Positions 1 through 64,000 of a DNA stretch of 64,000 bases are shown piece by piece (position 1 is the first letter of the stretch; every line of letters begins with the position of its first letter). Origin of the DNA: Paraphysomonas bandaiensis (taxonomy: Eukaryota > Protista > Chrysophyceae); contig CBFFRP010000406.1 in NCBI GenBank assembly GCA_965644295.1, positions 124,001-188,000 of the forward strand. Reading direction: 5' to 3'. A program made the translations under genes and the position numbers. The notes under the pieces are model-generated. The model was not told where the DNA came from and did no database searches. It was given only the letters and a program-made list of their open reading frames with translations.

Positions 1-651
1 AAATAAAACGGTTTGCAACTTACAAATAATGGGAAGTAATGTAGCAAAATACACTGAAAAAGATATTTTCTATAATAGCTTAATCTGCTGGTCAACCCTA
101 TATATATCTTATAGCTTAAGTTGATGTGACCAAACCTGATGAAAATGGTTAAAACGTGGTAAATTTTTGAAATGTCGATTTAAGTTGAGTTGTTGATGAG
201 TTTTGTAAAATGAGTAATGTAGTAGGTGTATAGAGAACATGTTTTTAGAGACATAAAATAATAAATTTTACATTAGTTACAGATCAAAACCGTGAGAATT
301 TTATACTTAATTTTATATAATATATTTAACTTATTAGTATTAAACTATTTGATACTTAATTCGCACACATTTTCTTAGGTTGATAAAATGTCAGTTATCT
401 CACAAAAATATTCATTGGCCATTCCTGTTAACATCTTGTGCGTGTCTGTTGCAAACTCTTGAAGCATTTAAACCAAAAGTCTTGTGCCAACAATTGAAAA
501 TGAATTTCCTAATATTATTACAAGTACCTGCATATAAAATCATATGATACATTGAAATTCACATTATTTATGTCTTATATTTTCGGATGACTTACCTCTG
601 AGCACCGATGACAGTATTTTGATTAAAATCATCATTAAACTAACAAAGCTG

Positions 652-990
652 GCACCCTCAACAAAGTCGACTCGTACCTTTTCGTGGTGTTGTGGAAGAT
701 AAGTACCGAGATACTTCTCCGGGAAACTAACGTAAGCAGATATAGTCAGCAGAAAATATTCCGGGCTGTGCACCTTCTTAAGAACCCTAAAATTTTGAAG
801 TCAGCAGATGTCAGGTATATATCAACATTCTACTTTTGCTCACTGCGTTTGCTTTGGGTGATAGAGAGGAGGTGGTTGCACCTTGGTGCTTGCGGAGACA
901 CACAAGCAGCTTTCGCAACGCTAAATATAGTAGGATATCAGAGTTAAGCAGTGACTCTTAAACTCCTACTGCTAATAATTAACATTCACA
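652..990. repeat. Copy of structured non-coding dispersed repeat (type A)
   Basis: Shares blocks CCCTCAACAAAGTC..ACCTTTTCGTGGTGTT, TATAGTCAGCAGAAAATATT and GGTTGCACCTTGGTGCTTGCGG..CACAAGCAGCTTTCG with 28560-29050 (inverted), 39875-40860 (inverted) and 59122-59610. Boundaries approximate. Confidence 0.85.
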
Positions 991-1345
991 ACTATCAAAG
1001 CTGGGGGGAATTATATTCTTAATAGAAATGATTATATATAAATTATATAGTAAATAATATTGTCAGTTGACATATATCTGCCTTCCATAAAAATAACAGT
1101 AAAACCAATTAACCGAATTTTATGATCACATCGACTACTCGTTTCTGATTAAAATATATATGCTTTATGCTCTATGATACTTTCCATGATACTGTATTCT
1201 TATGAATGAACACTGTGATTATGTTCTCAACACATGAACATGAGTGCCCAAAATTTCATATTAACCATGATGAGTTGTTTATGATTTTACATGGATTTTA
1301 ACTCTTATATTGGAAAAAAGTAATGATAAGTTGATAAGTATATAC

Positions 1346-1468
1346 CAGGACCTCGTAACCATTAATGGCCCATTAATGGTAGTCCAGGTCCCGGAAACTA
1401 TAATGGCATTAATGAAAAATGTCCCGGCAATTATAATGGTCATTGCCATTAATGGTTACCAGGCCCTG
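1346..1468. mobile_element. 123-bp hAT-type MITE
   Basis: TIRs CAGGACCTCGTAACCATTAATGGC / GCCATTAATGGTTACCAGGCCCTG; perfect 8-bp TSD GTATATAC at 1338-1345 and 1469-1476. Confidence 0.9.
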
Positions 1469-1755
1469 GTATATACGTCTATACTACGTCTGTATAGGGT
1501 AGCCAGATTATATAATATATATATCATTTTAGTTTATATATTTGTCGTTGAGCATGTGTCTCGTACTCACGTACTCACAATGCCAGAGTTATACAGAAAA
1601 GACTATTCCATTACTAATCAATGCGAACCCACTCTTTCCCTTGTCCTCCTAGCTTGTCCATAGATGTATACATACAGATATACAGTAACTTACTTAACAA
1701 GTATATCGTCTCTTTGGATTAATTATTTCGTTTAGCCTCTAACTACTTTTTAGTC

Positions 1756-4145
1756 TTAGCTCTTCTTAAACTTAGATTTTAACTTTTTTCTAGTTTTTGG
1801 TTCTGTTTTAGATAATCCAAAGGCGAAATCTGCACTCGGTACAGTGTTACCTCCAAAAGAACCTGCAGACTGCTGTGAGCCAAACTGGAAAGTTGAACCC
1901 CCTTGCTTTTGCTGTGCTTCCCCAAAACTAAACGACGGGGCAGAGGTAATCGTCGTATTACCACCGATTCCGGTGATTGACTGTGGATTGGGCACACTCA
2001 CAGCTGCTGTTGATTGCGTCGAACTAGCACTAAATGATGGGCCTGAAGTGCCACCGAAAGATGTGGGGGGCGATGAAACACTACTCGGTAGGGAAAGAGA
2101 GGCAACAGTAGTTGAAGCACCAGCGTCCTGAAAAGCGATTCCACGGGGCTTGTCGTCTGAGGATTTGCGTGCCACAGGAGCAGATGGGCTGGGTGGAGGT
2201 TTCTTAAGGGAAATAAAATTTTGTGCAGGACGAGTAGTAGATGTGGTTGATGACGTAATAGCAGGCGAAGTAGAAGAAGTTGTAGAAGAGGTAGCCTGCG
2301 GGGTTGCTACGGATGTCCCGAAGGTGAGAGGGGCAGCGCTTGTAACTGGAGTAGACTCTGTTTTAGAAGCTGGAGCTGGAGCTGGAGGAGGTGCAAAAGC
2401 GAAAGGCTTGGGAGTGCTATCTCCAACACCAGTAGCACTGGGATGCAAGTTCGCAGGGTCGGCAGGGGGGGTAAACGTGGATACAGGAACACTGGCTGTT
2501 CCTGTAGATGCAGCCATGTTAAAAGAAGGTTGTGTAGTAGTGCTCTCTGACGTCGAATTGTCGTGCGTAATAGCGGCATCTACGAAGTAGGTCAAGATGT
2601 ATTAGATGTCAAAAAAGAGTAGCGATGAGCTTTGCTCACCTTTCAACATCTGTCCAGCTGATTCAAGCGCGCGGCGTCTTTTCTTAGTGAGTTTTTCTAA
2701 AAGAGAAGCTTGTTCTATCTCGTTTGCTTCAGCACTCGACTTCACGGTCTGAGCTCTATGACGAATACAGGGGCGTATAACAGCAGATTCACTTTCAGGT
2801 GCGCGCCTAGCAACCTGCTCTTGTTGCTGCGAGGTGGATACTAGAGCAGCTAAGGCCCTGGTGTGGGGAACAACGTCAACAGTAACTGATGGTGCCATAT
2901 CCTGCGATGGTGGCATCGTGGTGAAGTGTGTCTGTTCATGATCCTGCGGAACGACATCAAGTTATACATGAGATAGCACATTCAACTCACTTTCTCGACC
3001 GCAGCTACCATAGAAGTAGTAGTATTATGTTCCGGGCTTCGGACTGTCCCTTGTCCTTCACGTCTAAAGGATTTCATTACTTCTTCCCCCTCACCCTCGT
3101 CTTCTACTAGAGTGTCCTCACGTGGTCGCTTCAAGGAGGAGTCGTTGGCTGTTCCTCGTACTCCTCCCAACACAGAACGCTCCCAACCAGTCAGCTTCGT
3201 CAGATCCAACAAGCTTGATGCAACACGCTGTACTGCCCCCTGCCAACCTCTCTGTTTTTCATCGGGGATCGCCACTCGTTTAACATCGGTCTTCTCTATT
3301 TTCCCGGACACAGCAGAGAGTTTCCGCTTGTTGTTTACGGTCGCAACGACATCTCCTTTTTCTCCCTCCATATGCAACGCAGGAAATACTGGACTTCGAC
3401 GCTGTTCTGTAACTGTCGACGCCATTGAGAGGGTTTTGTTTATTACTCTCGCGCCAACATTCTTATCTCCCCTAGCCCCTTCCCCCGCATGCAGCACAGT
3501 AGATTCCTCACTCCGTCGCGGTCGCGCATCTGATGAAGTCATTGGATGCACCTCACGCTTCATTTTTCTATTACACGCAGTATATCGAGAACCTGACCCA
3601 GGGTCCTGTGATACATACCCTCTCCTGTAGGGCATCATCTTCCGAGAGCTGTCACCTACTCCGACATGCTTGACAGATATATCCACCGGTTTGTGTTCTT
3701 GCCACTGCGATGCCTTTGTTGCACTATAATTGTCACTGGTCTCTTTACCTGAATGCACTGGACTCACTTCCTTCACAGAAGAGATCGTGCGTATATCGGG
3801 TTTCGAGGACACCACTAGTCTGTGTGAGTGTACGCAGCACCGCTCAATAGCCAGCAGATAGACGAGAGCTATCACCTGACAGCGAGCCATGGGAGAGAAT
3901 ACGGCCGCTATGAGGAGGACCACTATAAGTGCCCATCCCCTCCTGATGAGGGTCTGTATCTCCCCCATAGGGACGTATGTGTACGCTATGGCGGCATATA
4001 TAACACACGAGACAGTCGCTATGAGCATATCTCCAACAGACACATACAACACACCCACAGACACACTCACTGGGATAACCACACCCAGCAACACTACCAT
4101 GAAACATCCCTCAAGGGACATAGACTGGGAGAATGAGAGCGGCAT
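1756..4145 (-). CDS. FG-repeat nucleoporin-like protein with predicted N-terminal hydrophobic segments (3 exons)
   Basis: Three ORFs join in frame through GT-AG introns 2944-2990 and 2580-2639. The C-terminal S/T/P-rich region has TFG, SFGG, FSFG, FQFG and FAFG motifs and a basic tail RKKLKSKFKKS; basic NLS-like clusters lie in the middle. Start codon uncertain. Confidence 0.65.
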
Positions 4146-5036
4146 GCCGCTATGTCATGCTGTGTATCTCTCGTGATGTATGGAAGTTAAGTGATGCTGG
4201 CCTGTATGTACATGTATGTATACGGTATACACACAGCACGCACACTCTGCAGGTCGGCACATACATCTGTACATGGAACAGTCCATCATACCGCAGCCGT
4301 ATACCGCACTCTGTACTATATATACTCTGTATACAGGACTGGTACAGAGTATATGGTAGACGTGTATCTGGTGTACAGCAGTGTACAGCAGTATATTCAC
4401 TGGGGACGTGCGCTGGGTCTCCATCATGCATATCTTCATCCACCTCCAGCAGATATCGAGATGTAGAAGAAGAAAGATGCACGGATGCGGATGGTATCTA
4501 TCGCTATAACTGTTCTCATCAATATTAGTGGCATTAGTGATACACTACAGTGCTTATGATGCTCTTTCCAACCTACACTCCTAATTTAATCTCTGGTTCA
4601 TTCAATCGTTGATTCAATCCACACGCTGATGAGGTGCCGCTTGAACGCATTAGAACTATTAAGCATCCGCAGATAATGGATTGCTTGTTAAGGGATATAT
4701 GAGCATTTGTATATTATAATTTTATTCACGGAAGGAAGATCCGGAATAATAAACTCTACTGTATGTCCAACTACACTAATCAATGTCAATGTGCTCCTTT
4801 CATCTGAATTCATGTTAATCGAAATAGGTTTTTGTGTGCTCAATAATATGTATTGTTATAAACTAAATATATAATTTCGATATGTAGTTTACAAGTTGCG
4901 GTTACAGATACAGACTTAATCATATTCAAAACGTCGGCTGACAACGATGCACCCTTGTTAGTCGGAAATCAATAGAATCGCCTATTCACTGATAGAAACA
5001 GCTAACAATCCTAGAGTATGAACTATTCGCGATGAC

Positions 5037-6720
5037 CTATACACTACGTTCAGTTAACGACTTTTGCAGCCAGTTAATTCCAGCAGAGAACCCAAACTTG
5101 ATGTCATCTTGAGAAAGTCCTTCGGCGGAAAAATTCGTGCGCCTCTGACTGAACGGTTGTATGTACACAAGCCTATTATGGTCTACAGGGAGCGCCTCTC
5201 TGAGGGTCTGCATTGCCACATCACATATCTTCTGTGAGTGATCTGCTGAAACGTCTGTTTTCACAGAATAAATACATACTCTACCACAACACGATATTCT
5301 ACCTCTCTCTAAATTAAGGAACAATAGAACAGGGGCGGTGCAGGTGTACTCCAATTGAAAGTCTACTGCGTCTACGCAGCAGCCCATTGTAGGTCGTGGG
5401 TACACTGCTTCCACCATAGCGCGTATCTCCCTACCCACATGTGCAGCTGTACCGTCCGCTACCAATACTAAACCCTCGACCTGAGAAAGTCTATATTAAC
5501 GAGAAAAAAGATGGTCAGCCATGATAACCTCATCACGGAACAGCGAACGCACAGAGCTATGATATATATCGGGGGTAGCATAGGGGAGCTCAAGCAGGAC
5601 AAAGAATAGCCGCTCATCACCATGCCGACTTAGTGTAAGGCTGAGTGTCGGGTAATGTTCCACAACATGCGCACAAGATAAAATCGCATCCTTCTGACCA
5701 GCGGTTAAACGTCCACCCACTATCGTCGTACACAAAGTTTTGTTGGACACAACTACATCGTTTCGCGGTATCGGAAGGATTGGGCGATATCCGTAAGGGG
5801 TGAACACTGGAGGAGGGGCACGGGCAGACTCTGGCAAAAGGTAACCGATTATTGAATGCACACGACGGGCCAGACCAGTCTCAATTGTTCCCAGAATAAT
5901 GACCTTGTTACGAATTGGGACAGGACGAGTGGGGGAGAAGAGAGAACCTAAATATATCGGGAAACCATTACCTCCGGTGGAAGGTACCACCCGCTGACCA
6001 TATAAGAGCTTTAGGCGGCACATCATATGAGAACTCCATCGCATACTACATATAATATTATACATATGTACTGAGCGAGAATGAGCTTACGCACCGTGCT
6101 ATTGCACTCAATGTCAGACCGGTATTGTACTGATTTGTATACCAGATATCCCACTCACAGGGACCATCCATACCAATTCCATTCCAAGGCCATGAAAAAG
6201 CTTTACGGTATGCTTCCTTCCACAAGGAGTCTGCCGATGCGGTATGCTTCCATCGCTTGCACACGCTACTAATTGCAGCTAGAGCTCTGAAGTCCACGAT
6301 ATACGAAAATATCATTTCCAAGTCATAGTCACTCAATCCGTACGTTGAAGCCCGACTAAAGGCCCACACCTCTTGAGAGAGCACAAGATGAATGTGGTCT
6401 GAAATATTGTCATCCATTGTCAAGTACCCAACCTCTCTGCACCATATCACGTCGAGACCCTTCAACTCACTACAAGCGTACGCTATATAAGCATCACTGC
6501 AAAGCTTCCGCCACGACACATTGTACGGAAACGAAACTTTGACTCTTGAGTCAAACTCAGGAGCATGAAGGAGCAGAAACTTCGTGTACTGTTCATCTTC
6601 ACACGGCCTGTTTGAGTACTTGGAGACGGCGTAGGTCATCCTGTGCTCTATATGGCACACATCGACGAATGATGCCGTCAAACTGGAGTGCAACAGTGTC
6701 AGCCATGAGTGTTGTGACAA
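5037..6720 (-). CDS. F-box domain protein, multi-exon
   Basis: F-box motif LSDYDLEMIFSYIVDFRALAAISSVCKRWKHTASADSLWK; intron at about 6046-6095 joins the next ORF in frame. Termini uncertain. Confidence 0.65.
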
Positions 6721-7021
6721 TCAGGCCGACCAGAATACACTCTTGTAATATTTAGTGTAGCTGTCAGTCTATAGCAGTGCTGAGTGCTGTCTGCTGCTGC
6801 ACATACACCTCCCATATTCATAGATATCATCGTCATGTCCACTGAAAACCCTACTTTTTTAATATAGATCGTAAAAATCTTATATTTTTCGTTTCCAGCT
6901 GTCATGGTACAGCAGTATGTACAGTATACGAAGTACTGTATATGGCCATATACTACAGTATACCATATAGCGACAGTCCATCAACGCAGCATACACAAGC
7001 AAGAGATGTGCTCAGCCTGTT

Positions 7022-8419
7022 ATGCCACAGCTGTCCGGTCATAGCGACAGACGCAGCGTCATTCTCTCGTTAATGCCGAAGAAGAAGTCGAGTAGGTCGA
7101 TGTCTTTGGTGACCCCTGTGTTGGTGTTGCTGCTGCTCCTGATATCATCTCTCACTGTGCTCAATGGACGGACCACCTACACACATACATACACAGACAG
7201 AGATACAGACAGACAGAGAGATACACTCCACCAGCATGTATACACAGACAGAGGTGCGGCCTATACAGGGTATGGGAATACATCGTCTCCCTCCCCTGCC
7301 CCCACTCCTGTTGTAAGAGAGGAGCCGCAGCCGCCTACACTCATCCTCCCCTCTTCTGTGCTGCTGAGTAACAGCGGTCTCTATAAGGTTCACTTCATAC
7401 ACATTCCGAAATGTGGAGGGACTTCAATGACGGCGATTCTTCGTCAGACGATGTGTGCTGTGGACCCTGTGAAACACAAGGATTGCTGCACCAATCCCGG
7501 ATTTTGTGATCACTCCGCCAAAAGAAAATGTGCTGCTATTAAGGGCTGTATCAATCACTTTCCGAACAGGTTCGTTTCGTTTATTCTTTTTGTTTGTTGG
7601 ATTTACTCAACTTGGAATGTCGACCAGAGATTTTATATTCCGACGCATGCCAACTGTTACAATACTCCGTGAGCCAGTATCACGGTATGGAGGCGTATAT
7701 ATCTACACTTGTAAATAATACTTGCGATCAGCCTTGTATCTGCGTGGTTTTATCGTGGACATAGTCCCAATAATGATTTTTTTCAAGTGCGTCCAGAGTT
7801 CCGTGAAATTAAATTTGGTCAACGACCCAAGGTATTCGCATGCTCACAGCACACTCTGAACCGAATGTTGGCATGTAGTGATTATATATTCGCAGGTGAA
7901 TTTTGAAGATTATCTTGGCATGCTGGAGTACAATAACATTCAGACACGAATGCTGGGGGCGGACTCCTTTCCATACCGCAATATTACAATCACGGAGGAG
8001 GTGTATTCATGTATCAGTTGTGTGTATCACTGGATTTATATCGTCGCAGATATTTGAGAAGGCGGTGGAGGCGTTGAACCAGATATATTTTGTGGGTTTA
8101 CAAGAGGCATATGAGTTATCTGTAGAGTTAATGCTGCGGGAATTAGGAACCAATATAAAGCTTCCTGTAAAAAAGGAGCGGCAGCAGACATCCCAGCAGA
8201 TGAAAGCGAAGAAAGCGGCTGTGACTGGCAATGAAACCCTTATGAAGATGGCCCGCAGTGTGAATACATACGACTATAGACTATACGATTTAGGTGTGCT
8301 GATTTGATTTTGATGTGGACATCAACTAACCCCATGCAGGCAAATCACGATTTTGTAGAACTATTTCGAAGTACCCCGATCTTGTAGTGAAATTACACCA
8401 AACGAAAGTAGTATGTTAA
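7022..8419 (+). CDS. Golgi-type (type II membrane) sulfotransferase, multi-exon
   Basis: N-terminal TM segment and Pro-rich stem; 5'-PSB motif FIHIPKCGGTS; 3'-PB motif TILREPVSRLVSAWFY across an intron; C-terminal NTYDYRLY. Confidence 0.85.
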
Positions 8420-8749
8420 CAGAGTTGTCGTTATATTTTCTCCTGGTTGAGAGTACTATTAATACTAGAGGGAGGGGGTGTTAACCGCTGAGAAATATTT
8501 ATGCTAGTGGCCGTATATATGTATTCTGTTTTATCGTGTAAGATATATTAGCGGGATGACTTACATTTGTTCAATGTGAGGCAAAATATACACACAATAT
8601 AACTTCCTCTTCAAATAGGATGCTAGCGGTTACTATTACAATACGGTAGTGGGTAACGGGTAACGAATTATACTATTTAACTCGAAAACTAATTTGTATG
8701 GTAGCAAAATATGTAACACTCCACTTATTTATTATTATTTATTAGATAC

Positions 8750-9215
8750 CAGCGCTTCGTAACAATTACTTGGTTTTCAATTAATTTTCTATGAAATTGG
8801 GACAGCAAATAATAATTGCTATTAAAATTGATCCAATTTTCTTCTATCAATTGTCAATTATTGTAATATTTTTAATACCATCATTTTGAGTGCATATATT
8901 AGTTACTGCACACATAATTAAAAGAAGTACAAACTACACGTAGCTAGTTAAAGGTTAAATTTACTATAGGATCACTAACATGTGTTCAATTGTGCTCATT
9001 CTGAAACTGAAAGGCAGATTATATGCAATTCTCAGGCCGCTGGAATGAAAGCTTCTCATTGACGACATCTACGAGAAAGTCAGACAACTGCAGAAGATGG
9101 AATCATTTTGATTGGTCAACCAAATGAGCGATAAGCAATGCTGGAAGTGCTTTGTAGGAAGAGTGTAATGAGTCAACAAAAGGGTTATGGATGGAGCAAC
9201 CTCTCGCAGCAAAGA
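8750..9215. mobile_element. Degenerate left end of hAT-family element
   Basis: Begins CAGCGCTTCGTAACAATT, resembling the TIR at 27255; homologous to 34938-35070 and 39594-39870; followed by a decayed coding-like stretch (QQKGYGWSNL). No right end found. Confidence 0.55.
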
Positions 9216-9300
9216 GAAAGGTTTGGCATCCCACTAAGCGCGTGGTGCAATGGGTAGTTACGTTGGGCGTAAAGCATCACCAAGAACGTGCACTTATACA

Positions 9301-9600
9301 GAATATCTGATTATTACATGAGAACGGTTGTGTCTAGTATTCGTAAGTAGTATAGCTATGGTTTAGGGTTAGCTAATGAACTATATGAAAGTCGCTATTT
9401 ACTAATGAATGCAACCGTCTTGGGACTGATTGTGTATTGCTGCAAGCACCTTGGTGCAACCGTTCCTTGTATTGGTGTTAGTCTGGGTGTCTACCTTTGA
9501 GCAGTGTTTCTGGCGTTCCTGTGCCGCACGTTACTTGGGGAGTGGAGTGAGTGGCATGTAAGTGAGGGTTGAGGTCAGTTTTACGGAAAGTCGGCTAGTT
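9301..9600. repeat. Structured repeat, type B copy
   Basis: TCTGATTATTACATGAG..ACGGTTG..GCAACCGTCT.GGGACTG..GCACCTTGGTGCAACCGT matches 40233-40480. Confidence 0.8.
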
Positions 9601-10179
9601 CCTGTGCTAGGGGAAGTACGTGCACTGAGTGTCACTGATATTGGAGTGGGAAATTATGGATGATCTTCTTCTTTTGTTTTTGGAGCAACCATCGACACAA
9701 AAGAATACAAGATAGAGTACTAGTTCCAGATCAATATTTATGAATTATATGGAAGTTGATTAAGAGGCGCTATTTTGCTGTGTGGTGTTCAGGATGATGA
9801 TGAAGACTTGGACATGGAGTCTTTGGGTGACTATTTGCTCGATGAATTACAGCTGGTTGGTTATGGTTTCAACAACGTCATTGCATGTATTTCGGGGGAC
9901 AATACAAAAATTGCAATCCCGAATTGTTGGCACGTTTACTAGGTGTTGTGATTGGCTTGCTTGTACCGCTCCTTGGCTGCGCAAATCACGAAAAGGCAAT
10001 GCCGTTTCTTTCTAATGGGTATTCCGACCTGGTAGATAAAAGTGTTGACAGCGCTCATGTGGGTTAGGTTCAACTCTTAAGTCTAATTCCAAGTAAAATA
10101 GAGCATGATAAGCTCTGGTGCAATTACAGGACGACATGAATTTCTTCCAACGTGTATCAATGGAATTACATTAGGAATT

Positions 10180-10290
10180 ACTGAAGTCAGGCATCCGGGC
10201 TGCTCACGTTAAGAACTAAAAAATCCTGAAGTCAGCAGATGTCAGGTATATCAATATTCTGCTTGCTCATTGCGTTTGCTTTGAGTGATT
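10180..10290. repeat. Fragment of type A structured repeat
   Basis: GAAGTCAGCAGATGTCAGGTATAT..GCGTTTGCTTTG is shared with 797-860 and, inverted, 28730-28800. Confidence 0.8.
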
Positions 10291-10805
10291 TTGCGAAATT
10301 GGTTGCTGTAATACTGTTCATTACTGATGTATTCTTCACATAACAGTCGTAATTTAAATACCAGTGAACTATAGCTTTGAAATCTCTCAAACAGCAAAAC
10401 TCAAGTTCTATGAAAGTTATGATTCCTATTATTGTCCAATAAACATCGCAAACGTAAGCAGTAATATGAGGTTGCGTGTAAGATAATTAAGGTTACTAAA
10501 ATGATTCTGGCATACTCAATTAATTACATTATGTAATTGTGACTGTAACCAACTCCTATGTTTTCGTGATTGTTTCGCCCACATCTCGTTATTTTCATCA
10601 CAATGTGAATAAATATAACAAACATAAACAGACGCCACTATTAACAAAACGCATGAATGACCGGTGGACCCAAAACGCTTATATCAGGGAGTAATGAATT
10701 ATTTCTAATGTCATGTATCATATAACGTAAAACGCGCAATATACAAGGCGTACTCTCTTTTCAGAATATGACTTTCTAAACACATGTTTTTCAAGGTACA
10801 TTTCA

Positions 10806-13800
10806 TTAACCATTTTTCACAGCGAACTGCATTACAGCTTTATCAAAACCACCTACAGAAAATACCCACGCAGAATTGTGATGGAACTTCACTGACTGTA
10901 TATGTGCGGAGTGCCCTTTATATTCCTTCCATCGAGAGTGTGCTCTTACGCAAGGGTATCTGTAGAGTTTGATGAGTTTGAAATCGTCTCCTGTTACCAA
11001 GAGTTGGGAATCTGGTGAGCGATCCACCGTATTGAAATCTGTACCCTTCGCGTCTTCAAGCCATATTCCCTACACATCGTGACAATCGCAATAAAAATTA
11101 GACAATAACATCTCAGAAGCTAGATGAAACCTACTTGTGTTGGCCATCCGAGGAGACACGTCCATCTATGCCATGCCTTATCTCTCACAGATGTAGGCGA
11201 TTGAATTCGCTCTCCTGTCTCCACGTTCCAGAATAATAAATCACATGCTTCACTGACCGACTGCAGTACCTTACTGCATGTCGAAAAATCCAACTGTGTA
11301 ACACTCAACGGGTGATCCCGACATATATATTTCACACTATAGTTCTTTGTCTCAAGGACGTATATATTCGAATCATGAGAACCCACAGCCAATGTATGGC
11401 CATTGGGAGAGTACGCCATAGCACGGATCCATTCAGTTGCAACTGATGTGTTGATGAACTCACAATCAAGGTCCTCAGAAAGTACAAGCACCTTGCCATC
11501 ATAAAGTCCAATTGCGAGCTGTCCATCAGGGTTAAATGTTGCCGCACGACCCTTATTGTTTATTTCACATATATGCTTCATATCTCTCGTCTTACAGTCC
11601 CAAATACGAACAGTACAGTCGTCTCCAACGGTGGCGAAAAGTGGTTTGAATGGGTGAGTCGCTAATCCCCATACTTCAGACCTCTCCTGATGATGACCAC
11701 ACACGACGCGTTTTGTTTCATTCGACAACATGTTCACAAAATATATTTCCGCTGCCTTCGTTCCCAGCAGCAACTTCCCGTCTTTAAACGCAAGTGCTTG
11801 TACTTGAGGAATGATGGATGTGGGAGTAGAAAGCTTTAGATCCATGCTCCACATACGAATCAGCTGAATGTTCCACAAATAGATACACCCATCTTTTCCT
11901 CCGGATATAACACGGGGCCCAGTATCCCCGCTCCCGGTGCTGGCCCCCGAGTTGGAAGGGGGAAGAGAAGTCAATGCAGTTACTGCTCCCTCATGGGCAA
12001 TTTCCACCTTTGTATTGGACCGGTCCTTCCAGAGTAGCAATGTGCCATCAGCCATTCCCGTTACTGCATCGGTGCCCAGATAGGCAGCAGATATGACGCA
12101 CTTTGACGTGGCATGCTTACCAAATAATCCACCTTTAGAAGATAACTCCTTTCGGCCGCCCGTGTTATTTGATATATCCCAAAACTTAACATGCATCTTT
12201 CCACCAGTAAGGAACGTTTTGGTCCCACACACGGCTACTACATACACGCTAACCCCTCTCCCGACCTTCCCGGAGCCAGTGATCACCCCTGTAGAGCAAT
12301 TATGCACTGCCACTATACCATCCGTATCCATCCCGACCGACACAATATGCGACCCATCTCCCGTGAAGCGCACGCTTGAAATGCCTCTCTGATGGAACAG
12401 TATCGACCGGAGAGTGACACCGGTGTTGGCATCCCAGAGAACAATTTTCGGCTTGTTACCAATCTCTCCCGTTGCGACAGTGTGCCCTGCAGGATGTACA
12501 TCTAAGCAAAGAATATCGTCCGTATGTTCCGTGTTATGGACTTGTATGTTGTGTTCCATACTCAGGACTATTCCCACACCTGCAACATGGTAAACTACTT
12601 CATCTGTGCTATCGGCAAAACCAATGTTGTTCCGACAATCCCATCCTCTGTATCCATACACATAATTAAGCTCCAATGCCGCGTCCGGTACATCTCCACA
12701 GTTTGGAGGTTCCTGCCAGGTCGAAGGCTCACGAACAGCTCCTTTCCAAGGCTTGGATGCGATGTTCTCGTCACGGTGTCCCACGCGGCGATTGCCTCTG
12801 ATCGCAATACTATCATCAAAAGTATCCGTATCATCAAGTGGGTCAGCCTCTTCGCCACAGAAAGCCTCAACTATGACGTCTTCCTCTAACACGGTTCCCA
12901 GCTGTTGAATTTTACCTTTATTGACGCTCCGCACTTTAAACGCCTTCTGTTCCATAGCCAGTGCTTGTCGTTCTCTGAGTTCCTCCAAAACATCTGTGCT
13001 CCACAGAAACACGCAGCGATCCTCACCTCCTGTAGATATGCAGAACTCGTCGTTGTACGAGAATCCAATGTTTCTAACGTCTTTGGAGTGTCCATGATAA
13101 CATTTGTCAGGTGCTCCAGGGCGTGTAGCAGGATAGTTGAAAAGACGAATTCGGCCAAAATCATCCGCTGTAGCCAGAACAGGTACATCTCGCCAACTAT
13201 TGGAACGAGTTGCAGCATGAATTTCAGCCCCATCACTTTCTGGCGGCCATATTCCTTGTACGGGCCACCCCAGTGTGCACGTGAATGTGGCCCAACATAC
13301 ATCCCTAACAGCAGATGCAAACTCGATATGCGTTCCATCAGAGCGCCAAAACTTAAGCGCATACTTTGCACAATTACTTTGTAATACTATATCATTCTGA
13401 TCCAAGTCCCTTGTCTTTCCAGTTATTCGGTTATACGCCTGACCTCTGGAATCTAAAACTTCGTTCTCCTTCAACTGTGCCCCAAAATCGATATGAATAA
13501 CGGCCGCAGTATGGGTGCGACCCGAACACTTTGTCATGAATGTATGTTTACCAGTATTATCTACTGAATATAGGTAGATGTCGCTGTCGTTCGAACCCAT
13601 AGCCAATAGAGACCCCTCAAAAGAATATTTTACCGTTTGTACAGTCTTCTGACTGTCTTGAAACATGTCAGTCACAACGAATTTTGCTATTGAAAGAGTA
13701 TTACGATCAGAAACAAGCTCGTACTTAAAAATGATTAGCTTTCCGCTATTGCATGCAACAGCGATGTACGGTAGCACTGGATGTAGCGATATTGCACGCG

Positions 13801-16800
13801 ACTTTTCGTTATCGAGATCTTCTCGGTGTATCATTCGGTGTCCATCGAGTGTCCAACAACGAATCGTGCCATCGTCACCGGATGTGAAGTATAAGGGCTT
13901 TGTTGGATGCGAGGTAAGGCCCCACACCTCACCCATGCCGTGTCCACTGATGAGTAGAGAACTATCATTGACAAGGACGGACACACTCATTTCCTGGAAC
14001 TCTTCTGCCCCGATAACACCCTTCTCTACTACATAGGGCATTTCATATATTTCACTCCCTTGTGTACCGATCAGAAGTACACCGTCCCGTTCGCAGACTG
14101 AACGAATAGAAGCATTTTTGGGGCGGATTGAACTAGAACTGTTCGCAGCTAATTTAACTTCTATATCACTCGCATTGAAGCAATGCAGCATGTTGAGCAT
14201 CAGCTGTTCAGCGTGTCCAGATTGACGCATTTCCCACACGATTACGTTTCCATCTCTATCACCGCTAATATATATTACAGGAGTGCTTTCATCCAATCTT
14301 GACTTGCGACACCATAAACATTGCACAGGACTGCGCTTTTTCGCGTGCCCCATATCAGCACTCCCAACGCACCGAAATCCTTTGACTATGAGCATTCGTC
14401 CATCCGCAGTACCAGCAACACACACATCTGGTGAGGCTGACTCAACGCATAAGACGTCTGGATAGGTTATTTCTTTACCGACTTTTTTCTTATACGATCC
14501 CCACTGGCACTTCTGTGACTTGGAATTTTGCCCTCGCCACCACCAGAACTTGAGATGGCCGACCCCACCAGTGACTATCAATTCTCGGGCTGATGCTTGA
14601 CTGTTAAATGCATGGTCTGGAGTTAGAAAACAAATGCACAGTACCCGCTCTTTGCTAGTTGGCGTTTTCATCACCAAGGACCCATTTTTCCATTCATGAA
14701 CAGCAAGCGAGTACTCACTATCCAAACCCACAGAAGCTAGGTATTTACCAGTAGAGTTAAACGCCATAAGCGGTACGCCACGTTGGTGAGATCCTGATAA
14801 TCGACTTAGTGTGTGCATACTCTCCGCGTTCCATATTATGATTGCCGGATTCCTTCCAGCTTCTCCAGTGGCGAATATCTGTCCAGCGGGATGCGCAGCC
14901 ATCCCGATAATATCGTCCGTATGGGCACCTTGTAGAAACCGCTGCTTTCCTGTAGGCTTGCTTAACACAACCCCAACAGTAGCGGCAAAATAGATGATAT
15001 CTCCTGCTGCATTATATCGAATGTTATTCCTGCAGTCGTGGCAACGGTACCCATGAATCCAGTTGAGCTCGAGGTCTACATCAGTAGCTCCATCCACCGT
15101 CTGGTGGGGGTTTTCCGCCATCATTTTTTCTTTCCATCTTGTAGGCTCAACAATGCTCCCTTTCCACGGCCTCACTATAGTTGACTCCTCCGGACGTAAC
15201 TGCTTTACAAGTTCCACTAACTCCTGGGTAGACTGTTGCCGGTTTACGGCCTCTTGTAAAGGTGTTCGATCTCCAACATCCCCAACTTCATGTGCATAGT
15301 TCAAATCTACTGAGGGATCATTTTGGTAACTCTCTGGTGGTGCGGCATATGCTCCCTCGCTTTCTTCATCATCACTTGATTCTACTTCCTCAAGCTCGTG
15401 CTTCCATACCAATACCGCACAGTCACTCCCCCCTACGCTTACCACATGTCGTCTGTTATAAGTGAACCGCACACAGCATACATTGCCGGCATGTCCTGTA
15501 TGTGTTTGCCGCAATGCCCCAGGGTCCAGCGAAGGGTACCTAAAAAGGTTCACAACACCGAAATCGTCTCCAGTTACCAGCACACCAGCTTCAGGTACAG
15601 CATGACATGCATTCACATCCGTAATTTCTGCATTAAGAGGGTACACACCCTGCGCCATATATATAAGTCACGACACGCGTTACATGTAGTTAGCAAATCG
15701 ATATTATTTCACAGTTACCATTATTTCATTATAGTGATATGACAACTGCCCACCTGTACCGGCCATCCAAGGGTACAAGTCCATGTGGCCCACTCCACGT
15801 CCCTCATAGTCGACGATGCCTTAATTTGGTTTCCACTCAGTTCCCAGTAATAGAGGGAGCAATCTGTAGCATTACTTTGAATGTAACGGGAATCCAGCGA
15901 GAAGTCCACATGCAAAACAGCCCCCGAGTGTCCTCGACACACTGCTTGACGAACAAACTTTACGCGGTCGTCTGATCGATATACATATATGTTCCCGTCT
16001 TCCGAGGCACCAAGGAGGTATTGTCCGTTGGGTGAGAATTTTACGTCAGTAATAGGTTCTTCGCAGTGCTTCCAGGAAGATATTACTCGAAGATTAGAGC
16101 TATAGAGCACAGCCATTGAGCCGTCTTGGAGGCCGACCGAGAGAAGGTTACCCATTTGATTGTACGCCACTGCTCTCGAGGGCTGTGGAAGAAGGCGCAA
16201 GTGTAGCATTTCATGAGAGCGAATACTCCATAGCCGTAGAGTTTTGTCGTCTCCAGTTGTCGCAAACTCATCCCGAGAAGGGTGAGTAGCAAGACCCCAG
16301 AGTTCCCCCTTTGAGTGTCCCCACGCGAGGCGATTCAATATCAGTCGATCGTTCGGTGTAGCTGGCATGATGGCCTCAAAGATGTCACTACCCTTAGTCC
16401 CAACTAGAATCCTGTTGCCTATTATGTGCACGCTTGTAGCAGCAATGTCTAACCCTCCGTTATCCGCCTTTCCATCCCCATCAAGATCCTCAGAAAGATC
16501 TAATGCCGTACCTACTTCCTTTAGATTAGCTGTCCACGTTTTCACCATTCCATCTTTTCCCCCAGTGACCAGAGAACACTCAACTGCATTAAAGTTTATA
16601 CTGAGCACCGGGTCTCCTATTCCATGTGCCTGTACGACCTGCACGCACCGACCAGCGCTGAACTTATATATCTCTCCGCTTGCGCAACCTACAATTGCAT
16701 CTTCATTGAAGTATGCAACGCAAAAGAAGGTCTGCTTCTTTCCCATACGTCCGATCTTTCCCTGTACGGCATGCATGGCTCTCTGGCTCGACCGTAAGTT

Positions 16801-18235
16801 CCGGAAAAACCGTACCTCTGCCTTGCCCACAATACATATCTCCAGCCCAGATACAGAGTACGCGATATCAAAGACATTATTCGGACTGGAGAGCCCTTTA
16901 CTAGATGATATTACATCACCAGTGGAGGTGTCGTAAACAGATATGGTACGGTCAATATCAAGACCGACGGTTGCAATACGCTCACCATTCGGAGCAAACA
17001 CAATATGCTGCACACCCTGTTTGACCATTCCTTGTATTGTACCTAGACATTCAAGAGTAATTGCATCCCATATGTGAATATGCGCTCGTTTGTCTCCAGT
17101 TGCAACGATACGACCACTTGGGTGCATAGCTAGGCATGTGATCTCCGCACAATGACCCTGGTAGCATACTTGGGACCTATCATTCATATTATATACCACG
17201 CCCAACCGTGCCGCCGGATAGACTAGAGCAGTGACTTCGTCGGGAGAAGCCTCATCCACAACATACCGTACATTTCCTCGACTATTCTGCGCTCGCACCC
17301 CATGTACCCATTCCAGCTCTAAATTGCTGTCAGGTCCATCTTTCCACCATCTTGTAGAAACGTAATTAGTCGGCTCATGCACCTGTCCTTTCCACTGAAC
17401 AATTGCCTGAAAGTCGTCTCCTCCATCACGAGCATCATACTCTCCGCCATCCCCATGGGGGTTAAATACAGATTTCTTCGTGCGGTCACTCCGGTTCTTT
17501 GTCGCGTAGAAGTCGGGAAACTCCACATCAGAAAGTTCCCCTTCAGAAGCACTCTCCGCAGAGTCAACCGTATCCACGTCCTTCTTGGCATCTTCTGCCA
17601 CCGCGGAGAGCTTCTCCAACGCACCCATCATTTCGCGATTCGAACGAGCCCAGGTGACAAATTCTTCGTAAGAGATCGTACCACTCTTATCTTTATCTGC
17701 TCTCAAAAAAGCCATTGTCGCCAACTTTTCAAACGTTTCCAGGTCGGGCTCCTGGTCCTCTCCACCACCCGTTAATAGATTCATTCCACAGATAGCAGCC
17801 ATCATCATCACCACCATTTCTTTCTTTGACAACGTGGCGTTGAGATTGAAGTCAAAGAGCTCGAAGCAGAATCTAGCCTTTTCTTCGAACTCGGCCTGGC
17901 AACAGAGTGCAAGGCCTGCAAGCAGCTCAAGCCCATCAATGCGACCATCGTTGTCGTTGTCGAGTGTATCAAATAAATCGCTTAAATTGACATGTTTACT
18001 GACGCTTTCTTTGAACGAAATGATGCTTTCAAATTGAGCTTCCACTAAAGCGAAGCCAAATACCTGATTACGAAACCGTTTCGCCAGCTCCTTAACATCA
18101 GCTAACGTCCCTGTGTGTGTGTATGTATCAGACAATAAAAACTCATAACAAACATTCACACTTACAAGTAGCAAATATTCTTGTTTCCTGAAGGAACTCC
18201 TGCATAGGGAGGGCTGATGATCTGCCCGCTCCCAT
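10806..18235 (-). CDS. EML5/EML6-like protein (3 HELP+WD40 units) with N-terminal EF-hand module and myristoylation motif
   Basis: Three HELP motifs (LELEWVHG, LELNWIHGYR, LELNYVYGYRG), each followed by WD40 arrays and W..WTC.LGWP.QG motifs. First exon encodes MGAGRSS; EF-hand loops DNDNDGRIDGLE, DFNLNATLSKKE, DKDKSGTISYEE. Exons joined by GT-AG introns. Confidence 0.9.
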
Positions 18236-18858
18236 ACGACTCACTCGCCAGCAGACTGATATATGAACTTATATGTAACTACAGATGAGGAATCTCCACT
18301 CGAACAACACCTCGTTATCTTCCCACTATACGCGGGATATATAATAGATGGCGTACGAATATATATGTATGTATATATACCTTCAGTGAGGTGTTCATGT
18401 AACATACACAGCCCGCATAGTCACTCAGTATCTATATATCGTATACCGGCATGGACTGCTCTATAGGTATACGAAATTCAAAAATATCTCATTTTATCAA
18501 ATGCAACGCACAATATGCGGTGTTTTTGAGAAACTGCATTAAAATCCAAGAAATTTTTACAGGAGTGGTATACTGGTATACCTGGTATACGCTATATACA
18601 TACATAGCGCTGCACCACACTCCTGGTGATTCCACTCCTATCTTGAAGCATCAACATCACGTCTATATTAGGATCGGTATTGGTTAGAGCAGCATGACCT
18701 CTCGTATCACTGCGCTCTCTGTTTCAGTTTGAACACATTTATATTTAACTCACACATAGTCGTCTCGCTGGGAGCATTCATTCATTTTCGTCAATAGAGC
18801 CTCAAGCTTTTTATTATTATCTTAGTTCCAGACTGCTCCTCGATAATATCTGACCGGA

Positions 18859-20286
18859 ATGACGAGAGCGAAGATAAGTGACAACAGTCTGGCCTTACTA
18901 TTCAGCATCCTGTTGGCTGTACAGTTCGGACTTCAACCGATAATATCGAGCACGTGAGTGTGATGCGTGTGTATGTTTTCTGTAATTGTGTTTTAGTTTC
19001 ATTAGAAATGATATCAATAAAACCTCCATAGTAATCGGAACAGAAATAACGAAAATTGTAATCGCAACTTTGTCAATCTCTTTCTATTCATCAGCCGAAC
19101 GAGAAAAAGTTTTTAGCGGATGGAGTATATCGGATAGTTTGAAAGTTGCCGCGCTTCCAGCAACGTTGTATGCCATACAGAATGTTCTAGTTCAATACGG
19201 ATATCAGTATCTACCGTCAATGACATTTAATTTACTTAACCAAACTAAGGTATGATATTCAGGTCATTTGCCTTCCGTGATTTTTATTTTGTCAATGCAG
19301 ACGCTCTCCGCGGCTCTGTGGCTGTATTTGTTGATGGGGAAGCGGCAGTCCTACATGCAAATGTTTGCCCTTATACTACTTCTAGCTGCCGGTATATCAT
19401 GTCATGAAGTTAATAGTTGTTCCAACTTACTTTTTCGTTGTAGCTGTTATTTTGAACTTGGATTCTACCTCCGGCAAAGGGGGGAACGAGCACAATGCAA
19501 CTGCACTTGTTTCGACTGGTGTGGTCTGTGTACTCATAGCCTCCATGTTATCGGGTATATCGGCTGCCCTCACACAGAAGGTATGTAATTGATAAGCGTG
19601 CGCTGTATTCTTCGTATTTTCCCGTGTATGATGGAAACCATAGGTGCTTGCAGGCCAGGAACGGCCTCGCAATTCGTTCTTACTTTCTGCTGAGTTGGCT
19701 GTGTTCGGGATTGTCTTTCTACTTGGCCAACAGACAGTTACCACTCTCACTCAGGTTTTACTTCAGCCTTCATTGAGTTATTTTAATTTACTTGGTGCTT
19801 ATTTGAATAGGATGCTACCTCTATACCATCCTGGGCAACATTCTTTAATGGATGGGATGTGTACACTCTCATTCCAGTTATTATTAATGTAAAGTGTTTA
19901 CTTTACTGGCAGTTTCAGAGCTGACTGAAATGTACACAGGCAATGGGTGGCCTGGTGGTTGGTTTAGTAACTAAGTATGCTGGAGGGGTCATCAAGGGAT
20001 TTGCACTTGTAGCAGGTTGTTCTTGCACTTGTATTTAGCGGTTCCCTAAGTCTTATATTAGGCCTTGTTTTTACCGGTGTCGCTCAATGGGTTGTGGATG
20101 GTACTCCACTTGGTGCGTATGACTGGTAAGTCTCCGCGTGTTATGTATACTGGTATTGATATAGTCTTACGTTCAATTTCTTGGATTGGATATAGGATTG
20201 CTGCTGTGCTGGTGTCAGTGGCCATCGTAATTCACACAAGCTATCCCCCGGCACCGATTACACCTGTCAGCAAGAAGAAAGATTAG
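18859..20286 (+). CDS. Nucleotide-sugar transporter (SLC35A-like, CMP-sialic acid/UDP-galactose family)
   Basis: Motifs EITK, ALPATLYAIQN, FNLLNQTK, GGLVVGLVTKYAGGVIKGFA; many short introns. Confidence 0.85.
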
Positions 20287-21475
20287 AGTGGTATGTTATA
20301 CTGACGATTAATTATTCATGTGAACTGTATTAGTCTTTGTATTAGTTGGTATTGTTCCACTGTCAAGGTGTTTAATACTAAATAACCAGTGGCATGCTTT
20401 CAGTAGTTTTCTCCACAGTGTTTGTAGTTTGTAGTGATAGTAAACATTTTATTGCTGTGACTGTCACATCAGTAGGAGTAAGAAAATGCCTTGTATCTGA
20501 ACGCCGGCCGCAGTATCTAGCCCCTCTACTTGGACAACATGAGATACTAGTGCGTTTTCTCAGGTGGATATAGTTTTCACATCTCGTATTCAAAGCTATC
20601 TGTAATATTCTAATCGAATACATAATAGAACTATTAATCGATGAGTTTTCAATTACGTGTACAAAGTCATAGATGTGTGCTGTAAAAAATGGCCGAAGAA
20701 TTTATAATTTATATAATATGTCTATATAATAAAAAATGAAAAGTATTAGATGAAACATTATTCATAGTGTGCTGTAAAGATTGGCCACAACTGATGTTTT
20801 TATATATATACTCTTCTTGTGCAAGCAGTGTCTAATGTTTTCGTTTACCCACCTATACAATCTAAATTTACAAAGCTCAAAAATATTTAACGATATAAGA
20901 CCACATGCAGTGGTGCGTGGTTCAGCCCAGGTGAGAGATGAGAGTAACAAGTTGAGCAAATAGTGCATTAGGGGTCAGAGTGCACGCATACAACGACGAA
21001 GAATTTATAGCCCTCTTAATAATGCGGTATGCGGTCTATAAAGCTATAAAGTAATAACGGAATGAGAGAGGGCGAGATGGGAAGCTCTAGGGGCCCCGTG
21101 ATTCGTTGTCGTTGTTGTGTGTGCTATGTTAAAGACCATCATTATTGAATTTATTGACACCAATGGAATGGAAGCAATAAGATATATTAGTTTTCTGATG
21201 GCTACACTTTGGTTGTAAATAATCGGGGTACAGAGGTCTACTACAGAATATTTATGCCTTATGGCCTATACCTTTTACCCTCCACAGCAGACAGCAGAAA
21301 TCAATTATGACAACACCTTCCATTTCTATTTCTGAGATTAAAAGTACATTGTTTAACAATGATGTAACCGCTTGGGTGAGATAGCTTATTCCGTCAGCAC
21401 TAGTAAAGCTCACGTAAAAACTGCTGAACAATACTATTCATTTATACAACAATACTTCGCAAGAAAAACAAATCA

Positions 21476-22714
21476 CTAAACTTGAGAATACACTTCCGCA
21501 GGAAGTCCAAGTCGAGACACTAGGGACTTCGGAAGGGCATAAGTAGGGTCTATAAGGGGAAGCACTGGACTCTCGCCATCTGAGTTCCAGTCACCCGCAG
21601 CGAAATAGTCCAGAAGAGAGAGGCCTGATATTCCAAAAAAAGTGTGAAATATATCGACCATGTTGCCTGGGCGGTCTGCGATCCCGCCACCTGATATATC
21701 TTTGCAGGGCAGGCAAAAACTATCGACGCCTTGGCACTGCAGTATAAAGAGTGCCAGCTTCCCACGGTCTATCCACGACATCTATACCAAACATACTGCG
21801 GTGAATACAGAAACCAAAACGACAAATTCATACCCTTCCAATTATAGTCAACGATGATAAGATCCACCAGGAGTAACACACATCAGCTTGTTTTTCTGGA
21901 CGGCCATTTAGCCCACCCGAATCACACTGTCGTTCCGAGAGCCACCACCCCAAGAGATCTGCATCAACCACATGCAACGCACCAGCAATAGAGAGTGCTC
22001 CCACACAGCAGAATATTTGACCTGCATGAGATTCAGCGCCGGGAACGGCGCCAAATCCGCCGTCAAAGTTCTTACACCTGATGTTACTTTATTATACAAT
22101 ACAGTCAAAACATGTACTCGGCGCACCTTTCTATGAACATGACTGCTTTATCCAAGTCGATAATACCCGTGCGTAGCTCACCCAGTATAGCAAGGGAAGA
22201 TAATGCACAATAGGAGAAGCGTGTATCAACTTCTCCCCAGCAATCACCAGTGAAAGACCCATCTGCTTGCTGCAGGGATGCAATATAAGAAGCAATTTTC
22301 GACCGCGTGCTGTCAATTAGATTCAAGCGATCACAAAGAGCCAATATCTGAAGAGCACTAAGAGTATACAATATATGAGGATCGTGGTTCAACGATCCGC
22401 CAAACCTGAGAATTATGTCAGAAGCGAATCATGCAAAAACACTATTCATATTACCCTCCAGACTCCTCATCCTGACACTGCATGACCCAAGAGGAAATGC
22501 TCTCCACATCCATCTCACAGCTCAGATCTTTTCCGAGCAAAGACATAGCAGTTAGACCCCAGTATATGCCACTCATTCTGAAGTGCTGAGAGACGGTATA
22601 CTCAAACGACTCCGTGTCGTCTGATATCGCCTTGATGTAAGCCGCATGCTTATCAAGCAAAAAAGGAGGCAGTGATCCAGCACTACTACCACTCTCGTGT
22701 GTGAAGGAAGACAT
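21476..22714 (-). CDS. RABGGTB: Rab geranylgeranyltransferase beta subunit
   Basis: [73 protein letters not shown]. Confidence 0.92.
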
Positions 22715-22782
22715 TCCTCTCTACAAGCAAACAAGCAGTGATTGATGACAAGAGATGTGCTCTAAGTCCATGGACGACCAGA

Positions 22783-22966
22783 GTATGTATGTATGTATGT
22801 ATGTATGTATGTATGTATGTATGTATGTATGTATGTATGTATGTATGTATGTATGTATGTATGTATGTATGTATGTATGTATGTATGTATGTATGTATGT
22901 ATGTATGTATGTATGTATGTATGTATGTATGTATGTATGTATGTATGTATGTATGTATGTATGTAT
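22783..22966. repeat. (TATG)n microsatellite, about 46 units
   Basis: Perfect tetranucleotide run between the divergent RABGGTB and NOX starts. Confidence 0.98.
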
Positions 22967-23275
22967 TTTGTAGGATATGTATTTGCATGCGATACGTATT
23001 CCGTATTCCTTTACACAGCAAGATTTTGTAGTGGAATTCTATGAAGATGTCAAACTAGTGTCATATGCGCCAATAAAAATTTATGTCTTAATTCTAATTG
23101 GCTAGTGTAAGATGCTGTCATTTACACAAATCCGTGCAATAATACTGTTGTATTTCAGCTAGCAATGAGACATGCTGCATGTATGTGTATATGCATGTAC
23201 TGTACCTGCTGTGTAGCTAAGTGAGAGATCATACCCAGCTCATCTTGATACTTCTTTCACTTACTAAGGGACAAG

Positions 23276-26200
23276 ATGGAGGCAAGCGATTTCAAGGAAC
23301 GTCATCCAAGTATCGATGATATTGAATTACAAGATGACAATCCTCTATCTCGTCCCCGGGGATCTCGTTCATCTCGCAGTCAAGCTGCCTCTTCTTCCTC
23401 TTATGCGGACACAAAACGAGCGCAGCGGTTAACAAGTTTCAAGAAAGTATCATCTGGAGAACAAGTGAATCAAAAGACATCTCAGGCGGATCGTCCACCA
23501 GTTCCCTCTAAGCCTATGCCTCCCCCACCCCCTACTGCACCTCGTACTGAGGCTACAAAGAAAGATACAAACGACGACTCTGATATATACGCTGGTAAAA
23601 AGAGTTTACAATATGGAATATGGGCTCACTATATGGGATATGGATCGTCGATGCTATGCTTTTGGTTTGGAATAACTGCAATCTCATGGTCAGATGCACG
23701 CTTCTATGGGTGTCGTGTAGATGGCGAATTTATACATAGCGACTATATAGTAAATTCTAGTGGCACATGTGCCGCTACCTATCACTCATCGTATGTATGT
23801 TGTGATCCTGATGATTCCCCGAAAGTTGATGGAAACGCCTCCATTGGTGTTTTGTATCTGCTGTATGGACTAGGCAATGTTCTAATCGAAAATTGTGATT
23901 GGGGATTTGGAATGTGGTTTCCCAATAATTTGCCGTTTTTTGACCTTGGAATATCGCCCCTTGGCATACTACACATGCTAATTGGAGTAGTAGGTCTTGC
24001 AGATTATGCTACCTGCTTAGCTGGCGTAGCACTCATCTCCACTGGTGTTGTCTATACGCTTGCCACTTGTAGGAAGGAGACAGGGGACGGGGGTCGACAA
24101 CAGAGACGCAAGGCGAGGGCTAAGTTGATGTCATCTCCTATGGCTTATGTGCGTTCCTTTCTGCCTGATTTTTCTGACGTCAATCTTAATCCAATTGAAT
24201 TCGTGAGAAGAATATACAATGAAGATAAGTTGTCATCTTACTTTTGGATGTGCATGTTCTGCGCGATGAACTTTATCGTCTTTGTTTACACGCTTTATAC
24301 ATGGAGTGTTGCCGTGGACGACATCAAAGATGATTTATTGAATGGTACTCTAAAAATTGCCTGTGATACAAAGACTTGTTCGCTGAATCGTCAAATTATT
24401 CGGTCGGGTCCTTTTTCTGGCTTTGCTCCCTGGGCAAAGGCTTGTGGTGGGTGCTTGAATCTCAACTGCAGCCTTATCCTTCTGCCTGTGATCCGACTTA
24501 TTATTCGCAAACTTAACAATGCCGGAACATCTTATTCCCGTTTTCAGGGCGGAGGCATATTGACCCGTTTTTTCGCCCATCCAGTTACCCGCTACATCCC
24601 CCTTCAGAAAAACATTGAATTTCATAAAATATGTGCCCTTGCTGTTTTAATATTTGCCAGTGGACACACTATATTCCACTGTCTGAATCTCTCACGAGCG
24701 AGTGAAACAACTCTGGCGAGGTTTAGATGGTTGGGATGGGATGGAACTGATTTTCTGACCGGTGCCATCGTTCTTTTGTCAATGTTCTTCATTTACTCCG
24801 CCGCTCCCGATATTGTTCGCAATGCAAAATTCGAGATATTTTTCACATCCCACCATTTCTTTGTTGTATTCTTTTTTGTGTTATTTCTTCATGGTCCAGT
24901 GTTTGTTTATTGGGCGATTGTCCCAGTTACACTGTATATAATCGAGAGATACTTACAGACCAAGAGAGGAAACCAGCCTTACGTTGTAACCAAAGTGGAG
25001 TGGATTCCTCCAGTGATGGCTATTCAATTCCGCCCAATTATTAAGGTCAGACAACTTAATGATGAGATGTGGGTTATAATGCATACTTTTAGGAACAATT
25101 TCAGTTTAAAGAAGGGCAGTATCTATACCTCAATTGCCCGTATATATCACAGTCTGAATGGCACCCGTTTACGATATCATCTGCCTATGATGACCTAAAT
25201 AATGGGCCGCGGTGAGTGCAGTGTTACTTCTTGCCATTGAAGCTAATTGGTCGATCACATAGAGTGTTTCTTGAGACTGGAGAGGAAGTTAAAGAAGTCC
25301 CCCGCCCGTCCAACTGGCCTGCTGGCGCAAAGTAAGATACAGTATGGAACTTGCATGCATAGTATTGTCTTAGTTGTTTTTTGGTGTCAAGGTGGAACAA
25401 ATACTGTTTAGTTTCCCAAGATTATACGAAAATACCCCATGAGTTTTTAATAGAGAAGTCGGAGACAGGATATCACGACTATATTTCGCTTCATATTAAG
25501 GTAGTTCTCAATATTTAATGAGATACACTATTGATATACATATATCTTGCTGCTCCAGGTTCATGGATTGGATGAACCCAAAGCCAAGTCCTGGACGCGG
25601 AAATTGAAGGAGTATTTTGAATTAATGAACCCCGGTGATACTGCAGATGGTAGAAGCCAAGGAAAATTTCCGTTTTACTTCACTCGACGAGATCCCCGAG
25701 GGGATATTCTGTTGGGACGACAGTACGGACCTGATGGTCAACAGATACTGCGAGTGGATGGCCCCCATTCTGCTCCTGCTGAACATTATACTAACTATGG
25801 TACCATTATGCTCATTGGTAAGTCTTTTACTCGAATTGCTGTCTACGTAATTATCTGTGAAATATAGGTGCAGGGATTGGATTAACACCTTGTGTTTCAA
25901 TATTGTGTGCATTGACGAAGTAAGTCGACTTTTCCCCCCTGTTTTGATGCGATATTTCATTTTATTTTAGATATCGGTGGAAAAAGAATTTTACACCCGA
26001 AATCGTGCACTTTTACTGGATTGTTCGCCACAATGAAATTGACTCCTTTCAGTGGCTTATTCACACACTTGCAGGTTTGTATCTTGACAACGGTAGGGCT
26101 TTCCGTGATAACTTTGAAATTCAGAGATGGAATACAATTTGCTTAAGTTACGCTCAACTGGACAAGTCGAACCACGGTAAATATAGCTACTTCCACATCA

Positions 26201-26881
26201 TATAATTAATTTGCACTTTTTCAGTTATTATTGTGAAATCAATATTTTCGTAACTGCTGCCGGAAAAGATCACCATGTAAGTAACTTCTGATTGTGTTAG
26301 GTATATAATATGTCTCGGTAATTTAAGGAACCTAAACCATTATTTCGGCCAAGTGGTGTCAAGCCGACAATTGCAAATTCTGTGGCCCCGATGTTTACCG
26401 CGGAGCAGCTGTATGGTATGGTCACTGTCCAATTCTGGTGGTGTATTGATGAGTAATTTTAGAGGGGATGCTAAATCCGACTATGAGCAGTAAGGGAATG
26501 GTTGACGCAATGAAGAGCAGTAGTAACCCCCCTAATCGGTGTGAAAGAACTTCATTATAGTGGTTTGTATGAAATGTATTGTTGTTAGGTTTCAAGATAT
26601 CTGGGTTTGGAATGGGCGTCCCAATTGGGATGAAATTTTTAAGGTTTTGGCTGTGTTCAATTCAATTACGTTACAGTTACCGTCGATTTCCAGGATATGA
26701 AAGAGCGACGAGAGCACACAGATATTGGCGTTTGCTTTTGCGGAGCGCCCGTAATTGGAGCGGTATGTGGAGATGTCATCGTGGTTTGTTTGTAATTTTT
26801 GTAAAGGATCTGCGTTCGATGTGTGAAAAGTACTCCACCGCTAATGATGTCTTATTTTCGCTGCACAAGGAGAATTTCTAG
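23276..26881 (+). CDS. NADPH oxidase (Nox/gp91phox-type) with fused N-terminal p22phox-like domain
   Basis: Heme His pairs NIEFHK..SGHTIFH and TSHH..FLHG; FAD motif EWHPFTISSA; NADPH-domain motifs RVDGP, GAGIGLTP, FYWIVR, GRPNWD, FCGAP; C-terminus HKENF. No EF-hands seen. Many short introns after 25045. Confidence 0.92.
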
Positions 26882-27254
26882 ACAACAAGCTCTAACTTGG
26901 AGTGTATTGTATTGAATATATTGTGTTTTGGTGATCATTATCACAAACGTTAAAATTTTGGTGGCCCTTCGACGTATGAAAATTTGAAGTCTTATGTCGC
27001 GTTACCGCGCGTATTGCAGGTTCATTCTCTAATTTTCAATTTCAGAGCCTTACTAAGAGTCAATATAGATTATTGTTACTTACGATGTATCAACAGGAAT
27101 AACAAGTTTGTTAATTTTATCTATGCATTACATTTACAAAACCGGTCATTCATATACACTACAAAGACCTGTAGTAGAGAGTAAATAGCTGATAGGTTTT
27201 CTATTTATTCAGAACTAATTATGTCCAATCTCTATTGACACACACATTCCGTAC

Positions 27255-27974
27255 CAGGGCTGCGTAACAATTAATTGCAATTACTAGTTATAGCTCGCGC
27301 AATTATAATTGCAATTTAATTGTGCCAATTATTGTCTAATTAACTTAGTCATTGCAAACACGTATAGCATCTTCAACCGTATGATGATATAATTGACAGA
27401 GTATGATATTTACATGATCAAAACTCTAAATATCCAGGTTTTTGTCTTCAAAAAACAGTAAAAAACCCTGATAATCCATACCGCTGCACATCCAGTTCGT
27501 AGTGAACTTCAACCCTGCAGTGTCCTGTAAGGCATCCAGGATCGGAAAAACATGATTGCCACACTACATATAGATATATATCTTCAACTAGAGGGGTATT
27601 GAGCATTACATATACACTATGGATCGAGCTGAACTAAGTCTTGTAGCTCAAAATCAAGGGGAAAGACACTTAATCGACCGTTCAAAAGAACAGTACCTTT
27701 CTTCTTAATGTCAAGAAAACGTTATAATGAGAGGCCAACCTTCCCACTATTGTAATAGCCATTAAGGGCAATAAATGGCCATCGTCCTTAATGTTTTGCA
27801 ACTTCTAATTCTAACATTATGTGCTCTTATACTATATAGTTAATAATTGCCAATTAATTGCAATTTAATTGCAACCTTACAGCGAGCAATTATAATTGCA
27901 ATTATTACGTATGTTCCATCCAATTTAATTGAATTAGAATTAATTGCAATTCAATTAATTGTTACTCAGCCCTG
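27255..27974. mobile_element. 720-bp hAT-type non-autonomous element
   Basis: TIRs CAGGGCTG(C/A)GTAACAATTAATTG; subterminal CAATT/AATTGC repeats; 8-bp TSD TTCCGTAC/ATCCGTAC (1 mismatch). Confidence 0.88.
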
Positions 27975-28559
27975 ATCCGTACGTATAGTGACTACTTCTG
28001 TCAAGCACTTCAACCTTCAACGCTATGCCATGTTTAATAAAGCGACGGCGGAATTTAGTCATATGAATCCACACAGTCACACTGTACTTAGTATCGGAAG
28101 AATTACTCCACCTACTCACACTTATGCTGGTGTATAGATAAATACCTAGTCAAAGTAATAAATGATTCAACCATTCAACCTTGCCAATTTTAGTGCTATA
28201 TCCAATATCAATTGATTACAGATGGTGACTATATATAAGTTATTGGATATTGAATGTCTTATGTGCTAGCAGTAGACGTGTCATCATAGTGAAGCTAAAT
28301 TATCTATAAGTAACAAGTAAAACTATATAAAATACTTGCTCGTTGCTCGCACAACACAACACATTAATGACTTACACACGCACAACAACGACGACAAAAG
28401 AAGTGATAAATGGGACTTATCCTTTTCCTTTTGTCTACCATCATTAGGCTATTGCTTCATATAACGTCCTCAGTAAATAGGCATCATCATTTCACCCGAT
28501 GATGTTAACATTTCAACTTCTGTATCGAGATATAAACAATTTATAACCTAGAATAGAAT

Positions 28560-29050
28560 AATAGTAGTGAATGTCTGATTATTAGCAACAGGCGTGTAAG
28601 AGTGAGACCTAATGTAGCAAAACAATTTAACTAACCAGTGCTTAACTCTGATATCCTAGTATTTAAAGCTACGAAAGTTGTTTGTGCAACACCGCAAGCA
28701 GCAATCTGCAACCACTTTCACACTACCACTCAAAGCAAAAGCAGTGAGCAGTGAGCACACAGAACGTTGATAAACCTGGCATCTGCTGACTTTAGGATTT
28801 TTGAGTCTATATTATGGTGAACAGCCCGGGTTCCTGACTTCATCAGGCAGCCCAATACCTTGAGACGTCTACACATGTGACACTAATTAGTGACCCTTAT
28901 ACCACACAAGCATTAGGCTATGAGTGGGCAGAACAATATCTGCTGTTTATGTTTGCGGCTTAGGTTAGTTTCCCGGAAAGTTATCTCCGGCACTTATCAC
29001 CCAGAACCCAGAACACCACGAAAAGGTGCGATCCGACTTTGTTGAGGATG
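28560..29050. repeat. Type A structured repeat copy (inverted relative to 652-990)
   Basis: Contains GCTTAACTCTGATATCCTA, CACACAAGCATT.GGCTATGAGT and GAACACCACGAAAAGGTGCG..CGACTTTGTTGAGG. Confidence 0.85.
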
Positions 29051-29249
29051 AATACCATATCAACACCTACTGGGAAATCTCTGTAAACAGAAAGTATTGA
29101 TTTAATGACTATGTTATTACGCCAATTTTGGTATATAGTTAATTAAGACGCGTACAGTAGTGATTATTACCGTGGGTGTTACAGAAAATATCGTAAAGAA
29201 CTGATTGCATATATATTATTACCTATCTACAAATGTTCTGAATAGATAA

Positions 29250-31610
29250 CTATCCAAAAATTGCACCGCTTCCTTCAATGTCACGACTGGAAGCCATTCG
29301 ATCCTTTACAGTGTCCAACATAGGATTCTCATGGGAACTATTCCACCAATTGACAAAGTCTTCCTTCTCTATGAGTCCATTTTTATCCAAATCACATATG
29401 TGGACGCATGATGCAAGTTCCTCTTCGCTGAGTTGATAGCCGATAGCAGTACCAACTTTCACGAGCTCGTCATACGATATTTTACTGTCTTTGTCCGTAT
29501 CAATAACATCAAAAGCATGCTTAATATCGGCCTCCATTGCAAACCTCGGAAGAGTTTGGCTTGTGTCAGGGGTAGAACCACCGAAGTGAGATATAAACTT
29601 GTAAGCTTCAATTGCCTCCTCTTGTCGTTTATCAGGACTCCACTTCAGTTCTGTAGCCATTATATCAAGCACTTTCGGAACTGCAACAATGGCGGCTTCT
29701 TTGTTAAGAAAGAGTAGTCTGGTACGCCTGGCAATCACATCTTCTACATGCCGTGCCCAGTCATGTCGGGTCGCATAAGTAACTTCAGCAGTTATGTAGG
29801 GGTATCCACTCACAAGAAGAGTAACTCCTCCGCTCTCATACGGACTCTTCGACCCAGTGGATCTAACACGTGCCGCAGCAGCAGCTGCCTCCTCCTCCTT
29901 GACGATATCACATACTTCATGAGCTCGACCGCCGTAGGCTCGAGCCAGATGAGCGGCGACACTGTAAGGAATATTATACTGCTGTACTAACCGTACAGGA
30001 AGATTCACAGTGTATCCTAAGCACATTATATACTTAACATGACTAGTTTTTATGTCGACAACCACGAACCTTCTCTACCCACGAGCCCTATATCTAGCGT
30101 ATTACACTTTCCTGCCTTCGTCAACCCAGCAACTGATATCACCTTATCGATGGCATCCTCAGCCCTGTTTATATTTGTCACATAGAAAAACTTATAAATA
30201 CATACATACATTTCTCTATATGTGGTCCACTTTCCTCCAGAAACAAATACAAGATCGGTATTTCTGTTGTGTGATATGACATGGTCGCGACTCACTGATG
30301 CAGTTCTATTTGGGTTGGCATTCGGGTCTACAGCCAGTGGGCGTATTCCAGACCACGCGCTCAGCACATCCTGTCGACGCACCTTCAGCTCAGGGTTCAA
30401 GTACTTACTAGATTCATTCAGTAGCCAAAGGATTTCCGACTCTGGGGGTTCGGGACGCATTGTGGGCTCTGTGCGATGGTCAGTAGTGCCAACCAGAACG
30501 TGATCCTCCCAGGGAAGAAAGAACATAAAGCGTCCATCAGATGTGCTCATATCTACAAATCCAAAATTCGATGGGGCAAAGTACCCTGGAAGCACTATAT
30601 GCACACCCCGAGCACCGTCCACAGCAGGGCGACAAGCAGGATCTTCCAACTTCCTTACAGCATCAGTGAAAGGTCCGCAGCAGAGCAACACACCCCGAGC
30701 TTTAATATCAAAACTCTCCCCAGATAACTCGTCCCGCACAGTCGCGCCACAAACTTTTCCATTCTCGTCATGAAGCAGGTGTACAACGTTGCAATAGTTT
30801 GCGATGGAAGCTCCCTCACGGGCGGCGGTCTGAGCGATAGCCAGATTAGTCCGGGCGTCGTCGAATTGTCCCTCGTAAAAGACTGAACAGTACTTAAGAC
30901 CATCCATCACCATCTGTGGAAACTTTCGCTTTGCACGAGATGGAGTCATTATATGGGAGGGAGGGCAACTAAAGCCACTCAGAGCGTCGTAAAACTTGAA
31001 AAATGCTGGAAATAGCCCAAGTGGGCCTAGAGCAGCTGGTGGGTAGGAGAATGGTGGCGGCCACAGCAACCATTTTGTTAGCGGTACTGCAATAGGGATC
31101 CACTTTACAAGGTGAGGTTGTGACAGCACCAAGAACTTCCGCTCTCTGTGGCAATTCATCACCATATGGAAGTCTTGCACAAATCTTTTTATTGTTTTAA
31201 CTGGAGAGCGCAGAAGTCTCAAGTCATGGTTAAAAAGTGCCACAAAAGCCTCAACTAGGTAGCGACTGCCTCCCCATACAAGCTTTGTGGACCGAGAAGA
31301 TGTTCCACTCCCGAAGTCTTCTCTCTCAACGCATGCTACCTTAAGACCTCTGCTGGCTGCATCTAAAGCCGCCCCTGTCATTGAAACACTTCATAAGAGT
31401 GTATCCATGCAACAACATCAACTCACCAGCTCCTGTGGATCCTCCGCCTATAATCAGCACATCAAACTCTTGTGTGTGTTTGATATCTCTGATACACTCC
31501 TCTCTGTTAGGGATGCGCTCCCTCGCTGCCGTCACTGTCACTGGACGATACTGAAGATGACGTAATGATGACGGCAGAGAGCGACAGCGAGAACGAAGAG
31601 ATGTGTACAT
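29250..31610 (-). CDS. GPD2: Mitochondrial FAD-dependent glycerol-3-phosphate dehydrogenase with C-terminal EF-hands
   Basis: Arg/Ser-rich presequence; FDVLIIGGGSTGAG; GTSSRSTKL; DGRFMFFLPW; SAWSGIRPL; GGKWTTYR; ARRTRL; two EF-hand loops. Confidence 0.93.
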
Positions 31611-32193
31611 ACTATAGCTTGAAGTGCTGCTCGTGTGTGATTGTGTGTGATTGTGAGTGAGGTGTGCGTGTATTCCTACACAGCAGAGCGAAGAGAATGA
31701 AGTGAGTGAGCATATCATACAGCACACATACAGCAGCATCGTCAAGCAGTGCCCTACAGCAGTGTAGTACTTATCTACGTACTTGATGTTCAATATTTTG
31801 ACGGAAGGCTTTCTTGCTTCAACGTACACTTCTCTGTACGTGAATCCTTACAGCACAATACGGTATGCACTGATAGTATACACTGTATTTCTTTGTACTA
31901 CAGGTTCGATGAAACGTTTGTGAAGGTCCTGCTGTGGTGTGTGTATATGCTACATGCTGCTGCGTGTGTGTGATCTATCGTAGTGTGCAGTGTATGCCTA
32001 TATCTATATACATGGAGCCGTATACAGCGTACAGTGTGCTGCGGGTTCTCGTCTCACTATTAGAGGCATCATTTCAAATTTCTTCCATTACGACTCTGTA
32101 GAGAGCCACCAAAGAGAGATAAACGACACATAAAGCACCCACTGTGTTATCGTCGCCGCTAGTCCATTACAGTAATCTATCCATTAGTGTAAA

Positions 32194-34524
32194 ATGAGTG
32201 CTAGAGATCATACGCATCAAGGACATCTGCAGGGCGCTTCTCACCACCCTGAGATATTTTTACCTCCAACAGACAGGACAGAAGAGAAGCTTGTGGAGCA
32301 GAAAGAAGTTTTGGAAGATGACTTTTCACCTGAAATCCAGGATAAAATACTGCATGAGACGTATGGTGCCGGAGATGCATCAGAAGACCCGCTGCAGCTG
32401 GAGCATATGGTTGGCTTCGGAGGGGAGTTTCCGAACAGCGTTGTATCCCTTCCACTTGATGATAATCTATTTACGAAATGGTAATCATTTCTTCAGTTTG
32501 AGTTTAATGTATGTATAATATATGTACAGTATGGGAAGCCTGATCGCGATTGAAAATATGAACGACCCACACGACCAGACGATTTTGAGAGCACATGATA
32601 TGCAGGTAGTACTACAAACACCAATGCTATACAACTGTAAGTATTCGTGCCCAGGTCAGTGCGCTTGCAGTTTCCCCAAGCGGTGAGCTTTTGGCTTCAG
32701 GCCAATTAGGTACCCGCAGCTTCAAGGGGAACGCTGCCCCGATATTTGTGTGGAGCACAGCAACTGGGAAAAGGCTCGTTGCTCTAAGAGGTAACGTTGC
32801 TGTCAGTGTGTCATGATATGATTTACTTAAGAATTGCCCTTAGGGTTAACTCAAAGAGTTAACATCATTACTTTTTCAACTGACGAGAAATTCTTATGTG
32901 GTTGTGGCGAGGTGATTTTTATCAATCTGTATCTAACTACACCTGACCTTTGCCTTTAGGACTGTCTGCTTTATGTTTGGGAGTTGTCTTCTGGAGAGGT
33001 CGTGTTTGGTCAGCGTAACACAACTCCAGTTAGTATTGTGAAGTGGGTGGAGCACTATGTGCAAAATAGGCGTGTTGTCTATGATCTCGCGATTGGCGTT
33101 GGTACCACACTTAGCAAGGGCAAATTCTACTTTGATCAGGGACGCGTACAGTGGACATTGAGCACCAAGCCTTATGCACTACCCTCAGGCGGACTCGTGC
33201 GTCACTTTGCATCCATCGACCACTCCGAAGATTGCAAGTATCTGTTCGTTGGAACAACTGGGGCGGATATGATTGTCTATCGGCACGACATTGCAGTATT
33301 CAGAGCCCTCATACCCATATGTTCTAATGGGGTCCGTAGTATGGTGCGTCTTCCCAACGGAGATATCGTGTGTGGTGGTGGCGATGGTAGCGTAACTAAA
33401 GTTACTGGCGAAGACCTAGCCTGGGAGATACTTGAGAAGGTGAGAACTGAAATATATATGTATTTCTAAAGTAATTGCAGATAACTCTGGACGGCCCTGT
33501 GGTGAGTCTGTCGTTATCGCCAAATGGGTCGGAAGTATTGGCTGGGTGTAGCAGCGGATCTATATTCCGCTGCATGACTCATTCTCTCGCTTCAGATGTG
33601 GTGACAACATCTCACACTAGTGCCGTCACAACTCTTGCATTTGGGCCGTTTAATGGGGACAGAGCTGGAATATTTGCCACAGGCACGAGGAATGGCGAGT
33701 TGCGCGTGTGGGACATTGCAGACTATGCATGCACTGCTTTCAGACGCGAAGTTAAAGCTGGCGCCGTTCTTTGTCTAGCGCTCTATAGCGACAATGGAAT
33801 GGTTGTATCGGGATGGGAGGACGGGTTTATCCGCTGTCACGACATATCCTTGAACCGACAGATCTGGTACATCCCCCAGGGCCACAGGGGTGGCACCACT
33901 TCCATTGCGATATGCGACGATGCTGAGAATAAAATGCAATTTATGGTATCAGGTGGCGCTGATGGTGCGGTTCGCGTATGGCGCCTATCTAATCGTGAAC
34001 TGATGACACAGTACAGTGAGCACTCCAGAGGAGTGTCTAAAGTGCTCATTGACAATACACACAAAAATATCGTCCATAGTGTCAGTCTTGACTGTACAGT
34101 TCTCTCATATGACCTTAAGACTGATAAACGCAAGATATCACATATTATAAAGGGTGGATATCTGACGCATATGACACAACGACTAGACAGTGAGTGTGAG
34201 TTAATCACGTGCGATACTCAGGGACGGCTGCTTCACTGGGACATAGACGTGCGTGACCCAGTGCTAATAGTCATGGATGCTGGCATGAATCCGTCGCTCA
34301 AGGTCCTCGCTGTGTCTCCGTCCGGTAGATTCCTTGCATTTGCAGGTGACGATACTGTGCTCAAGGTTCTGGATGTGGCTTCCAACCAAGTTCTGTCACT
34401 GGGTAAGGGCCACTCTGGCAGTATACTGACACTTTCATGGACTCCCGACGAACGACAGATTATCACTGGTTCTGAAGATTCGTGTATGTGCGTGTGGAAT
34501 TTTTATCTGGGTGGTCAAGAGTAG
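32194..34524 (+). CDS. CFAP52/WDR16-like WD40 protein
   Basis: N-terminal LQLEHMVGFGG, LASGQ, SGWEDGFIR, SGGADGAVRVW, C-terminal WTPDERQIITGSEDSCMCVWNF; multi-exon. Confidence 0.75.
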
Positions 34525-34937
34525 AAATGAAGTATGACTCAAGCACGTAACATGTTTGACTATTTAGGGCGTGTAGTAAAACTCAATTCTGTGCTGTGAT
34601 GCAGTGGCGTACATGCATATCAAAAGCATAAATTTAGTAGTGTGCTACCTTTTATGTTGCATCTAATCCACTTACTTTTATAAAATTGAATTTCATTCCC
34701 GTGGTCTGATTTGACATAGCGTGGTTTTGGTATTTTGGAAAACATTCTGCAGCCAATCAGATTTCGGTAGTGAATATGCGCAATACAAGACCAATATAAA
34801 TACATTTCCAAGTATGAAATGTTTTAATTGTAAGTATATTCTCGTGCATTGTGTGTCTTGTAGTCCAAATCATTAAATATTTCCAGTTTATTCGGTAGAT
34901 AGGAGCATAAGTTGGTAATTAAACAATAATATATTGC

Positions 34938-35070
34938 AGGGCTGAGTATCAATTAATTGTCAATTACTAAAATTGCATTATTGAAATTGGGACATCAAAT
35001 CATAATTGCAATTATAATTGACTCCAGCTAGCTTCTATTAATTGTCAATTAATTTCAATTATTTGATATT
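34938..35070. mobile_element. Left-end fragment of hAT-family element
   Basis: CAGGGCTGAGTA followed by CAATTAATTG and GAAATTGGGACA, shared with 8750 and 39594. Confidence 0.6.
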
Positions 35071-36049
35071 TAGAAACCCACCTTTTTACGCTAAAAAGTT
35101 GTTGAAAAGCGGCATTTTTATTAAAAAATTCTATTTTTCATATAAAAATCGAAGATTTGTGAAAGACTATAACATCAATATACTGTATTGTAGCACTCCT
35201 CCACTAATTTTACAACTTCCAGATAATAATGAGTAGATAACCTTCTTGTTGAATGATTCGCTCTAATTTTATTACTATTGAAATCATTGATAGATAGTTT
35301 TTAGTTATAGTGAAACCAAAAATATCAAGTAATGTATCATTATCAAGAATCAATAATTAGTGACGTATTTAAAGCTTTAAGATTAACAAAGATGGAGAAC
35401 TTTACCAGAAAATTAAGGGTTTAGTAATTTGTAACCATGCTGGTAAATATGTATTCCTAATTATCCAGTATTACTGTAGACTATTGTACTTAATAAATTT
35501 TACTTAGTCCTGAAATTAATACATTCAGTTCATCCGTTTATATATACGTATTTGGTGTTTACATGTTTATATCACATACAGTAATTGAACTAAATGTGCA
35601 TTCGGTACCAACTGAAATAAAATATGGAATTGCTGATGAGATGTCACAGTCAATTTTATTCGACAGATGTACTGCTATAGCTTATGAATGACTTTATGAG
35701 GCTGGGGAATCACTTGTAGCAAATACTTAGTGAGAAGTGAGAATTGAGTATGACTTTGCAAAATAGTCATTATTAATATGAATGGGAAACCTAAGGAGAT
35801 ACAGAAATCTAGGACGCATTAGTTAATAGGGTCATGCTGTCAATAATTTTCTAGAAATACATACTATGAAGATCAGGTTAGAATTGTGGGTAAAGTATAT
35901 GTATGAACTCCATTCCTATTCCTGTACTACTATTTACTATTTACTATTTACTATTAGATGTCGGATGTCGCAACTGTAGTTGAAAAACAAATGTAAAGTA
36001 CTACAACTTATAATAATGCATTGAGTATGGGGAAATATTTTTCAACCCA

Positions 36050-36245
36050 GCTAGTCAAATTGATTGAGTTACTTAGTCAATAAATAACTCAATATCTGTA
36101 CTCATTAATTGAAAAGCTAGGTTAACACCTAGCTCTTACCTAGTCATTGTAATCTGATAATATGAATTATTTAACGACTATATTTTCAAACCCTTGATTG
36201 GTATTTACGCTATTTTTGTGGTGACTAGGAAGTTTCACCAATCGA
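36050..36245. repeat. Dispersed repeat rich in TAGTCA motifs
   Basis: Clearly homologous, in inverted orientation, to 48243-48410 (e.g. TCAATATCTGTA, TTACCTAGTCATTGTAA, CCCTTGA, CTATTTTTG). Confidence 0.75.
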
Positions 36246-36461
36246 CAAGGTACAATAACAGTTCCCCCATTTATTACATAAATATTAATTCATTTTCATA
36301 CGGTAAAAACCACACGCAATAGATATAAAATCATTAGATCGAAAGTTTATGTGTGACCTCAATCAGTGCGAGCTATGTACAATATACACAATGCGACCAA
36401 CTCCTCACACAACATAACACGTCTACCCTCTCAGCAAGTACAGTTCTGTCGTCGGAAGTAG

Positions 36462-36701
36462 TCATTCAGCCAGGCCAAGAAAGCAAAAAATACAAAAACA
36501 ACCTAAAATAAAAGTTGAAAGTCGCTTATCAGCTACATTTATCATTACCGCCATGTTTGAATCCCCGAATATGTCCTGTTGCGGCTGCGGCTGATCAGCA
36601 GATGGACGATTAACAGGACCTGCACTTCCACTCGACTCCTGATCCGAATCTTCGTTATCTCTTCTCAGTGAGGAACATGATGCAGTGCTTTTGCCTTCCA
36701 T
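36462..36701 (-). CDS. Small hypothetical protein with hydrophobic C-terminus (79 aa)
   Basis: Coding-like GC content; polar N-terminus and terminal LSTFILGCFCIFCFLGLAE. No family recognised. Confidence 0.35.
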   Translation of the reverse strand: MEGKSTASCSSLRRDNEDSDQESSGSAGPVNRPSADQPQPQQDIFGDSNMAVMINVADKRLSTFILGCFCIFCFLGLAE

Positions 36702-36764
36702 TTCTTGTTTCAGAGATATTAAAATAAAGATATAAGTGTACAGAACACAATTACATATACATGA

Positions 36765-37790
36765 GAATATACACACATACATACTATATACATACATACA
36801 TACATACACACATACATACTATATACATACATACATACATACATACATACATACATACATACATACATACATACATACATACATACATACATACATACAT
36901 ACATACATACATACATACATACATACATACATACATACATACATACATACATACATACATACATACATACATACATACATACATACATACATACATACAT
37001 ACATACATACATACATACATACATACATACATACATACGTACATACATACATACATACATACATACATACATACATACATACATACATACATACATACAT
37101 ACATACATACATACATACATACATACATACATACATACATACATACATACATACATACATACATACATACATACATACATACATACAGACATACATACAT
37201 ACATACATACATACATACATACATACATACATACATACATACATACATACATACATACATACATACATACATACATACATACATACATACATACATACAT
37301 ACATACATACATACAGTACATACATACAGTACATACATACATACATACATACATACATACATACATACATACATACATACATACATACATACATACATAC
37401 ATACATACATACATACATACATACATACATACATACATACATACATACATACATACATACATACATACATACATACATTCATACATACATACATACATAC
37501 ATACATACATACATACATACATACATACATACATACATACATACATACATACATACATACATACATACATACATACATACATACATACATACATACATAC
37601 ATACATACATACATACATACATACATACATACATACATACATACATACATACATACATACATACATACATACATACATACATACATACATACATACATAC
37701 ATACATACATACATACATACATACATACATACATACATACATACATACATACATACATACATACATACATACATACATACATACATACAT
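36765..37790. repeat. (CATA)n microsatellite, about 1 kb
   Basis: Near-perfect tetranucleotide array with a few variant units, ending about 50 bp upstream of the sterol reductase ATG. Confidence 0.98.
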
Positions 37791-37841
37791 AGAGACTTGC
37801 AGGCGTTGTGGCTGATTGATAACAATATTTTCTTGAATACC

Positions 37842-39014
37842 ATGTGGACTAACGCACTGGTATCTGAAATAGCAGCATGCGCATTTGTTCAGGCAGGAAT
37901 AAGTGTGTCTGTCCTCCTGCTGCATGTTATTCTTCCAGGGAGACATGTAACTGGCTATTGCTGTGACCGGAATATGCAGCCTCTCTCCTATAAACTAAAT
38001 GGACTGCTGGTGCTGCTAGCTGTCGGTGCAGTGTTCACTGCTTCCCCTGTAACTGCGCAGGTGTTTTTGTACAATAATTACTACAAGTGTGTGTGTGGAG
38101 CGAATGTGTTCGGTGTGCTGCTGTCAGTTATGTTTTATATACGCGGCGGAACTGAAAAATACTTCAGATGCGTTACAATCGATCAGTTGAAAGATAAGAA
38201 TAAGTCGATTCCGCTTGCAAGTGACAATGTTAGTGAAGTGTCTAGGTTTTATTTGGGCTGTGAATGGAATCCCAGAATATACGGTGTTGATATAAAAATG
38301 TTATTGTATATAATCGGAGCAGTTGGACTCGAGCTGAACATATTGTCATGCTGCTCAGTTCAGTTTTATTCGTCTAATGGATATATATCTAATGGACTCG
38401 TGGTGTATGCTGTCATGTTTCTGTGGTTTTTACACGAATATATGCTATTCGAACGTGTTCATCTCTATACGTATGACTTATTTGCTGAAAAGCTCGGTTT
38501 CAAGCTAGTATGGGGTTGTACCGTATTTTATCCGCACTTTTACTGTATTGGAATGCATAGCCTTCTTGCTGCATCAAAAGACAATGACTTGCCTTATGGT
38601 GCGTGTTTGGCAGTTTTGTCATTGTTTTTAGTGGGGTGGTGCATTACGAGGGGGGCAAATCTGCAAAAGTATATGTGTAGAACATCTCCCGATTGCAAGC
38701 TGGTGTTTGGGGGTTTAATTGAACAGAGGACTATACCCGGCACTAGAATTCTTTGTAGCGGATTCTGGGGTGCGGCTAGGCACTTCAACTATGCTGGTGA
38801 AATTCTTCAAGGCATTGCATTAGCACTTCCTGGAACCTTTCTGGGATATACCCTCTTCTCCAAAATTTTCCCGTGGGTTTACCCATTGTTTTATATCACT
38901 CTCTTTGTTACTCGACAACACGATGATGACGAGTTGTGTAAGAAGAAGTATGGAGCCAAATGGGACGAATATTGTGCAGCAGTACCTTGGAAGATACTTC
39001 CTGGAATATGGTGA
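37842..39014 (+). CDS. ERG4/ERG24-family sterol reductase (Delta14-type), intronless
   Basis: FYLGCEWNPR, YTYDLFAEKLGFKLVWG, RGANLQK, SGFWGAARHFNYAGE, RQHDDDELCKKKYG..WDEYC..VPWKILPGIW. Confidence 0.9.
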   Translation: MWTNALVSEIAACAFVQAGISVSVLLLHVILPGRHVTGYCCDRNMQPLSYKLNGLLVLLAVGAVFTASPVTAQVFLYNNYYKCVCGANVFGVLLSVMFYIRGGTEKYFRCVTIDQLKDKNKSIPLASDNVSEVSRFYLGCEWNPRIYGVDIKMLLYIIGAVGLELNILSCCSVQFYSSNGYISNGLVVYAVMFLWFLHEYMLFERVHLYTYDLFAEKLGFKLVWGCTVFYPHFYCIGMHSLLAASKDNDLPYGACLAVLSLFLVGWCITRGANLQKYMCRTSPDCKLVFGGLIEQRTIPGTRILCSGFWGAARHFNYAGEILQGIALALPGTFLGYTLFSKIFPWVYPLFYITLFVTRQHDDDELCKKKYGAKWDEYCAAVPWKILPGIW

Positions 39015-39593
39015 ATATTTTTCCCAATTACGTGTTAGTCGATATAAAATCTAAAGAAGTGACAAAAATGCGCGGCGATATGGTGGTGCGTACATTTTTA
39101 AATTCAAAGCATTATCTGAAGTTGTATATGCAAAGATTTTGCGTTGTCCGAATTAACTGATTTTTATTGCAATCAACTCCATATGCTCATGTCATCATAC
39201 ACACATACAATAGAAACATATGATGTGACTCAGTGAGTCTGAGCGTCACCCTGACCTAATGAAGACTGCAATATGCAACGATAGCGGTTATTTGTTATTT
39301 GAGACATTGATGGCTTTATCACTTATCATTTATCATTCCTGTCCATGTGTACAGGTGATAGTAGATAGAAAACAGCACTAAAGTCTTCTTACAAAACTTG
39401 ATACTTAACCGTATTCTTATTACTCTCAAAATTGCTATATTTAAAATCCCAATTCGCCAACTTCCCATTATAGAAGCGGTTTGCCAATTAATTGATACCT
39501 GCTCCTTGCCAGCCATAAATAGCTAGCTTCATCTCATACTACTACGTACAGTACTTTATATTTGTCTTTGTACCACATAAATAGCTTCATAAA

Positions 39594-39870
39594 CAGGGCT
39601 GAGTAATAGTAATAATTAATTGATTTCCGATTAGTTGCAATTAACAGGCAATTATTGGCATTATTGCAATAATTGAAATTAAGACCGCAAATAATAATAG
39701 AAATTATACTTGATCGAAATTTTCTTTGTCAATGGGAATAATTGTAATATATTTGAGTGCGTTACTGCACATAATCATAAGCGGAACAAACTACATTCAG
39801 CTAGAGTTAAAGATTCAAACTTACTATATAGGACCATTAAGATGTGTTCAAATGTGTTCATTATGAAACG
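39594..39870. mobile_element. Left-end fragment of hAT-family element
   Basis: Starts CAGGGCTGAGTAA; collinear with 8750-9010 (GTTACTGCAC, CAAACTACA, ATGTGTTCAA). Confidence 0.65.
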
Positions 39871-39874
39871 CATA

Positions 39875-40860
39875 AGACCTCTACCTGTAACTAATCAGTA
39901 CACACTTTTTTATCCTACTATTTAACGCTACGGAAGCAGCTAGTGCGTCGCCGCAAGCACCAAGGTGCGACCACTTCCGCTCTGAGTTCGTAAGAAGGTG
40001 AACATCCCGGATGCTTGACTTCAGCAGGCAGCCCAATACTCCGGTTACTCTTCAGGTGGGCCCTGTCCCGAATGCCTGTTTATTCGTCAGGGCCCAAAGA
40101 CGTCTACACAAGTGACACTTATTGGTGTCCCTTGTACCACACAAGCATTCGGCTATGAGTGGGCAGAAGAATATCTGCTGACTATATGTTTGCGGCTCAC
40201 GTTAGTTTCCCACAGAGAGAATCTCTCCGGTATATGAAAGTCTGATTATTACATGAGTACGGTTGCGTACAGAAACTAGTTTATGTCTATAGACTAGCTA
40301 ATAACTAGATTTGCTATATACTACTAGTGGCGGGCAACCGTCTCGGGACTGCTTGTGCATCGCTGCGAGCACCATGGTGCAACCGTCCCTTGTAGTGAGG
40401 TTAGTCGGGGGGTCTACCTTTGTGCAATGTGTCTGGCGGGCCTGTGCCATGGATTATGTGGGGGGTGGGTGAGGCGAGATGTATTTGAGAGTGCAAGTCG
40501 GTGGTGGAGATGGTGCTGGTTGTTGAGGTGGGGTTTCGGCCACAAGTAAGGAGGAGTTGTTTCCGGAGTGGTTGCGCTTGCCTCTGTCGGGTCTGGGCTC
40601 TTGCAGAGAGTGTAGTTCGTGGGGTGGATGTCGCCTGGAGTAGCTGGAGTACTTTTTTGGTGTCGGGTGGGTATCCTGGGGCTGGCGTTGCTTTGCGTGT
40701 GTCGGGACCGGTGTCGCCGGTGCTGTGTCTACGTGTTGTGGTGTCTGTGTCCCCTATTGCGAAGCATGCGGAGCCCTCCATCATATAAGGGGAGTAGGAT
40801 AGGATACTTATCCCCCAGAACACCACGAAAAGGTGCGAGTCCGACTTTGTTGAGGGCATA
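39875..40860. mobile_element. Type A structured repeat with a nested type B element (40233-40804)
   Basis: Type A sequence TCTCCGGTA|CTTATCCCCCAG, contiguous in the 59122 copy, is split here by 572 bp flanked by TA on both sides. Confidence 0.8.
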
Positions 40861-41504
40861 AATATTACTACCTAAGACTTCTTCTCCTTATCCTCTTGCC
40901 ACAATAGGGCTCAATAGACAACCTGCATTTGTTCAATATATTTACTGTTGGACTGTTCGAAGATAGAACTATAGAATGCAATGTGAAATCTGTAAGAATA
41001 CGTAGTCAAATATACTACATCTATATATATAACTGTGAAACTGAAGACTGAAGTATCATGACAATGCAAGATATTAGAATATGGATCCTATTCTAGTATA
41101 TTCAGTATGTCACTTGAAGACAATGTACGAGAATACAGTGAAATATAGTGATGTACGAATGCTGTGATGATATTGAGAAACTGAAATAGTTATCTTTCAA
41201 GATATGTTCAGTAACGAGAGGTTCGCATATGTAGGATATTACGCAGGGATTATAATGAGTTAGTGTTGGTTATCACAACTTCGTGTAAACGATATTAATA
41301 AATCTATCTAGTCTTACGACAATTTCTCTCTGTGATCTAGCTTAAAATGAGCAATTATGCATCAATATAAGATATAGAAGTTGATCAGAGGTTGCGTTAA
41401 AAGAAGTATAAATTACATGACAACGAACAATTGCCTATACGCAATAACAATAATCTATCTATCAATTTTTTTTTCTTGTTCAACTATCTAAAACAACAAA
41501 ATGT

Positions 41505-44500
41505 TCAAAAGCCAATATTTACAGACATTACTGTATCAAAACAGTTGTGAACTTCCTGCTTTACAAAGTCAAACTTCTTACCCTCCCCATCTTTCATCCA
41601 GAACTGCTGAAATATTTATAAAATGAGTTCACTTAAACTAGATAATATCGTCAACTTTCTACAATTATATAAAGAATGTACAATAAATGTCAGAACAATA
41701 TCAACACATTGAACAACGCTAGACTGCAATAATGCCAAGCGATACCATGACAGCAGCATCTCTAACTATCACCGCGTCTCTAACCTACGGATGTTATAAT
41801 GGGATCAATGCGCCTACACGCCTATAATACATAGATTTCGTTCTGTGTGGTATGATCACGCTGCGCCTCCAAGTTACCACCTTCGTACGGATTATCGAGC
41901 GAGTTCCTGATTTTCGGCGACTTTTCAACCATAGTAGCAGGAGGGCTTCCAGGTTGGGTAATTTTATCTGCACTGGAAGCCTTTTTACCGTTGATCATAG
42001 GTTCGCAACCAGCACAAACTATATCTCCCCTCTGTGAATTGTCGAGACTGTCTACTTGGCCATCTAAGCTGTACCTCCTCTCTTCCAATTCGCCTTTCTT
42101 AACATCACTGCTACTAACCGGTAGATTTCCCATGTTAAAATCTTTGGTATACTGATCAACAATAACAGGAGTATCGGTGCCACCGGTTTGGTTAGAACCT
42201 CCAATCAGTGTTGACTTATAATCTTGGATTTCGCTAGCTTTATCATCGTCACTACAACGACCATTATCATGTGTTTGCCTATGCATTTTATACTCTGCCA
42301 TGGGACTAGTCTCTCTGTCATGTTGTAGTTTTTTTCTACGACTGTGACCCTTGTAAGATGTATCTCTGTTCTTGTCACTTCCCTCCACCGTGTCATCTAC
42401 TCTGACTGCAATAGCAGCTTCTTCATCGCTACTATATAGTCGCTCATCGGTGGCTCTACACTTTCTAGTCTTTCTATTCACTGGTGACAAGCGACTGTCA
42501 CGGGCACTTTTTCTGTGTCTATTCCCCGAGGACAGAGCGCTGTGCTTATCTCGTTTAAGTTTTCTCGCCCCATCTTCAGGAGAATTATCACGACTGTAAG
42601 TGTTATATTCAGTTCTTTCTCTCGTATTACGTCCAGTAGAACGAGGTCTTATGTCGCTAGCTGGTACCAAATTTAACTCTTTGTCGTGATATTTCTTCCT
42701 CTTACTGGGGGATCTATACTTTGCACGGGAATGTTTACGATCAGGACTCTGACTGCCATGCCACGTAGGCTTTTCATAACCCATCGAATCATATTCGCAC
42801 TCGCCATCATCTGCACCGTCGAATCTCAAATTATCTCTGCTATCAACTCGATGGCGTTCGTATTTTCGTCTTCTGGATTCGTGATGACGGTGTCCATCAT
42901 ATGAAGGGTCATTATAAACTACCCTTGAGCTGGGTGCATACTTGTCCACATCGTTCATCCGGTCAGGCAACGGGAAATCATAGTACTCTTCTTCCGTTTT
43001 ATCCTTATGAGAGTATTGTCGACTGGATCTCCGACTACTTCCAATCTCGTAATGATGTTGTTTGATACTACCAAATTGTCAAACAGCATAAAAAGAGGGA
43101 ATCGACGCCTACCTCCTTGCAGCGTAGGATTCGTAGTCTCTCTGGCTTACCTCTCTCGACGTTGCTATAATACACATTATTATTATTTTACAATTACACT
43201 CACATACAGACCAGCACTCCTTAACACAGGGGTGTCAAGAGTTTTTCGTGACGAAGAAGTTCCTGTACACGAGCTATAAGTTTGTGATGGAAATCAAGAA
43301 CACGCCACACCCTTTGAGTAGGACAACCGAAGGTTCGAAAGGTTCAAGGGTGTAACAATTCGATTAGTTGAAGCCACGCTATCGGCACGAATAGAAGACA
43401 AAAGCGGGGTGGTGGAAGAACCTGATGATCTATTAATGAATGAAACTCAGTGCACGTTATGACAAACCATTGTGAGCAGATAATATATTCAACGCAGTTT
43501 CAATGCATTCTTCCGCTCCTTTGTTTACCATATGATCGAATACTCGTTTTCCTGCAATATGTGGGTTCATAGACCACTCCTTCAAGCACTCCACCGAAAT
43601 CCCTGCACTTTGCAGCTGGTTTGATAATGACCCCGATTCCACAGACGTACCAAGCCAAATACATCTTTCATACAGAGCTTCTAATGCTGATGACGACGCA
43701 TGAACACAATTATCTACAATATTAGGTTGGCTTGGCAACTCCAAACTTTTCCAGTCGACAAACATTAGATATCTAAGTGATTTCGGATGGGATAGAGAAG
43801 GGTTAGTTGAGCCAATGACTTTGCGCCTAAAAGTCTCCCAATTCATAAGTTGATCTTCCCACTCCACTTGCATGTAGTGTGTGGTCTGTCCAGGGAAAGT
43901 ATATTTAGCACGCATTGCCATATAAAATCCATTAATGCAGTATATTCCCCTCATACTAGACTCTTTTTCAATCAGCCCGCAGTAAAACCCTCGGTCAAAT
44001 CTAATGATGTTTCCTTTCTCAACAGAGACCATCCAAGCAGAATTGAGCTCTTCATGACTCATTCCTAATGCGGCTGCTGTGTCGACTGCATTTAGCACAG
44101 CTCCCGTGTGAAGCGCATCCGACCAGCTAATTCCAAATTTCTTTTGAAATCTGATGAATGCAGTAGCAGGAAGAACCAACTCCGTCGGCTTTTGGAGGTA
44201 TGCTCTTCTGGCAATATCTGCGTACTGCTTGTCTATCACGGTGTTCTTTTCAATAACGGATGCTGCCACACCACCTTCTTCCACAACAAAAAATCCATTT
44301 TTAACAAGCCAGTCGCGAGTAAACCCCACAACGGTACTCGTACTGGCACCAGGTTTGAAAAAAAGAAACGCGCTATTGCGCCTGATCTGTGTCCCACGCC
44401 CCGGACTCTTTACAGCTATACTTTACGTTAAATACAAAATTTTAATGATAATATTTTTACCAGAGTTACTAATCTCTATGCGTGACATATAGTCTCGAGA

Positions 44501-46033
44501 GGAGAGGGGATACATCACTACAAGCAACACGGGTGTGAGAGAATTAGTTGGTCACTAACTGGAAATCCATACCATCTGTGGCTGTAAATATTTCCTTGAT
44601 GATATCCAGGCATGCATGACAACCGAGGTTCTCCAATCGGTCGAATACACATTGCCCTTTCACTCCCGTGTTATTTATCCAGTCCTCAACAACCTGGGGT
44701 GTCATCCCAGCGCTAAACAGCCGACAGCCAAGTGGATCCGACATCCAAGGACTGCCCAACCAATTACATCGCTCAGCGAAAGCTTCAAAAGCCGAAGCAG
44801 ATGCGTGAAGAGCATTTTCCTTTATATTAAGCGGTCCATGTAGGCCCAGCTCGCGCCACTCTCGGTGTATGATGCCCCGTAGAGACTCAGGATGTGCGGC
44901 CTCTGGATCGGTGCATCCAATGACGTCGTCGCGAAACACCGCCCAGCTCATATTGCGATCCTCCCAAACCACTGAGCAGGAATATACGCTGGCAAGAGTA
45001 GCCGCATACTCTGCACGCATTGCTGGATAAAACCCATTTACACAGAAAATGGCTGTCTTGTCAGGAATGTCATCAATGCGACCGCAATAGAAACCTCGTC
45101 CAAATCGGATCACGAGCCCTCCCCTCCAACTCCGCATCCAGGCCTCCATCAACTGCAGATGGTCAATCTCGAGCATAGAACAGGTACCTGTAGCATTTTT
45201 AACCAACCCTTGCTCAAGGGCGGTATGCCACGTCAACCCAAACCTCTCATAGAAATTTTGCTGACACACTGGTGACACATCCAGTTCATGAGGCTTCAAA
45301 AGAACAGCTCGTCGCCCGATGGAAGAGTACTGTTTATCAAAGCACTGCAACACGCGACTACCGGATATTATTTTCTCTTCTACTAACAGGAGCCCCTTTG
45401 AGTACAGCCAGTCGCGTAAAAAACTTTGTGTGGAAATATTGTTGGCATGCGGTTTGAGGTACAGAAAGGCTTTGTTTACAATTTTGACATTGCCTGAGTA
45501 TTAATTTAAGCAGTCATTACATTTAATAGATGTCAACCACCTCCTTGTTGTCTTGGAGTCATTTCCGAACCTAGTTTTCGTAGGGCATGAGTATCTTCGC
45601 TGAACCGAGAACTTGTAAACGTCAGGACCACTTTAATGAAATTAGACAAGAGAATACTCACGTTAATTGGGATGTGGTATCAACAGACATGCTGTCGCCT
45701 GCCTTTAGAGGAGACTTGAACGTGATGTACTTGCCCACCGTTCCAATCGGCGAAGGCATAGTGCGATTCTCCTCATCCTCTTGATTTCCATCCACATGTG
45801 TGTGCTCATATCCTTTCATTCTCTTCTTCCAGTAAACAATAAGACCAAAACAAATCAGAGCTGAGACAAACACAGTCAAATTCACCGCAATACACTTCAC
45901 TGATACTTAACATACCAACAAAACCAACAGCAAGGGAGGTGCCTATTATTATAGCAAGGTAGAGGCCGAAGTTGTTGTTCTCGTATGCGTGGTGATCATA
46001 TGATCGGGTGGGTGCTGGAGATGGACTCGACAT
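41505..46033 (-). CDS. Multi-exon protein with N-terminal TM segment, two tandem atypical nucleoside-diphosphate-kinase-like domains and a long charged tail
   Basis: Two repeats of F..KP..RDWL, RF.RGFYCG, NGFY.AMRA, W..FR..VIG.T(D/N)P....P.SLR, N(AL/CV)HAS.SA.EA. The 3' exons and true stop codon are uncertain. Confidence 0.7.
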
Positions 46034-46493
46034 ATCTGCACTCCTCTATGATACGATGCGATACGATACGCTACCCTAAACAAGAACCATCTCTTACTTC
46101 ATATTGCTCCTTCGCTATTGGTTAATAGGCCCGCTAACTCACTCACTTCACAGAAGTGCAACTTCCGCTCGTGAATACGGTGGAATACGGACTGAGGTTA
46201 TACTGAATAACTGTCATATCCAGAGGATATTTCTGTAGTTGGGGTATACTTGCATACGGGCCGTAGGAAATAAGGTAGATGTGGTGGTGACGGGTCAGAT
46301 GCGCAACACGACAGCATAAGGGCACTTGTGTGTGGGTTTTATAGTTGTGGTGTGGGAAATCTAGATGGTATTTTTACACCACACCTCAACAAATACACTG
46401 GACCAGTCCGCAATCCTTGTATATAATATTCACAGGTAGTTTTACTCTTACACTTATCAAGTAAGGAGCGGGCGAGAGTAAATAAATTTAACT

Positions 46494-47195
46494 ATGGCCG
46501 ACTTACCTCGCCGAATTGTGAAGGTTGGTATATGTGGCCATTGTTAACATTAAGTAACGTTTGTGAGACAGGAAACTGAGAGACTTCTTGATGCGCCAGG
46601 TTATTTTATTATAATATTCCGTGTATATTTGTATGACGTTCACCGGTTTCTAGTTGCTGGCGTGAGTGCTATTCCTTATGCAGATAATCTCCGGCATTTC
46701 AATGTTGCCATAAATGGCCCCGAAGGTTCACCCTATGAAGGTGAGGTGTATGTTTGGAAATGTCCGCTAGGGCACTCATCACATAATGAAATTAGGTGGC
46801 ACATTTCGTTTGGAGCTTTTCCTTACCGCAGATTATCCTATGAGCGCCCCTAAAGTTCGATTCCTGACTAAGATATACCATCCTAATATTGACAGACTGG
46901 GCCGCATCTGTTTAGATATTCTAAAGGTTACTGCGCGATCTACTTTTGTCGACTGTTTTTATATCTTTCTAGGACAAGTGGTCACCCGCCTTGCAAATAA
47001 GAACGGTCTTGCTTAGCATCCAAGCCTTGCTATCTGCACCGAACCCCGATGACCCCTTGGACAACAATGTTGCTGAACAGTGGAAGACTAACGAAGGAAG
47101 GGCATTAGAAACCGGTATTTGCGTTGAAATATATAGTTTTGATATACTAATTCTTACATATAGCCCGTCAGTGGACTTTGAAGTATGCCATGTGA
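46494..47195 (+). CDS. UBE2N: Ubiquitin-conjugating enzyme E2 N (Ubc13)
   Basis: [75 protein letters not shown]; 5 short introns. Confidence 0.95.
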
Positions 47196-47367
47196 TAGCC
47201 ACAAAAAGAAGCTGATATGGTACAGAGTGCAACGTATCGCAACTAGAAGTAAGAATTTAAGACTGTAGCTACTTCGAAGTATCTGGTCGTCGGTAGAAGG
47301 CAATGTAGGAGTAATTAATAATTAGTAGAAATTTATTATTATTGGTTATCGGTTTTATCATTGAAAT

Positions 47368-48144
47368 CAGGGATAGGGAACAGTATATTGCAATACTATT
47401 GTTAGATAGCGTTCCATCAAAAGTATTGATGAATTTTTAAACCGGTCCTACAATACAATTACAATATATTGCAATATATTAGTATGACTAATCAGTAGGT
47501 AAACACATCCGTTGATTTCATTTTTAGTATTAGCCATTAAGATCACATGACAACCAAACCAACTGCTACTTATAGCTACTAAAAATCCACCTCGTCCTCA
47601 TCCTCTGAGGCATCATCGGTGACGTCAACATCACCATATTCATTCACAGAATTAATTGAAATATGCTAGTATCCGGCCATAACTGTCGAATAGCATTCAG
47701 AAACAACAGCATATTAAGTAGGATGGATACTTTTGCGCAACACTGATATAATATGTTTAGCTGTGCTGAACAGACGTTCCCATGTATTGGAAATACATAC
47801 CAGGGCCAGGCAACCGTTAATGACTCGTGGATCTGTACGTTCCTTAAGTTTTTGAGCTGACTGAAGGTTTTTAGTCGCATAGTCAACATCAGCTTAATTA
47901 TCCTTTGTAATGTTGTAATCAATTTCTCGGTTATTTATATCCATTTTGCACCCTACAGTTGAGAATCTTCTCTTATATGACTATCATAATATTGATTGCA
48001 ATATATTGCAATAGTATTGTGAGCTCTTTTAACAGAAACACTATTGATGGAATATTTGACCAGTCCACCAATCAATATATATTACAATATATTGCAATAT
48101 ATTGTACAATGTATTGCAATACAATATATTGTTCCTTATCCCTG
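47368..48144. mobile_element. hAT deletion derivative retaining a transposase C-terminal remnant
   Basis: TIRs CAGGGATA(G/A)GGAACA(G/A)TATATTG; perfect 8-bp TSD ATTGAAAT (47360-47367, 48145-48152). Minus-strand remnant ERLFSTAKHIISVLRKS, then frameshifted NMLLFLNAIRQLW and an acidic tail (about 47578-47790), matching the hAT dimerisation motif. Confidence 0.92.
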
Positions 48145-48242
48145 ATTGAAATGGTATACATCCAAGTATTGGTAATGCGAATTTCAAGTAAAAATAGTCA
48201 CCAAGTCTCTCGTTTTTGAAAACGGGATCTAGCTATATTGAC

Positions 48243-48410
48243 ATAGTCAATTTGGTGTAATTTTTTAGTCACACCAAAAATAGTATAAAAACCTAGTCAA
48301 GGGGCTGAATATTTAGTCATTAAACAATTCATACTTTCGGTTTACAATGACTAGGTAATCATGGTATTCACCTGGTCAACAATTAGTGAATACAGATATT
48401 GAATTATCCC
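48243..48410. repeat. Dispersed TAGTCA-rich repeat (inverted homolog of 36050-36245)
   Basis: Direct by-eye alignment to 36084-36245. Confidence 0.75.
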
Positions 48411-50365
48411 CATTTTGTATTAAAGAAAGTACTTTTTGGCCTGATTTAGGTTTAATAGAACACTCATAATAGCATAGGGTATATATAGACATTCAACTTC
48501 AATATTCGGTTTAACAGAAACTCTCATCTCACTTAATTATAATATTGACATACATATTGACAGTCATTTTAATGTGATTTCACTACATTTTATACAATTT
48601 TAGAGAACATCACCCTTATGTACAAATTTTAATACCTTACAGTTGATATTCTCCCTTCGTATCCTTCTGTGATAGAGGTACATTCGTTGTTATTACTGAA
48701 ATTTGGAGACTTATTGTTATGAATTAATCTTGTACAATTTCCATTCACATACCATTGATTTGAAACAGTACTTTTTTTATTAGCTTTCGTAATATTGATC
48801 AGGAAACACTTATTTCCTATTATAGCAAGCAAACTGCTAATAGCTAAATTATCCAGATATTAGGTTTTCAACATCATGAGCATGCTCTACAATTTAACCT
48901 AGGGAAAAGGAGTACAGCCCCTTGTCCAAATTTTAAAATTCGCTTTCGTTTCAAAAGTTTGGGCGCCCACTTATTACTCGTGGTTAAATATAACTGTATT
49001 TATTACTTTGACTAGAGTTTTACACTAAAACTATAGTGACTAGGTCATTCAACCAATTTGATTAGATTGAATCATATATTCCGTATTTCGTGATAAGATA
49101 ATATGAATTGTGTCAGAGAAAACTGAAATATTTTGAGTGTATAAGATTGTGACTATCTAAAATCTGATAATATTGATTGGTAGTAGAGAGAATATGAATG
49201 CAAAATATATCAATTAATGATACGAGATGTTCACTATAGTTTTACTAATTCTATTGCATGATTTCAAGTTCTGCTACTTAAAGTTGCTTATTAGGAACAT
49301 TTTTTCCCTATAACTGGGGTAATGATGTCATGATTAGTACGTTATACGTTATCTCCCAAACCAAGATCACTTGCTACCCAGCACTCTATGCTATAATGCG
49401 CCTCGCTAGACCATTATCTATTCTAGAAATTATCTATTGTATCTCCCAGGTAACATCAACCTAGACAAGAAGTGAATGACTCATCCACTCAATATAGTCA
49501 AGAACAATGTAAAAACACAATATGAATCGACCAAAGTGAATTTCAAAATGATGGCTCGCGAAAAATAGTCGTAGCTCGAGAGAAAAACATTTTTCATACA
49601 GCTCAAGAAAAAAATGTACTGAATTTTTTATAGTGAAGAGAAAATGGCAGAGCGATAGCACCATCGTTGAGTACTACCCAGTCCTGGCCTTAGCAAACAC
49701 TGATGTAACCGGAACTGTAGTACAGAATATTATATCGCGAATACAAGTAAAGTTACGGTCTTACTCTTATCTCCACCACTTAACGATTTGTTATAAAAGA
49801 CTCCTTCGCGAGCAAGTGCCTTGCTACGGGCTGGCTCCTATCATACAATCCATACATAAGTTAAGTAATACTCTATCCATTTATTACCTTCAAAACTCTC
49901 CTGAGGACTTTGGAGGACACATTGACATACTGGAGGTAGTTTAAGTTGCTCTGTCGCCAATATGCCTGAGCATTTTGAGCAATGTATTTGCCAGTTAAAG
50001 ACATCGTTACAATAACACTCAGAGAATAGCACGAACAAATATCAAGGTTTCGGAAGGGTCTTTACAGTGCCGATAACTCACTCGTGAAATCTACGAGTGG
50101 AGCTGTCGTGCTGCTGCTGCTGCTCAGCTGTATGCTTCCAGAGTCCAGAGAGCCTTTTTCTGTACACAAGTGGAATACAGAGATATACCAACCCTGTACT
50201 GTAATACGCACATACGGCATACGGCATATACCACATATACGGCACTGGTACAATGAGGTATGTCCAGAGCTGATATCGGTAGCAGTGGATTATTAGCTGG
50301 GCACGGAATGCAGTAGTGGGCACGATAGAAAAGGACATAATCATTGGGAGAAGTCTACGGCGAGA

Positions 50366-51607
50366 ATGGTCTCTGCAATACACCGGAAAACAGTGAGAAG
50401 CTTTGCAAGGTGTCTGTCGGGCATGCGTGCTCCTCTCACCAACATTGGCGGGTTGTCTCGTGGCTTCTTTATGTTCAATGCAGAGGAGGCTACCGCTTTT
50501 GTGAACAGTGTACTATTTTTGCGCATTACCCATGTTTCCCCGGGATCGCTGTCTATGTCGATGCCTCTGAAGTCTGCTTTGGTTGGAGAAGAAATTGCGG
50601 AGCACATACATCACGGTGTAGTTGCTGCCGCTATCGACCACACTGCAGGTCTCTGCTCGTGGACCACCGTAGACAAGCCAGAGTTTATATTATCTACTAT
50701 AAACCTGAGAATAGACTACTTGTCAAATCTGACGCTTAGTGATGAAGGTGTTACTTTAAGTTAACATGTATCCGTCTAATATGTGCAATTTTGAAGGGCT
50801 GGCACTGGATGCTACAGTTGTTCATGCAGGGAATAGATTAGTCAGAACCGACGTGGTGTGTTGGAATCAATCTAGGACTAGAAAAATTGCCTTGGGTAAA
50901 ACACCAATATTTCTCATCTACAGTATTGACTTTGTTCCCCGTTGTTAATAGGTCGCAGTTTGTTCAATGTGTATCCCCATAAATCTGATCGCGTTTGGGC
51001 AGTTGCGATGTTAAACTCTCTATTTAGGTGGTCGAGCAATTTGGGAGGCACATTTTTGTTAGGACTTAGAGCTCTGCTAATGTCACAGCATCATGCACTT
51101 TATATACTTAGACGCGGGAGAGCTGGCGAAATCATCCGTCAAGAAGTCACTGAATCACAAGATATGTATGGCGGTATGACTTTTGTGGACTACCGCAAAT
51201 ATGTCGAGCAAGGGACATCATTTTGTCGTCATATCCTGTCAGTACGTTTGAGCAGCGTTTCAAGGGGACAACTTGTTTTGTCGATGCCATTTAGGCCGGT
51301 ATTTACAGGAAATTTTTCAACACCATGTCTTCATGGCGGAGTCACTGCCGCACTCATGAACCACTGTGCGACATGTTGTGCAAAAACTGTTGTCGATGAC
51401 AACTTTAAATTTATAGATACTATTGACTTCAGAATAGATTATCTCTACCCTGCACCATGCTTTGAAGATATTTTATGTACCGGAACCGTTATTAGTTGTG
51501 CGAAAAGCATGATTCGAGTTAATGTTGAGTGCTGGAACCACAACAAAACCCTCAAAGTCGCGAGCGGCCGTGTGTTACTTGAAAGTGTTGATCGCATTAA
51601 TATTTAA
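50366..51607 (+). CDS. Double hot-dog (PaaI-like) acyl-CoA thioesterase, probable mitochondrial presequence
   Basis: Two repeats: HIHHGVVAAAIDH..STINLRIDYL and CLHGGVTAALMNH..DTIDFRIDYL; two short introns. Confidence 0.82.
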
Positions 51608-54600
51608 ACTTTCACAAATTTGTGGCTACGAGGACGTTGTAAATAAGTATCTCTTGTGAGTAGGTTCAAATTGTCCTGACAACGGACGACTTGCATGTTC
51701 AATAGTTGGTAGTGCCCACTACGAGCTAGAAGAAGATGCTCATTGTTACATATAGTACTACAACAAGTCACTGACATAGTATTGCTTATAGATACATTAC
51801 ATAGTGCACTTCAATTAAATTCTCGCGGAATTTCACATCAGTCATTCAAAGTGAAAAGCACATATGTCACTGAGATACGACGTTTCACGAAGGTCACGTA
51901 GTGCTGCTGACTAAGACAAGCAAAATATGGCTCTTCCGAAAAACGAGTCGATGTGTACCAACGACACTACTACATAATATATATATCAATACATTTATTT
52001 AGCACGATTAGGTACGATTATGATACCGCTCTTGATAGTGAATTACACACGTGGATGTATATAGATTAAAAATACATTTTTCATACGAATTCAACAAACA
52101 TTCTAATAACGGAGAGGGATTCACAGTAGTTCTGCGTATTGCCTCATTGTTGTGAGTTATTGAGATCCCTCCGCAATTGTTCAGAAGCCGTTATTGCCAA
52201 ATAACATTGTAAAGCCAACAAAACACCCTACCATAAACAACAAACTAAATATATTACAATCCACTTGATTTCTAGATATCTTCTACAAGAAAACTGACTT
52301 TCTCCGCTCTTTTAAGGAACTTTTAGCCCAAGATATAATACTTAATTCCATTGCTAATCTTTCCTGTCTTTCTCTGAGAATGAATAAATATGATATCGCA
52401 GGTGTTGATGGGCTCGAGGTGAAGGTGGACTAATAGACATCTTTAACTGATACTATGAACTTGAATAGAAATAAGGGAAATGTATGAGAGAGAAAGCTGC
52501 TAAGACAGGGTAATGATGTGAACTGTGATAGTTTATTAATGAACAAAATTAAAAAACTTCTTGCGGACCCTCACATTGATATTTGAAAAAGATATATATA
52601 AAGTTTGTCGTGGTCTCTATATTAGATTCAACAACTAAAGATTTCTTTCGAAAGTCAGTTACAAGGATTTAGAACGCTCCAAGATTTTAAAAGCTTTTTA
52701 TTGTGATCACGATCATACGGGGACTATGTGGCTCTCTCTGACATGGATTATTATTTGCCCACATGGAAAAATCTATACTTCGTATCGCTGAATCATAGAA
52801 GGACCGCGTGATGTCATAATGTGTATGTTGATGATCCTACCTCTTGTTTCTACTTTGCTCATACAGTCACTAGTCACTAACTATCGTTCCAAGCTTACGT
52901 CTAAAACGAAGAATGCATCAGCCCTATGCGACTTTTCTACACTTATATTGCACTGGCTGAAGCGTTTCTTTACCATATTTTGTCATTTTTTACTACTTTG
53001 CCTACAATAACAGCTTATGTTTTACTCCCATAATATTAATAAATTGCTAAAAAGTTCTCACTACAAGCTACAAGCAATTACCCAAATCAAGGAATTATAT
53101 CATTAATTAATATCTATGATTTCATGGTCATAAGGAATAACCTTACTTTGACAACACTCCAGTAAGAATATATTAAACCATCAGAGATGCCACAATAATA
53201 AGTAATTGCCAGTTGTATCTATTAATAGTATTGTAACTTCCTCTTAACATATTGTCAACGAAGGCAGAAATATATTTGTCCCTATGACCTACCTTCTAAA
53301 CTAAAGAGTGCCATTTGTTCCTACAAAGTTAATTTTTATCGATTCTACTGAATTTTAATACGACTCAAATGCAACTTTTAGTTTAGTAGAAACATCTTCT
53401 AAATGTCACCGCAGACCAGTATTTAGTAAATACATGAAAGAGAGTTTCAGACATGCTATAGATATATCAAAGAAATGAAGAATAGAATATGGCTACATTG
53501 ACTTGGCGGCAAATAGACAAATACCACCAAGGTGTTGAGAGGGAAGGAAAATAGGTTGACATTTGGTTGAGTACTTTCAACTTTCAATGTGTATCGCTTG
53601 AATATTGAATATTACGAACAAATTTCCCCCGTTTGGAAAGTGTGCCCTAGTATAGTTGTTATGTTGATTCAACTACAGACATCTTTATTATAATCCAGAC
53701 GTATGTGTTGTTTGTGGCGAAGCAAGCTTGAATTCGATCTACACTATGCTTGCGTGACCCGTATATGGTTAAGAGTTAAGAGGTACCTCGCTCGTTTTGG
53801 GAAGAGGGGGAGCTACGCTGGGCCACACTTGTATAAGATTCTTCATTTATATTTAAGTTCCCAGAAATGTTTACAACAGGGGATATTATATGCTATATTG
53901 TGTATGATGTCAATGTGATGTAAGATATGCACAATCATTTAAGTGCATTACCTTATCCATGATACATTAGAAATTCATCACTACATTAAGACATCATTGA
54001 AAGAAAGGCATAATCACTAAATAATGATAATTGAGACTAGTATTAATCTTCACTCTCAATCCCATATGAAAGTGTACGAGACAGCCGGCTCCGTATGGTT
54101 TTGACTCACATTGAGGTTACAGACAGAAGTCGCTAGTGCGGCTATTTCATAATAAGAACACCAGGAATGAAGTCAAATAACTTCGAGGGGAAGGTTGAAT
54201 CCTTATGACACAGTATACTAGCTGACAATCTCATATGATGAGTCGCCTCTTCATCGATAGTCATATAATCACATAGCCAGGCTTGTTCCATAGAGCTCAA
54301 GCGTAATCTATGTGTGCAGATTTATCTACCCACAGCACAACATCTCAATAAGCCGTATTCATTTTAGAGATAAAACGGCAAAGGAGTGCAACGCAGTGCT
54401 ATTACTATATGACATGACTATGGAATTGCGTGTATATTAATACACACTGCTGTACACAGTATAGTAAATAGTAAATAGCAAGTACAATGAAGCGACGTAA
54501 TATAGATACTGGAGTATTGATGCGAATACCATGGAATACGTACTGTACTTTGGACTAAATACTTCGTAGTTTTACCAGAAATCCCATATGCGGGATATAA

Positions 54601-54812
54601 GTAGAATGGACAGCAGAACAAGTGGGTGAAGAATCTTCAAGCAAACAAGAATGCTGTGACGTTTGTGAGTGTCCATCTGATGGATGAGTGTCTCGATCAA
54701 ACCATATAAGCTGCGTGGATATGAACCACACAATACCTTATTATAGACTAGTACAGATTATTAGATTAGTATAGCTGTAGAGTAAGCCTGAGGTTGCTCC
54801 ACATAGCTCATC

Positions 54813-55907
54813 ATGGATTTTTTTTTCACCACCATTTGCCCAACAGCGGGGGTGATCATATCGAATGTACAACTCGCATCTCCCTTCAAGGCCGTATTGG
54901 AATGCAGAAGATGTAAAAACATGGGCCCTTTAAACCCAGTACCATTGGCAATTAGTTTTATCAATTTGCTGGGTGTCGTTATATATGGAAGTGTCCTGCA
55001 AGATATGTTTCTTGTTTTGAGTGTAAGTCTTGGAGTTGTGCTCAATTTGATGGGCTGCACAACTGCAATATCTTTGCTTGCAGCACAAGGCCGAGACAAA
55101 GAAGTGCAACGCATGGAACGCCTTATACTGACTGGAGTTTTCATGTGGATATTTATTGTGCTGTCAGTACCTACATATTTTCCTAGTATAAACACAGCTT
55201 TAACTGTAATGGGCGTTACAACTTGTAGTACCACTGTACTCTACTACTGTTCCCCATTGTCCTCTATCAGAGTAATCGTTTCTACCAAGAATGCATCTAG
55301 TCTGTACATGCCCATGCTTATTATGAATTTGATATCTGCTTTGTTGTGGTTTAGCTACGGGTTCTGGGGTGCGAAAAACATCTGGATATATATCCCTAAT
55401 GGCGTTGGGCTCTCTGTAACCCTTGCACAGTTGTATGTGAAGATTTTGTATGCTAATGCTTCTCCCATGGCTCCAACTACTGATATCAAAAAAGTGGAGT
55501 CACGTGGATCCAATGACGAAGCGGGTACAGGCTCTCTTCCTGCAACAAGCCAACACGGGGTTGATGGATCGTGTTCGGGAACAGTGGAAGTAATGAGCAT
55601 GGGACTTGGAGGTATGGGCGGAATTGGTGGTGTGGGAGCACCTGCACTTGTAGAAATGGATGTAGCGAACTATGACGATGGAGAGGTCCCGGCTCCTCTC
55701 TCCCCTACTGTCGCTGATCTTGGTATGGGCACGGTACAAGGCATAGTGGAGGTTGTACCCGTTGCAGCCTCGGCTGTTATGGAAACTCTTGGTGACATCG
55801 GAGAAATAATTCTGTCCACTGTTATGGATGTCGACAATGTGCAGCCTTTATCAATGAAAGAGGAGGAGGTGGAGGACGAGCTGGAAGATTACCCGTATGG
55901 TTCATAA
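54813..55907 (+). CDS. SWEET (MtN3/saliva) sugar transporter with acidic C-terminal tail, intronless
   Basis: LASP..LNPVP first repeat; YYCSPLSSIRVIVSTKNASSL..LWFSYG..IYIPNGVG second repeat; 7-TM pattern. Confidence 0.9.
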   Translation: MDFFFTTICPTAGVIISNVQLASPFKAVLECRRCKNMGPLNPVPLAISFINLLGVVIYGSVLQDMFLVLSVSLGVVLNLMGCTTAISLLAAQGRDKEVQRMERLILTGVFMWIFIVLSVPTYFPSINTALTVMGVTTCSTTVLYYCSPLSSIRVIVSTKNASSLYMPMLIMNLISALLWFSYGFWGAKNIWIYIPNGVGLSVTLAQLYVKILYANASPMAPTTDIKKVESRGSNDEAGTGSLPATSQHGVDGSCSGTVEVMSMGLGGMGGIGGVGAPALVEMDVANYDDGEVPAPLSPTVADLGMGTVQGIVEVVPVAASAVMETLGDIGEIILSTVMDVDNVQPLSMKEEEVEDELEDYPYGS

Positions 55908-56597
55908 TTTTTTGCTAAAGATATAGGTGTTATCGTAGTAATTATATTGCAGATAGCTTGAACTTGGATTTCCTTACGACCACGTACTTAAAGTATCGAT
56001 GGTCAATATGGTTTGCGCCAAGGTTTTTTGATATATATACAGTAGGTAACTGACACCTGTGTATTTGGTGTTTGGAATATTAAGTGATGATACAAGCTAA
56101 ATACAATCCACTAATAAAAGATAAACGGTTATGATCAGAATATTTGCATTTTATCGACAGAAACAAGGATGCATTACACAGTCCGGTAAAGTTATTCAAT
56201 GGGTTGTACCAAGGTATGAACTGTGATGCGATAGTAAGCTACCAAGAGACTACCAATGTACTAAATGCACCCTGTAGAATGGTCATTGAAAACCACAATG
56301 TGCACTTTGTGACGCTCAGACAAAGCTATTATGATAATGTATCAATATGCCCCATAACAAATGTAGTGATAAATATGTATTCTCTATATCTATATACAAT
56401 ATAGTAGTTGACACAGCAAATAGCGCTCACAATTTTAACTCTAATGCAGGAATAAATTCATGATAAATACTTTGTAATTTGTAAGGTGTTAACGACATAA
56501 GTAGAGCCAGAGAAATAATATCGAAGAATTAATAATAAATCTGCATTATATCTTTACTGATTGATATGGCTGCAGCAAAACTAACAAATTAAACTGT

Positions 56598-57085
56598 TTA
56601 CAGAAGCAGTTGCTCAATCTGATTGCGAATATTTATGATTTGAGAGGACAGCTGCGATGCATCATTCGAGAGAATGGAGCATGCAACAACAGGGCGGGAA
56701 ACACCACATGCCCTTCCCAATGCAATCTTCGACGGAACAAAAACATAAGGCACATTCTAAAACAAAAATTAATATACGGTATATTTTACTCTTGGTTTCC
56801 TACCTTATCTTCACAGAGTAGCGGCAAGTGAAGCAGAATTTCAAGCGGTTCGGTATCAGCTGCCATAACAATGATATCCGTAATACCACGATTGAGGGTC
56901 TTAGTTGCCTCATTGGCACCTTTCTTCAGTTGCTGTCAACACAGTGTAAGAAAGGGCCGTACAATTTCGGTACTGCGAGTACACATTACCTTGTAGTTCG
57001 AAGCCTGCTGTACCAAATCAAGAATGGCGACAGTCAAGTCAGCCTCAGCCAACGGGAAAGCTTTCGGGTTCGTTTCAGAAGCCAT
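56598..57085 (-). CDS. SNU13: Snu13/15.5K (NHP2L1), copy 1, 3 exons
   Basis: [20 protein letters not shown]|[36 protein letters not shown]|[28 protein letters not shown]. Confidence 0.96.
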
Positions 57086-57097
57086 GGTATTTTCTTT

Positions 57098-57120
57098 GCC
57101 TCACAGCAGGGATCACAGGC
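57098..57120 (-). promoter_or_regulatory. Predicted kink-turn hairpin in SNU13 copy 1 leader
   Basis: GCC-UGU-GA-U-C-(6 nt)-G-U-GA-GGC on the mRNA strand. Confidence 0.55.
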
Positions 57121-57437
57121 TCAGCGATATAAGCAGAATCGATGATACGATTTATGTGGAGATTTACTAATCTGGTGGTGGAGACTGTCGAAGTTATCTG
57201 CTGATGATGATGCAGCCGTAGTTACTGTTGAAAGTGGCAAAAACCTGAGGTTTTATTGAAAATAGGGTTTATGTAAAACGAAAATTGGATTTTCGACGTT
57301 TTTTATATCCATTGGAGGTGAAGTCAGACTCAGCAGTTCACACTCAAATAGGTGGACTGCAGAAGTCATACATCATCCACCACCAGATTAGTAAATCTCC
57401 ACATAAATCGTATCATCGATTCTGCTTATATCGCTGA

Positions 57438-57460
57438 GCCTGTGATCCCTGCTGTGAGGC
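57438..57460 (+). promoter_or_regulatory. Predicted kink-turn hairpin in SNU13 copy 2 leader
   Basis: GCCTGTGATCCCTGCTGTGAGGC, ending 12 nt before the ATG at 57473. Confidence 0.55.
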
Positions 57461-57472
57461 AAAGAAAATACC

Positions 57473-57960
57473 ATGGCTTCTGAAACGAACCCGAAAGCTT
57501 TCCCGTTGGCTGAGGCTGACTTGACTGTCGCCATTCTTGATTTGGTACAGCAGGCTTCGAACTACAAGGTAATGTGTACTCGCAGTACCGAAATTGTACG
57601 GCCCTTTCTTACACTGTGTTGACAGCAACTGAAGAAAGGTGCCAATGAGGCAACTAAGACCCTCAATCGTGGTATTACGGATATCATTGTTATGGCAGCT
57701 GATACCGAACCGCTTGAAATTCTGCTTCACTTGCCGCTACTCTGTGAAGACAAGGTAGGAAACTAAGAGTAAAATATACCGTATATTAATTTTTGTTTTA
57801 GAATGTGCCTTACGTTTTTGTTCCGTCGAAGATTGCATTGGGAAGGGCATGTGGTGTTTCCCGCCCTGTTGTTGCGTGCTCCATTCTCTCGAATGATGCA
57901 TCGCAGCTGTCCTCTCAAATCATAAATATTCGCAATCAGATTGAGCAACTGCTTCTGTAA
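57473..57960 (+). CDS. SNU13: Snu13/15.5K (NHP2L1), copy 2, 3 exons
   Basis: Same protein as copy 1; the coding differences seen are synonymous. Confidence 0.96.
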
Positions 57961-58429
57961 ACAGTTTAATTTGTTAGTTTTGCTGCAGCCATATCAATCA
58001 GTAAAGATATAATGCAGATTTATTATTAATTCTTCGATATTATTTCTCTGGCTCTACTTATGTCATTAACACCTTACAAAGTATTTATCATGAATTAATT
58101 GGCACTCGACTATAAAGATTGCGCTTGTATATATATGTTGTAGAGTGTGCTGCGGTATGTGTGTGCTTTTGTCAAGCATCGTGCTTTTATCAATTAGCCT
58201 ATATCAAAAACTTGTTTAGCATGTTGAATTTTATCTGCAAATCGAAAGAACTGCTAATGATAAAATCGTATGCTATTTACTCAACACATTGGTATATAGT
58301 ATAAAAGAACTAATACTATTCAATTCACTGAAATTCGAACATAATATCATTGTGCAATAAGAGTGTAACTTTGTAAATGGCATTATGAAACGATGGCGAA
58401 GAGCCAGAGTGTTAAATTTATATATAAGG

Positions 58430-59610
58430 GATGATACTCCTTCTTCCTTATCTCCTAATGATGTTGAAAACCTAATAACTCGAGTGTATTGCTATATATG
58501 ACAATCTTATTTTTAGCAATAGGCATCGAGAATCAGCACCAGATAAGTGCTAGATGAAAACTAGTCAAGCTAGATCGACTTCTGCCTGTAGCTAACTAGA
58601 ACAAATTCTCATATCCTACTATACAACGCTACAAAAGCTGCTTGTGCGTCGCCACAAGCACCAAGGTGCGGCCACCTCCGTTCTTGTATGTATGGGAAAA
58701 AATCTATGAATGTGAGTCCTGGAAGTGCAGATGGGGTTAGTCAAGTGGGCGCCCCTCCTTTGGTTACGGATGTTGACTGGTGGAGCAGAGTTAACGTGTC
58801 TTAAAAGTGCGGGTAAAGTCCCCATAGTTAGCCGATTTACGAAAATGGGTTGCATTGTATTACTCTGGGGGGCTTATTGGGGCCTAGATGAAGATATAAT
58901 GGTCGTAGTCTCCGGCGTCGTGTTTGTTGACGTGGTGCTGGGATGGCGGACAAACAATGTGGAGAGTCGTTGCGTAAAGGAATTTTGTACCACGGGGTAG
59001 TGTTGAAACGCCTAGTTATTACAATCAGTTCTCAGGATGGGCTTCTATGTGGAGGAGTCTATGTGGCCCTACCACACAATTTTGCCGAGGAAATAGCAAC
59101 TGTGAGATGTTAAAGTTGACTTATACACCCCTCAACAAAATCGGACTCGCACCTTTTCGTGGTGTTCTGGGGGATAAGTACCGGAGATATTTCTCCGGGA
59201 AACTTACGTGAGCCGCGTATATAGTCAGCAGAAAATATTCTTTCTACTCATAGCCGAATGCTTGTGTGGTACAAGGGACAGTAATGTATGTGTCATTTGT
59301 GTAGAATGGGCCCACCACAAGGGCAGGGACAGGGCCCACCCGAAGGGTAACCGGGGTATTGGGCTGCCTGCTGAAGTGGTTGCACCTTGGTGCTTGCGGC
59401 GACGCACAAGCAGCTTTCGTAGCGTTGTATAGTAGGATACTAGAGTTTGTACTGATTAGTTACAGGTAGGGGTCTAACTAGGTTGACTAGCATTCATCTA
59501 GCTACTAAATCGGTGCAGGTTTTAAACGCCTATTGCTAAATAAAAGACTTTCAATATATATGCAGAAGTTATTGTCAACATCATATATAGGAAAGAAGAG
59601 AGTTTCTTTT
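58430..59610. mobile_element. Two opposed structured-repeat ends forming about 250-bp imperfect inverted repeats; right part (59122-59610) is a type A copy
   Basis: 58430-58680 is an imperfect reverse complement of 59372-59610, sharing TATCCTACTATACAACGCTAC, GCTGCTTGTGCGTCGCC.CAAGCACCAAGGTGC and TAGCAATAGGC. Confidence 0.75.
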
Positions 59611-60261
59611 GATCCAAATATTGAAAGTCTATATTTGACCGCTGCCAGTATGGTAATATTAGTAAGGTTAATCAGGTCAAAACAACACTTTCTTGATATA
59701 TAATGGGGATAATACTAGATTCTATCAAAATTAACTTATTATCTCAATATTCTGCAGCATTTAATTCTTTCCTGGATGTTGTTTTGTTTTGTTTTATCTT
59801 AGTAATTTTGTATTGAATTGACAACCTAGTCGCCCTATTCTTACATAAGAAATAAGGCCTCGTAAAACAAAGGCATGCTAATACTAGTTTACCACAGCGG
59901 ACATATCACGATGTCAACTTCAGCACCTTTTATCCACTTTGTTTTTCGCATTCATATAGAAATTCATTTTTGACGCAGGTTTATACTAATAGTCACCGCA
60001 TATGCACCAACTTTCGTTCTAGAAACTGCTACATGTGACATTGATTCATTCTTATGAGTTTGTCTTGCGAAAGTGAAATTGAACAATATACTATAAAATA
60101 TTTCGATAGTTCCGAAAAAAATAGTAATATTTTGCATCAGTAGAGTATATTCAACTTATATTTATCTTTCTTTAGCACCACAGCAATACAATTGGATATC
60201 AAAACACAATCTCTAGAAGAGCTAGAAATTGTTTACCACTACGGTACAATTTATCAACTGC

Positions 60262-60706
60262 CTACTCCGCAGCACATATGCATTCAATTTCCACCAATGC
60301 ACCGGCAGGAAGCGCCGATACTGCGAACGCAGCTCTTGCAGGTGGTTCAGAAGGGAAAAATTCGCCGTAAACTGCGTTCACTTCAGAGTAAGTTGACATA
60401 TCAGTCAGTAGTACTGTGCACTTCAGCACGTTGCTCATAGTGCTCCCTCCTGCTTCAATGATATGCCGCATATTGATCAATGACTGTCGCGTTTGCGCGG
60501 CAACACCCCCTTCCACGAGTGAACCTAAATCTTTTTCAATGCCGATACACCCAGAAACATACAGAACACCCCCGTGTTTAATAGCCTGGCTGCATGTAAT
60601 CAGTCAAATGTCATTATTAATATCGGCTCAGCTGCATACATACTAACCTATAGGGGCCAATGGCAGCTGGTGCATTAGGGGAGGATATCACTTCTCTGGT
60701 GGTCAT
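60262..60706 (-). CDS. RIDA: RidA/YjgF/UK114 2-iminoacid deaminase
   Basis: APAAIGPYS|QAIK, VNAVYGEFF..EPPARAAFAVSALPAGALVEIECI; one intron. Confidence 0.93.
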
Positions 60707-61090
60707 GGTGTTGGTACCGTTGGAAGATAATAACCACTTGCTACGACTTAATACTGCTCTCATAAAAGGGTGTTACGTACTATCAAAATATACGGAATTC
60801 TAGAATTTCATTTGCAGTGCTCTATAAAATACAGTCACATCTCTAAAAAGCTCAAGATTTTGCTTAGATTTTGAAGAAATATAATACAGTGTATACCACT
60901 ACTGGTATACCATGTATACTGCAACCTGTAATGTGAATCAGAGAGTGCCTGGAAATGGTGGGTTCACATACACATATACTCCATGCAATCAACACAATGG
61001 CTGCCGTACTTAAACGTGATGAGGTATTCATGAGCTTTTAGAGCCGTAAAGCATCCTTTCTATTGTAGAGAAAGGCTTAGAGTGTGCGTT

Positions 61091-63714
61091 ATGACAGAAC
61101 TCGATGATGAGATCGAAGCGTTCATGTCGGTGTATCCTGATTCTATTGTATTGGGACCTGCACCAGGCTTTCAGAACCGGCTACTATTTTTTGCTCTTCC
61201 ACGGGGGAGTGTAGATAATTCTTCTAGTTTTGTAGAGGCACAGCTTGAGATTGACATTCCTGATGAGTATCCATGTGTTCCGCCGAAAGTAGAGGTCCTG
61301 AGAACTTGCGGTCTGAATGACGAAGGGAAAACCTTACTGGCAGAAACCAATCGATTTCTGCATGATAATCATAGTGAAGATATGATGCTCTTTATTTTAG
61401 CTGATTTTATTGCAGATCATCTTGATTCTGTCAATGATGGTGAATGCATGATATGCTGGCAGCCTCTTGTTTCGGATGCAGAAAATGGAATGGCTCTGAA
61501 AACTCCTTGCTATCATTGCTTCCACGTGAATTGTCTATGTCACTGGGCTGCTCTGTATCTAAAGCGCGAGTACGACAAAAAGAAAGCGGCAGAACAACCT
61601 CAAGAGCAGCTTCGACTTCGGTCTTTTCAAGGTGAAGTCAAGTCCTGTGAGAGCCAATTGCGAACTCTTGAACAAGAGATGTCTCTCATATTACAGCAGA
61701 AAGAAGCATTTCAGAGGGAGTTGGATAGCTCTATTGAATCGGGTGAGTCTGGTTCCGGAGGTGATATGGATTTGTTGCAGCAAGAGCTCCACGGTCTCAA
61801 TCAGGCCTTAGCGAAATCCGCGTCGTCTAAGAAGAAGCAACGGATACTTAGTCAGATCCATGCGGTGCAGGGGAGGATACAGCGGGCACAGGAGGAAGGA
61901 CCCGTGGACGGTACTAGAAAGGTCCCACAGATTGAGAATGAGATCCAACGCTTGGATGAGGCTGCTAAGAATTGCGAAGGCAAACGATTAAGATTAGCGG
62001 AGAAGTGCGACCTTAGATTGCTTGTCTGTTTGTTGTAACATGGGTTTTCTGTCTGCAGGCTGGACGACGCAAAGAGGGCAGTCTCCGAGGAGGAGCAACA
62101 TGCCATGAAAAAGGATGGCGGTCAGTGGATGGAGGATATCTTTCCCTGCCCCTGTTGTCGGTCTGCACTTGGCAACTGTCTTCCTCATAGTCCGGATATA
62201 TTCCGTCGCTGTTTGCAGGCAGCAGTAGAACGTTGTACCCAGGCTGACGATGAAAACGAAGAAGTTATGCATTGCGGAAGCGTTCAACTAATGAGCCCTG
62301 AACTACAGGAATTGGCGAAGGAAATTCAACGTAAGCAAGCAGAGATGCGGAGGTGCCTGAGTGGACATCACTCATGGAAAAGTGCTGGTGTGCGAAGATG
62401 TGATACCTCTGATAATGCGGAAGAGTTGAGTACCTCTGAAGCTGCAGCTTCCATGAAAGAGAAGCAAAGTATGGCCAGAAGAAAGAGTTCGCCCAGTGTG
62501 AAATCATCAAATCCTGCTTCATCTTCTGCTCCTGCTCGGCGTGTGAAGCGGTTGCAAGATAGAAAGTACTGTGGGCACTCCCAGCGGCATACCAGGCATA
62601 CATATGATGATCCGGAGAGTGGAGCGGATGCTGACTTACAAGAGGCAATTCGGCTTTCTCTTCTTCATTCTGTGGGAGAAGAGCGGAATGTTGATGTTGT
62701 GAAACAAGAAAAACAGCCTCATTCAGCAGCTGCGTCTGAATGTCGCAATGAAGCATGTGTTCCTGTTGATGAGTCAACATCACATGATTCTGACAATGGG
62801 CGTGCAGATATGTGCGTCCTGTGCGATGATAGTTTCGATAGTAGTGATGTGCTTTTCGCTGTTGGACACTGTAATCATGCATGCGTATGTGGGGTAAGTA
62901 GGACAAGATACTGTCATTGGGATATATTCCAATTATATGCATACAGGTATGCGCGCTTCGGAGTCGCTTGCTCTTGAAAAACTTCAATTGCCCCGTCTGT
63001 CGACAGCATTTAGATATTATTATATGCACGAACAACCTTTCCACTTCTTTCAGTGAAATGCTGGATAAGAAAAAGTGCGCTGGGAGTAAGCTCGTTTTGC
63101 ACTCCGCGGGGCAACTCTATGCACCTAAGGCATACATGAATCGAGTGCTAAATAGGCTACAGGAGTTTAGATGTAAAGCGTGTGGAAGGGTACGACATTC
63201 TTATTTGCTGTGATTTTCTGATGCCATGTGATATCTTCAGGTTTTTGGTCCTACAGACAGCCTGCGCACGATATCGAGACATCTATTTAAAGAACACGCT
63301 TTATATATATGTGAGATTTGTGTGGGTGCAACGAATTGCTTTCCAAGTGAAATGGCTGTATACACTGAGGAGCAACTCGCCGATCATAATCGCTCCGGGG
63401 ACAGTAGTACTGGTACTCGAGGACATCCCCGATGCCATCTTTGTTCGAAGTTATTTTTCGACGAGGATGCTCTCAATTCTCACCAAACAGATGTTCATCA
63501 TGTGTGCTTTGTGTGCCAAGCAATGGGTGATTCGAATTCGATGCTTTACAATAGTGCGAATGATTTACATAACCATTTCAAGCAAGCACATCATGTATGC
63601 AAGGTTTGCAAGAAACTCCGCGTTGTGTCTGTATTTAGCAGCGCAGCATCATTAGAGGATCATATGCAACGTACTCATCCCGTCACTAACAATATGATTT
63701 CGAGATATCGATAA
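61091..63714 (+). CDS. RWD-RING (RNF25-like) + UIM + RING-C2H2 (ZNF598/Hel2-like) fusion E3 ubiquitin ligase, 4 exons
   Basis: RWD (DEIEAFMSVY..PDEYPCVPP); RING CMIC..KTPCYHCFHVNCL..CPCCR; UIM DADLQEAIRLSL; second RING CVLC..GHCNH..C..C..CPVCR; zinc-finger array with FPSE..YT..QL..H..GD..RGHP.C..C. Introns 62005-62058, 62894-62946 and 63190-63240 keep the frame. Confidence 0.85.
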
Positions 63715-64000
63715 TAATAATATACCTTACTAACTTATATAGCAGAGTGTAGGGGACATTGTAGAATAGATGGTGGCTTGTGGTACTTAGTTACGTCGTC
63801 CTTGGCAGTATCAGTGTACTTATAAGAGGGAGACATCGCAAATCGCAATACTTATTACATACTAGCGACAAACGTACCCAGTGAAGTGAGTCGAAGAACT
63901 ACATGTCAATAATATTGAATTGCTTTTTGTTGAAGTAGTTAGAGAAATGCATGGATACGTAGATTGTGAAAGCGATACATTGTAAGTCAGAGAATACGAA

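Follow-up and report, generated by a model that had tools for sequence, protein, structure and literature searches.

In humans, the NADPH oxidases Nox1-4 require p22phox, a small membrane partner that is a separate subunit, and EF-hand Noxes function without it. In NOX1-4, a TXXT motif on the fourth transmembrane (TM) helix of the oxidase touches p22phox. DUOX, another member of the NOX family, likewise depends on a maturation partner in the membrane, but this partner, DUOXA, is a separate protein unrelated to p22phox, and DUOX has a peroxidase-like domain as well as EF-hands. Free-standing homologues of p22phox have been described in fungi (NoxD/Pro41) and Dictyostelium (CybA) as divergent non-animal relatives serving EF-hand-free NoxA/B (Lacaze et al. 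2015 via PMC8928025; PMC2121648). No Phox-type regulatory subunit has been seen in Chromista (PMC2121648), and the origin of p22phox has been stated to be unknown (PMC3591440). The NoxD/preNOX proteins of red algae and stramenopiles, as presented in these accounts, possess four extra TM helices that separate the FAD from the NADPH sub-region within the dehydrogenase domain (Herve 2006 via PMC1940245; PMC3591440).

Our analysis of a window of 64,000 nucleotides from the chrysophyte Paraphysomonas bandaiensis points to a gene that most probably encodes a single-chain flavocytochrome b558, in which a genuine p22phox homologue is joined N-terminally to a complete EF-hand-free NOX (Table 1). The N-terminal module is homologous to p22phox, it shares one reading frame and one mRNA with the oxidase, and a family of over 80 proteins retains the fusion. 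Compared with the animal cytochrome b558 (CYBA + NOX1-4; PDB 8GZ3, 7U8G, 8KEI), the p22-like part is predicted to have the same four-TM fold with cytosolic ends, and its partner is likewise an EF-hand-free NOX whose closest solved relative is NOX2; here, however, the two form one polypeptide. NoxD/Pro41 and CybA, which we liken to the window protein by their published description, differ in being separate small proteins. A natural alpha-beta fusion oxidase had already been proposed in a sequence-only reading of this DNA, and the proposal is supported by profile and structure matches to p22phox and by a transcript with one frame.

The product is identical over residues 1-982 to an MMETSP transcript ORF (P0020), which maps to the window as 14 exons separated by introns of 44-60 nt with GT..AG borders. 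This ORF spans the p22-like domain and the entire NOX within a single reading frame, as opposed to encoding two separate proteins. The three p22phox-like stretches that the sequence-only reading had noticed within a single exon ahead of the NOX TM core are indeed present in exon 1, and the translation of the ORF 23276..25198 (+) contains all of them.

Table 1. Features of the p22phox-NOX fusion gene, in positions of the window
Feature	Position	Strand	Description	Basis
Whole gene	23276..26878	+	14 exons; product of 982 aa, p22phox-like domain + NOX	Transcript ORF P0020 exact-match blocks, tblastn
Exon 1	23276..25045	+	Residues 1-590: N-terminal tail, p22phox-like domain, linker, six-TM haem domain; frame unbroken	
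Proline-rich stretch	23492..23545	+	Cytosolic N-terminal tail, residues 73-90; SH3-ligand-like PPVPSK and KPMPPPP	Motif scan
p22phox-like four-TM domain	23594..24115	+	Residues 107-280	Profile searches, PDB profile matches, AF2 + Foldseek + VIA-align
ECL1 insertion	23687..23836	+	About 50 residues between TM1 and TM2, extracellular	Alignments; beta-hairpins in AF2 models
Glu205	23888..23890	+	Aligned with p22phox Glu53; nearly invariant family-wide	HMMER alignments
His233	23972..23974	+	Aligned with p22phox His94	HMMER alignments
Tyr260	24053..24055	+	Aligned with p22phox Tyr121; kept in most long-loop members	HMMER alignments
R-x-E-x-GDGGR motif	24071..24097	+	End of TM4	Alignments
Cytosolic linker and conserved pre-TM1 helix	24098..24235	+	From p22-like domain to NOX TM1; helix NPxxFxRRIYNEDKLSSY	Alignment
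NOX six-TM haem domain	24236..24970	+		Pfam Ferric_reduct E 1e-11; best PDB match NOX2, E 1e-36
Dehydrogenase domain	25093..26878	+	Exons 2-14; FAD-binding HPFTISSA, NADPH-binding GAGIGLTP and FCGAP	Pfam FAD_binding_8, NAD_binding_6

The haem histidines of the catalytic part (450/464 and 526/539) are spaced as in NOX2, and the NOX signature residues His468 and Thr495-Gly496, as read from the sequence and residue spacing, are nearly invariant. No EF-hand family was detected by Pfam (E <= 0.01) in the full-length P0020, in agreement with the first reading, so that the feature of the Ca2+-type NOX5/RBOH/DUOX enzymes is absent. The TM4 motif reads YSAA instead of TXXT, and loops C and E are short, two differences from the animal enzymes. 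The NoxD/preNOX proteins of red algae and stramenopiles are also EF-hand-free with four additional TM helices, but we rejected an equivalence with them: according to the accounts cited above those helices lie within the dehydrogenase domain and are not reported there as p22phox-like, whereas in the window protein they precede the haem domain. Judged by sequence, the insertion in its FAD domain appears soluble. Stramenopiles have many ferric/metal reductase (FRE) paralogues, and at least six further NAD_binding_6 loci exist in the same genome, which could favor the idea that the catalytic part is an FRE and that the p22-like module serves a metalloreductase. We consider this unlikely, because the positions that separate NOX from FRE (His101, His119, Thr178 and Gly179; PMC3591440) are all of NOX type here (His450, His468, Thr495 and Gly496) with NOX2 spacing, because the best PDB match is NOX2, and because the C-terminus, FSLHKENF, has the aromatic end typical of NOX.

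The p22-like module is predicted to be a four-TM bundle with cytosolic N- and C-termini, as in p22phox; given this even number of TM helices, NOX TM1 would therefore start from the cytosol. In an AF2 model of the two modules together (pLDDT 83, pTM 0.79), the p22-like part exceeds a pLDDT of 90 in this context, and the linker, with short helices, reaches only 55-72. It begins with the basic segment RQQRRKARAK, immediately after the invariant GDGGR. Both the low confidence of the linker model and the position of this basic segment would be compatible with a true p22phox homologue that is separated from its oxidase by post-translational cleavage of the linker, or by use of an internal start, to yield a two-subunit heterodimer as in animals. 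Such a processed enzyme seems quite improbable: the linker would be cytosolic and thus out of reach of the dibasic proteases of the secretory pathway, the strong conservation on either side of it, in GDGGR and the pre-TM1 helix, is what a structural connection would call for, and both the single transcript ORF and the retention of the fusion in nearly all relatives (see below) argue for one chain. An internal start might also produce an isoform of NOX alone.

The p22phox-like domain had been placed at 23597-24079 (residues 108-268) by eye; that location holds, with a slightly larger extent, 23594-24115, when defined by profiles. A search of 1.84 billion proteins returned 101 relatives, including a short-loop sister subgroup that is likewise fused to NOX. 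Searched against the PDB with HMMER, the profile of the domain's own, long-loop family, which retrieves the domain in its own genome with E 2e-85, matched p22phox chains only, weakly (E 0.37-1), in three collinear segments. These are the same segments as in the alignment by eye, which was thus recovered independently and beyond chance. Because this direct family-profile match (E 0.37) is not significant by itself, the homology link runs via the intermediate subgroup. The short-loop profile detects the window domain with E 2.3e-23, and hhalign aligns the long-loop and short-loop profiles at 99.9% (E 9e-34). Against the PDB, the short-loop profile finds p22phox with E 2.2e-11 over all four TM helices (profile 8-127, chain 2-128), the next match having E 1.9, and a merged profile with the window sequence first has p22phox as its sole match (E 3e-9). 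In agreement with this, the Pfam family PF05038 (Cytochrom_B558a), whose curated cut-off is 25 bits, scores 27.4-27.5 bits in the relatives P0125 and P0140, alongside Ferric_reduct; it touches two of 17 close relatives weakly (E 0.045). It was not detected in the window protein or the isolated domain by Pfam hmmscan (E <= 10), nor at the locus in a six-frame search of the whole genome, which gave one chance match with stops (E 4.9), and phmmer with the single domain sequence retrieved nothing relevant from the PDB.

Structural comparison points in the same direction as the profiles. An AF2 model of the domain (pLDDT 81, pTM 0.71) consists of four long helices, and Foldseek places three chains of p22phox at the top (prob 1.00, 0.99 and 0.95), with the next match at prob <= 0.2. 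VIA-align ranks p22phox first and second among 48,161 chains (Z 11.4 and 11.1, 116/134 residues aligned), although the higher score barely exceeds that of generic soluble four-helix bundles (Z 10.8); sequence identity in these alignments is 21-22% for p22phox and 2-10% for other bundles. In the ESM Atlas, a feature search yielded no usable match, and the proteins retrieved by shape were all generic four-TM proteins of bacteria. p22phox is thus matched both by profile and by structure, the profile matches being weak when made directly and significant through the sister subgroup. The silence of Pfam on the window protein, the weak direct profile match, the ESM Atlas result and the soluble bundles scoring nearly as high could suggest that a generic four-TM bundle, with a role in e.g. 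targeting or oligomerisation, came to resemble p22phox by convergence. This is very unlikely in view of an intermediate subgroup tied both to the window domain and to p22phox, of p22phox being the sole PDB match of two profiles and the best of a third, two of these three results being significant, of two relatives above the curated Pfam cut-off, of the higher structural identity, and of the functional core residues kept in a domain that sits on a NOX in almost every relative.

The collinear match to animal p22phox over four helices retains equivalents of Trp9, Gly25, Glu53, His94, Tyr121, Arg127 and Glu129. Among them, Glu53, His94 and Tyr121 form the polar core network of p22phox and are mutation sites in CGD (PMC9568551); judging from the alignments, this network appears to be matched by Glu205, His233 and Tyr260. 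Most long-loop members keep His at the His233 position, where the short-loop group has Tyr, Leu or Gln. Arg127 and Glu129 have aligned counterparts in Arg266 and Glu268, so that the equivalents of Glu53, of His94 and of the Y.LA..R.E end announced by the first reading are all aligned, and the GDGGR that follows is invariant within the long-loop group. Other traits depart from animal p22phox. The loop after TM1 contains exactly four Cys (C146, C165, C175 and C176), as first noticed, each at least 90% conserved among relatives, in an ECL1 insertion that the alignments place neither in p22phox nor in the short-loop subgroup. At the position of Arg90, before TM3, the window protein has Leu229, and Arg is not conserved there in its subgroup, whereas most short-loop relatives have Arg in the alignment. 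The proline-rich region at the C-terminus that docks the SH3 domains of p47phox/NOXO1 is absent: TM4 leads into GDGGR, then the basic linker and then NOX TM1, and this stretch contains no PxxP. Short-loop proteins (P0120, P0131, P0137, P0125 and others) share the order of p22-like domain then NOX but have no Cys-rich insertion. They resemble p22phox in their Arg90 equivalent and in the LEY-type end of TM2, and an SH3 domain frequently stands at their start.

A survey of this architecture, which the first reading had called for, covered the 82 relatives whose sequence extends 100 residues or more beyond the domain: 78 have the NOX TM domain there, and the other four have garbled tails. No convincing free-standing copy of the domain was found among the relatives, and a search with the short-loop profile for free-standing p22phox sequences returned two family fragments only. 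Our literature searches, partly noisy, found no described p22phox-NOX fusion. Although fragmentary gene models with garbled ends are frequent among the database relatives, an artefact of gene modelling or assembly fusing two adjacent genes is refuted, practically beyond doubt, by exon 1, which holds both the domain and the TM core of NOX without a break or stop, by the exact match to P0020, assembled from an independent data set, by an orthologue encoded as a single intronless ORF in a different genome (P0012) and by the same domain order in dozens of independent assemblies. The relatives also carry SH3, tandem-SH3 or WW domains at their N-terminal side; in the window protein, the proline-rich stretch found in the tail, with its PxxP motifs, is poorly conserved in sequence, and its role as an SH3 ligand is a lead only.

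In the single-chain oxidase that we favor, a p22phox homologue of four TM helices would lead through a cytosolic linker of about 45 residues into the NADPH oxidase at its N-terminus. Within the membrane, the p22-like module probably packs on the haem domain of NOX in the manner of p22phox on NOX2, and it would serve as an internal partner for stabilisation or maturation, making a separate alpha subunit unnecessary. Because all four haem His and the NOX signature corresponding to His119 and Thr178-Gly179 are present, we infer from sequence that the enzyme reduces O2 to superoxide. Regulation might proceed via the variable cytosolic N-terminal tail, in place of the proline-rich region that animals use at the C-terminus. 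The four-Cys ECL1 insertion may help to cap the outer haem, given how short loops C and E of the NOX part are.

A real p22phox homologue is now placed in stramenopile-type protists, covalently linked to its own oxidase. p22phox is thus older and more widespread than the papers cited here state, and the origin of the alpha subunit is pushed well past opisthokonts and amoebae. As a natural one-gene cytochrome b558, the protein lends itself to expression, structure determination and complementation of p22phox-null cells without the trouble of co-expression and stoichiometry. One possible though doubtful scenario is that p22phox did not originate with animals, fungi and amoebozoans but is an ancient NOX module that formed, perhaps originally, the N-terminal portion of a one-chain oxidase, that gene fission gave rise to the alpha subunit which NOX1-4 and NoxA/B have as a separate protein, and that the SH3, WW and proline-rich tails are relics or parallels of organiser docking, in which the proline-rich region of p22phox meets the SH3 domains of p47phox. 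Fusion and fission scenarios become testable by phylogeny, and the SH3, tandem-SH3 and WW modules of the relatives suggest an old age for docking by proline motifs around p22 as well.

In Paraphysomonas bandaiensis a single gene, with one mRNA and one reading frame, encodes a complete NOX fused to a homologue of p22phox. Its ORF at 23276..25198 (+) is 100% identical to a database protein, P0001, whose cluster has a second member, P0020, the 982-aa ORF of an MMETSP transcript, whose exact match would suit a marine protist kept in culture; the spliced product was taken from these two stored proteins. The sequence-only reading had placed three p22phox-like peptides ahead of the NOX transmembrane (TM) core in one uninterrupted exon, and this is what we find: the peptides lie in this ORF, and exon 1 runs in a single frame from the N-terminal tail through the candidate domain and a linker into the six-TM haem domain, which it contains completely. 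The FAD- and NADPH-binding domains come from the exons that follow, up to the C-terminal FSLHKENF. Instead of two separate proteins, the transcript holds one ORF, all 982 residues of which are accounted for by exact-match mapping to 14 exons at 23276..26878, separated by GT..AG introns of 44–60 nt. Some of these very short introns have a weak acceptor context. P0001, a JGI gene model, lacks the last exons and has a wrong end; P0020 has a canonical NOX C-terminus. An intergenic region of ~560 bp with a microsatellite separates the oxidase gene from a divergently oriented prenyltransferase gene, transcribed away from it.

Coordinates of the oxidase gene, its neighborhood and related loci
Feature	Window position	Strand	Residues	Remarks
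Prenyltransferase beta-subunit gene	21476-22714	-		multi-exon; Pfam Prenyltrans in three ORF pieces
Microsatellite (GTAT)x50	22783-22982			
Exon 1	23276-25045	+	1-590	
Pro-rich stretch	23492-23545		73-90	class II PPVPSK, class I KPMPPPP, SH3-ligand-like
p22phox-like peptides	23597-24079		108-268	
Introns (n=13)	25046-26806			
FAD-domain insertion	25213-25561		about 631-690	~60 residues after HPFTISSA (LETGEEV...WNKYC...)
Other NAD_binding_6 loci				L005-L009, L011; elsewhere in the genome

The domain belongs to a family that is consistently attached to NOX. Residues 100-275, used as query in a word-indexed search, matched 19 proteins (domain identity 47-67%, one at 30%), all of them with Ferric_reduct except one fragment (alignment A1). 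In the domain alignment of 17 long-loop sequences (A2), E-N at the end of TM2 is nearly invariant and R-x-E-x-GDGGR after TM4 is invariant; the four-Cys loop noticed after the first TM is also there, with C146, C165, C175 and C176 conserved. When A2 was run exhaustively with HMMER against 1.84 billion representatives, it matched 101 proteins at E <= 0.001, among which we saw no convincing free-standing copy of the domain. Of 82 family members in which the domain end is complete and is followed by 100 residues or more, 78 have a NOX TM region downstream; the other four have low-complexity tails resembling read-through gene models. The orthologue P0012 is one intronless ORF in another genome assembly. 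Profile searches of the window’s own genome with A2 and A3, the alignment of a short-loop subgroup, located the domain only once, at the oxidase locus, and in none of at least six other NAD_binding_6 loci (NOX/FRE-type; contigs C358, C338, C260, C176, C425 and C668), two of which sit inside open frames of ~2000 aa. A free-standing p22phox gene was not detected in this genome.

Direct evidence that this domain is p22phox is weak but pointed. The Pfam p22phox family PF05038 matched neither the window protein nor, in the genome search, its locus, and two of 17 close relatives reached it at E 0.045. Among 177,635 distinct PDB sequences, the A2 profile matched three at E <= 10, all p22phox (8KEI_A, 7U8G_B and 8GZ3_A; E 0.37-1), and its HMMER match reproduced the three collinear segments originally aligned by eye. 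What decides the link between the two is the short-loop subgroup, formed by weaker hits of the 1.84-billion-protein search and picked solely by similarity to A2. Its members have no Cys-rich insertion, and their TM2 ends in LEY/FEY, like p22phox. A2 and A3 matched each other in hhalign (99.9%, E 9e-34), and A3 matched the window domain in the whole genome at E 2.3e-23. Against the PDB, A3 found p22phox at E 2.2e-11, in one alignment that runs from the first helix to the fourth (8-127 of the profile, 2-128 of the chain), with the next match at E 1.9; the merged profile A5, headed by the window sequence, had p22phox as sole match (E 3e-9). PF05038 itself was matched in three of ten A3 members (best E 1.7e-7). 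At a curated Pfam cut-off of 25 bits, it scored 27.4-27.5 bits in P0125 and P0140, beside Ferric_reduct, and 24.9 bits in the 933-aa P0137, together with all three NOX domains.

Structure prediction is consistent with this relationship. The AF2 model built from A2 is a four-helix bundle whose first extracellular loop (ECL1) is small and beta-structured (pLDDT 81, pTM 0.71); p22phox ranked first for this model in two structural searches. In Foldseek against the PDB, p22phox chains held ranks 1-3 (prob 1.00, 0.99 and 0.95; target-normalised TM 0.58-0.60), followed by TARP and claudin chains (prob <=0.2). In VIA-align, against 48,161 representative chains, they held ranks 1 and 2 (Z 11.4 and 11.1; rmsd ~3 Å, 116/134 residues, 21-22% identity), not far ahead of generic copper-storage four-helix bundles (Z 10.8 and below, 2-10% identity); such Z values, not decisive alone for a helical bundle, agree with the sequence evidence.

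Residue equivalences, read from HMMER alignments, extend to the polar center of p22phox, formed by Glu53, Arg90, His94 and Tyr121, which are CGD mutation sites (PMC9568551). The proposed counterparts of Glu53, His94 and the Y.LA..R.E end do align: Glu53 with Glu205 (nearly invariant), His94 with His233 and Tyr121 with Tyr260 (both in most long-loop members), Arg127 with Arg266 (nearly invariant among long-loop members, variable among short-loop ones) and Glu129 with Glu268 (invariant), as do Trp9 with Trp116 and Gly25 with the invariant Gly132. By contrast, Arg90 is replaced by Leu229, although most short-loop relatives have Arg, the TM4 motif TXXT of NOX1-4 is YSAA, and the proline-rich region that follows TM4 in p22phox is absent. 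Altogether, a single chain with a p22phox homologue and a complete NOX is confirmed as an observation, and its interpretation is supported.

The catalytic part carries Ferric_reduct, FAD_binding_8 and NAD_binding_6 and, as anticipated, no EF-hand by Pfam. Among solved structures NOX2 is its closest relative (E 1e-36), with NOX5 and DUOX1 behind, and the haem histidines 450/464 and 526/539 are spaced as in NOX2. Positions His119 and Thr178-Gly179, which part ROS-producing NOX from ferric reductases (PMC3591440), correspond to His468 and Thr495-Gly496. The loop A cysteines C363 and C368 are invariant. The insertion in the FAD-binding domain is kept across the family and missing in NOX2.

In an AF2 model that spans both modules (residues 100-600, from 32 sequences; pLDDT 83, pTM 0.79), the pLDDT of the p22-like part rises from ~80 alone to >90 beside the NOX core, which argues for a defined packing, and the linker remains at 55-72. 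The p22-like bundle would thus pack on the haem domain, stabilising NOX from within. Since loops C and E of this NOX are short, the extracellular cap, which NOX2 makes with its own loops, may be built from the four-Cys ECL1 insertion plus the loop A pair. PxxP motifs occur in the cytosolic N-terminal tail, which is Pro-rich; of 82 relatives whose tail reaches 50 residues or more, 51 have at least one SH3-ligand-like motif (raw count). Tails of relatives contain one SH3 domain (P0116, P0120, P0126, P0130 and P0131), two (P0071) or WW domains (P0044), and an SH3 exon lies upstream of P0137 (L002:78-215). These domains precede the p22-like domain. In animals the proline-rich tail of p22phox is bound by SH3 domains that belong to a separate organiser protein; as a possible mode of regulation, the arrangement calls to mind PRR-SH3 docking in the phagocyte oxidase.

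One survey reports no regulatory subunit in Plantae or Chromista and confines p22phox to animals and choanoflagellates, Dictyostelium being a doubtful case (PMC2121648); the origin of p22phox is stated as unknown (PMC3591440). The accepted free-standing homologue is fungal NoxD/Pro41 (PMC8928025). Stramenopile and red-algal ‘preNOX’ have four extra helices within the dehydrogenase domain (PMC3591440; PMC1940245), a layout different from that of the window protein. Full-text searching, with incomplete coverage of the literature, turned up no paper on a p22phox-NOX fusion; a few proteins of this kind may already be on record among automated Pfam architectures. The fusion varies a known system in a new way, one that clearly matters to NOX biology and evolution.
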